Shown here piece after piece: positions 1 through 64,000 of a DNA stretch of 64,000 nucleotides. The DNA comes from an uncultured delta proteobacterium (GTDB taxonomy: Bacteria > Myxococcota > Myxococcia > SLRQ01). The notes under the pieces were generated by a model. It saw only the letters and a program-made list of their open reading frames with translations, was not told where the DNA came from and did not search any database. Made by a program: the position numbers and the translations under genes. The stretch lies in assembly GCA_963727485.1 (NCBI GenBank), contig CAVSGM010000001.1:640001-704000 (forward strand), given 5' to 3'. Each line of letters begins with the position of its first letter. Position 1 is the first letter of the stretch.

Positions 1-3
1 GCG

Positions 4-327
4 TCAGCCCGTACGCCCGGTCACCGTATCGAGGACCGCCCGCTGGGGCGCCTCGGGATCCACCGCCACCGGCACCAGGTCGCCTCGCGCCAGCCCGCTC
101 GGCCCCGAGGTAATCGAGGGATCCCCCGCCCGGGTGGTGAACTGGTGGCTCGCACCGCCGACCCGGTAGCGGATGGTGAACGCCTCGCCGTCGCCCCCCC
201 GGCCGGCGAGGACCCGGTGCACCGCGACCACCTCCCCGGTGCGGTGGACGAAGCCGCTGGTGCGCGCGTGCTCCCAGGCGAAGGCGCCGACGCAGGTCAC
301 CAGCAGGAGGATCGCGGTGCGGATCAT
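4..327 (-). CDS. DUF3592-like small membrane-anchored protein
   Basis: N-terminal hydrophobic segment, then GEVVAV...IRYRVGG...GDLVPVAVDPEAPQRAVL, the pattern typical of DUF3592. Confidence 0.6.
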   Translation of the reverse strand: MIRTAILLLVTCVGAFAWEHARTSGFVHRTGEVVAVHRVLAGRGGDGEAFTIRYRVGGASHQFTTRAGDPSITSGPSGLARGDLVPVAVDPEAPQRAVLDTVTGRTG

Positions 328-388
328 CGCCGCGCGGGGGACGGAGCTTCATCGTTCGCATCCTCTCCGGCCGCCCGCCAGCGGCGCC

Positions 389-790
389 TCAGCCAGCCCT
401 GGTTCGCAGGTAGGCGAGGACCGCCGGCCAGTCCGGGAAGGCCTCCGACTTGAAGTGGATGTGCTCGCCATTGAACCGACCGACGCCATTCTTCGTCCGA
501 TCGTCCACCTGGAAGTCGCCCCGGTTCAACTCCTTGTGGTGGGTGAGGAGCCTGTCGGACCAGGCGGTCGGGTTCTCCCACGGCGAGGTGGACAGGATGT
601 AGGTGTCGAAGCGCCCGCAGAGCTCGGCGTAGGCCTCGAGGGCGCCGGGCATCGGGTCCATCTGGGAGAAGATGTCGGGCACCTCGTCGAGGCGGCCCTC
701 GAACTTCGTTCGAGTCGCCTCCGTGAGGTGGGTGACGCCGGCCTTGAGGTCGACGAGCACGTTGTCCGTTCCAACCCCGACGCTACGGCG
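389..790 (-). pseudogene. Degenerate 5'(3')-deoxyribonucleotidase (NT5C/HAD family)
   Basis: DNVLVD...EGRLDEVPDIFSQMDPMPGA...YILSTSPWENPTAWSD...THHKELNRGD..DDRTKNG...FPDW. The DxD motif reads GTD, the segment between WSD and LTHHK appears deleted, and there is no clear start. Confidence 0.65.
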
Positions 791-834
791 GGGGTGGTGG
801 CTCGGGGACCGGGCCCTGGTGAACGAGCGCTGGC

Positions 835-1111
835 TCAGCCCTCCCACCGGCTCGCAGGGATCCGCTGGAGGTGGATGTGGCTCGCCAGGCGGATGGTCGG
901 GCGGATGAGGAGCTGGAAGCTGCCGAGGATGAACAGCCAGGTCCCGGCCCCGGCCAGCTTCGGGTAGAGGAAGAGCACGCTGCCAATGAGGACCACAGCG
1001 CCACCAGGAAGTCGTTGGCGATGCTGGCGACCTCGTAGCGCCGACGATGACAATCTCGTCGTGGCCGATGGTGAGGGTGATGGGGTTGTCGAGCTGGTTG
1101 CCTTCCGTCAT
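835..1111 (-). pseudogene. YrhK-like membrane protein, split over three frames
   Basis: The fragments ITLTIGHDEIVI / RRRYEVASIANDFLVALW / IGSVLFLYP...GTWLFILGSFQLLIRPTIRL join into a YrhK-like sequence. Confidence 0.6.
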
Positions 1112-1140
1112 CTGGCGCTCCGGGGGTGGGGTGAGGGGTC

Positions 1141-1183
1141 CTGACGCCGGTCAGTGAGTCGGATGCGGGTTTGGAGTTAGGAT
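1141..1183 (+). promoter_or_regulatory. Candidate operator palindrome CTGAC-N4-GTCAG plus TAGGAT -10 element for a leaderless WYL gene
   Basis: Palindrome at 1141-1154; TAGGAT at 1178-1183 lies 6 nt before the ATG at 1190; no strong Shine-Dalgarno match. Confidence 0.35.
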
Positions 1184-1189
1184 GAATCA

Positions 1190-2164
1190 ATGCCCAAGGA
1201 CAGCACCCGGCGACTCCTCGACGTGGTCCTCACCCTGAGCACCGTCGGCGAGGTGGTCTCCCTCGACGCCCTGCGCCAGCGCTTCCCCGAGTACGATACC
1301 GCCGACCCCGAGGCCGGGCGCCGGACCTTCGAGCGGGACAAGGATCGGCTCCGGGAGCTGGGGCTGGTCCTCGAGCACGACGACGACGCCGGGGGCTACC
1401 GCCTCGATCCGAGGGCCTCGTTCCTCGCCCGGCCGGTGCCGCTGGCCGCCGGGGATCGGACCCTGCTCCTGGCCCTCGCCGAGGACGCCCTGGCGTCCCC
1501 GGGCTTTCCCTTCCCCGAGGCGCTGACCCTGGCCCTGGCCAAGATCGGTGGGGGCGCCGAGGGGCCGCGGCGTCTGCTGGTCCACCACCCGCTCCGGGAC
1601 GATCCCGAGGCGGTGGACGGGCACCTGGCGCGGCTGGACCTGGCGCTGGCCCGGCGCAAGCGCCTTCAGATGGTCTACCGGCCGGTGGGGCGCGAGGCGG
1701 GGAAGCGCACGGTGGAGCCCTATGGCCTCTTCCTCTCCGGCGGCCACTGGTACCTCTGCGGCCGGGACGTCGACCAGGATGCCATCCGCGTCTACCGCCT
1801 CTCGCGCCTCGAGCACCTCGCGGGCGAGGACCGGGCGCCGAAGTCGCCCGACTTCGAGGTCCCCGCGGACTTCCAGCTGCGCCATTACACGGGCCTCGAC
1901 CCGGTGCACTTCCACCTCCACGAGGCGATCACGGTCACGGTGCAGGTCGACGAGGAGGTCACCCACCTGGCCCGGCGCCTCTGGGGGCCGCCGGTGGACG
2001 GGGAGGCGACCCGGTTCACCTTCGAGACCACCAACGCCGACGCGGTGGTCGACCAGGTGCTCGAGCTCGGGCGCCGGGCGGAGATCCTCGCGCCCGATGC
2101 CGTGCGCGCCCGGATGGCCGAGGCCCTGACCGCGATCCTCGATGCGCACGGGGGGGAGCGATGA
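1190..2164 (+). CDS. WYL-domain transcriptional regulator, PafB-like
   Basis: wHTH with RRTFERDKDRLRELG; WYL core RTVEPYGL...HWYLCGRDVDQDAIRVYRLSRL; WCX tail. Confidence 0.9.
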   Translation: MPKDSTRRLLDVVLTLSTVGEVVSLDALRQRFPEYDTADPEAGRRTFERDKDRLRELGLVLEHDDDAGGYRLDPRASFLARPVPLAAGDRTLLLALAEDALASPGFPFPEALTLALAKIGGGAEGPRRLLVHHPLRDDPEAVDGHLARLDLALARRKRLQMVYRPVGREAGKRTVEPYGLFLSGGHWYLCGRDVDQDAIRVYRLSRLEHLAGEDRAPKSPDFEVPADFQLRHYTGLDPVHFHLHEAITVTVQVDEEVTHLARRLWGPPVDGEATRFTFETTNADAVVDQVLELGRRAEILAPDAVRARMAEALTAILDAHGGER

Positions 2165-3057
2165 CGCGACCGAGGTGGGCCTCGATCCAGGCGGCGCTGC
2201 TCCTGGTCGCCGACGACGACGCCCGGGGCCCGGGGGTGCCGGTGGCCGAGCTCTCGCGCCTGCTGGGGCTGCCGCCGCGGGGCGTGACCCGGTGGGTCGA
2301 GCGCCTCGCCGGCGCCGGCGATCCCACCGGCGACCCGGGCGACCTGCTCGACGTGGAGGTCGAGGACGGCCGGGTGCGGGTGCACATGGGCCCCTGGCTC
2401 CGCGGCCCCCTGCGGCTCACCACCCCCGAGGTGGTGGCGCTCCTGGTGGTCCTCCGCCAGGCGCCGACCGAGGGGGCCGACGACGCCCTCGCCGCCCGGG
2501 TCTTGGCCCTCCGCCAGCGCCTCCTCGCCCTCGCCGCCGAGGGCGCCGGCACCGTCGCCGAGGATCTCGGCGAGCGCATCGCCGTCGACGCCGGGGGCGA
2601 GGCGCCGGCCCACCTCGCCGCCCTGCGCGCCGCGGTGGAGGGCCACCGGGTGGTCGAGCTCGCCTACTACAGCGCCTCCGCCGACCAGGTGCGCCAGTGG
2701 CCGATCAAGCCCTGCGCCCTGGTCCAGCACGGCGGCACCTGGTACGTGGTCACCGACCGGGGGTGGTCCCTGCGCCTCTCGCGCATCCGCCACCTCGCCG
2801 AGACCGGCGAGACCTTCGAGCCTCCGGCGGACCTCGACCTCGGGCGGTGGCGCCAGGACGTGATGTTCCACGGTGAGGACCTGGAGCCGGTGGTCCTGCA
2901 GACGCCCCGGGGCCGCCGGGAGATGCCCACCGCCAGCCGCACCCAGCTCGCCGCCTGGGTGCGCCGCCACCGGGGCGCGGTGCGGGTGGTGGAGCCCGAC
3001 GACCTGCGGCAGTCCATCGCCGAGGAGGCCCGAGCGCTCCTCGCGCGCTACCTGTGA
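2161..3057 (+). CDS. WYL-domain regulator, PafC-like
   Basis: PLRLTTPEVVALL, YYSASAD, GTWYVV...LRLSRI; 4-bp overlap with the upstream WYL gene. Confidence 0.85.
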   Translation: MTRPRWASIQAALLLVADDDARGPGVPVAELSRLLGLPPRGVTRWVERLAGAGDPTGDPGDLLDVEVEDGRVRVHMGPWLRGPLRLTTPEVVALLVVLRQAPTEGADDALAARVLALRQRLLALAAEGAGTVAEDLGERIAVDAGGEAPAHLAALRAAVEGHRVVELAYYSASADQVRQWPIKPCALVQHGGTWYVVTDRGWSLRLSRIRHLAETGETFEPPADLDLGRWRQDVMFHGEDLEPVVLQTPRGRREMPTASRTQLAAWVRRHRGAVRVVEPDDLRQSIAEEARALLARYL

Positions 3058-3100
3058 GCGCCCGCCGCGTCCGGATCCGACACACCCTCGAGACATACTG

Positions 3101-3463
3101 ATGCCCATGGTCGCCCCCCGCACCTCCGCCACCCACCCCCTGCGGGTGGACTGGCTGCGCACCCCGGGCCCCGAGCGCCTGGGCCTGACCCTGGCGCCGG
3201 GCAGGCAGGGCGGCACGGTCTACGGCGACGCCCCCGGGCGCCGGGACCTCGACGAGGACCTCGACCGGCTGGTGCACCACTACCGGGTGGCGCGGCTGGT
3301 GAGCCTCGTCCCGGACCGGGAGCTGGCGCAGTACCGCATCCCCCGCCTCCTCGACGCCGCCCTCGCCGAGCTCGCCGAGGTCCGCTCCCCCAACTGCCCG
3401 GAGAACGACCGCCAGCGCGCCTTCATCCGCCACTGGGCGCGGCGCCCGGAGACGGGGCGATGA
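3101..3463 (+). pseudogene. CDKN3-like/dual-specificity phosphatase with internal deletion of the catalytic loop
   Basis: RTSATHPLRVDWL...LGLTLAPGR...RDLDEDLDRL...LVSLV N-terminus joined directly to the VRSPNCPENDRQRAFI tail; no HCxxGxGR motif. Confidence 0.65.
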
Positions 3464-4456
3464 CGGGACGGGCAGACGACGCGGTCGCCGGCGCCGGGCG
3501 TCCCGCGCCGGACCGGGCCGCCCGGATCACCGGCGCCGTCCTCGGGGGCGCCATCGGCGACGCCCTCGGCGCGCCGGTGGAGTTCCTCGGCAGTGTCGAC
3601 GCGATCCGCCGGGCGTTCCCCCCGGACGGCATCACCGGCTTCGTCCACTGGGGCCACGGCGTCGGCGGCCTCGACCGCTACGGCACCTACACCGACGACA
3701 CCCAGATGTCCGAGGTGGTCCTCCGCGCCCTCCTCGACGCCCGGGACGAAGGCGACGACCTCGCCGCCACCATGCAGCGCCTCGCCGACGGGATTCGTCG
3801 CCTGGGCCGACGCGCCCCTCGGGGGCCACCGGGCCCCGGGGCGCGCCTGCCTCGCCGGGTGCCACCGCCTGGGGGCCGGCGTCCCCTGGCACCAGGCCGG
3901 GGGCCCCGACGCCGGGGGCTGCGGCTCGGTGATGCGGGTCCACCCCTTCGGCCTGGTCTTCGCCGACGATCCCGAGCAGGCCGAGGAGTGGGCGGTGTCC
4001 CACTCGCGCCTCACCCACCGGGCGCCCATCGCCTTCGCCGCCTGCGCCGGCATGACCGCCGCCGTCGCCGCCCTGGTCCGGGGCGAGCGCGCCGACGCGG
4101 CCCTCGGCGCCATGGTCGACGCCGCCGGGCGCTACGACCGGGGCACCGCGGGCATGATCGCCGAGGCCCTCGACGACGCCCGGGCCGGCGCGGAGCCCGG
4201 GGTGGTGCTCCGCCGGCTCCAGGGCTGGGCGGCCCACGAGGCCGTCGCCGCCGCCGCCTATCTGTTTGCCCGGCACCCCGGCGACGCCCGGGCCTGCCTC
4301 CTCGAGGGTGCCAACAGCCCTGGCGACAGCGACTCCCTGGCGAGCATGGCCGGGGTCCTCTCCGGCGCACACCTGGGCGTCGGGGCCTTCCCCGCCGAGT
4401 GGGTCGCCGAGGTCGAGCGGTCCGAGGCGCTCAGGGCGCTGGCGGGGCGGGTGTAG
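3460..4456 (+). CDS. ADP-ribosylglycohydrolase (DraG/ARH family), frameshift near 3790
   Basis: GGAIGDALGAPVEF, YTDDTQM, GCGSVMR and GDSDSLASMAG motifs spread over two frames. Confidence 0.9.
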
Positions 4457-4637
4457 CCGCGCGGCCGCCCGGTTCGAGGAAGCCCGCCTCGAAGCCCCAC
4501 GCCCGCGCCGTCTCGGTGAAGTAAGGGCGGATCCCTCGGCGTTGCCGGGATGTCACTTGCCCACCGGGGGGCCGGCCCGTATCCAGGGCCCCGCAGCCGG
4601 CGGGCCGATCCCCACGCCCGCCGCCCCGGAGGTGCCC

Positions 4638-5938
4638 GTGCGCTACATCCTGCTCGTCCTCGCGTTGGGTCTGGTGGTCCCCGGCTGCGACTGCGGGGGC
4701 ACCGCGCTCCAGCACACCGACCCCTGCCTCACCGACCCGGCGTCCTGCCCCGCCGACGCGGGGACCCCGCCCCCGGTGGTCGACGCCGGGACCCCGCCGC
4801 CCCCGGTGGACGCGGGCACGCCGCCCGCCGCCGCCGCCGCCCCCGCCGCCGGTGGATGGCGGCACCCCCGACGCCGGCCCGCCGCCTCCGCCCCCGCCGC
4901 CGACCTGCACCTACGGCGCGGTCACCGGCCGGGTCTGCGCCACCGACCAGCAGACCTGGGTGGGCGGCGCCACCGTCACCCTCGACGCCACCGACTGCAA
5001 CGGCAACCCGGTGCACCGCACCACCACCTCCGCCGCCGACGGCAGCTTCCAGCTCCTCGCCGTCCCCGCCGGGAGCTGGACCGTCCACGCCGCCCTCGGC
5101 GCCTTCCAGCAGGACACCCCGGTCACGGTGAGCGCGGGCCTGACCACCCAGATCCCCGACAACCAGCTCTGCGTCGCCCAGAAGACGGTGAAGATCGCGG
5201 TGATCACCGGCTCTGGCGACAAGATTGAGAACCTCCTCGACACCCTCAAGCTCACCTACACGATCTACGGCGGCACCAGCACCACCTACGCCAGCCAGGC
5301 CGAGCCCTTCCTCGAGAACCTCAAGGAGATGGAGCAGTACGACCTCATCTTCGTGGACTGCGCCGCGGCGCGCTCGAGCGGCAAGGAGGACTTCGGGTCC
5401 AACGCGTCGCTCATCGAGCAGAACCTGAAGCAGTACGTGGCCGACGGCGGGTCCATCTACGCCTCGGACTGGGCGCTGCTCTTCACCGTCTACGCCCACC
5501 CCGGCGACTTCGACTACCTCACCAGCACCGGCTCCCCCGTGGCCGACCCCCAGGCGACCAACCAGCTTCATGGGCTACGCGCCCCAGACGGTGACCGCGG
5601 ACATCGCCGACCCGGGCCTCGCCGCCTTCGTGGGCAAGCAGCAGGTCTCCATCGCCTTCCCCCGGGGGGGTGGGGTCTCCAGCCTCCACTGGGGCCTGAT
5701 GCAGACCGTGGACCCCAAGGCCAAGGTCCTGGTGAGCGCCCGGTCCCTGACCACCTGCGACGGGACCTCGAGCTGCGGCGCCGGGCCCACCGCCAGAAAC
5801 GTGCCCCTCGCGGTCGAGTACAAGGTGACCCCCGCCGACCAGAAGGGCGGCGACATCATCTACACCTCGTTCCACAACATCGCCCAGACCGGGCCCGACG
5901 TGGCGCAGATCCTAAAGTACATCGTGCTCCACCTCTAG
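4638..5938 (+). CDS. Myxobacterial lipoprotein with Pro-rich linker, carboxypeptidase-regulatory-like domain and a possible class I GATase-like domain; frameshifts near 4830 and 5560
   Basis: GGAGG RBS and GTG start; signal VRYILLVLALGLVVPGC-DC; DAGTPPP repeats; ADGSFQLLAVPAGSWTV; YDLIFVDC...YVADGGSIYASDWA. Confidence 0.6.
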
Positions 5939-6102
5939 GAGTCCGGTGGGGGCGCCGCAGCGCCGGCCGCGGGGTTTCTCGACCCGGGGCGGGGCATCGT
6001 CCCGCGGGCACGGTATACTCGCCCAGGTTGGCGTGCTGGGCGCCGGAGGGTGATTGCTCGACCCGACCCTCCGCCACGCCCCTGGCCGGGAAGGAGCGCG
6101 GG

Positions 6103-8710
6103 ATGGGTCCCGAGGTGGGGTGGGCCAGCGCGGCCCTGGACCGGCTGCGCGAGGGGTGTCGGATCCTCGACGCCGAGGACCGCTACCGGTACGCCAACGA
6201 CGCCGCCCTGCGGCAGCTACGGACCACCCGCGAGGGCCTCCTTGGGCGCGCGCTCCTCGAGGTGTTCCCGGAGGCCAGGCACTCGGAGGTGGTGGCCGCG
6301 GTCCACCGGTGCCGCGACCAGGGCGCCGTCCAGGACCTGGAGGCGACCCACGTCTTCCCCGGCGGCGACCGCGCCACCTTCGACCTGCGCCTCGAGCCCT
6401 TTGACGACGGGGTGCTCATCCTCTCCCGGGAGATCACCGCCCAGCGTCACGCCGAGGCGGCCCTGGCCCGGACCAGCCGGGCGCTGGTCACCCTGAGCGA
6501 GTGCAACCAGGCGCTGGTGCGCGCCACCGACCGGGGCGCCTTCCTCCAGGCGGTGTGCGCCGTCGCCGTGGAGCGGGGGGGCTACCGGATGGCCTGGGTG
6601 GGGATGAAGGCGCCGGGCCCCGAGCGGTCGGTGGCGCCGGTGGCCCATGCCGGCATCGACGACGGCTATCTGGCGCAGCTCCGGGTCACCTGGGACGCCC
6701 GCCCGCGGGGGCAGGGGCCGACGGGGCGGGCGGTGCGCGACGGGGAGGTGGTCAGCGCCCGGTTCATCGCCACCGACGCCACCTTCGACCCCTGGCGGGA
6801 GGCGGCCCTGGCCCGGGGCTTCGCCTCGTCCCTCGCCCTGCCCATCCGCCAGGCGGGCGAGGTGGTGGGCGCCCTGACCCTCTACGCCGGTGAGCCCGAC
6901 GCCTTCGACCACGACGAGCGGGCCCTGCTCGCCGAGCTCGCCGAGGACCTCGGCTACGGCCTCGAGGTGCTGACGACCCGCGCGGCCCGGGCGCGCGCCG
7001 AGGCCCACGTGGCCCACCTCAACGCCGTGCTCCGAGGCATCCGCGAGGTCAACCGGCTCATCGGCCAGGAGACCGAACGGTCGCGCCTGCTCCAGCAATC
7101 CTGCGAGGTCCTGGTGGCCTCCGGGGCCTTCACCGGCGCTGCGGTGCTCCTGGCCGACGACCTCGGACCCCCGAGCCTGGTGGCCGCCGCGGGCTTCGGT
7201 CCCAAGGCCCGGGCCCTCGAAGCGCTCACCGCCGGCGGCGTGCTCCCCGACTGCGCCCGGGAAGCGCTCACCGGACGGGCGCCGGTGGTCCGCCACGGCC
7301 CCCGGGACGCGTGCCAGGGGTGCCCGGTGGCGGCGTCCCACGACGACGAGGACAGCGTGGCGGTGCGCCTCGCCCACGGGGACCGGATCTTCGGGGTCCT
7401 CCTCGCCGACGCGCGCCGGGACACCGCCGGCGAGGCCGACGAGCTCGCCCTCCTCGAGGAGGTGGCCGGCGACCTCGCGCGGGCCCTGGAGGCCTTCTCG
7501 CTCCGGGAGGCCCTCGACGACGAGGCGGCAAGGACCCGGGCGGTGGAGGCGCGCCTGCGCCAGACCCAGCGCCTGGAGGCGGTGGGCCGCCTGGCCGGGG
7601 GCGTGGCCCACGACTTCAACAACCTCCTCACGGTGATCAACAACTACGCGGCCCTCGCCCTCGACGGTCTCGGCGAGACCGATCCCGTCCGCGAGGACCT
7701 GACCGAGGTGCGCCGGGCCGGATCCCGGGCCGCCGAGCTCACCCGCCAGCTCCTCGCCTTCAGCCGGCGGCAGGTGTTGGAGGTGTCGGTCCTCGACCTC
7801 GGCGAGGTGCTCTCGGAGGTGGAGAAGATGCTCCGCCGGGTCCTCGGCGAGGACGTGGAGCTGCGGCTCGAACGCGATCCCGACCTGGGCCGGGTGAGGG
7901 CCGACCGGGGGCAGCTCGAGCAGGTGGTGATGAACCTGGTGGTCAACGCCCGGGACGCCATGCCCGACGGGGGTCGCCTGGTCCTCGAGACCCGGAATGT
8001 CGAGCTCGAGGCCGACGACCTGGCGCAGCACCCTCAAGGTCGCCCCCGGGCCCTTCGTGATGCTCGCGGTCACCGACACCGGCAGCGGCATGGACGAGGC
8101 GACCCGGGCCCACGCCTTCGAGCCCTTCTACACCACCAAGGCCAAGGGCAAGGGGACCGGCCTCGGCCTCTCCACCGTCTTCGGCATCGTGACCCAGAGC
8201 GGTGGGGCCCTGTCCCTGGACAGCGCCCCGGGGCGGGGCACCTGCCTGCGGATCTACCTGCCCCGGGTCGACGGCGTGGGGACCCCCGCCCGCCCCGAGC
8301 CGCAGGCCGAGGCGCCGGGGGCAGGGGAGACGGTGCTGGTGGTCGAGGACGAGGCGGCGGTGCGGCGCCTCGTGGTCCGCATCCTCACCGACGCCGGCTA
8401 CCGGGTGCGCGCCGCCGAAAGCGGCGCCGAGGCCCTCGAGACCTGGGCGGCGGACCCCGGGGCCTACGACCTGGTGCTCACCGACGTGGTGATGCCGGGG
8501 ATGAACGGTCGCGAGCTGGTCGACCAGCTCCGGGCGAAGGCGCCGACCCTCCGCGTCCTCTACATGTCCGGCTACCCCGAGGACGCCATCGGGCACCACG
8601 GCGTCCTGGATCCAGGGACCTGGTTCCTGGGCAAGCCCTTCTCGGGGGTGGCGCTCACCCGGAAGGTGCGCGAGGTGCTCGCCGCCGCCGTGCCCGCGCC
8701 CGGCTCCTAG
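6103..8710 (+). CDS. Hybrid sensor histidine kinase PAS-GAF-GAF-HisKA-HATPase-REC, frameshift near 8031
   Basis: AGGVAHDFNNLL H-box, NLVVNARDAM N-box, DTGSGM/GTGLGL G-boxes, receiver VLVVEDE...LTDVVMP...KPF. Confidence 0.93.
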
Positions 8711-10566
8711 AGCGCCTGGGCCCGGGTGCGGATGGCCTCGGTCACCTTCTCCACGAAGGTATCGAGCGGCATCGTCTCCTGGTCGCGCCGGCCGTGGCGC
8801 CGGAGGGTCACCGTCTTGTCCTCGACCTCGCGCTCACCGAGCACCAGGACGTTGGGGATCTTGAGGGTGGCGGCGGTGCGCACCTTCTTGGAGACGGTCT
8901 CCGAGGAGTGGTCGAGCTCGGCGCGGACGAACTGCGCCCGCAGGGCGTCGACCACCTTCTGGCCGTAGTCGTCGAAGCGGTCGGAGACGGTGAGCACCCG
9001 CACCTGCACCGGCGCCAGCCAGGTGGGGAAGGCGCCGCCGTAGTGCTCGATGAGAAACGCCACGAACCGCTCGTGGGTCCCGAGCGGCGCCCGGTGGATG
9101 GCGTAGGGGGTGTGCTCGGCGCCGTCGGGGCCCACGTACTTGAGGCCCAGGCGCTCGGGGACCGCGAAGTCGAGCTGGTTGGTGGAGGCGGTCTCCTCGC
9201 GGCCGGTGACGGTGCGGAACTGCACGTCGATCTTGGGGCCGTAGAACGCCGCCTCGCCCTTGACCTCGGTGAAGGGCAGGCCGCTTTGCTCCATGGCCTC
9301 GCGGACCAGCTTCTGGGTCCGCTCCCAGGCGCCGGGGTTGTCGACGTACTTCTGCTTGCCCTTGGGGTCCTCGGGATCCCAGGTGGAGAAGCGCATGTAG
9401 TAGTCGGTGAGCCCGAGGATCTCGTAGACCTCCCGGTGCATGTCCATCACCTTGAGGAACTCCTCGGTGATCTGCTCCTCGGTGCAGTAGATGTGCGCGT
9501 CGTTCATCGCCATCCCCCGCACCCGCAGCAGGCCCGAGAGCGCCCCGCTGTCCTCGAAGCGGTAGACCTGCCCGTACTCGGCGAGGCGCAGGGGCAGCTC
9601 CCGGTAGCTGCGCGGCCTCGCCGCGAAGATCCGGTGGTGGTGGGGGCAGTTCATCGGCTTGAGGGCGTAGGTCTCGACGACCTCCTCGACCTCGCCGGCC
9701 TCGGTCTCCCGGGTCTCCTTGAGCTCCATGAACGGGTACATGTGCTCGGCGTAGTAGGGGAGGTGACCGGTCTGGTAGTAGAGCTCGGTCTTGGCCAGGT
9801 GCGGGGTCGCCACCCGGACGTAGCCCGCCTTGAACTCGAGCTCCTTGGCGAGCTTCTCGATCTCGTCGCGGATGACGGTGCCGTTGGGGAGCCACAGGGG
9901 CAGGCCCTTGCCGATGACGTCGTCGATGACGAAGATCTCGAGCTGCTTGCCGAGCTTCTTGTGGTCCCGGGCGAGCGCCTCCTGGTACGCCTTCACGTGG
10001 GCGTCGAGCTCCTCCTTGGAGGGGAAGGCCCAGGCGTAGATCCGGGTCATCATCGCCTTGCGCGAGTCGCCCCGCCAGTAGGCCCCGGCGATGCTCCGCA
10101 GCTTGAAGGCCGAGGTGGGGATCTTGCGGGTGGCCTCGACGTGGGGGCCCTCGCACATGTCGAGGAACGGACCGCTCCGGTAGAAGGAGAGGGTCTCGAG
10201 GCCCTTCTTCTCGAAGAGCTCCTCGGCGTACTCGCGCTTGTAGGGCTCGCCCATCTCGTCGAGGCGCGCCATGGCGGCGTCGTAGGGCAGCTCCTCGCGC
10301 TCGAACTTCTCGTTCTGCTTGATGATGTGCTTCATCCGCTTCTCGATCGCCGGGAAGTCCTCCTCGGTGATCGGCGAGCTGGGGATGAAGTCGTAGTAGA
10401 AGCCGTCGGCGATGGGCGGCCCGAAGCCGAGCTTGGTGCCGGGCTTGAGGTCGAGGACCGCCTGGGCCATCACGTGGGCCAGGCTGTGGCGCATCCGGTA
10501 GAGGGCGTCGTCCGCGTGGGGGCCCTGGCCGTCGTGCTGCGCCTGCTCGTTTGCGTCCTGCTGCAT
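8707..10566 (-). CDS. thrS: Threonine--tRNA ligase (apparently lacking the N-terminal TGS domain)
   Basis: RHSLAHVMAQAV, DMCEGPH, KPMNCPHH, GEAAFYGPKID, IEHYGGAFPTWLAPVQV. Confidence 0.97.
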   Translation of the reverse strand: MQQDANEQAQHDGQGPHADDALYRMRHSLAHVMAQAVLDLKPGTKLGFGPPIADGFYYDFIPSSPITEEDFPAIEKRMKHIIKQNEKFEREELPYDAAMARLDEMGEPYKREYAEELFEKKGLETLSFYRSGPFLDMCEGPHVEATRKIPTSAFKLRSIAGAYWRGDSRKAMMTRIYAWAFPSKEELDAHVKAYQEALARDHKKLGKQLEIFVIDDVIGKGLPLWLPNGTVIRDEIEKLAKELEFKAGYVRVATPHLAKTELYYQTGHLPYYAEHMYPFMELKETRETEAGEVEEVVETYALKPMNCPHHHRIFAARPRSYRELPLRLAEYGQVYRFEDSGALSGLLRVRGMAMNDAHIYCTEEQITEEFLKVMDMHREVYEILGLTDYYMRFSTWDPEDPKGKQKYVDNPGAWERTQKLVREAMEQSGLPFTEVKGEAAFYGPKIDVQFRTVTGREETASTNQLDFAVPERLGLKYVGPDGAEHTPYAIHRAPLGTHERFVAFLIEHYGGAFPTWLAPVQVRVLTVSDRFDDYGQKVVDALRAQFVRAELDHSSETVSKKVRTAATLKIPNVLVLGEREVEDKTVTLRRHGRRDQETMPLDTFVEKVTEAIRTRAQAL

Positions 10567-10824
10567 CGCTGCTGTCCTTGGGTGCCGTGCGGGGGCATGG
10601 CCCGCCCCGCGGGAGGCCCGACCCACACACCCGTGGGCCGGCGGCCTTCTCGCTTATGCGAAAAGCCCTGGCGCTTCAACCGCCGGGGCAGGCGGGGATT
10701 CCGGGCGGGCTCGGTGCCGGCCCGGAGAATGCACAGCTCTCGCCACTGAAGGCTCGGTGCGCGGGGGAGGCGCAGAGTCTGCGTATCCGCCCCTGCCTGA
10801 CGCAAAAAACGCACCGGAGACCCG

Positions 10825-12318
10825 ATGCCGACGCCGACCGACCTCCGCCGCGCCGACCCCCGCTTCCCCGCCTTCTTCCGCCACCGGGCCCTGGCCGGCG
10901 GCCACCTCATCACCGGCCTCGCCGGCCGGTGGGCCGTCCTCGACGACGCCGAGTGGCAGGCCTTCGTCGAGGGCCGGGTGGACCCGGCCTCGGAGACCTG
11001 GGAGACCCTGCGGCGCGGGGGCTTCATCCGGGCCGAGGTCGACGTCGACGACCTCGCGGCGCGGCTGCGCCGGAAGAAGGCGTTCCTCGGCAGCGGCCCG
11101 AACCTCCACATCGTGGTCACCACCCTGCGGTGCAACGAGACCTGCGCCTACTGCCACGCCAGCCGCGCCGACCTCGGGACCGAGGGGGTGGACCTCACCG
11201 CCGAGATCGCCGAGCAGGTGGTCGACCGGATCCTGGAGACCACCTCCCCGGACGTGACCATCGAGTTCCAGGGGGGCGAGCCCCTGGTCAACTGGCCGGT
11301 GGTGCGCCACCTGGTCGACTACGCCCTGGAGAAGAACCGGGTGGCGGGCAAGTCGCTGGAGTTCACCCTGGTCTCCAACCTCGCCGCCATGGACGAGGAG
11401 AAGCTCGCCTTCCTCCTCGAGCACAAGGTGCAGGTGTGCACCTCGGTGGACGGGCCGGCGCCGCTCCACAACAAGCAGCGGGTCCTGGCCGGGGGCGACG
11501 CCCACGCCACCGCCCTCCGGTGGATCAAGCGCCTCAACGAGGCCTACCGGGACGAGGGCCTCGATCACGAGGTCTACCACGTGGAGGCCCTGCCCACGGT
11601 CACCCGGGCGGCGCTGGCCGATCCCGAGGGCCTCATCGACACCTACCTCGACCTCGGGTGCAAGGCGATCTACCTCCGGCGCCTCGATCCCTTCGGCTTC
11701 GCGGCGAAGACCCGGGCGAAGCTTGGCTACTCGGTCGACGAGTTCCTCGAGTTCTATCGCCGCGCCCTCGACCACATCATCGAGCTCAACCTGAAGGGCA
11801 CCCGGATCCTGGAGCGCACGGCGGCGATCTTCCTCACCAAGATCCTCACCCCCGACGACCCCAACTTCCTCGACATCCGCTCGCCCTGTGGCGCCGGCAT
11901 CGGCCAGCTCGCCTACAACTACGACGGCTCGGTGTTCACCTGCGACGAGGGGCGGATGCTGCACGAGATGGGCGACGACATGTTCGTCCTCGGCCACGTG
12001 GGCACCGACCGCTACCGCGACTTCGTGGGCCACGACACGGTCAAGAGCATGATCCTGGCCTCGGACCTCGACGCCTCCCCGGACTGTGCCGACTGCGCCT
12101 ACAACCCCTACTGCGGGATCTGCCCGGTCTACAACTACGCCACCCAGGGCAGCCTCCACGGCCAGATGCGGCGCAGCGACTGGTGCGCCGGGCACATGGG
12201 GATCCAGGACCATCTCTTCGGCAAGCTCGCCGAGGGCGACCCGGCGGTCCGCGAGGTGTTCCGGCGCTGGGTCGAGGTGCGCCCCCGGGACCACTACCTG
12301 CACGAGGCGGAGAGCTGA
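10825..12318 (+). CDS. hxsB: His-Xaa-Ser system radical SAM/SPASM maturase, HxsB-like
   Basis: LHIVVTTLRCNETCAYCHAS (CxxxCxxC), IEFQGGEPL, DIRSPCGAGIGQLAYNYDGSVFTCDEGRML, C-terminal CADCAYNPYCGIC. Confidence 0.85.
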   Translation: MPTPTDLRRADPRFPAFFRHRALAGGHLITGLAGRWAVLDDAEWQAFVEGRVDPASETWETLRRGGFIRAEVDVDDLAARLRRKKAFLGSGPNLHIVVTTLRCNETCAYCHASRADLGTEGVDLTAEIAEQVVDRILETTSPDVTIEFQGGEPLVNWPVVRHLVDYALEKNRVAGKSLEFTLVSNLAAMDEEKLAFLLEHKVQVCTSVDGPAPLHNKQRVLAGGDAHATALRWIKRLNEAYRDEGLDHEVYHVEALPTVTRAALADPEGLIDTYLDLGCKAIYLRRLDPFGFAAKTRAKLGYSVDEFLEFYRRALDHIIELNLKGTRILERTAAIFLTKILTPDDPNFLDIRSPCGAGIGQLAYNYDGSVFTCDEGRMLHEMGDDMFVLGHVGTDRYRDFVGHDTVKSMILASDLDASPDCADCAYNPYCGICPVYNYATQGSLHGQMRRSDWCAGHMGIQDHLFGKLAEGDPAVREVFRRWVEVRPRDHYLHEAES

Positions 12319-12320
12319 TC

Positions 12321-13229
12321 ATGGATCGCGTGGACCTGAAGATCGGCTTCGCCTGCAACAACCGCTGCGCCTTCTGCGTGCAGGGCGACAAACGGGAGCG
12401 CGAGCCACCCCGGCCCATGGAGCAGATCCGCGCCGACCTCGAGGCCGGCCGGCAGCGCGGGGCCAGCGGCCTGGTGGTCACCGGCGGCGAGCCCACCGTC
12501 CACACCAACGTCCTCGAGGTCATCCGCCTCGCCAGGCAGCTGGGCTACACCTCGATCCAGGTCCAGACCAACGGCCGGCGCTTCCACTACGATCTCTTCG
12601 CCCGGGCGGCGGTGGAGGCCGGCGCCACCGAGTTCTCGCCCTCGCTCCATGGCTCCACCGAGCAGATCCACGACGGGCTCACCCTCTCGCCGGGGAGCTT
12701 CCAGCAGACGGTCAAGGGCATCCGGAACCTGGTGAAGATGGACCAGGTGGTCATCACCAACTCGGTGATCACCAGCACCAACTACACCGATCTCCCGGCC
12801 TTGGCCGAGCTGCTGGTGGACCTGGGGGTCAGCCAGTTCCAGCTGGCCTTCGTCCACATCCTCGGGTCGGCGGAACAGAACGCCAGCTGGCTGGTGCCCC
12901 GCAAGTGGGAGGTCATGCCCTTCGTCTACCGGGCCCTGGACATCGGCGAGGCCGCCGGCGTCCGATGCATGACCGAGGCCATCCCCTACTGCCTGATGGA
13001 GGGGTACGAGGACTTCGTCGCCGAGGACCTCATCCCCGACACCCTCATCTTCGACGCCGACCACACCATCGACGACTACGCCGCCTACCGCCGGGACGAG
13101 GGGAAGGTGAAGGGCCCCGCCTGCGCCGACTGCCGGTTCACGGATCGGTGCGAGGGGCCCTGGCGCGAGTACACCGACCTCTTTGGCTGGGACGAGTTCA
13201 AGCCCATGGGCGCGCTCAAGGAGGCGTGA
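12321..13229 (+). CDS. Radical SAM protein, HxsC-like
   Basis: CNNRCAFC, VTGGEPT, QTNGR, IPYC, C-terminal CADCRFTDRCEG; starts 2 bp after hxsB. Confidence 0.8.
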   Translation: MDRVDLKIGFACNNRCAFCVQGDKREREPPRPMEQIRADLEAGRQRGASGLVVTGGEPTVHTNVLEVIRLARQLGYTSIQVQTNGRRFHYDLFARAAVEAGATEFSPSLHGSTEQIHDGLTLSPGSFQQTVKGIRNLVKMDQVVITNSVITSTNYTDLPALAELLVDLGVSQFQLAFVHILGSAEQNASWLVPRKWEVMPFVYRALDIGEAAGVRCMTEAIPYCLMEGYEDFVAEDLIPDTLIFDADHTIDDYAAYRRDEGKVKGPACADCRFTDRCEGPWREYTDLFGWDEFKPMGALKEA

Positions 13230-13244
13230 GGCGCCCGGCCGTCG

Positions 13245-14306
13245 TCAGGCGGCGAGGCGCGGGCGGAGCCACTCGGCGATGGCCGGGTAGAGCTTCCGGG
13301 CGGCGCGGCTGCCCACCACCGCGCCCACGTGGCCGCCGGGCACGGTGATCGACTCGGTGTCCTCGCTCCCCGAGGCCTCGAGGAGGGCGGTGGCCGCGGG
13401 AACCGGGCAGATGACGTCCCGGTCGGCGGTGATGGAGAGGATGGGGCAGGTGACGTCCTTCAGGTCCACCCGCCGGCCCCGGGCGTGGTGGGTGCCAGCG
13501 ACCAGGGCGTTTCGCTGGTAGAGGTCCCCGATGTAGGTGCGGTAGGCCTCGGCGGGGAAGGGGATGTTGTCCCGGGCCCAGGTCTCCAGGGCGAGGAAGC
13601 GCTCGAGGCGCTCGGGATGGCCCACCAGGTCCGGGAGGCCCATCAGCTTGGCCAGGCCCGCGGTGGGGCGCAGGCCGGTGAACCCGCTGTCCATCTGCTG
13701 GGGGCTCACGTTGCCGGCGTCGGCGATGGCCCCGGCGTCGAACCACCGCCGGTCGACCATGCGGCCCAGGCACCCGGCGTGGGTGAAGTCGAAGGGGCCG
13801 GCGAGGTTCACGAAGGCCGCGGCGTCCCCGGGCTCGAGGGCGAGGTGGATGCCGGTGAGGGTGGCGCCCATGCAGTAGCCGAGGAGGCCCAGGCGCGGGG
13901 CGCCGGTGAGGCGCTTGGTGCGCCGCACCATCCGGGCGAGGCGCGCCAGCACCTGGTCCCAGTCGAGGTAGCGGTCCTCGTCCTCGGGGATGCCCCAGTC
14001 GAGGAGGAAGACGTCGTAGCCGGCCCGGGCGAGGTGGCCGGCGAGGGTGCCCCCCGGGCGCAGGTCGAGGACGTACCAGCGGTTGATGAGCGAGGGGACG
14101 AGGAGAAGCGGCAGCCCCGTGGGCGCCGGGGCCCCCTCGGGCCGCCGGAAGCGGTAGAGCCGGGCGGTGCCCTCCCGGTGGAGGGTGTCACGGGGCGTGG
14201 GGGCGAGGTCGGGGCGGGGGAGGGCGTCCGGGCCCAGGGCGAGATCGAGGCCGGCTTCCAGGCCGGCCTCGATCACGCGGCCCGCCCACCGGTACAGGTC
14301 GTACAT
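13245..14306 (-). CDS. phaC: Class III-type PHA synthase PhaC (copy 1)
   Basis: [21 protein letters not shown] lipase box, ADRDVIC Asp, PGGHVG His; PHA gene context. Confidence 0.8.
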   Translation of the reverse strand: MYDLYRWAGRVIEAGLEAGLDLALGPDALPRPDLAPTPRDTLHREGTARLYRFRRPEGAPAPTGLPLLLVPSLINRWYVLDLRPGGTLAGHLARAGYDVFLLDWGIPEDEDRYLDWDQVLARLARMVRRTKRLTGAPRLGLLGYCMGATLTGIHLALEPGDAAAFVNLAGPFDFTHAGCLGRMVDRRWFDAGAIADAGNVSPQQMDSGFTGLRPTAGLAKLMGLPDLVGHPERLERFLALETWARDNIPFPAEAYRTYIGDLYQRNALVAGTHHARGRRVDLKDVTCPILSITADRDVICPVPAATALLEASGSEDTESITVPGGHVGAVVGSRAARKLYPAIAEWLRPRLAA

Positions 14307-14330
14307 GCGGTGGCTCCGGGGTCGTGGGGA

Positions 14331-14633
14331 CTAGTCGCGGGTGTTGCCGGCGGCGCGGCGGGTGGCCTCGAGGGCCATCTTCCGCCACTCGTCGCCGAGG
14401 CGACCGGCGTACTCCATCGAGGCCTTCATCACCGAGGCGGCCTCGTCCACCAGGGCGCGGCCCTGCTCCAGGCCCTTGGTCTGGAGGGTGCCGAGCTCGG
14501 TGTGGAGGGACTCGAGGCGCTCGACGTAGGCCCCGGTCATCTTGTGCCAGGCGTCGAGGCCGGCGCGGGGATCGAAGGCGAAGGCGTCGAAGGGGCTCTG
14601 CTGCGACTGCGAAGGGGTGGTCTTGGGCATCAT
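14331..14633 (-). CDS. Small helical phasin-like PHA granule protein
   Basis: 100-aa amphipathic helical protein between phaR and phaC, with a PhaR-type box upstream. Confidence 0.55.
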   Translation of the reverse strand: MMPKTTPSQSQQSPFDAFAFDPRAGLDAWHKMTGAYVERLESLHTELGTLQTKGLEQGRALVDEAASVMKASMEYAGRLGDEWRKMALEATRRAAGNTRD

Positions 14634-14718
14634 CGGCTCCAGTTGGTGCGTCTGGGGGCCGATTTCACGGCCCCGGGGGTTTGCGAACGCGCCAAGAGGT
14701 AAGCGTCCTCGCCGGGGT

Positions 14719-14750
14719 CGTCAAGGGATTTTTTGTGCACCGCACAATAA
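14719..14750 (-). promoter_or_regulatory. PhaR-type operator TTGTGC-ACC-GCACAA next to a TTGACG -35 element
   Basis: Perfect 6-3-6 palindrome at 14733-14747; minus-strand TTGACG at 14724-14719. Confidence 0.7.
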
Positions 14751-14757
14751 TCCGGGC

Positions 14758-15492
14758 TCACCGCCCGGCGCCGCGCCCCTTGTTGGCCGCGCGCTTTCCC
14801 TTGGGGGACGCGGCCCGGGACGCCTTCTTCCGGGCGCGGGGCGGGCGCCCTGGTTCGGGCGCGTCGTCGTCCCCGCCGAGGCGGGCCTTGAGGGCGTCGA
14901 GCTCGGCGCGGAGCTCGGCCATCTGGTCGCGCTGGTCGCGCTGGTCGCGCGACCGTGCCGCCGCCTCCGCCTCGGGGGACGACGCCGGCGGGGGGGCCGC
15001 GGCCGGCGGCGCCGGGTCAGGCGGCGCCCCGTAGACCGGGCCCCCGTACCCCGGCGCCGTGAAGCCCCCCCCGCCGCGCTGCAACAGCATCCGCGCCAGG
15101 GAGCCGGCGAAGTCGAAGGGCATGGTGGCGAAGGGGTTGTAGTTGGAGAGGGTCTGGGCGCCCTGGCGGGCCTGGAGGTAGACGTCGAGGGCCCCGGAGA
15201 CCCAGCGCCCGGTGAACTCCGCCAGGGCCTCGTCGCCGAGCCGGATGAGCCGGGTGAGCAGGGGGACCGGGAGCATCCGCCCGGCGCCCCGGCCCTCGAG
15301 GATGATCTGGGCCAGGGTGGGCTGGGTGAGGTCGGTGCCGGTCTTGGCGTCGACCACCTCGACGTCGGCGCCGGCGCGGATCCGCGCCTCGAGCTCGTCG
15401 AGGGTGACGTAGCGGCTCTCCTCGGTGTCGTAGAGCCGGCGGTTTCCGTACTTCTTGACCAGGACCGGTCGGGCGGCGCGGCGGCGGGCCAT
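14758..15492 (-). CDS. phaR: PHA synthesis regulator PhaR
   Basis: VKKYGNRRLYDTEESRYVTL...VVDAKTGTDLTQPTLAQII signature. Confidence 0.92.
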   Translation of the reverse strand: MARRRAARPVLVKKYGNRRLYDTEESRYVTLDELEARIRAGADVEVVDAKTGTDLTQPTLAQIILEGRGAGRMLPVPLLTRLIRLGDEALAEFTGRWVSGALDVYLQARQGAQTLSNYNPFATMPFDFAGSLARMLLQRGGGGFTAPGYGGPVYGAPPDPAPPAAAPPPASSPEAEAAARSRDQRDQRDQMAELRAELDALKARLGGDDDAPEPGRPPRARKKASRAASPKGKRAANKGRGAGR

Positions 15493-15497
15493 GGGGG

Positions 15498-15517
15498 CTC
15501 CTTGTGCGGTGCGGCAA
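15498..15517 (-). promoter_or_regulatory. PhaR-type site overlapping the phaR RBS
   Basis: TTGTGCGGTGCGGCAA at 15502-15517 abuts the minus-strand AAGGAG. Confidence 0.5.
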
Positions 15518-15618
15518 AATCGTGGGTGCGCCGCGACAGGGACGGCGCCTTGGCCCGGGCATGATGGGGCGCGAACGCCCGAACTGCAAGGGTTTGCGAG
15601 GCCCCGGGGGCGGGGTCG

Positions 15619-15671
15619 TTGTTGCGGCGCAACAAAGAGCCCTTGACACCTGGGTCACGGACGCCTATCAA
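15619..15671 (+). promoter_or_regulatory. Perfect PhaR-type palindrome plus sigma70-like promoter of the rightward PHA operon
   Basis: TTGTTGCG-G-CGCAACAA at 15619-15635; TTGACA (15643)-N17-TATCAA (15666). Confidence 0.75.
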
Positions 15672-15732
15672 CCGCTACCCGAAGGGTCGCCGTGGATACC
15701 GCGGCGCAGCAAACGGCCCCGAGGAGGTGTCC

Positions 15733-16774
15733 ATGGACCCCACGCCCGCAGCCAACCGATCCCGTGACACCGTGGTGGCCGCCGGCTATGGGGGCACCAT
15801 GCCGCCCCTCCCCAGAGGCCGGGTCGTCGCCGCCCGGGCCGCCCTGACCCTCTCCCGGGTCCTCGCCGCCGTCGCCGCGGCCCTCCTCGCCGGCGGCTGC
15901 GGCGCCGGTGGGAGCGCCCCCTGCCAGGTGGACACCGACTGCCCCAGCGGCGTCTGCGGCGTCTCCGGGGTGTGCCAGCCTCCCTCCGCCACCGACGGAG
16001 GCGTGGGGGACGGCGGGGCGGTGGGCCCCCGATGGGGACGGCGGCACCGGCGGGGGCTCGGGCACCGACGGGGGCGCCGCCACCTGCGTCCCCAACCACG
16101 ACGGCACCGTCTCCCGGGACGAGGTCACCCTCGCCGCGGGCCTCTCGGCCACCTTCCGCATCGGCACCCAGGCCACCGTGGACACCGCCGGCACCTACGA
16201 CGCCGACGGCACCCGGCACTGGCGCCTCGACGGGGACCTCGCCGGGGACCACGACGTGACCGTCGCCACCCTCTCGCCGGCGGGCACCTGGTGGGCCGGC
16301 GACTTCAAGGACGCCACCTACGCCGGCCGCCTCCGGGACGGCCAGGATCTCTTCGGGGTGTTCCAGGCGACCCCCACCGCCCTGATGCTCCTGGGCGTGG
16401 TCTCCCCGAACGGCGGGGCCACCCGCACCGAGCTCACCTACCACCCGGCGGTGCAGGTCCTCCACTTCCCCCTCACCCAGGGGGCGGCCTGGCGGACCGA
16501 CAGCCAGGTCACCGGGGTCACGGGCGGCGTCGCCAGCTACTACACCGAGAGCTGGGTCGACCGGGTCGACGACTCGGGCCGCCTCGACACCCCCTACGGC
16601 ACCTTCGACGTCCTCCGGGTCCGGGTGGAGACCACCGACGACCAGGTCACCCCCACCCGGAGCTTCCTCTTCGTCTCCGAGTGCTTCGGCAACGTGGCCT
16701 CGGTCTTCTCCAACCCCGGCGAGACCGCCGCCGAGTTCACCCGCGCCGCCGAGGTCTCCCGCCTCGCCCCCTGA
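15733..16774 (+). CDS. Lipoprotein A of unknown function, frameshift near 16028
   Basis: GAGGAGG RBS; LLAGG-C lipobox; Cys-rich motif; CVPNHDGTVSRDEV; C-terminal SECFGNVA. Confidence 0.7.
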
Positions 16775-16778
16775 AGCC

Positions 16779-17702
16779 ATGCGCCGCGTCCTCGCCCTCG
16801 CCGCCCTGATGGCTACCCTCGCCGGCTGCCCCGCCTTCCACCGGGGCGTGCTCCCCGGCGCGCCGCCCCACGCCGACTACCTCGAGGTCGACGGCGTCCG
16901 GGTGCGCTACCTCGACGTGGGCCAGGGCCAGCCGGTGGTCCTCATCCACGGCTTCGCCTCCAGCCTCGACGCCTGGGCCCGGGTGATCCCGGTCCTGGTC
17001 CGGGACCACCACCGGGTGCTGGCCCTGGACCTCAAGGGCTTCGGGTGGAGCGGCCGGCCGCAGGGGAGCTACAGCCCCGAGGCCGAGGCGCGCCTGGTCC
17101 TGCGCCTCATGGACGCCCGGGGCATCGGCCGCGCCGACGTGGTCGCCCACTCCTGGGGCGGCTCGGTGGCCCTGGCCCTCGCCCTGAAGGCGCCCAAGCG
17201 CGTGCGCCGCCTCGCCCTCTACGACGCCTGGGTCTACGACGACGAGATCCCCAGCTTCTTCCGCTGGGCCCGGGCCAGGCCGCTCGGCGAGATCCTCTTC
17301 AGCCTCTTCTACAAGCAGCGCCCCGAGGACCGCCTGGCGCTGGCCTACTACGACCCCACCAAGATCCCCCAGTCCCTGGTGGACGCGGTGCGCCGGGCCC
17401 TCGACCGGCCCGGGACCGTCGCCGCCGCCCTCGCCGCGGTGCGCGATCTCGACTTCGTCCGCCTCGCCCGGCGCTACCACCGGGTGCGCCAGCCGACCCT
17501 GCTCCTCTGGGGCCGGGAGGACGTGGTGAGCCCGGTGGCCACCGGCGAGCGCCTCTCCGCGGACCTCCCCGACGCCCGCCTGGTGGTCTTCCCTCGCTGC
17601 GGCCACATGCCCATGGTCGAGGCCGCCGACCGGTCGACCCGGGCCCTGGTGCGCTTCCTCGACGCGCCCGCCGCCGCGCCCGCCGCCGGGGTCTCGCCGT
17701 GA
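16779..17702 (+). CDS. Lipoprotein alpha/beta hydrolase (esterase/lipase/depolymerase-like)
   Basis: LAG-C lipobox, LIHGFAS oxyanion region, AHSWGG nucleophile, WGRED, CGHMP. Confidence 0.88.
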   Translation: MRRVLALAALMATLAGCPAFHRGVLPGAPPHADYLEVDGVRVRYLDVGQGQPVVLIHGFASSLDAWARVIPVLVRDHHRVLALDLKGFGWSGRPQGSYSPEAEARLVLRLMDARGIGRADVVAHSWGGSVALALALKAPKRVRRLALYDAWVYDDEIPSFFRWARARPLGEILFSLFYKQRPEDRLALAYYDPTKIPQSLVDAVRRALDRPGTVAAALAAVRDLDFVRLARRYHRVRQPTLLLWGREDVVSPVATGERLSADLPDARLVVFPRCGHMPMVEAADRSTRALVRFLDAPAAAPAAGVSP

Positions 17703-19335
17703 GCGCCGCCCGCCGTCCCGCGCGCCGCCTCGCCGTCGCGCTCCTCGCCGCGCTCCTCGCCGCGGCCCTCGGCCTCGCCCCCGTCGCCGCCCGCGCCGGC
17801 GACGACGGGTTCACCGGGCTGGGCGCCGAGCTCCGGGGACACGCCTTCGCCGCCCCCAACGCCCCGGCCAAGGTCGGCCTCCACGGCTACCTCCGCCTCC
17901 GGGGCGGCCTCCTCGACAACCTCGATCTCGACCGGGGCCTCGACGCCAGCGGCCGGCCCCTCTTCCCGGTGCCCCTCACCGGCGGCCAGACCCTCTCCTT
18001 CGCCGACAGCCGCCTGCGCACCGACCTCTCGATCCTCGCCCCCGGGGGCACGGTCGCCGTCCACGCCCGCATCGACGTCCTCGACGACGTGGGCCTGGGG
18101 ACCACCCCCGACGCGCCCAGCGTCCGCGCCGCCACCCCCGCCGCGAGCGCCGGCCAGCGCCCCCTGAAGGCCCTGGCGATCAAGCGCGCCTGGGGCGAGG
18201 TGCTCACCCCCTTCGGCCTCCTGGCCGCCGGGCGCATGGGCAACGACTGGGGCCTGGGCCTCCTCGCCAACGGCGGCGACTGCGAGAGCTGCGACGGCGG
18301 CGACGCCACCGATCGCGTCGCCTTCGTCACCCCCCTCGTCGGCCACCTCTTCGCCCTGGCCTACGACTTCGACGCGGTGGGCGCCACCACCACGGACAAG
18401 CCGGGCCTCACGGTGGTCGATCTCGCCCCCACCGCCGACGTCCACACCGTGACCTTCGCGGTGATGAAGTGGAAGACCCGCCTCGCCCGGGATCGCCGCC
18501 GCCGCGCCGGCCGCGCCACCTTCGAGTACGGCGCCTGGCTCTCGCACCGCTGGCAGCACAACGACGTCCCCGCCAGCTGGATGCCCACCGCCACCCCGGT
18601 CGCGGTCACCCCCAGCGGAGTCATGGCCCGGGGCTACCAGGCCACCGCCCTCGACGGCTGGGCCCGCCTCACCGCCCCGCGCCTCGAGATCCAGGCCGAG
18701 GCGGCGGTGCTCCTGGCCTCGGTGGCCCAGCCCTCCGTCATCCCCGGGGTCCTCCTCCACACCCCCGTGACCTCCACCCAGGCGGGCGCGGCGGTGGTGA
18801 GCGCCTGGCACCCGCTCCCGGGCCTGGTGGTGGGCCTCGACGCCGGCTACGCCAGCGGCGACCCGGCCCCGGGCTTCGGCGCCTTCCCCACGCCCGGCAG
18901 CCCCGCCCCCAAGGCCGGCGCCCTCGACGGACCCCAGGCCAGCCCCCCGGGCGACACCACCGTGGACAACTTCCGCTTCCACCCGGACTTCCACGTGGAC
19001 CGGATCCTCTTCCGGGAGATCATCGGCACGGTCACCGACGCCATCTACGTGCGGCCCCACTTCACCTGGCGGCTGGTGGATCTGGGCAACGGTCACCTGG
19101 AGGTGGGCGCCGCGGTCATCGCCTCCCGGGCGATCTACGCCAGCTCCACCCCCGGGGGCGCGGTGCCGCTGGGCGTCGAGATCGACCCGACGCTCCGCTA
19201 CGCCACCGACGACGGCTTCGCCCTCACCCTGGCCCACGCGGTGCTCTTCCCCCTCGCGGGCCTCGACAACCCCGCCGCGGGCCTCAAGGCCCAGCCGGCG
19301 CAGGTGCTCCGCCTGCGGATCTCTACCGGTTCTAA
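17699..19335 (+). CDS. TIGR04551-family putative outer-membrane beta-barrel, frameshift near 19322
   Basis: Signal peptide ending AARA; IKRAWGEVLTPFGLLAAGRMGNDWGLGLLANGGDC; NFRFHPDFHVDRILFREIIGTVTDAIY; corrected C-terminus ends YRF. Confidence 0.8.
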
Positions 19336-19338
19336 TCC

Positions 19339-20147
19339 ATGCGCCTCGCCCTCGCCAGCGCCCTCGTCCTCGCCCTCGCCGCCTGCGGGGGCCAGAACCG
19401 CACGCCCTTCGGTGCGGCGGCCCCGACCGGCACCGCCGCCTGCCTCCCCAACCTCGACGGCACCATCACCGCCGCCGAGCTCCGGCCGGTGATCGGCGCC
19501 ACCCTCACCTACGACGTCTCCACCGACGTCCCGGTGGACCTCGCCGGGCGCCAGGACGGGGGCCGGACCCTCTGGGACTGGTCGGCGACCGCCGGCGGCA
19601 CGAAGGTGACCGAGGGCCCGGTGGCCCTCGCCGGCCAGTGGTACGCCGGCGCCTTCCCGACCGGCGCCTTCGTGCTGCCCGCCGGCGGCGGCCTGGTGGG
19701 CGTCTACCGCGCCGACGACACCGCGGTGTGGCTCTTGGGCACCGCCTCGGCGGACCCGAGCCCCCCGAGGGCCAGACGCGCCTCGTCTACGACGCCCCGG
19801 TGGCGGTCTACCGCTTCCCGATCACCGCCGGCGCCACCTGGACCTCCACCGCCGGGGTCACGGGCACCTTCGACGGGCTGCCCTACCGGGGCCAGGTCAC
19901 CTACGCCGCCCGGGTGCGGGACGCCGGGGAGCTGCGCCTCCCGGACGTCACCTTCACCGAGGTCCTGCCGGTGGACTTCACCGTCACCAACGCGCCCACC
20001 CCGGGGACCCCGGTGGTCCAGAGGCAGGTGAGCTTCCTCTTCGAGTGCTTCGGCGAGGTCGCCCGCGCGACCAGCCACCCCGGGGAGCAGAGCCCCGACT
20101 TCTCCAACGCGGCGAGCCTTCGCCGCCTGACCCTGGAGGCCAGATGA
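19339..20147 (+). CDS. Lipoprotein B, paralog of lipoprotein A, frameshift near 19765
   Basis: LAA-C lipobox; [31 protein letters not shown]...[11 protein letters not shown]. Confidence 0.72.
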
Positions 20148-20432
20148 TCGGATGGGACCAGTTCAAGCAGGGCTTCGACGCCTGGGAGCGCATCACCGCC
20201 GACTACCTGGAGCGCCTGCTCCAGAGCGACTCGGTGCTCCGGCCGGCGGGGAGCCTGCTCACCTTCTCCATGAAGACCAAGGCGGCCACCGACAAGGCCG
20301 CCGCCGCCTGGTGGGGGGCCATGGGCCTGTCGACCCGGCGGGACCAGGAGCGCGCCCTCCACGCCCTCAACCAGCTCGAGTCCAAGAATCCTCGACCTCG
20401 AGGAGCGCCTCGAGGATCTCGGGGAGGCTTGA
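20144..20432 (+). CDS. Small PhaE-like PHA synthase accessory subunit, frameshift near 20387
   Basis: [12 protein letters not shown]...[22 protein letters not shown](I)[10 protein letters not shown] resembles the PhaE C-terminal coiled coil. Confidence 0.6.
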
Positions 20433-20437
20433 GGGCC

Positions 20438-22198
20438 ATGGACGTCACCGAGCTCCTCGAGGTGAAGGCCGCGCCCCAGGCGGTCTTCGACGCCCTCCCG
20501 GCGCGCCGGGACCGGGTGCGCTTCATGGTGCCCCGCTCCGGCGGCGGCCACGACCCGGTGACCCTCGGCGCCTTCGCCGAGGCCATCCGCGGCGTCGCCC
20601 TCTGGCTCGCCGCCGGCCCCCTGAAGCCCGGGGAGCGCGCGGCGGTCTTCGCCCCCAACCGGGTGGAGTGGGGCACCGCGGCGCTCGCGATCCAGGCCGC
20701 CTCCGGGGTGATGGTGCCCATCTATCCCGGGAGCACCGCCGACCAGGCCGCCTACGTGGTTCGCCACGCCGACGCCCGGGTGGTCTTCGTGGACACCCCG
20801 GTGCTCCTGGCGCGGATCCTCGAGGCCTGGAGCGCCTACGCCTCGGTGCGCCACCTCGTCCTCCTCGACGACGGCCTCGACGTGGCCAGGCTCCACGCGG
20901 AGCTCGCCCACGGCGACGGCCCCCACGGCGACGGAGACCTCCCGAGCCTCGCCGAGGTCGAGGCCAAGGTGGTGCGACTCTCGGCGGTCCTGGGCCACGG
21001 CGCCGCCCGGCACCAGGCCGACCCCGAGGCCCTCGATCAGCTCCTCGCCGCCGTCGACGTCGATCGCCCGGGGCTGATGCTCTACACCAGCGGCACCTCC
21101 GGGAGCCCCAAGGGCGTGCCCCTGACCCACCGCAACGTGGGGGTCAACGGCGCCGACTGGCTCCGGTGCTTCGCGCCGATCCTCGAGGACGACATGGTCG
21201 ACCTCTTGTGGCTGCCCATGAGCCACATCTTCGGCTTCGGCGAGCTGTGCCTGGGCAACACGCTGGGCTTCACCACCTACCTCTCGGACCCGGCGAGCGT
21301 GCTCGCCCGGATGCCCGAGGTGCGCCCCCAGGTGTTCATGAGCGTGCCCGCCTACTGGGAGAAGCTCGCCCTCGCCGCCGCCGAGGACGACGACCCCGCC
21401 GCGCGGCTCCAGGATCTCACCGGCGGCCGGCTCACGGTGTGCCTCTCCGGAGGCGCCGGTCTCAAGACCGAGGTGAAGCAGCGTTTCCAGGACGCGGGGA
21501 TGCTCGTGGTCGAGGGCTACGGCCTCACCGAGTGCTCGCCCACCCTCACCCTGAACCGCCCCGACGACTTCCGCTTCGACGCGGTGGGCAAGCCGCTGGC
21601 CTCGGTGGAGCTCAAGCTCGCCGACGACGGCGAGATCCTCGCCCGGGGCGCGAGCGTGTTCGCCGGCTACCACAAGGATCCCGGCGCCACCGCCGAGTGC
21701 TTCACCGACACCGGGTGGTTCAAGACCGGGGACGTGGGCCGGTTCACCGAGGACGGGTTCCTCCAGATCATCGATCGGAAGAAGGACATCCTGGTCACCG
21801 CCGGCGGCAAGAACGTGCCCCCGGCGAACCTCGAGGTGCGCTTCCGCGACGACCCCTTCATCGAGCACCTGCTGGTCTACGGCGACGGCCACAAGTACCT
21901 GGTGGCGGCGGTGTGGCCGCGGGCCGAGGCGGTGGAGAGGTGGCTGGTCGGGCACGCGGAGGGCGAGGCGCGGGATCACGCGATCCGGGCGCTGCTCGCC
22001 GAGCGCATCGAGACGGTCAACGCCGGCCTCGCCCGCCACGAGACCATCAAGGACTTCGTGGTGATCGACGCGCCGCTGACCGTGGAGGCGGGCCTGCTCA
22101 CCGCGTCCCTCAAGGTGCGGCGCAAGGCGGTGTACCAGCGCTACCGGGACCGCCTCGAGGCCCTCTACCAGGCCCCGCGCCAGGCGGCGGGCGGATGA
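20438..22198 (+). CDS. Long-chain fatty acid--CoA ligase (AMP-dependent)
   Basis: [41 protein letters not shown]. Confidence 0.92.
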
Positions 22199-23238
22199 GC
22201 CCGCCGGTCGATCCCAAGGTGCTCGGGCGCCTGAAGAATCTCCTGCGGCTCCCGGTGAAGCGGCCCCAGGTGGGCGTGACCCCGGCCCAGGTGGTCCACG
22301 CCGAGAACAAGTGGCGCCTCCTGCGCTACGCCCCCCGGGCCGCGGGGCTCGCCTTCGACACCCCGATCCTCCTGGTGCCCTCGCTCATCAACCGGCACTA
22401 CGTCCTGGATCTGATGCCGGGCAAGAGCCTCGCCGAGTGGCTGGTGGCCCGGGGCCACGAGGTCTACTGCATCGACTGGGGCCGGCCCGGGCCCGAGGAC
22501 CGGTACCTCGACTTCGACACCATCACCGACGGGTACCTGGGCCGGGCGGTGCGCCACGCGGCGAAGGCGGCGCCCTCGGGGAAGGTGCACCTGCTCGGCT
22601 ACTGCCTCGGGGGGACGCTCACGGCGATCCACGCCGCCGCCCGTCCCGAGCGCGTGGCCTCGCTCACGGTCCTGGCGGCGCCGGTGGCCTTTGGCGACGA
22701 GGGGCTCCTGGCGCGGTGGGTGCGCAGCGAGACCTTCGACGTCGACGCCCTGGTGGACGGCGCCGGGAACGTCCCCTGGCAGCTGATGCAGTCGGCCTTC
22801 CACCTCCTGCGCCCGACCCTCGGCCTCGCCAAGCTCATCCACCTCCTCGATCGGGCCTGGGACGACGTCTTCCTCGACGGCTTCCTCGCCCTGGAGACCT
22901 GGGGGAACGACAACGTCTCCTTCCCCGGCGAGGCCTACCGCCGGTACATCGGCGAGCTCTACCGGGACGACGCCCTGATGCAGGGGACCTTCCGCCTCTC
23001 GGGGCGGCCGGCGCGCCTCGAGGCCATCGCCTGCCCGGTGCACGTGGTGACCTTCGCCCACGACAACATCGTCCCCGAAGCGAGCGCCGTCCCCCTGGCG
23101 ACGGCGGTGGCGTCGGCCGATGTGGTCCATCGGTCGCTGCCGGGGGGCCACGTGGGGGCGGTGGTGTCGCGGAAGGCCGCGCAGGGCCTGTGGCCGGCCC
23201 TGGCCGAGTGGTGGGAGGGGCAGTCCGGCCCCCGGTGA
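22195..23238 (+). CDS. phaC: Class III-type PHA synthase PhaC (copy 2)
   Basis: [50 protein letters not shown]. Confidence 0.85.
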
Positions 23239-23425
23239 GCGGGCGCTCCGGCGACCGTGGAGATCCTGAACGGCGTTCGATGTTCCGACGGAACCGTCGC
23301 TATTTCGACGGGCTCCGAACTGGGCTGTCCTGAAACAGGACACCCGCCTGTATCAGATAAGGCCGCTTCCGCTTCCGTTTGCGACGAAAGCGCGTAGACC
23401 GACGGGGTCCCACCCTGGAGGCCAC

Positions 23426-26542
<3,117 letters not shown>

Positions 26543-26656
26543 GGGCGGGTCGGGGCGCCCACGTAAGGTTCACAGTCCGGCGACGGGGTGGCTAGTGTCC
26601 CGCATCCCACTCACCGGGCGCCCTGTGCGGGTGCCCGTTCGCAAGGAGACTGCCAG

Positions 26657-27145
26657 ATGAACCGTCGCACCCTCCTCGGGTCCCTCGCGGCCCTCGTCGC
26701 CTGTGCCGCCTTTGGGCTCCTCCCGGCCGCCGCTCACGCCGACGCCGCCCCGGCGCCCGCCGCCAAGGCGGCCAAGAAGGCCCCCGCCAAGCAGGCCACC
26801 GCCAAGAAGGCGCCGGCCAAGAAGGCCACCGCCAAGAAGGCGCCGGCCAAGAAGGCGCCGCACGCCTACGCCTACACCGGCGAGGTCCTCGACCTCGACT
26901 GCTACCTCGCCCACGGCGCCCACGGCGCGGGGCACGCCGCCTGCGCCCTGGGCTGCCTCAAGGACGGCGCCCCCGCCGGGCTCCTCATCGGCCACCACGC
27001 CTACCTGCTCATCGGCGACAAGGCCCACATCGACGCCTACAAGTCGGTGCGGGGCATGGCCGCCAAGAAGGTCACGGTCATGGGCCACAAGATGTGGCGC
27101 CACGGCTTCCACGCCATCGTGGTCGAGGGCGTCAAGGGCAGCTGA
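26657..27145 (+). CDS. Exported His/Cys-rich putative metal-binding protein with Lys/Ala-rich linker
   Basis: AAGGAG RBS; MNRRTLL..AHA signal; AKKAP repeats; [10 protein letters not shown]...HAACALGC...P.GLL. Confidence 0.6.
26770..26860 (+). repeat. 15-bp tandem repeat encoding [10 protein letters not shown]
   Basis: About six GCCAAGAAGGC(G/C)(CCG/ACC)-type units. Confidence 0.8.
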
Positions 27146-27167
27146 GCCCCGCCCTCCGGCGGGATCG

Positions 27168-27782
27168 TCAGTGCTTCAGGGCGAAGTCCTGGGTGACGGT
27201 CCCGCCGGCCTTCACGGTCACCGACCGCGCCGGCGCCTGGAGGTCGGGGTTCCACACCGCGAGCTTCCAGGTGCCCGCGGGGACCCCGGTGATCCGGTAG
27301 TGCCCCTGGTCGTCGACGCCGACGGCGAAGGGGTTCTGGTTCACGAAGACGTAGCCCAGCATCTCGGGGTGGATGATGCACAGCTGGGTGTAGCCCCCGA
27401 GGTGGTGGAAGGTGTAGGTCCGGCTCTGGTTGAAGCCGAAGTCCCCGAGGTTGTAGGTCTCGTGGTCCGGGGAGAACACGTTGTGCTCCACGTGGTCGCT
27501 GTTGTGGAAGCGCACGGTGTCGCCCTGGACGATGGCCAGGAGGTGGGGCTGGAACTTCAGGTCCTTCTGGTTCATCACGAAGGTCTTCTGGGGCCAGTGG
27601 CCCGGCACCTTCACCAGGTAGACGAAGGTGTTGCGCAGGTCCTTGGCCGGCTCGGCGGTGACCGTCCCCTGGAGGGTGCCGGTGTCCCCGGCGCGTGCGG
27701 CCCGCGGGGCGACGACCGCGAGGGCCGCCACCACGATCGGCAGGACCAGGCTGGGGATCCACAGACGTGTTTCGTCGCGCAT
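27168..27782 (-). CDS. Exported cupredoxin plus carboxypeptidase-regulatory-like domain
   Basis: GDTVRFHNSDHVEHNVFS and CIIHPEM type-1 copper ligand set; GHYRITGVPAGTWKL. Confidence 0.8.
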   Translation of the reverse strand: MRDETRLWIPSLVLPIVVAALAVVAPRAARAGDTGTLQGTVTAEPAKDLRNTFVYLVKVPGHWPQKTFVMNQKDLKFQPHLLAIVQGDTVRFHNSDHVEHNVFSPDHETYNLGDFGFNQSRTYTFHHLGGYTQLCIIHPEMLGYVFVNQNPFAVGVDDQGHYRITGVPAGTWKLAVWNPDLQAPARSVTVKAGGTVTQDFALKH

Positions 27783-27987
27783 GGTGAGCTCCTCTCTCTC
27801 CCGGCCTCTACCCGGACAATGGGCAGTCGAGGTCGAGGCACAAGGCAGAGGCGCCGCCGCCGGGCGGCCTTGTGCGCCACCGGGCGGCGCCTACCGTGCT
27901 CCGCGGACCGAGACCCGCCCCGCCGGGACGGCGCCCCGGCCCTCTTCTCCCGGACGGCCCCAGGGCCGCCGGAAAGCGAGGGTCAAG

Positions 27988-28413
27988 ATGAAGGAACATG
28001 CCCACTCTGTCTCCCGTCTGCGGCCGCGGGCCCCGACCCTGGTGGTCGCCGGCCTCGCGGCCACGCTCCTGGCCGCCGGCGGCTGCGTCACCGTGCGCTA
28101 CCGGCCGGCGCCGCGGCCCGTCACCGTCCACCAGGTCATCGCCTGGTCGAAGGCCAGCGTCCCCGCCAAGGCCATCATCCACCGGATGAAGGTCGCCCAC
28201 ATGGTCTATCGCCTCGACGCCTCGGAGCTCGCCAGGCTCCACGCCAAGGGCGTCCCCGACCCGGTGATCAACTACATGCAGCACACGTATCTGGCGGCGG
28301 TGCGCCACAACCAGAAGCTCCACGACTGGCGCTACTGGTGGTCCGGCCCCGACGGCTACTGGTACGGCGGCCCCGAGTGGAACGGCGACTGGGGCGGCGG
28401 AGACGAGGACTGA
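27988..28413 (+). CDS. Hypothetical lipoprotein
   Basis: LLAAGG-C lipobox; LARLHAKGVPDPVINYM; aromatic-rich tail. Confidence 0.6.
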   Translation: MKEHAHSVSRLRPRAPTLVVAGLAATLLAAGGCVTVRYRPAPRPVTVHQVIAWSKASVPAKAIIHRMKVAHMVYRLDASELARLHAKGVPDPVINYMQHTYLAAVRHNQKLHDWRYWWSGPDGYWYGGPEWNGDWGGGDED

Positions 28414-28535
28414 CGTACCCGCCGGGGGGCGGGTCCTCTGGCACCCCCTGGTCGGGCTCCCGCGCGATCCAACTGGCCTGATTCCCCGCGGCCTTCCTGC
28501 TATCGTCGAGATCGAGACTGGACTCGATCTGGGAG

Positions 28536-31500
28536 GTGGCCTTGAGGCAGCGGGAAGACGGTCTGGAGCGTCGGGGGAGCAGGTGCTGGAGCACCTGGCG
28601 AGCGGCGGTCCTGGCGGCGGTGGCCCTGACGGTGGGCGCGCCGGCCGGCGCAGCGGTGGAGGGCTGGGTCCAGGCCGGGAACCCCCCGCTCGCGAACCTC
28701 ACCGGCTACACCCAGACGCGCCTCCCGGACGGGCGGGTGCTCGTGGTCGGCGGGGCGGTGAGCGGCACGCCGAGCGGAAGCTGCTTCCTCTTCGACCCGG
28801 CGACCGGCGCGTGGAAGGCGGTGAGCTCCCTGGGTCACGCGCGCTACGACCACGCCGCGGCGCTCCTCGATGACGGCAGCGTCCTGGTCGCCGGCGGCCG
28901 GGACGCCACCGGTCCCCTCGCCACCGTCGAGCTCTACCATCCCGCCGGCGACTACTGGTCCCAGCCGAGCGCCACCCTCTCCGCCGCCCGCTGGGGCCTG
29001 ACCGCGACGCGCCTCGACGACGCCTCCATCCTCCTCGTCGGAGGTCGTAACAAGGCCGGCGCCCTGGCCACCGTCGACCGCTTCACCCTTCCCGGCACCC
29101 TGACCCCCGCCGGGGCCCTCACCACCGCCCGCTACGCCCACACCGCGACCCGGCTCTCCGACGGCTCGGTGGTGGTGGTCGGGGGCATCGACGCTGCTGG
29201 CACCGCCACCGGATCGGTGGAGGAGTACAAGTGGAGCGGGTCCTCGGGGACCTGGACCGCCCTGGCCAGCCTCCCGTCCTCGGAGACCCGCCAGGGCCAC
29301 GTGGCCCTCGCCGTCGGGGGGACCTTCCTCGCCGTGTTCGGAGGGTTCACCGACACCGCCGGGACCCAGCCCACCGACCAGGTGGACGTCCTGGAGAACG
29401 GCACCACCTGGAAGGCCTACGGCAAGGTCACCGGCGCCAGCGGGAGCCTGGCTGCGGCACGCCTGCCGAGTGGCTACGTGGTCCTGGTCGCCAGTCCCGC
29501 CTCGGGCGCGACGCCATCCCCGGTGTTCACCGCCCGGCTCTCGGGGGGCAGCCTGTCCACGGGCACCATCCCCGCGCTGCAGGGCCGGTACGCCCGGCCG
29601 GTGGCCACGCTCCTCCGTGGCGGCCGGGTCCTGGTGACCGGGGGCACGCCGTCGGCCTCGGCGGAGATCCTCGAGCCGGGCTTCCCCTCGGTGAGCACCG
29701 GCGGGTCCCTGGATCCCTCGCCCCACTGGCAGGCGGTGGTGCCGATGATCAACGGCGACGTGGTGGGCTTCGGGGGGGCGAGCAACACCGATCCCTACCT
29801 CGCCACCGTCGAGACACTCTCCAATCCCGCGTCGCCGACGGTGATCACCTGGCCCACCCCCCCGGCGGGCCGGCGTGGCATCCTCGGGGCGACCCTCCTC
29901 GGCGGGGACGTCCTCCTCGCCGGTGGGATCCTCAATGACCCCGCGGGCGGCGGATCCACGACCACCAACGCCTGTCTCCTCTATGTCCCGGCTACCGGTC
30001 TCCAGAGCTGCCAGGGGTCGTTGGTCAACAAGCGATCCAACGGGACCGCGACGCTGCTTCCCGACGGCACCGTCCTCCTCGTCGGGGGGGCCTACGACGT
30101 CAACGGGACCTGGGCGGAGCGCTACGATCCCTCCACGGGGACCTTCAGCGGGACGGGCACCCTCACCGGAAACGGCTTCGCCCAGACCGCGACCCTCCTC
30201 GACGACGGCGACGTCCTCATCGCCGGGGGCAGCCAGGGCGTCGCCACCTACCTCTACGACTACCGCGCCTCGACGCCCTTCACCCAGGTGGGCAGCATCG
30301 ACCAGATCCGCAGGGACGCCACCGCCACGCTCCTCGAGGACGGCCGGGTGCTCCTCGCCGGCGGTCGGACCACCTACCAGAACAACTCCGCCCTCGCCTC
30401 TGCCCTCGTCTACGATCCCGCCACCGGGAGCTGGTCCTCGGCGGGTGCGATGAACGTCCCCCGGGCCGAGGCGGCGGCCATCCGCCTCCAGGACGGCGAG
30501 GTCCTGGTGGTCGGGGGCCTGGACACCAGCGGTGCGCCCATCCAGGCCACCGAGATCTACGACCCGGTCACCAACGCCTGGCGGGCCGGCCCGCCGCTCC
30601 AGACCGGACGCCGGGATGCCCACCTCGTTCGCCTCTCCGACGGCTCGGTCGTCGTCTTCGGGGGCCTCTCGAGTCTCAACAGCGTGCCCCTCGAGGTCAT
30701 CGCCGGCCAGACCGCGACGTCCGCCGAGGCCTACACGCTGAGGGTTACCAGCGTGTCGCCCAACCCGGTGCGGCCCCTGCAGATTCTCACTGTCTCGGGT
30801 TCCTTCGACGTGACGGGTCCCGGGGACGGCACGCCCCGGGCCAGTGGCAGCGTGTACCCGGTGGTCCACCTCGAGAGCCGCACCGGGGGGCCGGATGTCC
30901 TGGCCCCGGTCAGCCTCGTCCTCGGCACCCAGATCAGCGCGACCGTGCCCGCGGGCACCCTCGCCGGCGAGTACTGGGTCCGGGTCGAGGAGGCGGGGGT
31001 CATGAGCACCGCCCAGCCGCTGGAGATCCTCCCCATGGGAGATTGCGCCTCGGGGTGCGGCGGCGCGTGTACGGCGAGCAATACCTGCTGCGAGCAGGCC
31101 TGCACCGGCGGTACCTGTGATGCCAGCGGCCTCTGCCACCCCACCGGCGGCGGCACCGACGGCGGGATGCCCGACGGCGGCGGCACGCCGACCGGGGGCA
31201 CCTGCAGCGTCGGCTCGGACTGTGCGTCGACCTACTGCGTGGGCTCGGTGTGCTGCGCCACCGCCTGTCCCACCGGTGACTGCTCCACCGGGACCTGCCT
31301 GCCCATTCTCGACGCCGGCACCGGCCCCGACGGCGGTGGAGGCGGCGGCCAGCCCGGTGACTTCTGCAGCATCGGCTCGGACTGCGCGTCGACCTACTGC
31401 GTGAGCTCGGTGTGCTGCGCCACCGCCTGCCCCACCGGGGACTGCTCCACCGGGACCTGCCTGCCCATTCTCGACGCTGGCACCGGCCCCGACGGCGGCG

Positions 31501-32823
31501 GGGGTGGCGGCCAGCCCGGTGACGTCTGCAGCGTCGGCGCGGACTGCGCGTCGACCTACTGCGTGAGCTCCGTCTGCTGCACCACGTCCTGCGTGGGCGG
31601 GGACTGCTCCACCGGGGTGTGCCAGACCTTCCCCGACGGCGGCACCGTGACCGACGGCGGCACGATGACCGACGGCGGCACCGGGCCCGACGGCGGCACG
31701 GTCACCGACGGGGGCACCGGCACCGACGCCGGCACGACCCCCGACGCCGGCACCGCCACCACGCCCCAGCTCTACGGGTGCCTCTGCGGCCAGGGCGGCA
31801 GCTCCCCGGGTTGGGCGGTCTTCCTCCTGGTGCTGGTCGTCCTCCGCGTCGACCGCCGCCGGCGCCGGGGCCTGGGCCTCTGGGTCATCCTCCTCGGCGC
31901 GGTCCTCGCCGCCGGCCCGGCCCGGGCCCAGTCGGCGGCGCCCCAGGCGGCCAAGGCCATCAAGAAGGTCGCGGTCCTCGAGCTCCAGGCCGGCCCCGGG
32001 GTCGACACCAAGCTGGCCCAGGTCATCACCCAGAGCCTCACCGCGTCGATCCAGGCCCGGGGGCCGAGCGTGGTCTCCAGCCAGGACATCAAGTCGGCGC
32101 TGGGCTTCGAGGCCCAGAAGCAGCTCCTCGGCTGCAAGGCCGACAGCGCCTGCCTGGCCCAGATCGGCGGCGCCCTGGGGGTGGACCACGTGGTCGCCGG
32201 GAGCCTCGCCAGGATCGGCGAGTCGTACGTGATGAACCTCCAGCTCATCGACATCGTCCACGCGTCGGTGAGCCGGCGGTACTCGAGGCGGGTGCGCGGC
32301 AGCAGCGCCGAGGCCTTCCTCGACATCGTCGACCCGGCGGCCAGGGCCCTCTTCCCCGAGGTGCGGGCGGCGCCCGGGGGGGTGGCGCGCGGCGCCCCGC
32401 CCGTGGCCGAGCCGTCGGGCCCCGGCCGTCCCCTGGGCATCGTCGTGGGGCTCCGGGGACAGGTCTTCCCGGGAGCGCCGCTCGGGGGGGCCATCGCCCT
32501 CTCGGTGGGCTGGCAACCCATCGACGCCCTCACCGTGTCCCTCGGCGGCCTCGCCGCCCGGCCCTTCGGCGCCTACCTCCGGGTCCAGTGGGTGCCCTTC
32601 AACGTCGGGGGGCGGGTGAGACCGCTGCTGGCCGCCGAGGTGCCGCTCCTCTTCTCCCAGCCCCTGGCCGCGGGGGCTGTCGCTCTCCCCCGGGGTCGCC
32701 GTGGGGATCACCCCCTGGCTCGACCTCACCTTCGAGGTGCCGGTCTCCTACGAGCTCGCCGCCCCCGCCGGCGCCCAGCGCTTCTGGATCTTCCTCGCCG
32801 GCGGCGTCGCCCTGCGCTTCTAG
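28536..32823 (+). CDS. Large Kelch-repeat surface protein with Cys-rich repeats, internal MYXO-CTERM-like anchor, second signal peptide, TolB-N/CsgG-like domain and small beta-barrel; frameshift near 32675
   Basis: Many HTATxLxDGxVLVAGG Kelch repeats; YGCLC-TM-RRRRR; corrected tail LSPGVAVGITPWLDLTFEVP...GGVALRF stops at 32823. Confidence 0.75.
31203..31640 (+). repeat. 162-bp tandem repeat (54-aa Cys-rich unit), about 2.7 copies
   Basis: Units start at 31203, 31365 and 31527, encoding CSxGxDCASTYCVxSVCC...GDCSTGxC. Confidence 0.9.
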
Positions 32824-32829
32824 GCGCCG

Positions 32830-34014
32830 CTACGGCTGGAGCCCCAGGGCGCCGACGATGGCGTCGGTGCCGGTGCCGGTCGGGATCGGGCCCAGGTCGA
32901 CGACCCGGCCCCCGGCGACGAAGCGCAGCCGGCGCAGGGCGGTGTTCTCCCGGGCGATCACCAGGCCCGCCAGCGGCCCCCGGTCGACCTCGACCATGGC
33001 CCCGGGGAGCCGCGGCCGCGGGCCCCGGTAGGCGACCTCGCCGGCGAGGCGGAAGGGCGCGGCGGGATCGCCGGTGCGCCGGAGGATCACCAGCGCACCC
33101 GCCAGGCCGCTGCTCACCAGCACCGTGGATCCATCCGGGGACACCGCCAGGTCCACCGGGTCCCGGATCGGTGTCACCACCTCGGCCGGGGTGAGGACGT
33201 CGCCCTCGAGGCCCACCACCGCCACCCGGTTGGGCGCCCTGGCGAAGCCGTTGTCGTCCGCGACCAGGAGCCAGCGGCCGTCGGGGGTGAAGGCCGCGGC
33301 GGAGACGATGGCGTCGCCGTCGCCGAAGGCCTCGGCCCCGGTGACGCGCAGGGGCGGGTGAAGCCAGGAGAGAAGGGAGACGTCGTCGGCGGCCGGGGCG
33401 CCGGGGAGGCCCTGGGCCACCAGCACCGCCCGGTGGGGCCGCCCGGGGACGAGGACGAAGGCCCGGGTGTTCCGCGCCGCCAGGATCCGCGTCGCCGGCC
33501 CCGGCGTTCCGTCGCAGGCCAGCGGCACCTGGTAGAGACCGCCTCCCTGGGCGGGCCAGCTCCCGTCGAGGAGCAGGAGCCGGTTGCCCCCAGGCGCCAT
33601 GACCACCCGGCTCACGTGCACCCCCGGCGACCACACGGCCCGCAGCACCGTCACCCCGCCGTCGTCGTCCACCCGGAAGATCCCCAGGGTCCCGTCGTCG
33701 TGGCGCACCACTCCCAGCCGGCCGTCGGGGGTGAAGACCACCTTCCCGCGGGTCGCTCGGCCGCCGAGGTCGAAGCCCTCGCCGGTGGGCGCCAGGCCGC
33801 CGTCCGGGGCCAGCCGCCACACGTCGTAGCGCGCCCGCGGGTGGCCCAGGGCGTCGTAGGGATGGCCCACGACCAAGAGCCGCGGCGCGTTGGCGGGCCG
33901 GGGGTTGGCGTGACAGGGCTCCGCGCCCCGTGCCTCGCCGGCGCCGAGGACGCCGAGGGCCACGGCCGCCACCAGGGCGGCGGGGATGGCGAGGCGCCAG
34001 GGTCGGCGGACCAT
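32830..34014 (-). CDS. Secreted beta-propeller protein (lactonase/YncE-like)
   Basis: Signal peptide; repeated FTPDGR / VSPDGS blade motifs. Confidence 0.65.
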   Translation of the reverse strand: MVRRPWRLAIPAALVAAVALGVLGAGEARGAEPCHANPRPANAPRLLVVGHPYDALGHPRARYDVWRLAPDGGLAPTGEGFDLGGRATRGKVVFTPDGRLGVVRHDDGTLGIFRVDDDGGVTVLRAVWSPGVHVSRVVMAPGGNRLLLLDGSWPAQGGGLYQVPLACDGTPGPATRILAARNTRAFVLVPGRPHRAVLVAQGLPGAPAADDVSLLSWLHPPLRVTGAEAFGDGDAIVSAAAFTPDGRWLLVADDNGFARAPNRVAVVGLEGDVLTPAEVVTPIRDPVDLAVSPDGSTVLVSSGLAGALVILRRTGDPAAPFRLAGEVAYRGPRPRLPGAMVEVDRGPLAGLVIARENTALRRLRFVAGGRVVDLGPIPTGTGTDAIVGALGLQP

Positions 34015-34020
34015 GCCGCC

Positions 34021-34608
34021 TCACCGCGCCGCGGGCCGCGCCTCGCCCCGGGCGACCCGCCGGGCCCGATCGCGGGCCACCAGCCCGTCGAGGAACCGGT
34101 CGGTGAAGGCCTCGACCGCCTGCCAGTCGGTGAGCTCCAGGTCCCGGTCGGTCTCGAGGCCGTGGGACCTGGCGATGCGCTTCATCACCAGGCGCACCAG
34201 GAACCCGTAGCGCGAGTAGGGCACGGCCCCGCCGAAGGTCGCCGTCGACGCCGGGCTCCACCCCGTGGCCGCGAGGAAGGCGTCCACGTAGTCCTGGGCG
34301 GTCTTGGCGTCCTCGGGCGTTTGGCCCGAGCCCGAGAGGCTCACCGAGTAGAAGGCGGAGGGCACCCGGGCGAGCAGGCCCCCGTAGCGCTGGACGAAGC
34401 GCGTGGCCGCGGGCTCGTGGCGGGCCACGTGGACCGAGGCGCCGAAGATCACCGCGTCATGGTCCTCGACGTAGAGGCCCGGGGTCTCGTGGGCGACGTC
34501 CATCACCGCCACCTGGTGGCCCCGGCGGCTGGCGACGCCGGCGATGTGCTCTGCGATCTTCGCGGCCTGCCCGTAGCGGCTGGAGTAGGCGACCAGGAGT
34601 CGTGCCAT
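34021..34608 (-). CDS. hemG: HemG-like long-chain flavodoxin (menaquinone-dependent protoporphyrinogen oxidase family)
   Basis: LVAYSSRYGQAAKIAEHI, DAVIFGASVH, FGGAVPYSRYGF, ELTDWQAV. Confidence 0.75.
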   Translation of the reverse strand: MARLLVAYSSRYGQAAKIAEHIAGVASRRGHQVAVMDVAHETPGLYVEDHDAVIFGASVHVARHEPAATRFVQRYGGLLARVPSAFYSVSLSGSGQTPEDAKTAQDYVDAFLAATGWSPASTATFGGAVPYSRYGFLVRLVMKRIARSHGLETDRDLELTDWQAVEAFTDRFLDGLVARDRARRVARGEARPAAR

Positions 34609-34718
34609 GACATCCCCCCTCGCCCCGAGCCTAGGACCCCGCGCCGAGGCGACCATGGCGGGGGATCCCGCGGGTGCGGGGATGCGCCCCCCGGGGACCG
34701 ACCCCAAGTTGCCCTGGG

Positions 34719-35810
34719 ATGTCCGACCCGAACCAGCCCGCGGCGGTGCCTGCCCCGCGACCCCGTGCCGCCACCGTGGCCCTGGTGATGGTGGCCACCG
34801 TCCTGGTGCTCGGGGCCCTGCGGATGGCGGCGTCGCTGATGCTGCCGCTCTCCCTCTCGCTCTTCCTGGTGGCGGTGTTCTGGCCCTTCCAGCGCCGGCT
34901 CCAGAAGCGGCTGCCCCGGTGGCTGGCGGTGGGCCTGGTCTTCGTCGGCTTCCTGGTGAGCGTGGCGATCCTGGTGGGCGCCGTGTGGCTCACCGTGGTC
35001 CTCATCGGCGACCGGGTCCCGCGCTACACCGACCTGTTCACCCGACGCATCGCCGAGGTCCGCCAGTGGGCCACGGGCCTGGGCCTGCTCCCGGCCGAGC
35101 TCCCGGTGAGCGCCCAGGGCATCCTCGGCTCCCTCCGGGACGCCGCGGTTCAGGTCACCGAGTGGGGCGTGAGCTTCGGGGGCGCCTTCGGCCTCACCGT
35201 CGGCTTCTTCTTCTTTGGCGTGCTGGAGCTCGGGAGCCTCCCCGAGCGCCTGCGCCGGGCCCTGCCGGGCCGGGACCCGGGGCAGCTCTTCCAGGTCATC
35301 GACGCCATCGGCACCGACCTGCTGCGCTACATGCTGGTGCGCACCGGCATCGGCCTGCTCACCGGGTCGCTGGTCGCCGTGGCCACCTTCGCCTTCGGCG
35401 TCGACCTGTGGATGATCTGGGGCCTGCTCGCCTTCCTCCTCAACTACATCCCCATCCTCGGCTCGGCCATCGCCGTGGTCCCACCGGTGCTCTTCGCCGC
35501 GGTCCAGACCGACGCCCTGGGCCCGGCGGCGCTCCTCCTGGGAGTGCTGGTGGGGATCCAGGTCGTGGTGGGCAACTACCTCGACCCCATGATCCAGGGC
35601 CGGTACCTGTCCCTCTCGCCCCTGGTGGTGCTCTTCTCGATCACCATCTGGGGCTTCGTCTGGGGGATCCTCGGCGCCTTCGTGGGGGTGCCCATCACCG
35701 TGGGCATCGCCGTCGCCTGCCACCAGTTCGAGCGCACCCGGTGGATCGCGGCCCTCCTAGGCGATCTGCCGGCCTCGCCCCATCGTGGATCGACGTCCTC
35801 CGGCGCCTAG
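34719..35810 (+). CDS. AI-2E family transporter
   Basis: Multi-pass membrane protein; WGLLAFLLNYIPILGS, LSPLVVLFS..WGFVWGILGAFVGVP. Confidence 0.9.
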   Translation: MSDPNQPAAVPAPRPRAATVALVMVATVLVLGALRMAASLMLPLSLSLFLVAVFWPFQRRLQKRLPRWLAVGLVFVGFLVSVAILVGAVWLTVVLIGDRVPRYTDLFTRRIAEVRQWATGLGLLPAELPVSAQGILGSLRDAAVQVTEWGVSFGGAFGLTVGFFFFGVLELGSLPERLRRALPGRDPGQLFQVIDAIGTDLLRYMLVRTGIGLLTGSLVAVATFAFGVDLWMIWGLLAFLLNYIPILGSAIAVVPPVLFAAVQTDALGPAALLLGVLVGIQVVVGNYLDPMIQGRYLSLSPLVVLFSITIWGFVWGILGAFVGVPITVGIAVACHQFERTRWIAALLGDLPASPHRGSTSSGA

Positions 35811-35857
35811 GCTTCGCACGGGGCGTGGTGACGCGCCCCCGGCCAAAGGAGTTGGCC

Positions 35858-36373
35858 ATGACCGCATCCCGCGTTCTCGTGCCCCTCGACGGCTCCACCC
35901 TCGCCCGGTCGATCCTCCCGGCCATGCGCCCCTTCGTGGACCCCGGACGCCACGAGATCATCCTGCTCCGGGTCGCCGAGCCCCTCGCCGGTCTCGCCGG
36001 CGCCCCCACCGAGGCCCTCGACGTGGGCCGGGGCCAGTCCCAGACCTTTGGTGCCGACGTCCTCGACCTCGCCGCGGGGGTCCAGGCCCACCGGGCGCCC
36101 CCGGCGTGGCCGCTGCTGCGCGAGCAGCTCCTCGCCGAGCTGGCGCCGGCGGTGGAGGCCCTGGAGGCCTGGGGCTACCCGGTCTCGGTGCGGGTGCGGT
36201 TCGGCACCCCGGCGCGGGAGATCATCGCCGCCGCCACCGAGCCGCCGGTCGATCTCATCGCCATGGCGACCCACGGCCGGACCGGATTGCTCGACGTGCT
36301 CATGGGCAGCGTCGCCCGCTCGGTGCTCCGCCACGCCGACGTGCCCATCCTGCTCCTGCGCCCCAAGGTCTAG
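35858..36373 (+). CDS. Universal stress protein
   Basis: VLVPLDGS, DLIAMATHGRTG...MGSVARSVLRHADVPILL. Confidence 0.92.
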   Translation: MTASRVLVPLDGSTLARSILPAMRPFVDPGRHEIILLRVAEPLAGLAGAPTEALDVGRGQSQTFGADVLDLAAGVQAHRAPPAWPLLREQLLAELAPAVEALEAWGYPVSVRVRFGTPAREIIAAATEPPVDLIAMATHGRTGLLDVLMGSVARSVLRHADVPILLLRPKV

Positions 36374-36390
36374 GCGCCGCCCCCCGCGCC

Positions 36391-37744
36391 TCAGGGGAAC
36401 GCCTGGGCGCAGCGGGCCGCCTCCGCCGCGTCGACCTTGGCCTCGGGGAGGATGGGGATCGACAGGTCGGGGTGGGCGAAGTCGAAGAGGTCGTAGAGGG
36501 GGTCGGCGTTGGCGTCGCGCCGGGTCATCGCCGGGAGCCCGAAGCGCGCCTCGACGAAGCGCAGGATGCTGGTGTGGCCGACCACCACGTGGCTCACGTA
36601 GTGGCGCTTCGCATAGGGCGAGACCACGATGAGAGGCACCCGGAAGCCGAAGCGGTCGAAGGCCCCCGGGGGGTCTTTGGCCTCGAGCTTGGGCGCCAGG
36701 TCGTCCGGGACGCAGGCCTTGGGCGGGGGCACGTGGTCGTAGTAGCCGCCGTGCTCGTCGTAGGTGATGAAGATCGCCGTGTGGGCCCACTGGGGCGAGT
36801 GCATCACCGCGTCGACCACCTTGGCCACGAACGCCTGGCCGAGCTGCATGTCCCCCGGCGGGTGCTCGTCGGTGCGGGTGCCGCGGCCGTTGTAGTCGGC
36901 CTCCACGAAGGCTCACCGGTGGCAGGGTCCCGGCGGCGGCGTCGGCGAGGAAGTCGGTGATGGTCTTCAGCTTGTCCGGGTCGTCGACGTAGATCTGGGG
37001 GAGCATGAGGACCGTGGCCGCGGAGTCGCTGTAGTCCTTCCAGTCGACCTTGGCGTGGTCCAGCTCGTTCCAGAGGTTGGGGTAGGGGTCGCCCAGGGGG
37101 TCGTTGCTCGGAGGCACGACGTTTCGTGTCAGCCCGTAGCTGGTGGCCGCCATGAAGTAGAGGCGGTTCGGCCAGGTGGGCCCGAGGAGCGAGGCGAAGC
37201 TCCGGTCGCTGATGGCGAAGGCCTGGGAGAGCGCGTAGTAGAAGGGCAGGTCGGAGCTGTCGTACCAACCCAGGGCCCGGACGCCGTCGGGGTTGGCCTC
37301 GCCGACGAAGCCGTCGTTCTTGCCGTCGTCGTACTGGTGGTGGCAGGCCCGCCAGGAGTGGGGGAGGTCGCCCACGCAGTAGGCGGTCTCGTGGTAGCGG
37401 GCGACGTCGGTGCCCGTGGCCGGGTCGGGGTTGGTGGCGGTCTCGGCGGCGCCGTCCACCCCCGGGAGGTGGCTGTAGTAGTGGTCGAAGCTCTCGTTCT
37501 CCTGCATCACCAGGACGACGTGGTCGATGGGGATCGCCTTGCCCGTGGGCCAGCTCGCCGCCAGGGTGTCGGCGGCCAGGGCGCCGCGGCCGAAGGTGCA
37601 CGCCGCTCGGGCCTTGGCCGCGGCGGCGACGGTGAGCCCCGCCGGCGGCGGCGGGGGGGCGGTCTTCGAGCCGCAGGCGGCGAGCCCAAGGGCGGCGAGG
37701 AGGAGGGCGGCGAGGCGAAGACGACGCAAGGGGATCCCCGGCAT
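36391..37744 (-). CDS. Lipoprotein phospholipase C/phosphoesterase, frameshift near 36911
   Basis: LAA-C lipobox; IDHVVLVMQENESFDHY, GPTWPNRLY, DEHPP, ITYDEHGGYYDHVPPP, GFRVP. Confidence 0.88.
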
Positions 37745-37781
37745 TTCCGCGGCCCCCGGGGGCGATGCTAGGCTCTCGGCG

Positions 37782-38945
37782 ATGAGCCCCGGGCGCGCGT
37801 GGGTGGAGGCACTCGATTCACGGCTGGAGACGGCCACGGTCGACGGTACCACGCCCGGTGCCGCCTGCGTGGTGCTCCGGGGCGGGGTGCCGCTTCACCA
37901 GAGCGCCCACGGCATCACCTGCATCCGACCCGCCGCCGCCGCCCGGCCGGTGACCCTCGACACCTTCTTCGACGTCGCCTCCCTCACCAAGGTGATGGCG
38001 ACCACCGCGGTGGCCATGCAGCTCGTGGCCGAGGGCCGCCTCGACCTCGAGGCAACCGTGGCCGCGGTGCTCCCCGCCTTCGCCCGCGCCGGCAAGGCCG
38101 AGGTGACCGTCGCCGACCTCCTCGCCCACCGCTCGGGGCTGCCGGCCTGGCGACCCTGGTGGGAGAAGGCCGCCGCCGATCCCCTGAGCCGGGGCCTCTT
38201 CGCCGCCCCCGCCGAGCGCCCCGCCGGCGACACCCGGGTCCGGGCGGTGCGACGTGCCCGGGCGCTGACCGCCGAGGCGGTCCTCGCCGAGCCCCTGGAG
38301 GCGGCCCCCGGCGACCGGGCGGTCTACAGCGACGCCGGGTTCATCGCCCTGGCCCTGGCCCTGGAGGCGGCGGCGGGCGAGCCCCTCCACCGGCGCTTCG
38401 CCCGCACCGTCGCTGCGCCGCTGGGCCTCGCCGCCCGCTTCGTCGACGAGGCCCGCCCCGATCGCCCGTCGCCCGTCGCCGCCACCCGCGAGGCCCCGAG
38501 CCGCGACGGCGCCACCCTCCTCGGCGAGGTCGACGACGACAACGCCTACGCCCTCGGCGGCGTCGCCGGCCACGCGGGGCTCTTCGCCCGGGCCGCCGAC
38601 GTCGCCGCCTTCGGCGAGGCCCTCCGCCGGACCCACGGGGGCGAGGCGGGGGTCTTCGATCCCGAGGTGGTCCGCCACTTCCTCCGCCGCGACGCCGCCA
38701 CCCCGGGGAGCACCCGGGCGCTGGGCTTCGACACCCCCTCGGCCGAGGGCTCCACCGCCGGCCAGCGCCTCTCGCGCACCGGGAGCTTCGGCCACCTGGG
38801 CTTCACCGGCACCAGCCTCTGGATCGACCTGGAGGCACAGCTGGTGGTGGCGCTCCTCACCAACCGGGTGCACGTCGGCGCCGACCCCGCTAGGATCCGC
38901 GCCCTGCGCGCCGAGGTCGCCGACCTCGCCGCCGACGCCCCCTGA
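37782..38945 (+). CDS. Serine hydrolase, beta-lactamase class C-like family
   Basis: FDVASLTK (SxxK), YSD, GHAGLF, GHLGFTGTSLWID. Confidence 0.9.
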   Translation: MSPGRAWVEALDSRLETATVDGTTPGAACVVLRGGVPLHQSAHGITCIRPAAAARPVTLDTFFDVASLTKVMATTAVAMQLVAEGRLDLEATVAAVLPAFARAGKAEVTVADLLAHRSGLPAWRPWWEKAAADPLSRGLFAAPAERPAGDTRVRAVRRARALTAEAVLAEPLEAAPGDRAVYSDAGFIALALALEAAAGEPLHRRFARTVAAPLGLAARFVDEARPDRPSPVAATREAPSRDGATLLGEVDDDNAYALGGVAGHAGLFARAADVAAFGEALRRTHGGEAGVFDPEVVRHFLRRDAATPGSTRALGFDTPSAEGSTAGQRLSRTGSFGHLGFTGTSLWIDLEAQLVVALLTNRVHVGADPARIRALRAEVADLAADAP

Positions 38946-38972
38946 CCCCCCGCGCGACCCCCGACGCCCCCC

Positions 38973-40433
38973 ATGCCGACCCTGACCCCGAGCTCTCCCG
39001 ACTCGCCGCCCATCGATCCCGAGGCGGTCAGGACCGTCCACCTCATGGCCATCGCCGGCACCGGGATGGGCGCCTTCGCCCGCCTCCTCCAGGAGGCCGG
39101 CTACCAGGTCCGCGGCTCCGACGAGAAGGTCTGGCCCCCGATGTCCGACCTCCTGCGCGCCGCGGGGATCCGGTGGATGGAGGGCTTCCGGCCGGAGAAC
39201 CTGGAGCCGCCCCCGGACCTGGTGATCGTGGGCAACGTCATTCGCCGGGTGAACCCCGAGGCCCAGGCGATGCGCGACCGGCACCTGCCCCACCTCTCGT
39301 TCCCCGAGGCCCTCGGGGCGCTCTTCCTCGAGGGGCGCCACAGCGTGGTCGTCGCCGGCACCCACGGCAAGACCACCACCAGCACCCTCGTCGCCTGGCT
39401 CCTCCACCACAACCGCCGCGACCCGTCGTTCCTGGTGGGCGGGGTGGGGCAGAACCTCGGCGACTCGGCGCGACTCGGCGGCGGGCCCCACTTCGTGGTC
39501 GAGGGCGACGAGTACGACACCGCCTACTTCGACAAGGGTCCCAAGCTCCTCCACTACCGGCCGCGGAGCGCCATCCTCACCTCCATCGAGCTCGACCACG
39601 CGGACATCTACCGGGACCTCGCCCACTACGTCTCCGCCTTCGAGCGCTTCGTGGCGCTGCTTCCCGAGGACGGATTTCTCGCCGCCTGGGCCGGGAGCGA
39701 CCGGGTCCTGGCGGTGGCGCGCCGGTGCCCGGGGACGGTGGAGACCTACGCGGCGCGGGACGGCGTCGACGCCGACTGGACCGCCGGCGACCTGGTCCTC
39801 GGCGCCGACGGCGCCCGGTTCCGGCTCGTCCACCGGGGCGAGGACCTGGGCGAGATGCACCTGCCCCTCGGCGGCCGGCACAACGTGGAGAACGCGCTGG
39901 GCGCCGCGGCGGTGGCCACGCGCCTGGGCCTGACCCCCGAGGAGATCGCCGCGGGGCTGGCCACCTTCGAGGGGGTCCGCCGGCGCCAGGAGATCCGCGG
40001 CGAGCCCGATGGCGTCACGGTGATCGACGACTTCGCCCACCACCCCACGGCGGTGGCCGAGACGGTCCAGGCGATCCGCAGCCGCTACCCGGGGCGGCGC
40101 CTGTGGGCGGTGTTCGAGCCGCGCAGCAACACCGCCCGGCGCAATCTCTACCAGGCGCGCTACGCCGAGGCCTTCGACGGCGCCGACCAGGTGGTGATCT
40201 CCGCGCCGCCGCCCCACCCGGACCCCATCCCCGAGGCCGAGCGCTTCGATCCGCCGGGGCTGGCGGAGGCCCTGCGCGCCCGGGGCCTCGAGGCCCGGCA
40301 CCTCGCGGGCCCCGAGGCCATCCTCGAGGCCCTGGTCGCCGAGACGAACCCGGGCGACGTGGTCCTGCTCATGTCCAACGGCGCCTTCGGGGGGCTCCCG
40401 GCGCGACTCGTCGAGGCCCTGGCGGCCCGATGA
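38973..40433 (+). CDS. mpl: Murein peptide ligase Mpl (MurC-like)
   Basis: IAGTGMG, GTHGKTTT, VEGDEYDTAYFDK, DDFAHHPT, FEPRSNT, MSNGAFGG. Confidence 0.88.
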   Translation: MPTLTPSSPDSPPIDPEAVRTVHLMAIAGTGMGAFARLLQEAGYQVRGSDEKVWPPMSDLLRAAGIRWMEGFRPENLEPPPDLVIVGNVIRRVNPEAQAMRDRHLPHLSFPEALGALFLEGRHSVVVAGTHGKTTTSTLVAWLLHHNRRDPSFLVGGVGQNLGDSARLGGGPHFVVEGDEYDTAYFDKGPKLLHYRPRSAILTSIELDHADIYRDLAHYVSAFERFVALLPEDGFLAAWAGSDRVLAVARRCPGTVETYAARDGVDADWTAGDLVLGADGARFRLVHRGEDLGEMHLPLGGRHNVENALGAAAVATRLGLTPEEIAAGLATFEGVRRRQEIRGEPDGVTVIDDFAHHPTAVAETVQAIRSRYPGRRLWAVFEPRSNTARRNLYQARYAEAFDGADQVVISAPPPHPDPIPEAERFDPPGLAEALRARGLEARHLAGPEAILEALVAETNPGDVVLLMSNGAFGGLPARLVEALAAR

Positions 40434-41059
40434 CCCGCCGGGGCCAGGTGGCCGGCGCGGTCCTGGCCGTCCTCCTCGTCGCCAGCTGCGCCCACCTCCG
40501 GCCCCCCGAGCGCCTGCCCCTGGGCGCGCCCTTCCACCTGGCGGTGCAGGACCTCCACGGCCACCGGGTGGTGCTCCGGGGGACGCCCGGGAAGGTCACG
40601 GTGGTGGTCTTCTGGGCGAGCTGGTGCGCCCGGTGCCAGGGCCGCCTCGCCGACGCCCGGCGCCTCACCGCGCCCGACACCGACGCCTCGGTGGTGGCGG
40701 TGAACCTCGACGCCGACCCGCGCTTCACCGCCTGGGACGCGCGGCGCCTGAAGCTCCCGGCGCCGGTCTACCGGGACCCGGGCGCCCGGGCGGCGACGGC
40801 CCTCGGGGTGCGCACCCTGCCCACGGTGCTCTTCATCGGCCGCCACGGCCGCCTGGTCCGCACCGTCGAGGGGGTCCACGCCGACGCCACCTGGCGCCTG
40901 CGCCGGGCCCTGGCCCGGGTGCTGGCTGGCGATGGGCGGGCACAGCCCCTATCCTCCAGCCCCCCATGGCCGATGATCCCCAGACCCTCCTCGACGTCGC
41001 CCTCGCCGCCGCCCGCCGCGGGGGCGAGATCCTCCTCGCCCGCTACCGCGGCCCCCTGA
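40430..41059 (+). CDS. TlpA-like thioredoxin lipoprotein (3' end uncertain, overlaps suhB)
   Basis: LVAS-C lipobox; FWASWCARC; GVRTLPT. Confidence 0.75.
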   Translation: MTRRGQVAGAVLAVLLVASCAHLRPPERLPLGAPFHLAVQDLHGHRVVLRGTPGKVTVVVFWASWCARCQGRLADARRLTAPDTDASVVAVNLDADPRFTAWDARRLKLPAPVYRDPGARAATALGVRTLPTVLFIGRHGRLVRTVEGVHADATWRLRRALARVLAGDGRAQPLSSSPPWPMIPRPSSTSPSPPPAAGARSSSPATAAP

Positions 41060-41757
41060 GGGTCGACACCAAGACCAGCCGCCGGGACCTGGTCACCGAC
41101 GCCGACCGCGCCAGCGAGGCCGCCATCGCCGAGCTGCTCCGGGCGCGGCGCCCGGGCGACGACCTCCTCGCCGAGGAGGGCACCCGGGAGGGGCACGAGG
41201 CGGCCCTGCGCTGGGTCTTCGATCCCCTCGACGGCACCGTGAACTTCGCCCAGGGCCTCCCCCACTGGTGCGTGTCGGTGGCGGTGGAGGACGCCGACGG
41301 GCCGGTGGCCGGGGTGGTCCACAATCCGCTCCGGGGCGAGACCTTCGCCGCCGCCCGGGGCCACGGCGCCACCCTCGACGGCGCGCCAATCCAGGTGACC
41401 GGCACCAAGGCCCTCGAGGACGCGATCCTCGCCACCGGCTTCTCCTACGACAGCGGGCTGCGCGCCGAGAACCTCCGGCGCCTCGACCGGGTGCTGGTGG
41501 AGATCCGGGGCATCCGGCGCCTGGGGTCGGCGGCCCTCGACCTCGCCTACGTGGCCTGCGGGCGCCTCGACGGCTTCTGGGAGCTGGGGCTGTCGCGGTG
41601 GGACGTCGCCGCCGGGGTGCTCCTGGTCCGCGAGGCCGGGGGCCGGGTCACGGGCCTCGACGACGACGCCAATCCCCTGGACACCGGGCGCCTCCTGGCC
41701 GCCGGCAAGGCGCTGCACCCGGTGCTCCGCCGGGCGGTCTCGGGGCCCGGGCGGTGA
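40966..41757 (+). CDS. suhB: Inositol monophosphatase family protein
   Basis: DLVTDADRASE, WVFDPLDGTVNF, RRLGSAALDL, WDVAAG. Confidence 0.9.
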   Translation: MADDPQTLLDVALAAARRGGEILLARYRGPLRVDTKTSRRDLVTDADRASEAAIAELLRARRPGDDLLAEEGTREGHEAALRWVFDPLDGTVNFAQGLPHWCVSVAVEDADGPVAGVVHNPLRGETFAAARGHGATLDGAPIQVTGTKALEDAILATGFSYDSGLRAENLRRLDRVLVEIRGIRRLGSAALDLAYVACGRLDGFWELGLSRWDVAAGVLLVREAGGRVTGLDDDANPLDTGRLLAAGKALHPVLRRAVSGPGR

Positions 41758-42656
41758 GGCCCCGCGCCGCCGCCGCCGCGCTCCTCGCGGGGCTCGTGTG
41801 CCTTGCGGCCTGCGGGTCGAGGGCGCCCACGGTGGTCACCGCCCCGGACGCCGCGCGCACCGGCGACGCCGGGGCCGACGGGCCCTTCGGCGCGGCCTTC
41901 GTCCGGGCCCGGACCCAGGCGCGCCTCTCGGAGCAGGTGGCCTACGAGGTCGACTACCCGGCCGCCGCCGACGGCACCCCGGACGCCGCCGGCGCCCCCG
42001 ACCCGGTGGTGGTCCTGGAGCAGGGGGGGCTGGTGGCGCCGCAGCGCTACCGGTGGCTCGCCGCCCACCTCGCCACCCGGGGCTACGTGGTGGTCCTCGC
42101 CGACCACACCGCCGACCTCGCCATCACCCAGGTCGACAACGGCCGCCTCGCCCTCGACGCGGTCGTCGGGGGCCGGGGCCCGGCGGCGGCCCTGGTGGCG
42201 CCAGCGGGGCCGGTGGCGGTGATCGGCCACTCCCTGGGCGGGGTGGTGGGCACCTGGGAGTGGCTCGCCGACGACCGGCTCACGGCGCTCGGCCTCCTGG
42301 CCAGCTACCCCCAGGACGGCGACCCGGTGGGCAATCGGGCGGGGAGCCCGGAGCTCTCGCTCGCGGGCACGGACGACGGACAGGCCTCGGTGGCCGACGT
42401 CCGCGCCGGCTTCGGGCGCTTCTCGGCCCCGAAGGTCCTGGGGGTGGTCTCGGGGATGACCCACTTCGCCTGGACCGACAATCCCAGCGCCTCGGAGCGG
42501 GCGAAGGACGGGCAGCTCGGCCGGCCCCTGGCCGAGGTGCGGCGCGACGCCCTCGGGCTCCTCGACACCTGGCTCGACGCGGTCCTCCGCCACGACCCCG
42601 CGGCCGAGCAGCGCCTGGCCACCGGGACCTTCCCCGGGGTGGCGGTGACCCGATGA
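41754..42656 (+). CDS. Lipoprotein alpha/beta hydrolase (chlorophyllase/cutinase-like fold)
   Basis: LAA-C lipobox; YRWLAAHLATRGYVV; GHSLGG; GTDD; GMTH. Confidence 0.8.
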   Translation: MRPRAAAAALLAGLVCLAACGSRAPTVVTAPDAARTGDAGADGPFGAAFVRARTQARLSEQVAYEVDYPAAADGTPDAAGAPDPVVVLEQGGLVAPQRYRWLAAHLATRGYVVVLADHTADLAITQVDNGRLALDAVVGGRGPAAALVAPAGPVAVIGHSLGGVVGTWEWLADDRLTALGLLASYPQDGDPVGNRAGSPELSLAGTDDGQASVADVRAGFGRFSAPKVLGVVSGMTHFAWTDNPSASERAKDGQLGRPLAEVRRDALGLLDTWLDAVLRHDPAAEQRLATGTFPGVAVTR

Positions 42657-43237
42657 GGTGCCGCCGCGCCAACCTGGCCGCCTTCGCCTTGGCCCTCGTC
42701 CTCGCCGCGCCCGCCGTGGCCCACGCCAATCCGCTGACCCTGCGCCTCCCGGCGCCGCCGACCCGGGGCGTGACCCTGGCCCTCGGCGCGCCGACCCTCT
42801 CCGCCGGCGGCTGGCTCACGCCGCACCTGGGCCTCGCCGTCTCCTGGCGCCTCCCGGCGGTGAGCGTGGAGGTGGCGGGGGCGTTGCGGGGGGGGCTCCT
42901 CGGCGGCGACCGGGGCTTCGGCGTCGATGCCGTCGCCGACGCGGGCCTGGTGGTGCCCCAGCTCACCCTCGGCGCCGCCGTGGAGGTGGGGGGCAGCGTC
43001 CGGGGCCGGTGGCGGGGCGCGTGGCTCGACGTGGGCCTCGGGATCTCCGGGGCGGTGGCGGCGGGGTGGGCCGGGGGCTTCGGGGTCCGGGCGCCGCTGC
43101 GTCTCGAGCCCTCGGTGGCCCTGACCTTCGGGCGCCTCTCGGTGGGCCTCGCCGGCGGGGCCGGCCTCACCTTCGTCGCCGGCCTCCATCCGTCCTGGGC
43201 CCTCGAGGGCGCGGTCTTCGCCGCCTGGCGGCTCTGA
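42653..43237 (+). CDS. Exported protein, possible small outer-membrane beta-barrel
   Basis: AHA signal peptide; alternating Gly/hydrophobic strands; ends FAAWRL. Confidence 0.5.
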   Translation: MRCRRANLAAFALALVLAAPAVAHANPLTLRLPAPPTRGVTLALGAPTLSAGGWLTPHLGLAVSWRLPAVSVEVAGALRGGLLGGDRGFGVDAVADAGLVVPQLTLGAAVEVGGSVRGRWRGAWLDVGLGISGAVAAGWAGGFGVRAPLRLEPSVALTFGRLSVGLAGGAGLTFVAGLHPSWALEGAVFAAWRL

Positions 43238-43341
43238 GCGCGCGAAGGCGGGCCGAATCCGGCTGCCGGTTCCTTGCTTCGGCCCCTGGCGCGCATCAAT
43301 ATGAAGGGAGCGCCAGGGGGCGCTACTTCCCGGGGGGGAGC

Positions 43342-43932
43342 ATGTCGGAGACGCTCGTACTCGATGCCGAGGGCCGCTTCAGCGGTGACGGCGACGCCGA
43401 GCGCCAGCTCCAGGGCCGCGCCGGCCCCTGGCGGCTGGTGCCCACCAGCCAGGACCTCCTGGTCCTCCACCGCGAGCGCCCCTCGGGCACCGGCGACGGG
43501 CCCCGGGTGGTGGTCTGCGGGGACGTCTCGGGCTTCGGCCTCGGGGACCTCCTCGCCGCCCTGGGCATGGGCCGGTGGACCGGGGTGGTGCGGGTCCGCG
43601 CCGGTGAGGTGGAGCGTGAGCTGGGCCTGCGCCAGGGGCGGGTGGTCCAGGCCTTCTCCAACAATCCCGAGGACGCCCTCGACGCGGTCCTCGCCCGGGC
43701 CCGCCTCGGCCGCGCCCGGCGCCCGCGCCCCGCGGAGCTCGCCCAGGCGGTGCGCCGGCAGGCCGAGGAGATCTTCTGCGCCCTGCTCCGGATGGCGCCG
43801 GGGGTCTTCTTCCTGGTCGACGCGCCGGTGTGCGCCGCCTCGGGCGTCGATCTGGAGCTCGACCACCTGCTCCTCGAGGCCCTGCGCCGGCAGGACGAAG
43901 CCGGGCGCGACCGGGCCGCCGCCGGACGCTAG
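43342..43932 (+). CDS. DUF4388 (PATAN-like) protein, short
   Basis: GDVSGFGLGDLLAALGMGRWTGVVRV...LDHLLLEALRRQDE. Confidence 0.75.
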   Translation: MSETLVLDAEGRFSGDGDAERQLQGRAGPWRLVPTSQDLLVLHRERPSGTGDGPRVVVCGDVSGFGLGDLLAALGMGRWTGVVRVRAGEVERELGLRQGRVVQAFSNNPEDALDAVLARARLGRARRPRPAELAQAVRRQAEEIFCALLRMAPGVFFLVDAPVCAASGVDLELDHLLLEALRRQDEAGRDRAAAGR

Positions 43933-43962
43933 GCCGAGGTTGCCACCGCGGCCGTCCGGGGC

Positions 43963-45489
43963 CTACCGCCGCTTCCCGCCCGCGCGCTGGCGCCGCACGC
44001 CGAGGCGCTTCCCGGCTCCGCGCGTCCCGGTGTCGCCGCGGCCCCCACCGCGCCGCCCCGACCCGCGCTTGCCGGTCTTCCGCCGCTCGGCCCGGGCCCG
44101 GGCCTGGGCGGCGAAGCCCTCGTTGAGCAGCTTGCCGCACCAGGGGCAGTGGCCGAAGAGGCCCTTCTCCACCGAGAAGCCGCAGTCGTCGCACTTCTGC
44201 TCCATGCCCCGGGTGTGCCAGGTGTAGCTCTCGCCGCACCAGGGGCAGAAGCTCATGTAGCGCATCATCGGGCCCTGGCAGCGGGTGCAGCTGTCCTCGT
44301 AGCGCGGGTCCCGGGTGGGCCTGGGGGCGTCGGCGTCGGCGGATTGGAGGTAGCGCTCGCCGCACCAGGGGCAGCGGTGCCACTCGTCGTGCATCCCGTG
44401 CTCGCAGCGCTCGCAGTACCGCGGAAACGTCGCGTCGCTGCGGAAGCGCAACAGGTCGCCGCACCAGGGGCAGAAGAGCATCCCCTCGCTCACCGGGCCC
44501 CGGCACTCGACGCAGACCCACTCCAGGCCAAAGGGCTTCATGGCCGCGGCGAAGCGCTGCTCGAACTCGGCCCACCGGCGCTCGAGGTCGACCCGCTGGC
44601 GCTTGAGGTTGGCGGCGTCGACCAGCTGCTTGAGGCGGCGCCGGGTCGAGGGCCCGGTCAGCGCCTTGAACCGGCGCTCGATGACGGTCATGTCGTCGAG
44701 GCGGGCGGCGGGGTTGGGGGCGAGGAGGCGCTCGGCGAGGTGGCTCGCCCTCGCGCCGCCCCGGGCGGCCAGGAGCCGGGACACCGGCGCGGTGCGCGCC
44801 CGGGCGGTGCGGGTCCGGGGGAGCTTGCCGGTGACCGCCATGTGGAAGAGCGCCCCGAGGGCGTAGGCGTCGGCGGCGTTGTCCACCCGGCCCTGGGCGG
44901 TCTCCGGCGCCGCGTAGCCCGGGGTGAAGATCACCGTCTGCCGGGCTTGGGCCTGGGCGGTGCGCGAGGCGCCGAAGTCCCCGAGCTTCACCCACGCCCC
45001 CTCGCAGAACACGTTGTCGGGCTTCACGTCCCGGTGGACCAGGCCCCGGCGGTGCATGTGGGCGAGGCCCCGGGCCACCTGCCGGCAAATCTCCGCGGCG
45101 ACGTCCACGGGGATCACGTCCTGGTCCTCGAGGATGGTGACCAGGTCCGGCCCGTCCACGTACTCCATGACCAGGTAGAGGCCGTGGGTCCGGCACACGC
45201 CGGAGCCGACGATGCTGACCAGGTTGGGCTGGCGCAGCCGCCGGGCGTTGACGAACTCGTGCATCAGCGAGCGCTGCTGCACCGGGGTGAAGGTCCGCAC
45301 GCCCTTGACCGCCACCAGCTCGCCGTGGCGCTTCTCGTCGGCGCAGAGGAGCACGGTGGCGAACGCGCCCTCGCCCAGCGGCCGCAGGATCCGGTAGCGG
45401 TCGTCGATGTAGGCGGTCTCGTCGGCGTCGAGGCCGGCGAGGTCGAAGAGGTCCTCCGCCGTCGCGGAAAGCTTGGCCCGGGGCGCCAT
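43963..45489 (-). CDS. Ser/Thr protein kinase with four C-terminal zinc ribbons
   Basis: GEGAFATV, VAVK, HRDVKPDN, DFG, APE; four CxxC...CPWC pairs. Confidence 0.9.
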   Translation of the reverse strand: MAPRAKLSATAEDLFDLAGLDADETAYIDDRYRILRPLGEGAFATVLLCADEKRHGELVAVKGVRTFTPVQQRSLMHEFVNARRLRQPNLVSIVGSGVCRTHGLYLVMEYVDGPDLVTILEDQDVIPVDVAAEICRQVARGLAHMHRRGLVHRDVKPDNVFCEGAWVKLGDFGASRTAQAQARQTVIFTPGYAAPETAQGRVDNAADAYALGALFHMAVTGKLPRTRTARARTAPVSRLLAARGGARASHLAERLLAPNPAARLDDMTVIERRFKALTGPSTRRRLKQLVDAANLKRQRVDLERRWAEFEQRFAAAMKPFGLEWVCVECRGPVSEGMLFCPWCGDLLRFRSDATFPRYCERCEHGMHDEWHRCPWCGERYLQSADADAPRPTRDPRYEDSCTRCQGPMMRYMSFCPWCGESYTWHTRGMEQKCDDCGFSVEKGLFGHCPWCGKLLNEGFAAQARARAERRKTGKRGSGRRGGGRGDTGTRGAGKRLGVRRQRAGGKRR

Positions 45490-45501
45490 GGGGCCCGGAC
45501 G

Positions 45502-46500
45502 TTAGCCCGTTCCCGACAGCTCTGCCAGCACCACCGTGGCGTAGGCCCCGGGGGGCAGGGAGAAGGCGAGGACCAGGTCGTCGCCCTCGGGCTCGGCCGT
45601 AGGGTCCGTGACGGGGATCCGGGCGGGCCGGCGGGCGCCCTTCGCGTCCCGGCCGCCGGCCCGGAAGGCCTCCTGGGTCAGGCCCGCGTGGACCAGGACG
45701 GCCTCCTCCCGCTCGCCCGCGGGGCCCTCGGCGCGCCGGCCCTTGTGGCCGAAGAGGGGTCCGGTGGGGTCGAGCTCGCCGGCGCCGACCCGGGGGGTGT
45801 CGGTGGCCGGGTCGTCGCAGCGGAAGATGCCCCCCGAGGCCCGGACCTGGAGGAGGTCGCCCTCGACCGCGGCGTGGAGCAGGCCGTCGTCGAAGCGCCG
45901 GTCGAGCCAGTCGTTGAAGAGCTGGGACTGGAGGGCCGAGAGGTAGAGGCGCCGGTGGTAGCGGCTGCGCACCTGGAGGCTGCCCTCGAGGATCGCCCGG
46001 CCCTGGTCGGCGTTGTCGCCCCGGCGGCCGAAGCGCTGGGGGCCGAAGTAGTTGGGGAGGCCCTCGGCGTCGAGGCGCGCGAGGATCGCCCGCGCCGCCT
46101 CGAGGTCGGCGGCGGCGCCCCGGAGGCGGAGGGTGAACCGGTTCCCCGAGAGGTGGCCGGTCTTCAGCTTGTTGCCGTGGCGCCCGGTCTCGACCACCCG
46201 CCAGCCCTCACCTTCGGGCAGCGCGTCGAGGTCGCCCCAGGGCACGCTCATCCACTGGCGGGTCACCGCCTGGCGGTCCTTCTGCCCGGCGACCCCCACC
46301 TCGCCGGGGCGGATCCCCAGGGCCCGGGCCAGCTCCACCACCACGTCCTGGGTGTTCAGGCCCCGCTTCTCCACCTTGAGGAAGCGGTGCTCGCCCTCGC
46401 CCGAGAGGGGGTAGCGGGGGAGCTCGTCGACCACGAAGTCCTCGGGGACGACCTTGGTGAGGCCCCGCACCACCGGGAGCCCTTCGCAGAGGCGGCGCAT
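45502..46500 (-). CDS. truD: tRNA pseudouridine(13) synthase
   Basis: PEDFVVDE, AGQKDRQAVTRQ, PNYFGPQRFG, FSLPPGAYAT. Confidence 0.95.
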   Translation of the reverse strand: MRRLCEGLPVVRGLTKVVPEDFVVDELPRYPLSGEGEHRFLKVEKRGLNTQDVVVELARALGIRPGEVGVAGQKDRQAVTRQWMSVPWGDLDALPEGEGWRVVETGRHGNKLKTGHLSGNRFTLRLRGAAADLEAARAILARLDAEGLPNYFGPQRFGRRGDNADQGRAILEGSLQVRSRYHRRLYLSALQSQLFNDWLDRRFDDGLLHAAVEGDLLQVRASGGIFRCDDPATDTPRVGAGELDPTGPLFGHKGRRAEGPAGEREEAVLVHAGLTQEAFRAGGRDAKGARRPARIPVTDPTAEPEGDDLVLAFSLPPGAYATVVLAELSGTG

Positions 46501-46503
46501 GGG

Positions 46504-47781
46504 CTACTGCTCCAGGAGCTCGTAGATGACCTTCACCCGGCGCGAGAGGTCCTCGTCGCGTTCCGGGGGAAGGAGCTCGCCGGCCTGGAAGAGCTCGAAG
46601 AACATCAGCTCGTTGAGCGCCTCGTAGAGGAACCGGGTGGGCGAGGGGGCGCGGCCCGGATCGAGGCCGCCGAGGTGGGTGAGGACCTGGTCCTCGGGGA
46701 GCATCCCCTCGTCGTCGAGCTTCAGGCCGTGGAAGAGATTGGGGTAGCCGTGATGGTCGGCGCCGAGGAAGGCGTCGGTGCCCAGGCGGAAGCCCACGGT
46801 GGGGGCGACGCGGCCGACCTCCTCGAAGATCTCCCGGAACACGGTGTTGAACACCCGGACGATCTCCTTCACCTCGGGGTTGAGCTGGGGGGCGGCGCCG
46901 CCGAGGCCGGGCTGGGGCTTCTCGGCGACCACCGCCACGTAGCCCGACTCGGCGAGGCCGAAGAGGGCCTTGGTGGCGTCGAACTCGGGCAGGTGGCTCG
47001 CCTGGGCGATCTCCCGGACGGTGTGCTTGCCGTCGACCTGCTCGAAGACCGCGGTCTCCTGGGCGTTGAGCTTCTCGGGTCGCCGGCCCCGCCGGACCAC
47101 GTAGGCCTCCTGGTCGGGGATGCGCTTCCTGAAGTGGCCCATCTCGTCGATGCGCCGCAGCCCGTCCATGAGCAGGGCGTTGAGGTCGAGGTTGAGCTGG
47201 GCGGCGAAGCGTGCGTCCACCGGGTCGTTGAAGAGGGAGAACACCCCGTGGTCCATCACCAGCACCGAGAAGAAGATCTCCTGGATCTGGTGGGTGATGG
47301 CCTTGTAGAGGCCGGCCGCGTCGAGGAGCCCGGAGCCCAGGAGGAGCTGGCCGATGCGCGCGCCCGGCGGCGGGGTCTTCTCCAGGGCCCGCTCGATGGC
47401 GTCGCCGGCGACGAGGCCGAGGCGCTGCACCACCTCGCCGAGGCGGTCGGAGGGGAGGTTGCTGGTGGCCCAGCGCACGGAGCCCTGGCGGATGAACACC
47501 GACTTCTCCACGCCGCCGCTGGCCACGTTGAGGACGCCGGTCCACCGGGACTGGGCGAGGAAGGCCACCAGCTCGCCGAGGCCGATGCCCCCGAGGTCAC
47601 CGGTGAGCACGGCGCGGACGCCCTCGGCGGGGTGGTCGACGCGCTGTCGCCGGAGGAGGACGAGGTCCGGCGACGCCGGGAGGATGCGCCACCGCCCCTC
47701 CTTGTCGGAGAGGTAGCGCCTCCCGGGCTCGCCGTCTGCCGAGAGGCGGCCCTTCTTGTCCAGCGATAGGTACTCGGGCAT
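46504..47781 (-). CDS. DUF4388 (PATAN-like) protein, long
   Basis: GDLGGIGLGELVAFLAQSRWTGVL, RLGEV, RIGQLL, LLMDGLRRIDE. Confidence 0.8.
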   Translation of the reverse strand: MPEYLSLDKKGRLSADGEPGRRYLSDKEGRWRILPASPDLVLLRRQRVDHPAEGVRAVLTGDLGGIGLGELVAFLAQSRWTGVLNVASGGVEKSVFIRQGSVRWATSNLPSDRLGEVVQRLGLVAGDAIERALEKTPPPGARIGQLLLGSGLLDAAGLYKAITHQIQEIFFSVLVMDHGVFSLFNDPVDARFAAQLNLDLNALLMDGLRRIDEMGHFRKRIPDQEAYVVRRGRRPEKLNAQETAVFEQVDGKHTVREIAQASHLPEFDATKALFGLAESGYVAVVAEKPQPGLGGAAPQLNPEVKEIVRVFNTVFREIFEEVGRVAPTVGFRLGTDAFLGADHHGYPNLFHGLKLDDEGMLPEDQVLTHLGGLDPGRAPSPTRFLYEALNELMFFELFQAGELLPPERDEDLSRRVKVIYELLEQ

Positions 47782-47941
47782 GCCGTCTTCGGGGTGGGGT
47801 GTGGGGCCCCCGCCCGGGTCCAGGTGTAGCACGGGGCAGGGCGGCCGGCCACTTGGCGAGAGGCCGTCCATGGCCCCCCGGCCCCATGGATAGTGCCTCC
47901 GGAGGCACACCGGTGTAGTTTGGACCGCCGAGGAGGCCCCC

Positions 47942-49786
47942 ATGGAAGCGCCCACCGCCGACACCCTCTTCGCGCGCCCCGACGTGGAGATGGAGACCCG
48001 GGACGACGGGACCCGGATCCTCCGCAGCCGCACGCGGCTGGCCACGCCGGAGCGGAGCCTGGGGGCGATGCTCCGTCAGGGCGCCGAGGACGTCCCCGAC
48101 CGGGTGATGCTCGCCGAGCGCGACGCCGCCGGGGGGTGGCGGAAGGTCACCTGGGCCGAGGCGGCCCAGGCGGCGGCGTCCATCGGCCAGGCGCTCCTCG
48201 ATCGGAAGCTCGGCCCCGAGCGGCCCCTGATGATCCTCTCGGGGAACTCGGTGGACCACGCCCTGATGACCCTGGGGGCGCTGTGGGCCGGGGTCCCGGT
48301 GGCCCCGGTGTCGGCGGCCTACTCGCTGATGAGCCGGGACTTCGCCAAGCTGGGGCACGTCTACGGGCAGGTGAAGCCGGGGCTCGTCTTCGCCGATCGG
48401 GGCACGGTCTTCGCCCCGGCGCTCGAGGCCCTCGGCGACAGGCGGGTGGAGCTGGTGGTCAGCGACGCGGCGCCGGCCGGGCGCCGGGCGACGCTGCTGG
48501 CGAAGCTTGTGGGTACGCCGCCGCGCAAGCAGGTCGCCGAGGCCGCCGCCGAGGTGGGCCCGGAGACCATCGCCAAGATCCTGTTCACCTCCGGGTCCAC
48601 CGACACGCCCAAGGGCGTCATCAACACCCACGGGATGCTCACGGCCAACCAGCAGGCCATCGCCCAGTGCTGGCCGTTCCTGGAGGAGACCCCGCCGGTG
48701 CTGGTGGACTGGCTGCCCTGGAGCCACACCTTCGGGGGCAACCACAACTTCAACATGGTGCTGCGCCACGGCGGCACCCTCTACGTCGACGAGGGCAAGC
48801 CGGCGCCGGGCCGGGTCGAGGAGACGGTGGCCAACCTCCGGGAGGTGTCGCCGACGGTCTACTTCAACGTGCCCGCGGGCTACGGCGCGCTGCTCCCGTT
48901 CCTCGAGCGCGACGCCGAGCTGCGCGGGCGCTTCTTCGCGCGGCTGCAGGTGCTCTTCTACGCCGCGGCGGCGCTCCCCGACGACCTGTGGCAGCGCCTC
49001 GACCGCCTGGCCCGCGAGACCCTGGGCCACCCGGTGGTCCTCACCTCGGCCTGGGGCTCCACCGAGACCTCGCCGCTGGCCACCAGCGCCCACTTCGCGC
49101 TCTCGCACGCAGGCAACATCGGGGTGCCGCCCCCGGGGACGTCGATCAAGCTGGTCCCCAACGGCGCCAAGCAGGAGCTGCGGGTGAAGGGCCCCTCGGT
49201 GATGCCCGGGTACTGGCGCCGCCCGGAGCTCACGGCGAAGGCCTTCGACGCCGACGGCTTCTACCGCATCGGCGACGCCGGCAAGCTCGCCGACCCCTCG
49301 GATCCCAACGCGGGGATCCTCTTCGACGGCCGGGTGGCCGAGGACTTCAAGCTCACCACCGGCACCTGGGTGAGCGTGGGCACCCTGCGGGTGTCGGTGC
49401 TGGAGGCCATGTCGCCTCTGGTCCAGGACGCGGTGGTCGCCGGCCACGACCGCGACTACCTCTCGCTGCTGCTCTGGCCCAACGTGGCGGCGTGCAAGGC
49501 GGCCTTCCGCCTCGACGACGAGGCGACGGCCGACGACGTGGTGAACTTCCCCGAGCTCCAGCACCAAATCGTCGAGCGGCTGCGCCTCCACAACGCCGAG
49601 CACACCGGCCGCAGCGAGCGCATCGGCCGGGTGATGCTGATGACCGAGCCGCCGTCCATCGACGCCGGCGAGATCACCGACAAGGGCTACGTGAACCAGC
49701 GGGCGACCCTGGAGCGGCGGGCCGAGCTGGTCCAGGCGCTCTACCGGGAGCCGCCGGGCGACGGGGTGATGCTGGTGGAGGTGTGA
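47942..49786 (+). CDS. fcs: Feruloyl-CoA synthetase-like acyl-CoA ligase
   Basis: LFTSGST..PKG, DWLPWSHTFGGNHN, WGSTETSP, FDGRVAEDFKLTTGTWV, EITDKGYVNQR. Confidence 0.85.
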   Translation: MEAPTADTLFARPDVEMETRDDGTRILRSRTRLATPERSLGAMLRQGAEDVPDRVMLAERDAAGGWRKVTWAEAAQAAASIGQALLDRKLGPERPLMILSGNSVDHALMTLGALWAGVPVAPVSAAYSLMSRDFAKLGHVYGQVKPGLVFADRGTVFAPALEALGDRRVELVVSDAAPAGRRATLLAKLVGTPPRKQVAEAAAEVGPETIAKILFTSGSTDTPKGVINTHGMLTANQQAIAQCWPFLEETPPVLVDWLPWSHTFGGNHNFNMVLRHGGTLYVDEGKPAPGRVEETVANLREVSPTVYFNVPAGYGALLPFLERDAELRGRFFARLQVLFYAAAALPDDLWQRLDRLARETLGHPVVLTSAWGSTETSPLATSAHFALSHAGNIGVPPPGTSIKLVPNGAKQELRVKGPSVMPGYWRRPELTAKAFDADGFYRIGDAGKLADPSDPNAGILFDGRVAEDFKLTTGTWVSVGTLRVSVLEAMSPLVQDAVVAGHDRDYLSLLLWPNVAACKAAFRLDDEATADDVVNFPELQHQIVERLRLHNAEHTGRSERIGRVMLMTEPPSIDAGEITDKGYVNQRATLERRAELVQALYREPPGDGVMLVEV

Positions 49787-51075
49787 GCGCGGCGCGGGCG
49801 GGGCGTGCGCCGGGGCCGGTGACCGTGTCCGGCGGCGCTGCGGCGCGGTTCCTGCTGTGGCACCAGGGGCTCCTCGATGCCGATGGGCTCGCCGAGGCGC
49901 TCGGTGGCTCGGGGAGCGGTGGACCGGTGGCGAGCGGTCCCTGGCGCGGTGAGCTCCGGGGCGTCGAGGGGGCGCTCACGGCCCTGCGCCGCCTGGAGGC
50001 GGTGCAGATCGACCCGGTGGCGGTGGTGGCGCCGAACCACCACCTGGTGCTCCGGGCCCGGGTCGGCGGCTACCGGCCCAGCTACCTGGAGGCGCTCTTC
50101 GCGCGCCAGGCGGTCTGCGAGTACTACCTCCACGCCCGCTGCTTCCTGCCCCTCGAGGACTTCCCCCTCGGTGCCCCGCGCATGGCGCGGGTGACGGCGC
50201 GGCACCGGGCGCGCTTCCCCGAGCTCGAGCCGGTGAAGCGCGCGGTCCTCGCCCGGATGCGCGCCGAGGGCCCGCTCCCGGCCCGGGCCTTCGAGTCGGA
50301 GAAGGTCACGGGCTTCTGGGGCACGCCGATGAAGGCCACGAGCCTGGCCATCGACCTCCTCTGGGACGAGGGGCGGCTGATGGTCGCAAGTCGCGATGGG
50401 GGCGAGCGCCGCTTCGACGTCGTCGAGCGTCTCCTGCCCCCCGAGGTCGCCGAGGATCTGCGGCAGCTTCGCCGCCGCCCGGCCGAGGCCCACGCCCGCG
50501 GCGCCCTCAAGCAGCTGCGCACCGAGGGCCTGGTGGCGCGCCCCGGTGGCTGGCTCCGGCGCCCGGCCGCCGAGCGGAAGGCCTGGACCGACGCCCAGCT
50601 CGCCGCCGGCGTCATCCGCGAGGTGGCCATCGAAGGCGTCCGCCGGCGCTACCACGTCCTCGCCGAGCAGGTGCCGGCGCTGCTGGCCATGGAGCAGGTC
50701 CGCGCCCGCCCCCGGGTGCACCTGCTGGCGCCCCTCGACAACCTCATGTGGAGCCGCCCGCGCCTCGCCGACGTCTTCGGCTTCGACTACCGCTGGGAGA
50801 TCTACACGCCGGCAAAGCAGCGGAGGTACGGCGCCTACACCATGCCCGTCCTCGAGGGCGACCGCTTCGTGGGCCGGGTCGACGCCAAGGCCAACCGCGG
50901 CGCCGGCCGCCTGGAGGTGGCGGCGGTGCACTGGGAGGACGGCGTCCCCGTGGGGCCGCGCCGCCAGGCCCGGGTGGCGCGGGCCCTGGGCGACCTGGCG
51001 CGGTGGCTGGGGCTGGGGCTGGGGCTGGGGCTGGGCGACGGCGTGGCGCTCGGTCCGGGGACGCTCGGCGCCTAA
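49783..51075 (+). CDS. YcaQ/AlkZ (HTH_42) family DNA crosslink glycosylase
   Basis: VQIDPV catalytic QxD, LLAPLDNLMW, FGFDYRWEIYTPAKQRRYG. Confidence 0.85.
   Translation: MSAARAGRAPGPVTVSGGAAARFLLWHQGLLDADGLAEALGGSGSGGPVASGPWRGELRGVEGALTALRRLEAVQIDPVAVVAPNHHLVLRARVGGYRPSYLEALFARQAVCEYYLHARCFLPLEDFPLGAPRMARVTARHRARFPELEPVKRAVLARMRAEGPLPARAFESEKVTGFWGTPMKATSLAIDLLWDEGRLMVASRDGGERRFDVVERLLPPEVAEDLRQLRRRPAEAHARGALKQLRTEGLVARPGGWLRRPAAERKAWTDAQLAAGVIREVAIEGVRRRYHVLAEQVPALLAMEQVRARPRVHLLAPLDNLMWSRPRLADVFGFDYRWEIYTPAKQRRYGAYTMPVLEGDRFVGRVDAKANRGAGRLEVAAVHWEDGVPVGPRRQARVARALGDLARWLGLGLGLGLGDGVALGPGTLGA
51007..51036 (+). repeat. Short tandem repeat (CTGGGG)x4 plus CTGGGC
   Basis: Encodes LGLGLGLGLG in the tail of the YcaQ-like gene. 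Confidence 0.8.
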
Positions 51076-51168
51076 TTCAGCAGTGCTGTATTGGGACCCG
51101 GGACCAGGTCCCGCGCCCCCGGCGTGCGGTATACGTTGTTGGGCCCCTCCGCCAGGAGCGCCTGCCCG

Positions 51169-51516
51169 ATGCCCCGACCCAAGGACCCGGCCAAGACCCG
51201 CGCCGCCGCCGCGCACCCAGACCGCCCCGGCGCCGAGTGCAGAGCCGAGCCGGGCGCCTCGGTGCCGGTGGTCGACCGCACCCGGTGCGAGGGCAAGAAC
51301 GACTGCGTCCTGGTGTGCCCCTACCAGGTCTTCGAGGTGCGCCGCATGGACGACGCGGACTTCGCGGCCCTGGACTTCTTCGCCCGCCTCAGGAGCCGCG
51401 CCCACCGCCGGCGCACCGCCTACACCCCGGGCGCGGCCAACTGTCACGCCTGCGGCCTCTGCGTGGTCGCCTGCCCCGAGCGGGCGATCACCCTGGTCGA
51501 GCGATCGCCCGCCTAG
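51169..51516 (+). CDS. 4Fe-4S dicluster-type ferredoxin
   Basis: CEGKNDCVLVCP and CHACGLCVVACP. Confidence 0.88.
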   Translation: MPRPKDPAKTRAAAAHPDRPGAECRAEPGASVPVVDRTRCEGKNDCVLVCPYQVFEVRRMDDADFAALDFFARLRSRAHRRRTAYTPGAANCHACGLCVVACPERAITLVERSPA

Positions 51517-51535
51517 GGCGCGCCGGGGCGTCGCG

Positions 51536-51844
51536 CTACTTCTGGCAGTGGCCCGAGCTGCAGTGGCCGCCGCCCGGGCACTCCGAGTCGAAGTTGCAGG
51601 AGCCGTCGGGGGCGTTGGAGCACTTGCCGCTGTGGCACTTGGCGCCGTGCCCGCCGCAGTCCGAGTCGAAGTTGCACGAGCCGCCGGCCGCGTCGGCGCA
51701 GTGCCCGGAGCTGCACTTCACGCCCTTGTGGCAGTCGCTGTTGAAGTTGCACTTCCCGTAGTCGCCGGCGTGGGCGGCGGTGGGCACGGCGGCGAGGGCG
51801 AAGAGCAGGGCGGCGGGGATGAGCAGCGCCTTGAGTCGATGCAT
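51536..51844 (-). CDS. Small secreted Cys-rich triple-repeat protein
   Basis: GGAGG RBS; AHA signal; three CNFxS(D/E)C-x5-6-CxSG(H/K)C units. Confidence 0.8.
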   Translation of the reverse strand: MHRLKALLIPAALLFALAAVPTAAHAGDYGKCNFNSDCHKGVKCSSGHCADAAGGSCNFDSDCGGHGAKCHSGKCSNAPDGSCNFDSECPGGGHCSSGHCQK

Positions 51845-51899
51845 GTGGGTCCTCCCAGACCAGGTGAGGGGGCACGAGCGGGGTGCCCCAGTCGGCAGC

Positions 51900-52654
51900 C
51901 TACCCGGCCCCCGGGGCATCCGGCCATCCCTCCGGCCGCGGCCGCCACTCCATCAGTGCGTAGAGGGCGAAGGTGAACGCGTAGGCCCCGGCGATGTCGA
52001 TGGCGTAGTGCAGGTGCGCGAAGACGACGCTCGCCACGGCGACCACGTGGGCGAGCACCGCCACCCAGCGCAGTCGCGGCCTCCGCCACAAGTAGAGCAC
52101 CAGGAGGAACGTCGTCGCCGTGTGCCCGGAGAAGAACAGGTCCTTGGTCAGGTACACGTTCGCCGCGCCGTGGACGAAGACGCCGAGCGGCGAGAGGAGC
52201 TGGGGGAACGCCTGGGCGAAGCTGGCGTGGCCGAGGCCCGGCCCGGCGTGGACCGGGTCCGGCGCCCCGAGGCCGGTCATGGCGATGGTCACCCCGCGCG
52301 TGAGCGACAGGAGGCCCCCGGTGATCATGTAGCGCGCCCAGCGCCTCGGCTCGGTCCAGAGGAACGCCACGCCCAGCGGCAGGTAGAAGGCGACCCAGGC
52401 GAGGTAGTTCAGGTGGTCGACCCAGGGCACGTAGGGGACGTGGGCCACCAGGGCGTCGGGCACCGTGGGCGCCGGGCGCCGCTCGGCCCACAGCGCCAGC
52501 GCGGTCATCGCCGCGTAGCAGGCGTAGCGGAACGCCGTGACCCCGGCGAGGCGCCAGGCCAGGGTGCGCAGCTCGGCCAGGCGGCCGGGGGGGGCGGAGC
52601 GGGCGCGGCGCTGGACGGGGGCAGGGAGGGCGGTGCGTCGGGGGCGGGGTTCAC
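51900..52654 (-). CDS. PAP2_C / sphingomyelin-synthase-like membrane phosphotransferase; probable frameshift in G8 run near 52590
   Basis: DLFFSGHT and HYAIDI motifs, N-terminal VPD, several TM helices. Confidence 0.7.
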
Positions 52655-52765
52655 GACCCGGCAGGCGTACCCCGAGCTGGCCCCGCGCGCCAGCCCCAGC
52701 CGTGACCGGGCCGGCCGGGTGCCGGGGGCATCGTCGCGCCCCGGTCACCAAAGGTAACCGGCCGC

Positions 52766-55700
52766 CTACGCCCCCTTGTCCTTCCCCGCCGGCGGCGTCG
52801 CCAGCAGCTGATACAGCCGGTACCTGGCCTCCACCTCGGCCTGGGCCTCCTGCTCCAGGCGCTCGGCGATCTCGGGGCGGCTCTGCGTGAGCGACCGGAA
52901 CCGGGTCTCGCCCTTCTCGAACTCCGTGAGCGGCACGCTGGGCGACTTGCTGTCGAGGACCATCGGCGCCTTGCCCGCCTCCACCCGGCGCGGGTCGTAG
53001 TGGAGCAGCGGCCAGTAGCCGGTTTGCACCGCCAGCTTCTGCTGCGACAGCCCGTGGCCGAGGTCCAGGCCGTGGGCGATGCAGTGGGCGTAGGCGAGCA
53101 CCAGCGAGGGCCCGGGGTAGGCCTCGGCCTCGGCGAGGATCTTCACCGTCTGGGCGTCGCTGGCGCCCATGGCGATGCGGCCCACGTAGACGTTGCCGTA
53201 GGCCATGGCCATCAGGGCCAGGTCCTTCTTGCCGGCGCGCTTGCCGCCACTGGCGAACTTGGCCACCGCGCCCTTGGGCGTCGACTTGGAGGCCTGGCCG
53301 CCGGTGTTGGAGTAGACCTCGCTGTCCAGGACGATGACGTTGACGTTCTCGCCGCTGGCCAGCACGTGGTCCAGGCCGCCGTAGCCGATGTCGTAGGCCC
53401 AGCCGTCGCCGCCGACAATCCACACGCTCCGGGGGAGCAGGGTCTCGCAGACCTCGGCCAGGAGCCGGGCGTCGGGGTCAGAGATCTTGCCCAGCCGCAG
53501 GCGCAAGGCCTCAATCTGACCCCGGCGCTCGGCGTATCCGGTGGCGTCGGTGGGGTCCTCGGCGAGGAGGGCGTCGGCCATGCCCTCGGGGAGCTGGCCG
53601 GCGAGCTTCCTCACCAGGTTCACGGCCTGCTGCCGGCGCGCGTCGACGGCCAGGCGCATCCCCAGGCCGAACTCGGCGTTGTCCTCGAACAGGGAGTTGG
53701 CCCAGGCCGGGCCGTGGCCCACCGGGTCCGGCGCCCAGGGCGTGGTGGGCAGGTTGCCGCCGTAGATCGACGAGCAGCCCGTGGCGTTGGCCACCAGCAT
53801 CCGGTCGCCGAAGAGCTGGGTGAGGAGCTTGAGGTAGGGCGTCTCGCCGCAGCCGGAGCAGGCCCCGGAGAACTCGAAGAGCGGGGTGATGAGCTGGCTG
53901 CCCTTCACCGTCTGCACGTTCACCTGGGTGCGCTCGACGTCCGGGAGGTCGACGAAGACCTCCCAGCGCTTCTTCTCCTGCTCGAGCACCCCGCCCTTGG
54001 CGACCATGTTGACCGCCTTGGTCTCGCCGTCGACCCGGTCCACCGCCGGGCAGGCCTCCACGCAGAGCCCGCAGCCGGTGCAGTCCTCCGGCGAGGTCTG
54101 GATGGTGTAGACCCAGCCGTCCGGGAGCTCGCGGCCCCGGAACTTGAGCGACGGGAGCACGCCGGCGTTGCCGTTGAGCTTCGCCGGGTCGTAGGCCTTG
54201 GCGCGGATGGCCGCGTGGGGGCAGACCACCGCACACTTGTTGCACTGGATGCAGATGTCCTCGTTCCAGATCGGGATCTCCTCGGCGATGTTCCGCTTCT
54301 CGAAGCGCGCCGTCCCGGTGGGGAAGGTGCCGTCGGGAGGGAACGCGCTCACCGGGAGCAGGTCGCCCTCGCCGGCGAGGATGCGCGCGGTCACCCGCTG
54401 CACGAACGCCGGCGCCTGCAGGGGCACCATCGCCAGCAGGTCGTGGTCGGCGTCGACCGCCGAGGGTACCGGCACCTCGCGGGTGGCGCCGAGCGCGGCG
54501 TCGATGGCCTTGAAGTTCATCTCCGCGAGCTTGTGGTCCTTCTTGCCGTAGGTCTTCTCCGCGGAGCGCTTCATCGCCGCCACCGCGTCCCGAGAGCGGC
54601 AGCACCCCGCTCACCTCGAAGAACGCCGTCTGCATCACCGTGTTGATGCGCCGGCCGAGGCCCGCCTCCCGGGCGACCTTCCCGGCGTCGATGGCGTAGA
54701 CCTTGAGCTCCTTGTCGAGGATCTCCTGCTGGTAGCTCTTCGGCAGCGAGTGGAACACGTCCTCCGGCGCCACGTCGGTGGCCAGGAGGAAGGTGCCCCC
54801 GCGCCGCGCCCGGGCGAGGATGTCGGTGCGCTCGAGGAACACCGGGTGGTGGCAGGCCACCAGGTCCGCCTCCTCGATGAGGTAGGGCGCGTGGATCGGC
54901 TCGGGCCCGAAGCGCAGGTGCGACACCGTGGTCGCCCCCGACTTCTTGGAGTCGTAGACGAAGTAGCCCTGGGCGGCGTTGGGCGTCTCCTCGCCGATGA
55001 TCTTGATGGTGTTCTTGTTGGCGCCGACCGTGCCGTCGGAGCCGAGGCCGAAGAAGAGCGCCCGGTACACGCCCTCGGGCTCCACCTCGAAGCCCGGCGC
55101 CGGCGGGATCGAGAGGCCGGTGACGTCGTCGACGATGCCCAGGGTGAAGTGCCGGGGCGCCGAGCCCCGGGCCATGGCGTCGAGGAGGCCCCGGAGCATC
55201 GCCGGGGTCAGCTCCTTGGACGAGAGGCCGTAGCGGCCCCCGAGGATCTCGGGCATCCGCCGGGTCTCCCTGGCCTCGGCGAGCGCCGAGACCACGTCCA
55301 GGTAGAGGGGCTCGCCGGTGGCGCCCGGCTCCTTGGTGCGGTCGAGGACCGCCACCTGCCGCACCGACTGCGGGAGCACCCCCAGGAAGTGGGCCAGGGA
55401 GAACGGCCGGTAGAGGCGCACGATCACCGCGCCCACCCGCTCGCCGGCGGCGGCCAGGTGCTTGACCGTCTCGGCGGCGGTCTCGGCCCCCGAGCCCATG
55501 ATCACCAGCACCCGCTCTGCCTGCGGGTGCCCCACGTAGTCGAAGGGGCGGTAGCGGCGGCCGGTGAGCTCGGCGAACTTCGCCATCGCCTTGTCCACGA
55601 TGCCCGGGGTGGCGTCGTAGAAGGGGTTCACCGACTCCCGGGCCTGGAAGAAGACGTCGGGGTTCTGGGCCGAGCCCCGGAGCACCGGGCGGTCCGGGTC

Positions 55701-56324
55701 GAGGGCGCGCTGCCGGTGGCCGTGGACCCAGGTGTCGTCGATCATCGCCCGGAGGACGTCGTCGCCGACCGCCTCGATCTTGGCGATCTCGTGGGAGGTG
55801 CGGAAGCCGTCGAAGAAGTGGAGGAACGGGATCCGCGACTCCAGGGTCGCCGCGTGGGCGATGACCGCCAGGTCCTGGGCCTCCTGGACGCTCGAGGAGG
55901 CCAGGAGCGCGAAGCCCGTGCCCCTCGCTGCCATCACGTCGCTGTGGTCGCCGAAGATCGACAGGGCGTGGGTGGCGACCGTGCGCGCCGCCACGTGGAT
56001 GACCGCCGGGGTCAGCTCGCCGGCGATCTTGAACATGTTGGGGAGCATCAGCAGCAGGCCCTGGGACGCGGTGAAGGTCGTCGACAGGGCGCCGGCCTGC
56101 AGCGCCCCGTGGACCGCGCCGGCGGCGCCGCCCTCGCTCTGCATCTCCACCACCCGGGGCACCTCGCCCCAGAGGTTCGGGCGCTCGCTGGCGGACCAGG
56201 CGTCGGCGTGCTCGCCCATGGGCGACGCCGGGGTGATGGGGTAGATCGCGATGACCTCGGCGAGACGATAGGCGACCGAGGCCGCGGCCTCGTTGCCATC
56301 CAGGGTGCGGAAGATCCGGTTCAT
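52766..56324 (-). CDS. nifJ: Pyruvate:ferredoxin (flavodoxin) oxidoreductase, frameshift near 54590
   Basis: DGNEAAA, AIYPITP, EMQSEGGAAGAVHG, GLGSDGTVGANK, two ferredoxin motifs, FEFSGACSGCGE, GGDGWAYDIG. Confidence 0.95.
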
Positions 56325-56337
56325 GGCGTCCACGGTC

Positions 56338-56354
56338 TGCATCCGATGCGCCAA
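56338..56354 (-). promoter_or_regulatory. Possible sigma54 -24/-12 promoter for nifJ
   Basis: Minus strand TTGG-CGCATCGGAT-GCA (GG-N10-GC); it would leave only a very short leader. Confidence 0.35.
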
Positions 56355-56405
56355 GGTCGCAGCGGACCCAGGGGTGCGGAAATGCAGCCATCGCCCCCAC
56401 GCGAC

Positions 56406-56495
56406 GCGCACCGAATGCGCTCGCGCACCCACCGCTCGCAGGGAATGCGCGGCCCCCACCGGAGGGCCCGTCGTGACGCACCGCGAAATATGCGG
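56406..56495. promoter_or_regulatory. Repeated CGCA-N5-TGCG palindromes, candidate enhancer-binding-protein sites
   Basis: GCGCA-CCGAA-TGCGC (56406), TCGCA-GGGAA-TGCGC (56436), CCGCG-AAATA-TGCGG (56481). Confidence 0.5.
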
Positions 56496-56537
56496 GAACC
56501 GGGGTGCCCCATGCCTGTGGCCACCCACCGCCACCTC

Positions 56538-56553
56538 TGGCACCATTCCTGCG
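56538..56553 (+). promoter_or_regulatory. Sigma54 -24/-12 promoter upstream of fprA
   Basis: TGGCACCATTCCTGCG matches TGGCAC-N5-(T)TGC with exact GG-N10-GC spacing. Confidence 0.6.
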
Positions 56554-56594
56554 GGGGCAGCCCCGACTGCCGATTCCCCCCCGGAGGTGCGCGC

Positions 56595-57995
56595 GTGGCA
56601 AATCCCCTTGGAACCAACGAGAACCCCCTTCGCGTCGCCGTCTTCGGCTCGGGCCCCGCGGGCTTCTACGCCTGCGAGCACCTGCTCAAGCAGGCGGACC
56701 CGGTCGTCTCCGTCGACCTCTACGACAAGCTGCCCACGCCCTACGGCCTGGTCCGCGGCGGCGTGGCCCCCGACCACCAGAAGATCAAGAACGTCACCCG
56801 GCAGTTCGAGAAGACCGCCGGCCGCGACCGCTTCCGCTTCTTCGGCAACGTCGCCTACGGCCGCGACGTGACCCTCGATGAGCTCCTCGGCCGGTACCAC
56901 CAGGTGCTCTTCTGCACCGGCACCGAGGCCGACCGCCGCCTCAAGATCCCCGGCGAGGACCTCCCCGGCAGCCACCCGGCCACCGCGTTCGTGGGCTGGT
57001 ACAACGGCCACCCCGAGTACCGGGACCTCGAGTTCGACCTCTCCGCCGAGTCGGTGGCGGTGGTGGGCAACGGCAACGTGGCCATGGACGTGGTCCGGAT
57101 CCTCGCCCGGCCCATCGCCGAGCTCGAGAAGACCGACATCGCCGACCACGCCCTCGAGGCCCTGAAGCACTCGAAGGTGAAGACCATCTGGCTTCTGGGC
57201 CGCCGCGGGCCCGCCCAGGCGAAGTTCACCAACCCCGAGATCCGCGAGCTCACCGAGATCCCCGGCTGCGATCTCGTCATCCGCCCCGCCGACCTCGACC
57301 TCGACCCCGAGAGCCAGGCCGAGCTCGAGGCCCAGACCACCAAGACCGCCCAGCGCAACCTCGACATCATGGCCGAGGCCGCCGCCAAGGGTGAGGGCGC
57401 CAGCGAGCGGAAGGTCCGCGCCCGGTTCTTCGTGAGCCCGGTGGAGGTGCTGGGCACCGATCGCGTCGAGGGCCTCAAGCTCGAGCACAACGCCCTGGTC
57501 CGCGACGACAAGGGGACCCTCCGGTCCAAGGGCCAGGGCACCTACGAGAGCATCGACGTCCAGCTGGTGTTCCGCTCGGTCGGCTACATGGGCACCGCCC
57601 TGCCGGACCTGCCCTTCGACGACTGGGCCGGCACCGTCCCCAACGACGCCGGCCGGGTCCTCGACCCGAAGGCCGAGGCGCGCCTCCCCCGGCGCTACGT
57701 CGCCGGGTGGATCAAGCGGGGCCCCAGCGGGGTCATCGGCACCAACAAGCCCGACGCCGTGGAGAGCGTGGAGTCCATGCTCGCCGACTTCCGCGACGGG
57801 CTGCCCGCCGAGGCCGGGGCCGTCGACGCCGACCCCGCGGCGGTCCCCCAGTGGCTCACCGACAAGGGCGTGCGCTTCGTGACCTTCGAGGACTGGAAGC
57901 GCCTCGACGCCCTGGAGCTCGAGCGGGGCCAGGCCGCCGGTCGGCCCCGGGTGAAGTACTGCTCCATCGAGGAGATGCTCGCGGCCCTCGCCTAG
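56595..57995 (+). CDS. fprA: Ferredoxin--NADP+ reductase, adrenodoxin-reductase/FprA type
   Basis: GSGPAGFY, GLVRGGVAPDH, FVGWYNGHP, GNGNVAMD, GWIKRGPSGVIGTN. Confidence 0.9.
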   Translation: MANPLGTNENPLRVAVFGSGPAGFYACEHLLKQADPVVSVDLYDKLPTPYGLVRGGVAPDHQKIKNVTRQFEKTAGRDRFRFFGNVAYGRDVTLDELLGRYHQVLFCTGTEADRRLKIPGEDLPGSHPATAFVGWYNGHPEYRDLEFDLSAESVAVVGNGNVAMDVVRILARPIAELEKTDIADHALEALKHSKVKTIWLLGRRGPAQAKFTNPEIRELTEIPGCDLVIRPADLDLDPESQAELEAQTTKTAQRNLDIMAEAAAKGEGASERKVRARFFVSPVEVLGTDRVEGLKLEHNALVRDDKGTLRSKGQGTYESIDVQLVFRSVGYMGTALPDLPFDDWAGTVPNDAGRVLDPKAEARLPRRYVAGWIKRGPSGVIGTNKPDAVESVESMLADFRDGLPAEAGAVDADPAAVPQWLTDKGVRFVTFEDWKRLDALELERGQAAGRPRVKYCSIEEMLAALA

Positions 57996-58008
57996 GCCTT
58001 CGAGCCGG

Positions 58009-58051
58009 CTGCCACCTGGCAAGAGCGCAACCTGCCATCTGGCAGGCGCTC
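58009..58051. terminator. Hairpin between convergent genes
   Basis: GAGCG..CCTGCCA-TC-TGGCAGG-CGCTC stem; a second TGCCACCTGGCA palindrome lies 23 bp upstream; no U-tract. Confidence 0.35.
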
Positions 58052-58058
58052 GGGACCG

Positions 58059-59036
58059 CTACTTGTGGTGGTGCTTGTTGTGCACCTTGAGGGTCCCGCC
58101 CTCGATGCTCGACTCGGGCCCCTTGGGCCCGCCGAAGTCCGAGTCGGCCCAGTGGCGCTCGCGCTCGGCCTTGTCGTACATCACCACCGCCTCCATGGCG
58201 CGGTCGTAGACCTCGGTGAACGCCCGGCGCAGGCGCGCGGAGGCGTGGCCCCGGAGGACGTGCTTCTGGTCCTTGCGTCCGTGGCCCTCGAAGGTGGCGA
58301 GCATCCGGTCCACCCGGTGGGCGAGGCGCCCGTCGGTGCTGTTCACCAGGACCTTCTCGATCTTGCCGTGGTCGTCCATGGCGATGCCCAGGAGCACCTG
58401 GCCCCGGACGCCGGGGAGCCGGGCGTCCACGAAGGCCACGTAGCCGACCTTGTCCTCGGGCTTGAGCTTGGCCACCGCCAGGGGGTTGTCGGGCACCAGC
58501 CGCGCGCCCTCGGGCCCCTGGGTGCCCTTGTAGATGCCCAGCACCGTCCAGGTCTTCTGGTCGTCGGCGAGCGGCTTGTGGTTGAGCTGCTGGTAGCGCT
58601 GCGCCCCCCACTTGTCGATGGTGTAGGCCTTGCCGTAGTACACCGCGGCGTCGGGGAAGAAGTCGGTGACCTCGAGGTGCCGGGAGCCGAGGTAGGCCAC
58701 GATGTCCCAGGCGTCGAGGTCCGAGAGCCCGCTCCCGAAGGCGGGCATGGTGGGCTTGAGGCCCAGGGCCGGCCCGCCCTTCTGGATCAGCGAGAAGAGC
58801 TGCCGGTCGGACACCAGGCTCATCCGCGCCGGGTCGGTGAGGGCCGGGGCCGGGGGCACGGTCTGGATGCGGCCGTGGCCGGCGCCGCCCATGCCGTGGC
58901 AGGAGGCGCAGTGGATGGCGAAGAGCCGGCGACCCTGGACCTGGTCGCCGACCAGGGCCTTGGCGTCACCGTCGGCGTGGGCGGCGGCGGGGACGAGGCC
59001 GAGGACGAGGGCAAACACGAGGACGGTGCGCCGCAT
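58059..59036 (-). CDS. Periplasmic class I cytochrome c with a C-terminal domain reminiscent of FMN_bind
   Basis: AHA signal; CASCH; MPAFG axial Met; GQVLLGIAMDDHGKIEKV. Confidence 0.8.
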   Translation of the reverse strand: MRRTVLVFALVLGLVPAAAHADGDAKALVGDQVQGRRLFAIHCASCHGMGGAGHGRIQTVPPAPALTDPARMSLVSDRQLFSLIQKGGPALGLKPTMPAFGSGLSDLDAWDIVAYLGSRHLEVTDFFPDAAVYYGKAYTIDKWGAQRYQQLNHKPLADDQKTWTVLGIYKGTQGPEGARLVPDNPLAVAKLKPEDKVGYVAFVDARLPGVRGQVLLGIAMDDHGKIEKVLVNSTDGRLAHRVDRMLATFEGHGRKDQKHVLRGHASARLRRAFTEVYDRAMEAVVMYDKAERERHWADSDFGGPKGPESSIEGGTLKVHNKHHHK

Positions 59037-59038
59037 GG

Positions 59039-59947
59039 CTATCGCCTCCAGGGGTGGGACGCGACCTGGGGCCACGTGGAGAGGTCACCGGTGATCGCCC
59101 ACCAGAACTTCACGTGGCACTTGGTGCAGCTGTTCGCCAGGGTGTCGTGCCACTGGGTGCGCACCTGCTTCATCTGGCCGGCCGACGCCGACATCGACAT
59201 CTGGGCCAGGCGCTTCTGGAGGTCCTTGGCCATGGCGTCGTAGCCCGTGGCCGCCACGTGGTAGTTGTCCGGGCAGGTCCCGGGGAGCTTCTTCGCCTGG
59301 GCCGCCAGCGCCGCGATGGCGGAGGTGACGTCGTCCTTGGACGGCCGGCGCTTCGCCAGGGCGTCGCCGAGGAAGCCCGCCGGGTCGGTCATGGGCTTCA
59401 TCGCCTCGGCGGCGGTGGGCCCGGCGCTCGAGGGCATCAGGGGTCCGGTCACCGCCCCGCCCGCCGGCGCCTTCCCGTGGCCCGAGGCGGCGGCGTCGCC
59501 CTGCTTGGGGGTGGCCACGCCCACGCCGATCTTGAACGAGGCCTCGGGGATCTTCCCGTCCCGGCGCTCGAAGGCCAGGGCGTAGACGCCGCGGACGGGC
59601 GGGGTCCAGTGGAAGCCGTAGCTCCCCTGGCCGCCGGCGGGGTGCATGGTGTAGCGCACCGCCGAGCCCGCCTCGCCGTCCTGGGTGACCACCGCCACCA
59701 GGGAGGCGTGCTGCACCGGCACCTGGTCGCCGTAGGTCGGGTCGGCGACCTTGGGGATCCGGTTGAGGTCGAGGGTGATGTCCACCCCGTGCTCCGCCGC
59801 CGGGTGCCCGGGGGCGAGGGTGACCTGGAAGGCGTGGTCGCCCCGGGTGAGCCGGAGCACCGTGGTGTCTCCCTGGGCCGCCCAGGCCAGGCCACCCAGG
59901 CCCAGGCAGGCGGCGGCCACCAGGGCCGTCGTGGTCGCGCGTCGCAT
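59039..59947 (-). CDS. Periplasmic Ig/YtkA-like domain fused to cytochrome c'-type domain
   Basis: Signal peptide; beta-rich N-domain; helical C-domain ending CTKCH. Confidence 0.7.
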   Translation of the reverse strand: MRRATTTALVAAACLGLGGLAWAAQGDTTVLRLTRGDHAFQVTLAPGHPAAEHGVDITLDLNRIPKVADPTYGDQVPVQHASLVAVVTQDGEAGSAVRYTMHPAGGQGSYGFHWTPPVRGVYALAFERRDGKIPEASFKIGVGVATPKQGDAAASGHGKAPAGGAVTGPLMPSSAGPTAAEAMKPMTDPAGFLGDALAKRRPSKDDVTSAIAALAAQAKKLPGTCPDNYHVAATGYDAMAKDLQKRLAQMSMSASAGQMKQVRTQWHDTLANSCTKCHVKFWWAITGDLSTWPQVASHPWRR

Positions 59948-59958
59948 GGTTCCTCCCG

Positions 59959-60972
59959 CTACCCGTTCCAGCTGTTCCCGTGGGACTGGAAGAGCAGCTC
60001 GTCGTCGATGGCCCAGGGTAGCAGCTGGATCGGCAGCGTCAGCTTACGCCCGTTGACGAAGACCGTCGGGGTGCTGTCGAGGCGCAGGCGCCGGGCCTCC
60101 TCGAACTGCTGCTTGACGATGGGCTCGTAGGTGCGGGCGTCGAGGGCCGCGGTCACCGCCGCGCCCTTCAGGCCCACCTGCTCGCCGAGCTTCACCAGCT
60201 CCGCGCGCGAGAGCGCGTCCTGGTGCTCGAAGAGCAGCCCCGCCATCTGAAAGAACTTCCCCCGGGTCTTGGCCATCTCCGCCAGCTCCGCGGCCTCCCG
60301 GGCCTCGGGGTGCATCGGCAGGGGGAAGTTGAGGTAGCACCAGCGCACCTTGCCCTGGTAGTGGGCCACCACCTTGTGGATCAGGGGGAAGGCGTGCTTG
60401 CAGTGGGGGCACTGGAAGTCGGCGAACTCCACCAGGGTCACCTTGGCGTCGGTGGGCCCCTCGCAGCTCTTGGGGTCGACCATGATCATGGCCCGCGCCT
60501 GGGGGTCGAAGCCGCCGTAGTACTGCTCCAGGGCGTTGGACGCCTCGAGGACCGAGAGGCCGCCGCGGACCATGGTCCCGCCGAGCTCCACCATCCGCTG
60601 GGCCAGGAGGCAGGGGTCCTTGGCCGCGAGGCTCCCGGCGAGGGTGGTGGGCTTGCCGCCGCAGGTGCACAGGACGTCCTGGGCCAGCCGGGCGAGCTCG
60701 GCGCGCTGGTGGCCGTCGAGACCCGAGGGGTCGACGTGGGGGAGGGCGGCCTCGAACCCGGCCACCGAGAGGTCGGCGAGCCTGGGCGTCGCGTCGTTCC
60801 CGGCGGTCGCGGCGCCGGTGGCCTTCGCGGGCGCCTCCGTGGGCGACTCCGCGGGTGCCTTCGCCTTCGCCGCCGTGGCAGGAGCCGAGGAGCGGTGGCA
60901 CCCGACCGCCGCCAGGGGCAGGACCACCAGCGCCAGGGCGAGCCCCACGCGCCGCGTCGCCGCGGCCCTCAC
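59959..60972 (-). CDS. DsbA-family lipoprotein (CPHC)
   Basis: AVG-C lipobox; LCTCG; VTLVEFADFQCPHC; NFPL; STPTVFVNG. Confidence 0.88.
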   Translation of the reverse strand: MRAAATRRVGLALALVVLPLAAVGCHRSSAPATAAKAKAPAESPTEAPAKATGAATAGNDATPRLADLSVAGFEAALPHVDPSGLDGHQRAELARLAQDVLCTCGGKPTTLAGSLAAKDPCLLAQRMVELGGTMVRGGLSVLEASNALEQYYGGFDPQARAMIMVDPKSCEGPTDAKVTLVEFADFQCPHCKHAFPLIHKVVAHYQGKVRWCYLNFPLPMHPEAREAAELAEMAKTRGKFFQMAGLLFEHQDALSRAELVKLGEQVGLKGAAVTAALDARTYEPIVKQQFEEARRLRLDSTPTVFVNGRKLTLPIQLLPWAIDDELLFQSHGNSWNG

Positions 60973-61994
60973 TTGGTGGCCCAGCTGTTGCCCTGCTGCT
61001 TGAACAGGATCTCGTCCTGGATGGACCAGACCAGCATCTCGGCGTTGAGGGGCAGGACGTACTTGCGGCCGTTGAGGTAGAGGGTCGGCGTCCCGTTGAT
61101 CCCCAGGGCGTCGCCCTCGGCCCGCTGGGCCTTCACCGGCGGCAGGTAGGTCCCGGCCTTGAGGGCCTGGGGGACCAGCGCCGGGTCGATGCCCACCTGC
61201 TTGGCGTAGTCCGCCAGCTTGTCGCGGGAGAGGTCGGTCTGGTTGGTGAACAGGGTGTTGGCCATCTCGAAGAACTTCCCCTTGGCCCGGGCGAGCTCGG
61301 CGACCTGGGCCGCGTCGAGGGCGTGCTCGTGCATGTGCAGGGGGAAGTTCACGAAGCACCAGCGGACCTTGCCCTTCTCCGCGTCGACCACGTCGTGGAT
61401 CAGCGGCCAGGCGAGCCCGCAGTAGGGGCACTGGAAGTCCGCGAACTCGACCAGGGTCACCGGCGCGTCCTTGGGGCCCTGGCACTGGTCCGGCCAGGTC
61501 TTGACCGGGTGCCGATCGTCGGGGGCGAAGCCGTCGTAGTGCTTCTCCACCAGGTCGCTGACCTCGAGGGCGCTGCCCCCGGCCTCGACCAGGCGCTTGG
61601 TGAGCAGGGCCATCCGCCGGGCCAGCACGCACTTGGGCGACTGCTGCAGGGCGCCCTGGAGGGTGGTGGGGCGGCCACAGTTGCAGATGACGTCCCGGGC
61701 CACCTGGAGCACCGAGGCGCGCTGGTCGCCGTCGAGGCCCCCGGGGTCGATCCCCGGCAGCTTGGCCCGGAAGTCGGCCTCGGAGACCCCGGTGCTCGCC
61801 CCGGCGCCGGCCCCGCTGGCGTCGGCGGCCGCCGGGGCGGCGGGCTTCGCCGGGGCCTTGGCGGGCGGCCCGGAGCCGTCTGCGGCGGCGGCGGGCCGGG
61901 TCTCGGGGGTGGTACAGGAGAACCCGAGGGAGGCGAAGAGACAGGCCCCTACCGTGAGGGTCGCGGCGAAGGCGGTGACGCGACGGCGCTCCAT
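60969..61994 (-). CDS. DsbA-family lipoprotein (CPYC)
   Basis: GFS-C lipobox-like; ICNCG; VTLVEFADFQCPYC; GTPTLYLNG. Confidence 0.88.
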   Translation of the reverse strand: MERRRVTAFAATLTVGACLFASLGFSCTTPETRPAAAADGSGPPAKAPAKPAAPAAADASGAGAGASTGVSEADFRAKLPGIDPGGLDGDQRASVLQVARDVICNCGRPTTLQGALQQSPKCVLARRMALLTKRLVEAGGSALEVSDLVEKHYDGFAPDDRHPVKTWPDQCQGPKDAPVTLVEFADFQCPYCGLAWPLIHDVVDAEKGKVRWCFVNFPLHMHEHALDAAQVAELARAKGKFFEMANTLFTNQTDLSRDKLADYAKQVGIDPALVPQALKAGTYLPPVKAQRAEGDALGINGTPTLYLNGRKYVLPLNAEMLVWSIQDEILFKQQGNSWATK

Positions 61995-62116
61995 TCCAAA
62001 AACTCCAGTATGCACGGGTGCTTGCGGACCAATTGGCCGACGGGGGGCGCATCGTACTATACCCGTCCCGGCAAGGCCAGCCGCCCGCTCCCGGGCCGCC
62101 GTCGCCGCCCGCCGCC

Positions 62117-62884
62117 ATGGACTGGACCCACGCCTACTTCGGCGCCGACTACCCGCGCCTCTACCCCGCCCACCTCGACGCGGCGCGCAGCGCCCGGGAG
62201 GCCCTCGCCGCGGCGCAGATCCTCGGGGTCCGCCCCCCGGCCCGCCTCCTCGACGCCGGCTGCGGCTTCGGCCGCCACGCGGTGCCGCTGGCCGAGGCGG
62301 GCTTCGAGGTGGTCGGGGTCGATTGGGCCGATCCCCTGCTCACCCGGGCCCGCCACGCGGCCAGCGCCGCCGGGGTCGGGGCCCGCTGCCGCCTCCTCAA
62401 CCTCGACTTCACCGCCCTGCGTCCGGCGGACCTCGGGGGCCCGGTGGACGGGGCCCTGTCCCTCTTCGCCAGCCTCGGCTACGGCGACGAGGCCGCCGAC
62501 GACCGCCTCCTGGCGGGCCTCTTCGCCTGCCTGGTCCCCGGGGGACGGATGGTCCTCGACCTCAACAACCACGCCCGGGTCGCCTCCCTCGACGGGGTGC
62601 GGACCTGGGCCGAGCACCAGGCCGGCGACGACCGCTGGTTCGTCCTCGAGGCCTACCGCTTCGACCGGGTGACGCGGCGCCTCGAGGGGGAGCGGGTGCT
62701 GGTCGACCCCGGCGGCGGCGAGGTGAAGCGCTTCCCCTTCTCCTTCCGCAGCTACACCCCGGGCGAGGTGCGGGCGAAGGTCCACGACGCGGGCCTGCGG
62801 GTCCTCTCGCTCTTCGGGGGCTTCGACCGGTCGCCCTTCGACGCCTCGAGCGCCCGGCTGGTGGTCCTCGCCGAGCGGCCGTGA
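62117..62884 (+). CDS. Class I SAM-dependent methyltransferase
   Basis: LLDAGCGFGRH, VVGVD, LFASLGY, LVPGGRMVLD. Confidence 0.9.
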   Translation: MDWTHAYFGADYPRLYPAHLDAARSAREALAAAQILGVRPPARLLDAGCGFGRHAVPLAEAGFEVVGVDWADPLLTRARHAASAAGVGARCRLLNLDFTALRPADLGGPVDGALSLFASLGYGDEAADDRLLAGLFACLVPGGRMVLDLNNHARVASLDGVRTWAEHQAGDDRWFVLEAYRFDRVTRRLEGERVLVDPGGGEVKRFPFSFRSYTPGEVRAKVHDAGLRVLSLFGGFDRSPFDASSARLVVLAERP

Positions 62885-62926
62885 TCCCGCCCGGGCGGCC
62901 GGCGCGCCCGGGTCCCGCGCCGCCGC

Positions 62927-64000
62927 CTACCCCCGCGCCCGCGCCGGCACCGGCCGGTCCAGGGTCTCGCGCACCCGGCGCAGGAGCTCCGCCTCCCGGA
63001 AGGGCTTGGCCAGCACCGGCACGTCGGGATCGAGGCCGCCGCGCGCCGAGAGGAGGTTCTCGGCGTAGCCGGACATGTAGAGCACCCCCAGGTCGGGCTG
63101 GCGATCCACCAGGCGCCGGGCCAGCTCGGGCCCGGACATCAGGGGCATGATCACGTCGGTGACCAGGAGGTCCACGTGCCCGGGCTCGCGCTCGTGGAGG
63201 AGCAGGGCCTCGCCGGGGCCCGGGGCCTCGAGGACCCGGTAGCCGTTCTCGGCGAGCATCCGGGCCATGAGGCTGCGCAGGGCCGGCTCGTCCTCGACCA
63301 GGAGGAGGAGCTCGCCGGCGCCCCGGGGCCCGGTGTCGAGGTTCGCCGGGGGCCTGGGGGAGGCCCGGTCCTCGGTGGCGGGGAGCAGGACCTCCACCGC
63401 GGTGCCCCGCCCCGGCCGGGAGTCGAGGCGCACCTGGCCCCCGGCCCGGCGCACCACCCCGTAGGCCATGGCCAGGCCCATCCCGCTCCCGGCGCCGACC
63501 TCCTTGGTGGTGAAGAAGGGCTCGAAGGCCCTTGCCGCGACCTCCGGGGCCATCCCCGTCCCCGAGTCGGCGACCCGGAGGCAGGCGTAGGACCCGGGGG
63601 GCAGCCCCCCGGCGGGCCCCCGCCCGGCCTTCACCTCGACCATCGAGGTCCCCACCGTGAGGGTGCCGCCCTCGGGCATGGCGTCCCGGGCGTTGACCGC
63701 CAGGTTGAGGACCACCTGCTCCAGGTGGGTGTAGTCGATGCGCACCCGCTCGAGCGCCGGATCGAGCTGCATCTCCAGCTTCACGTCCTCGCCCAGGGTC
63801 CGGGCGAGGAGCTTTCTCATCTCCTCGATGAGGGCGTTGACGTCGACGGTGTCCGGGTGCTCGGTGTCCCGGCGGGAGAAGAGGAGCAGCTGGCGGGTCA
63901 GCGCCACCCCGCGCTCGGCGGCGCCCTGGATCTCCCGGACCTCGTCGCGGAGGGGGTCGCCCTCGGGGAGGCGCCGACGCATCACCTCGCCGTAGTTGAG
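62927..64000 (-). CDS. Hybrid histidine kinase/response regulator, 5' end outside the window
   Basis: LTRQLLLFSRR, NLAVNARDAM, GSGMGL, LLVEDE...VTDVIMP...KPF. Confidence 0.9.
   Translation of the reverse strand, partial: LNYGEVMRRRLPEGDPLRDEVREIQGAAERGVALTRQLLLFSRRDTEHPDTVDVNALIEEMRKLLARTLGEDVKLEMQLDPALERVRIDYTHLEQVVLNLAVNARDAMPEGGTLTVGTSMVEVKAGRGPAGGLPPGSYACLRVADSGTGMAPEVAARAFEPFFTTKEVGAGSGMGLAMAYGVVRRAGGQVRLDSRPGRGTAVEVLLPATEDRASPRPPANLDTGPRGAGELLLLVEDEPALRSLMARMLAENGYRVLEAPGPGEALLLHEREPGHVDLLVTDVIMPLMSGPELARRLVDRQPDLGVLYMSGYAENLLSARGGLDPDVPVLAKPFREAELLRRVRETLDRPVPARARG

Follow-up and report, generated by a model that had tools for sequence, protein, structure and literature searches.

Why does a gene cluster for polyhydroxyalkanoate (PHA) synthesis encode an apparent outer-membrane channel with two lipoproteins and a lipid-anchored hydrolase? 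PHA metabolism is regarded as cytoplasmic, and it is not obvious what such proteins would contribute. The question is raised by a 64,000-nucleotide stretch of DNA from an uncultured member of the Myxococcota, which is called the window in the following.

Gene content and control region

Seven genes on one strand, joined by overlaps or by gaps of 3–5 bp, lie downstream of a PhaR-type palindrome and a TTGACA element (Table 1). The gene for lipoprotein A (LA) is followed after 4 bp by the hydrolase gene, which overlaps the barrel gene by 4 bp; 3 bp separate the latter from the gene for lipoprotein B (LB). An ATGA overlap leads from LB into the PhaE-like gene, a 5 bp gap from there to the CoA ligase gene and a second ATGA overlap into the PhaC-like gene. 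This gene order and these junctions are the ones given in the original prediction. Its extent, 15619..23238, was right for the seven-gene arm and missed the divergent half at 13245–15492, where phaR, a phasin-like gene and a second phaC-like gene complete the cluster.

Table 1 Features of the PHA cluster and its envelope module. Positions are those of the window; a point in the strand column marks features without strand.
Feature	Position	Strand	Basis
PhaC-like synthase 1, 353 aa	13245..14306	-	GYCMG, Asp, GGHVG; TIGR01836 233 bits (cut-off 365)
Phasin-like protein, 100 aa	14331..14633	-	Size and position of relatives; TGC-N3-GCA box upstream
PhaR-type palindrome upstream of phasin-like gene	14733..14747	.	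Sequence
PhaR-type regulator	14758..15492	-	PF07879 88.5 bits (cut-off 25); TIGR01848 89.7 (under 109)
PhaR-type palindrome	15619..15635	.	8-bp arms without mismatch about a single base; core TGC-N3-GCA
Predicted promoter, TTGACA, 17 nt, weak -10 TATCAA	15643..15671	+	Conserved box/-35 arrangement
Lipoprotein A (LA)	15733 (alternative start 15799)..16774	+	Frameshift near 16020; Cys-rich N-terminal repeat, Gly-rich linker, core domain
Predicted lipid-anchored alpha/beta hydrolase	16779..17702	+	Lipobox LAGC; AHSWG, Asp, CGHMP; PF00561 122 bits
TIGR04551 paralog, predicted 18-stranded outer-membrane barrel	17699..19335	+	TIGR04551 336 bits; frameshift in last codons
Lipoprotein B (LB)	19339..20147	+	Lipobox LAAC; paralog of LA; frameshift near 19765
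PhaE-like protein, about 96 aa	20144..20432	+	PF09712 positions 232-305, 20.8 bits (cut-off 25.7), E 2.7e-4; frameshift 20388
Acyl-CoA ligase, long-chain FadD type	20438..22198	+	PF00501 207 bits, PF23562 42 bits, both passed
PhaC-like synthase 2, 347 aa	22195..23238	+	GYCLG, Asp, GGHVG; TIGR01836 263 bits (cut-off 365)

In this assembly four genes carry frameshifts, namely those for LA, the barrel (at its end), LB and the PhaE-like protein. LB is read as one uninterrupted frame at 57 of 60 related loci, which makes an assembly error the likely cause. A close relative does not show the frameshifts at 19321 and 20388 in single contigs of low depth; its fragmentary DNA contigs span barrel–LB and LB–E–ligase. 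Decay into pseudogenes was rejected on the basis of these contigs and the intact genes of relatives.

A PhaR-type box precedes the envelope module (LA, hydrolase, barrel, LB) in 31 of 32 loci and lies 17–22 nt ahead of TTGAC in 27 of the 32, compared to a mean of 0.013 after shuffling. All of 36 loci have a TGC-N3-GCA box upstream of the phasin-like gene, compared to an average of 1.8 after shuffling. For the sigma70-like promoter with a perfect palindrome that had been proposed here, the palindrome, the TTGACA element and their conserved spacing hold up, whereas the -10 element is weak and a consensus promoter scanner called 0 promoters, the TTGACA/TATCAA pair included. Two terminator-like matches, no more than expected by chance, lie on the minus strand. 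The palindrome at 15619–15635 fits the core YGCRNYGCR that the accessible part of one study reports for PhaR of S. meliloti (PMC12542648). With a PF07879 DNA-binding domain in the regulator, of which the genome holds a second copy, and an operator of this type at the promoter, the cluster has the features of a PhaR regulon with predicted binding.

The two synthases share 47% identity and are the only strong PhaC-like matches in the genome; the position of synthase 1 is conserved in related loci. No PhaC-like protein tested, in the window (263, 233) or in related loci, reached the class III cut-off of TIGR01836 (365). The Cys lipase box GYC[ML]G is present in 39/39 and 37/37 best-hit rows of the two synthase sets and GGHVG in 37 and 34, in sets that can overlap. 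By their Cys, Asp and His motifs both proteins resemble class III PHA synthases, and polymerase activity is predicted on this basis. The PhaE-like protein is not a full-length PhaE, as its match covers only the C-terminal part of the 311 positions of PF09712; relatives are mostly 95–108 aa long and one homolog (locus L039) exceeds the cut-off (28.2 vs 25.7). The phasin-like protein of the window has no family match; equally sized neighbours at the corresponding position match PF09602 or PF09361 weakly (E 0.009, 0.003). Compared to the PhaE/PhaC system of the Allochromatium vinosum type, the window has in common PhaC proteins of about 350 aa with Cys-Asp-His, a PhaE-like protein, PhaR, an operator and a phasin-like protein, but it differs in its two PhaC-like proteins below the class III cut-off, its short PhaE, a CoA ligase instead of phaAB and an envelope module within the predicted operon.

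The best NCBIfam matches of the CoA ligase (FadD11, PRK06187) are both under cut-off, and the enzyme is of the long-chain type rather than a known 3-hydroxybutyrate ligase. The missing phaA and phaB genes had been read as a sign of salvage. This argument is weak: a 3-ketoacyl-reductase-type SDR is encoded in 31 of 47 well-covered related loci, and elsewhere the genome contains two MaoC-domain matches over cut-off together with FabG-like SDRs.

Predicted properties of the envelope proteins

The assignment of the barrel to TIGR04551 stands, as it passes the curated cut-off (336 vs 300 bits), but the protein is set apart from the near-universal gene of this family. The core copy elsewhere in the genome scores 553 bits and lies beside argH/lysA/dapA/dapB, and in a quick tree the module barrels form a branch apart from seven core rows (SH-aLRT 100). 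By sequence comparison, the barrel is a second, module-specific paralog and not an orthologue of the core copy. It shares the barrel core with this near-universal single-copy Myxococcota protein but is without its long N-terminal extension and is flanked by the hydrolase and lipoproteins.

The structural model of the barrel (pLDDT 90.9) has 18 long strands. AlgE was the best Foldseek match (E 1e-14); structural Z scores were 24.5 for MOMP, 23.2 for AlgE and 20.5–22.1 for Occ channels, of which OpdQ aligned over 327 residues (Z 22.1, rmsd 3.9). The pore of the model has a polar, charged character, with 14 basic and 13 acidic conserved residues on the polar face. The barrel has no Pfam family, its profile found no PDB sequence match, and it does not belong to the OprD family by sequence. 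OprD/Occ carboxylate channels sit with catabolic CoA-ligase operons. The modelled barrel resembles them in its 18 strands, polar pore and conserved basic residues, arginines among them; it differs in its low identity (8–12%), larger size, dedicated lipoproteins and tethered or fused esterase, and in that the product is likely stored rather than degraded.

Import of intact lipid was considered as well. FadL, with 14 strands, offers a hydrophobic route, and FadL–FadD uptake resembles the module in coupling outer-membrane entry to FadD-type CoA activation. The modelled pore of the module barrel is charged, however, and two FadL-family genes are located elsewhere in the genome; for these reasons intact-lipid import through the barrel was rejected. 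FadL was also absent among the 50 matches listed for the barrel.

LA and LB are paralogs with a common core domain and without a Pfam family. LA matches the Cys-repeat model TIGR04201 weakly (E 0.04) and has a long Gly-rich linker; the lipoprotein domain also occurs in tandem repeats. An intact LB homolog was modelled with a pLDDT of 93, and its best structural match was 4fvs (Z 9.9, rmsd 3.8, 169 residues aligned; Foldseek E 0.008), with YmcC (2in5) at Z 7.7. LB may thus have the flattened beta-sheet fold of 4fvs, 3fzx and 2in5, which is that of DUF3108-like or YmcC-like lipoproteins; the lead of an Atlas search (0.80) had PF21347 on 17% of members. A profile search retrieved 1,592 proteins of the lipoprotein family, among which no fusion was informative: there were tandem repeats and one MFS join, possibly a gene-calling artefact. 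The family is present in 70 of 401 genomes.

The motif [AG]HS[WY]G is found in 60 of 60 hydrolase homologs. Fusions of hydrolase and barrel with long linkers are recurrent (L001, P0102, P0112 and a 59-member Atlas cluster). Among the matches shown, the hydrolase is under every PHA-depolymerase cut-off (NF050058, NF050059, TIGR01840, PF10503); its best PHA-related matches are NF050089 (74.5 of 300 bits) and TIGR02240 (51 of 251), and it is weakly similar to intracellular PHA depolymerases (8ynv, E 1.6e-19). Pfam detects no additional polymer-binding domain in it. Neither a PF10503 match nor an NF050058 match over cut-off is present in the genome, which is 93% complete, and an attack of the hydrolase on external polyester or prey granules, as originally proposed, is therefore unsupported. 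Scavenging by extracellular PHB depolymerases (NF050058/TIGR01840) is nonetheless comparable in that these enzymes adjoin an LA paralog and a second type of gene trio in other genomes (see below); the window hydrolase belongs to another family.

Linkage to PHA genes in other genomes

A survey of TIGR04551 neighbourhoods, which had been suggested as a check, revealed that the linkage is conserved. Of 53 top-scoring barrel relatives picked on barrel score alone, all 53 are accompanied by the hydrolase and the lipoprotein(s), and pha genes lie close to 52 of them, compared to 0/7 and 0/7 for the core copies. Based on gene content, many uncultured myxobacteria contain this cluster of two related lipoproteins, a predicted esterase and a predicted channel with a CoA ligase and PHA synthase-like genes. 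The 47 well-covered module loci include PhaC-like proteins in 45, PhaR in 43 and a CoA ligase in 42 cases, in several gene orders and with differing ligase and synthase types, among them, in family f29, a highly divergent synthase with Cys-Asp-His. PhaC-like matches occur in 66/70 genomes with the lipoprotein family vs 115/331 without it, counts in which related genomes are not independent. Given this conservation, chance adjacency of envelope and pha genes was rejected, and the linkage of the envelope module to a CoA ligase and PhaC-like synthases under PhaR-type control is supported.

The operator core is retained ahead of the module even where pha genes are lacking, which is the case in two of the well-covered loci (L117, L120). 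There the module adjoins either an MFS carrier or a ligase together with a penicillin-amidase-family acylase and a further hydrolase. Inner-membrane carriers were found in only 10/47 loci (two query proteins). A synthase orthologue without the module is present in 14 genomes, and the patchy distribution of the module suggests horizontal spread. The literature searched held no description of the module, which supplementary genome or proteome tables could mention gene by gene; neither did it yield a paper on TIGR04551, or on a myxobacterial PHB depolymerase and prey, or on a class III synthase with acyl-CoA synthetase and outer membrane.

Direction of transport and competing explanations

We assign a probability of about one half to the reading that the envelope module, under its PhaR-type operator, serves the uptake and cleavage of small water-soluble (hydroxy)acyl esters, which are then stored as polyester. 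PHA oligomers released outside the cell would be one example of such esters; both direction and substrate are what we infer. By analogy with other bacteria, PhaR would repress the promoter until polymer titrates it away. Esters or carboxylates would cross the outer membrane through the predicted 18-stranded polar channel, which LA and LB may aid as binding or assembly partners. The lipid-anchored esterase, suggested by its motifs and fusions to act at the channel and probably on the periplasmic side, would free monomers, and these could reach the cytoplasm by diffusion or with the help of a carrier, a symporter or an MFS protein, which a minority of loci encode. The ligase would form acyl-CoA, reaching the synthases directly as 3-hydroxyacyl-CoA or, alternatively, by way of beta-oxidation, with either a MaoC hydratase or a reductase taking part. 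Judging by their motifs, the two Cys-Asp-His synthases may build granules together with the minimal PhaE and the phasin.

Evidence on direction comes from a new observation: 12 of the 14 genomes with a synthase orthologue and without the module contain an analogous lipoprotein–barrel–hydrolase trio, vs 11 of 69 module genomes. The two coexist in these 11 genomes and are not mutually exclusive. The analogous 'barrel' is so labelled from its signal peptide, C-terminal Phe and source names; hhalign does not establish homology to TIGR04551 (probability 4.7%, E 0.009), and the match of the lipoprotein is restricted to the signal peptide. Neighbours of the trio are, often, NF050058 secreted depolymerases, as well as sodium symporters, ligases and PhaR-type boxes. 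In one case (L127), an LA paralog behind two boxes shares 4 bp with the gene of a secreted PHB depolymerase (294 bits against NF050058, cut-off 150). Because of these two associations, sequence comparison makes import more likely than export. The conserved charged residues of the modelled pore and a fold score close to that of Occ carboxylate channels point the same way, as do the annotated module loci, in which no OPX, Wzx/Wzy or glycosyltransferase gene was seen. Some trios are located in TetR-FabH-ligase settings that have no PhaR box, and the substrate may therefore be fatty-acyl esters, not PHA oligomers. Extracellular PHB depolymerases are encoded in 48/69 module genomes, 38/64 PhaC-positive genomes without the module and 18/55 PhaC-negative ones, an enrichment that is not module-specific, and in 0/68 module loci. 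The original reading, with barrel and lipoproteins importing products for the CoA ligase and PhaEC, is partly supported, with the linkage, the PhaR-type control and this comparative signal in its favour.

Several observations count against uptake: AlgE, an exporter, as best Foldseek match, the YmcC/GfcB-like LB, the genome without an extracellular PHB depolymerase, the 0/68 loci, the few carriers, the long-chain ligase, PhaC-like proteins below the class III cut-off, and depolymerases that are not specific to the module.

Export in place of uptake is unlikely. The synthases would make a short or modified polyester, which the periplasmic esterase trims and the AlgE-like barrel, with the GfcB-like lipoproteins, releases as a surface coat or overflow. 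Apart from the AlgE match, Atlas neighbours carry PF13372, two synthases could split storage and export, and LB resembles GfcB, which, according to the accessible text of PMC9603273, binds the capsule-export barrel GfcD. The 18-stranded fold is likewise shared with the MXAN_7418/3226/1916 barrels. MOMP, AlgE and the Occ import channels, however, score within about 2.5 Z units, and the partners here are an esterase, a CoA ligase and PhaC. OPX, TPR scaffold, Wzx/Wzy, polymerase, flippase and glycosyltransferase genes were all absent from the window cluster and from the selection of module-locus genes scanned with Pfam, and no inner-membrane exporter is conserved. The module is kept without synthase genes beside a ligase, acylase or MFS carrier (L117, L120), phasin-like genes and PhaR indicate intracellular granules, and the analogous trio lies beside secreted depolymerases and symporters.

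Internal recycling is rather improbable. The substrates of the esterase would here be PHA oligomers in the periplasm or lipids of the cell's own envelope, with products that the barrel would recapture or vent during carbon storage or mobilisation. The weak similarity to intracellular depolymerases, the long-chain ligase and the genome without a secreted depolymerase would agree with this, but it leaves a dedicated outer-membrane channel with two lipoproteins unexplained, and it does not account for the depolymerase genes next to the LA paralog of L127 and next to the analogous trio.

We are more doubtful still that the barrel is a display platform, presumably akin to autotransporter or Slam systems, which carries the esterase and lipoproteins to the surface or keeps them there, with hydrolysis outside the cell, as originally proposed, while monomers enter otherwise. 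The AlgE/Occ-like fold has no N-terminal periplasmic chaperone domain, the +7 Ala matrix-export signal is present in only 2/44 hydrolases and the hydrolase has no polymer-binding domain, although the long-linker fusions, the Cys-rich repeat and Gly-rich linker of LA, its tandem-repeated domain and the lipoprotein export described for myxobacteria in the accessible part of PMC3222651 would suit such a role. It is very improbable that the module is a passenger with an unrelated envelope role, sharing only PhaR control and a mobile cluster: the 14 genomes with synthases and no module (near-closed ones included), the patchy distribution and the unrelated envelope genes in PhaR regulons elsewhere (PMC12542648, as far as its accessible text goes) fit this, but the link outlasts rearrangement and replacement of ligase and synthase in at least ten families, with translational coupling, and the analogous trio replaces the module.

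Extending the uptake reading, it may tentatively be speculated that Myxococcota possess at least two interchangeable, TonB-independent and PhaR-controlled polyester utilisation loci, which harvest and re-polymerise PHA of prey or dead cells without monomers built from acetyl-CoA. The parts of such a locus would be lipoprotein(s), an 18-stranded channel, a channel-tethered esterase, a CoA ligase and a synthase with two PhaC and a mini-PhaE.

We found no description of a dedicated outer-membrane route for PHA breakdown products in the literature searched, and the PhaR-controlled unit of channel, esterase, ligase and synthase is a testable candidate for this passage. With it, one branch of TIGR04551 and an unnamed family of lipoproteins gain an initial functional context. 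Relatives of the analogous trio carry names from cultured genera (Corallococcus, Archangium, Stigmatella, Hyalangium, Minicystis), which opens the idea to genetics, and the parts for uptake and repolymerisation are of possible interest for bioplastic recycling. For the organisms themselves, the cluster suggests how myxobacteria of sediment and soil could recycle the stored carbon of other cells.

Gene cluster and control region

The original prediction had placed seven genes in a row, namely lipoprotein A (LA), a hydrolase, a TIGR04551 barrel, lipoprotein B (LB), a PhaE-like gene, a CoA ligase and PhaC, and this arrangement was borne out, with junctions that are 4-bp overlaps or gaps of 3-5 bp. 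The identity of the barrel also held, as it scores above the TIGR04551 family cut-off. In family profile searches, the hydrolase passed PF00561 and the ligase PF00501/PF23562, while the PhaE-like gene corresponds to the C-terminal part of PhaE alone. The last gene of the row resembles class III PhaC but scores below the class III cut-off, and the synthase cluster falls outside the canonical class III PHA synthases. The opposite strand carries phaR, a phasin-like gene and a second PhaC-like gene. The two PhaC-like proteins share 47% identity and are the only strong PhaC-like matches in the genome. Four frameshifts (in LA, the barrel end, LB and the PhaE-like gene) are probably assembly errors, because LB is uninterrupted and in a single frame in 57 of 60 related loci and two of the shifts do not appear in a close relative, as read from single contigs of low depth.

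A His-Xaa-Ser system radical SAM pair is also found in the window; HxsB exceeds its cut-off (530 against 370 bits), the HxsC-like gene lies below its own, and only one module locus (L002) has an HxsB homologue. A gene for a 1038-aa predicted lipoprotein has no homologue in the module loci and therefore probably lies outside the PHA cluster.

The PhaR-type palindrome has perfect 8-bp arms and ends 7 bp before a TTGACA, which is followed after 17 nt by a weak -10 element; the consensus promoter scanner did not call this promoter. Its TGC-N3-GCA core fits that of the motif reported for S. meliloti PhaR, for which EMSA demonstrated binding (PMC12542648). The core occurs in 31 of the 32 loci in which phaR and LA are directly divergent (3.5 in shuffles), 17-22 nt before TTGAC in 27 of these 32 (0.013 in shuffles), and upstream of the phasin-like gene in 36/36 loci (shuffle mean 1.8). 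The envelope genes are likely to be under PhaR control. PhaR-type DNA-binding domains are near-universal in the phylum (370/401 genomes, including genomes without a PhaC-like match), and module genomes mostly have two copies.

Features and their locations. L numbers denote fetched related loci, G numbers genomes (G000, genome of the window) and C numbers contigs.
Feature	Location	Remark
PhaR-type palindrome	window 15619-15635
His-Xaa-Ser radical SAM pair	window 10825-13229 (+)
1038-aa predicted lipoprotein	window 23426-26542 (+)	CBM-like, Big_7 and phosphoesterase domains
PhaR-type domain	G000 C1:485499-485795	second copy in this genome, besides that of the window
FadL-family genes	G000 C11:645632-646873; C2:1807993-1808838
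WS/DGAT gene	G000 C2:169002-169688
Divergent synthase	L087:6773-8218; L119:7534-8958	480 aa, PhaC-like; motifs GYCGQG, Asp and His; scores just 21 bits on TIGR01836
Barrel and LB in one reading frame	L085:9010-11463	one locus; real fusion or sequencing artefact
Second trio	L105:12537-17769; L103:1085-4564; L104:1-5023; L110:9387-12788; L129-L138
LA paralogue and depolymerase	L127:222-2856 (G021:C509)	depolymerase C-terminus Cys-hydrophobic-Arg, MYXO-CTERM-like by eye
Apparent symporter-depolymerase fusion	L133:4180-7698	sodium symporter, PHB depolymerase, Ig domains; 1172 aa; read-through artefact possible
Apparent depolymerase fusion	L132:6409-8988	859 aa, at expected site of trio lipoprotein gene; read-through artefact possible

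Conservation and spread of the envelope module

We surveyed 401 genomes of the phylum, including one unpublished genome (G196) that enters only the 401-genome tallies (barrel, PhaR-type domain, PhaC-like and lipoprotein-family counts) and on which no other claim rests. TIGR04551 relatives are present in 395 of them and include a distinct high-scoring group of 53 (at least 340 bits), whose loci were all fetched by barrel score alone, together with seven intermediate or core loci. The order LA-hydrolase-barrel-LB, hereafter the module, is found in 53/53 high-scoring loci as far as contigs extend. The proposed linkage to pha genes is kept, with at least one such gene in 52 of the 53 (the exception has less than 2 kb of upstream sequence), whereas 0/7 core loci, only three of them with wide flanks, carry module lipoproteins, the hydrolase or pha genes. 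The core copy of the window's genome adjoins argH/lysA/dapA/dapB. We found no description of the module in the literature searched.

Together with loci found via lipoprotein or contig scans, 68 module loci were obtained. The 47 with wide flanks contain PhaC-like genes in 45 cases, PhaR in 43, CoA ligase in 42, PhaE-like genes in 36, SDR in 31 and a symporter or MFS carrier in 10, with median junctions in relatives of -4, -4, 3, 18, 31 and -4 bp. The link to pha genes persists through rearrangement: in one family (f12) LA is preceded by a small gene together with a more distantly related PhaC/PhaZ-like hydrolase, in three (f1, f25, f28) a ligase of another type precedes LA and the synthase follows LB, and in another (f29) LB is directly followed by a Cys-Asp-His synthase of very divergent sequence. 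This last protein, which replaces PhaE/PhaC, is possibly a PhaE-PhaC fusion. PhaC-like matches occur in 66/70 genomes with the lipoprotein family versus 115/331 without, counts to which no probability is attached as the genomes are kin; two of the four lipoprotein-family genomes without a match have the divergent synthase. The module is accessory, since the synthase cluster also exists without it.

In a quick tree, 35 module barrels and seven core copies are separated by one branch (SH-aLRT 100). The barrel from the window clusters with those of L001 and L003 (97) and apart from the module barrels of its family, a placement suggestive of horizontal acquisition or hidden paralogy.

Barrel, hydrolase and lipoproteins

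Modelling of the barrel (pLDDT 90.9) gives 18 long strands, and the best Foldseek match of the model is AlgE (E 1e-14). A wide structure search returned MOMP (Z 24.5), AlgE (23.2) and Occ channels (20.5-22.1); as these score near each other, the predicted fold gives no transport direction. The barrel falls outside the Occ channels. With strand faces assigned from residue alternation, the polar faces hold 14 conserved basic residues, mostly in strands 1-6 and 18, and 13 acidic ones, mostly in strands 11-17. Such a pore would suit small charged solutes rather than intact lipid or a long hydrophobic polymer. Predicted routes for neutral-lipid storage and fatty-acid uptake exist apart from the PHA cluster, as one WS/DGAT gene and two FadL-family genes lie elsewhere in the genome. 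One related locus has barrel and LB in a single reading frame.

The nucleophile motif of the hydrolase is kept in 60/60 homologues and a lipobox, by a simple pattern, in 44/60. Hydrolase-barrel fusions occur in L001, in two further proteins from databases and in an Atlas cluster of 59 members. N-termini of outer-membrane barrels normally face the periplasm, and these fusions therefore make a periplasmic hydrolase more likely. LA and LB are paralogues that share an EF-hand-like loop and two conserved Cys motifs; the model of an intact LB homologue (pLDDT 93) best matches the lipoprotein 4fvs (Z 9.9) and YmcC (Z 7.7). Four database proteins (P0242, P0243, P0249, P0125) carry two or three copies of the LA/LB domain in tandem, and every copy has an EF-hand-like loop.

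Direction of transport and function

Three comparative results favour uptake. First, the two wide-flank module loci without pha genes keep the operator core; L117 has an MFS carrier as neighbour, and L120 a ligase, a second hydrolase and an acylase. Second, in a single case (L127) a stand-alone LA paralogue overlaps a secreted PHB depolymerase gene by 4 bp, the pair being preceded by two PhaR-type boxes. Third, a second trio occurs in module-less genomes, often near secreted depolymerases; it comprises a lipoprotein of ~200 aa, an outer-membrane-type protein of ~545 aa with a C-terminal Phe, and a lipoprotein hydrolase. Among the 14 genomes with a synthase orthologue (E below 1e-100) and no module, 12 have this second barrel, versus 11/69 module genomes, and it is absent from the window's genome. 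The trio lies beside the synthase cluster in 4/9 fetched module-less loci, and PHB-depolymerase homologues occur in 4/9, the three tested being over the cut-off. Ten further second-barrel loci include six with a depolymerase homologue within the fetched stretch and several with symporters, ligases or PhaR-type boxes; others lie in TetR-FabH-ligase or TetR-FabH-MFS operons. Trio relatives carry names of cultured genera. Sequence comparison did not establish homology between module and trio. Two apparent depolymerase fusions among the trio loci are listed in the table.

Against uptake counts that no secreted PHB depolymerase was found in the window's genome (93% complete) or within the 68 module loci, and that the hydrolase is no recognised depolymerase by family cut-offs and falls outside the extracellular depolymerases. 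Putative secreted depolymerases are common regardless of the module (48/69 module genomes; 38/64 PhaC-positive and 18/55 PhaC-negative genomes without it, both sets hand-picked from 331 genomes). The earlier argument that missing phaA and phaB indicate salvage is weak, because a ketoacyl reductase remains in the cluster of most relatives, and MaoC and FabG-like genes are present elsewhere in the window's genome.

Export through the module, which we consider unlikely, could draw on the export relatives of both structural matches, namely AlgE for the barrel and, for LB, GfcB with GfcD (PMC9603273); the module falls outside the AlgE/OPX export systems. Internal recycling is improbable, and surface display slightly more so. 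That the module is a mere passenger is very doubtful.

The module is real, conserved and built into an atypical PHA cluster of class III-like type, and would work in the manner of a channel-plus-ligase utilisation locus. Its most likely function, to which we assign a probability of about 0.52, is uptake and cleavage for storage: small acyl or hydroxyacyl esters would be taken up, cleaved and stored as polyester.
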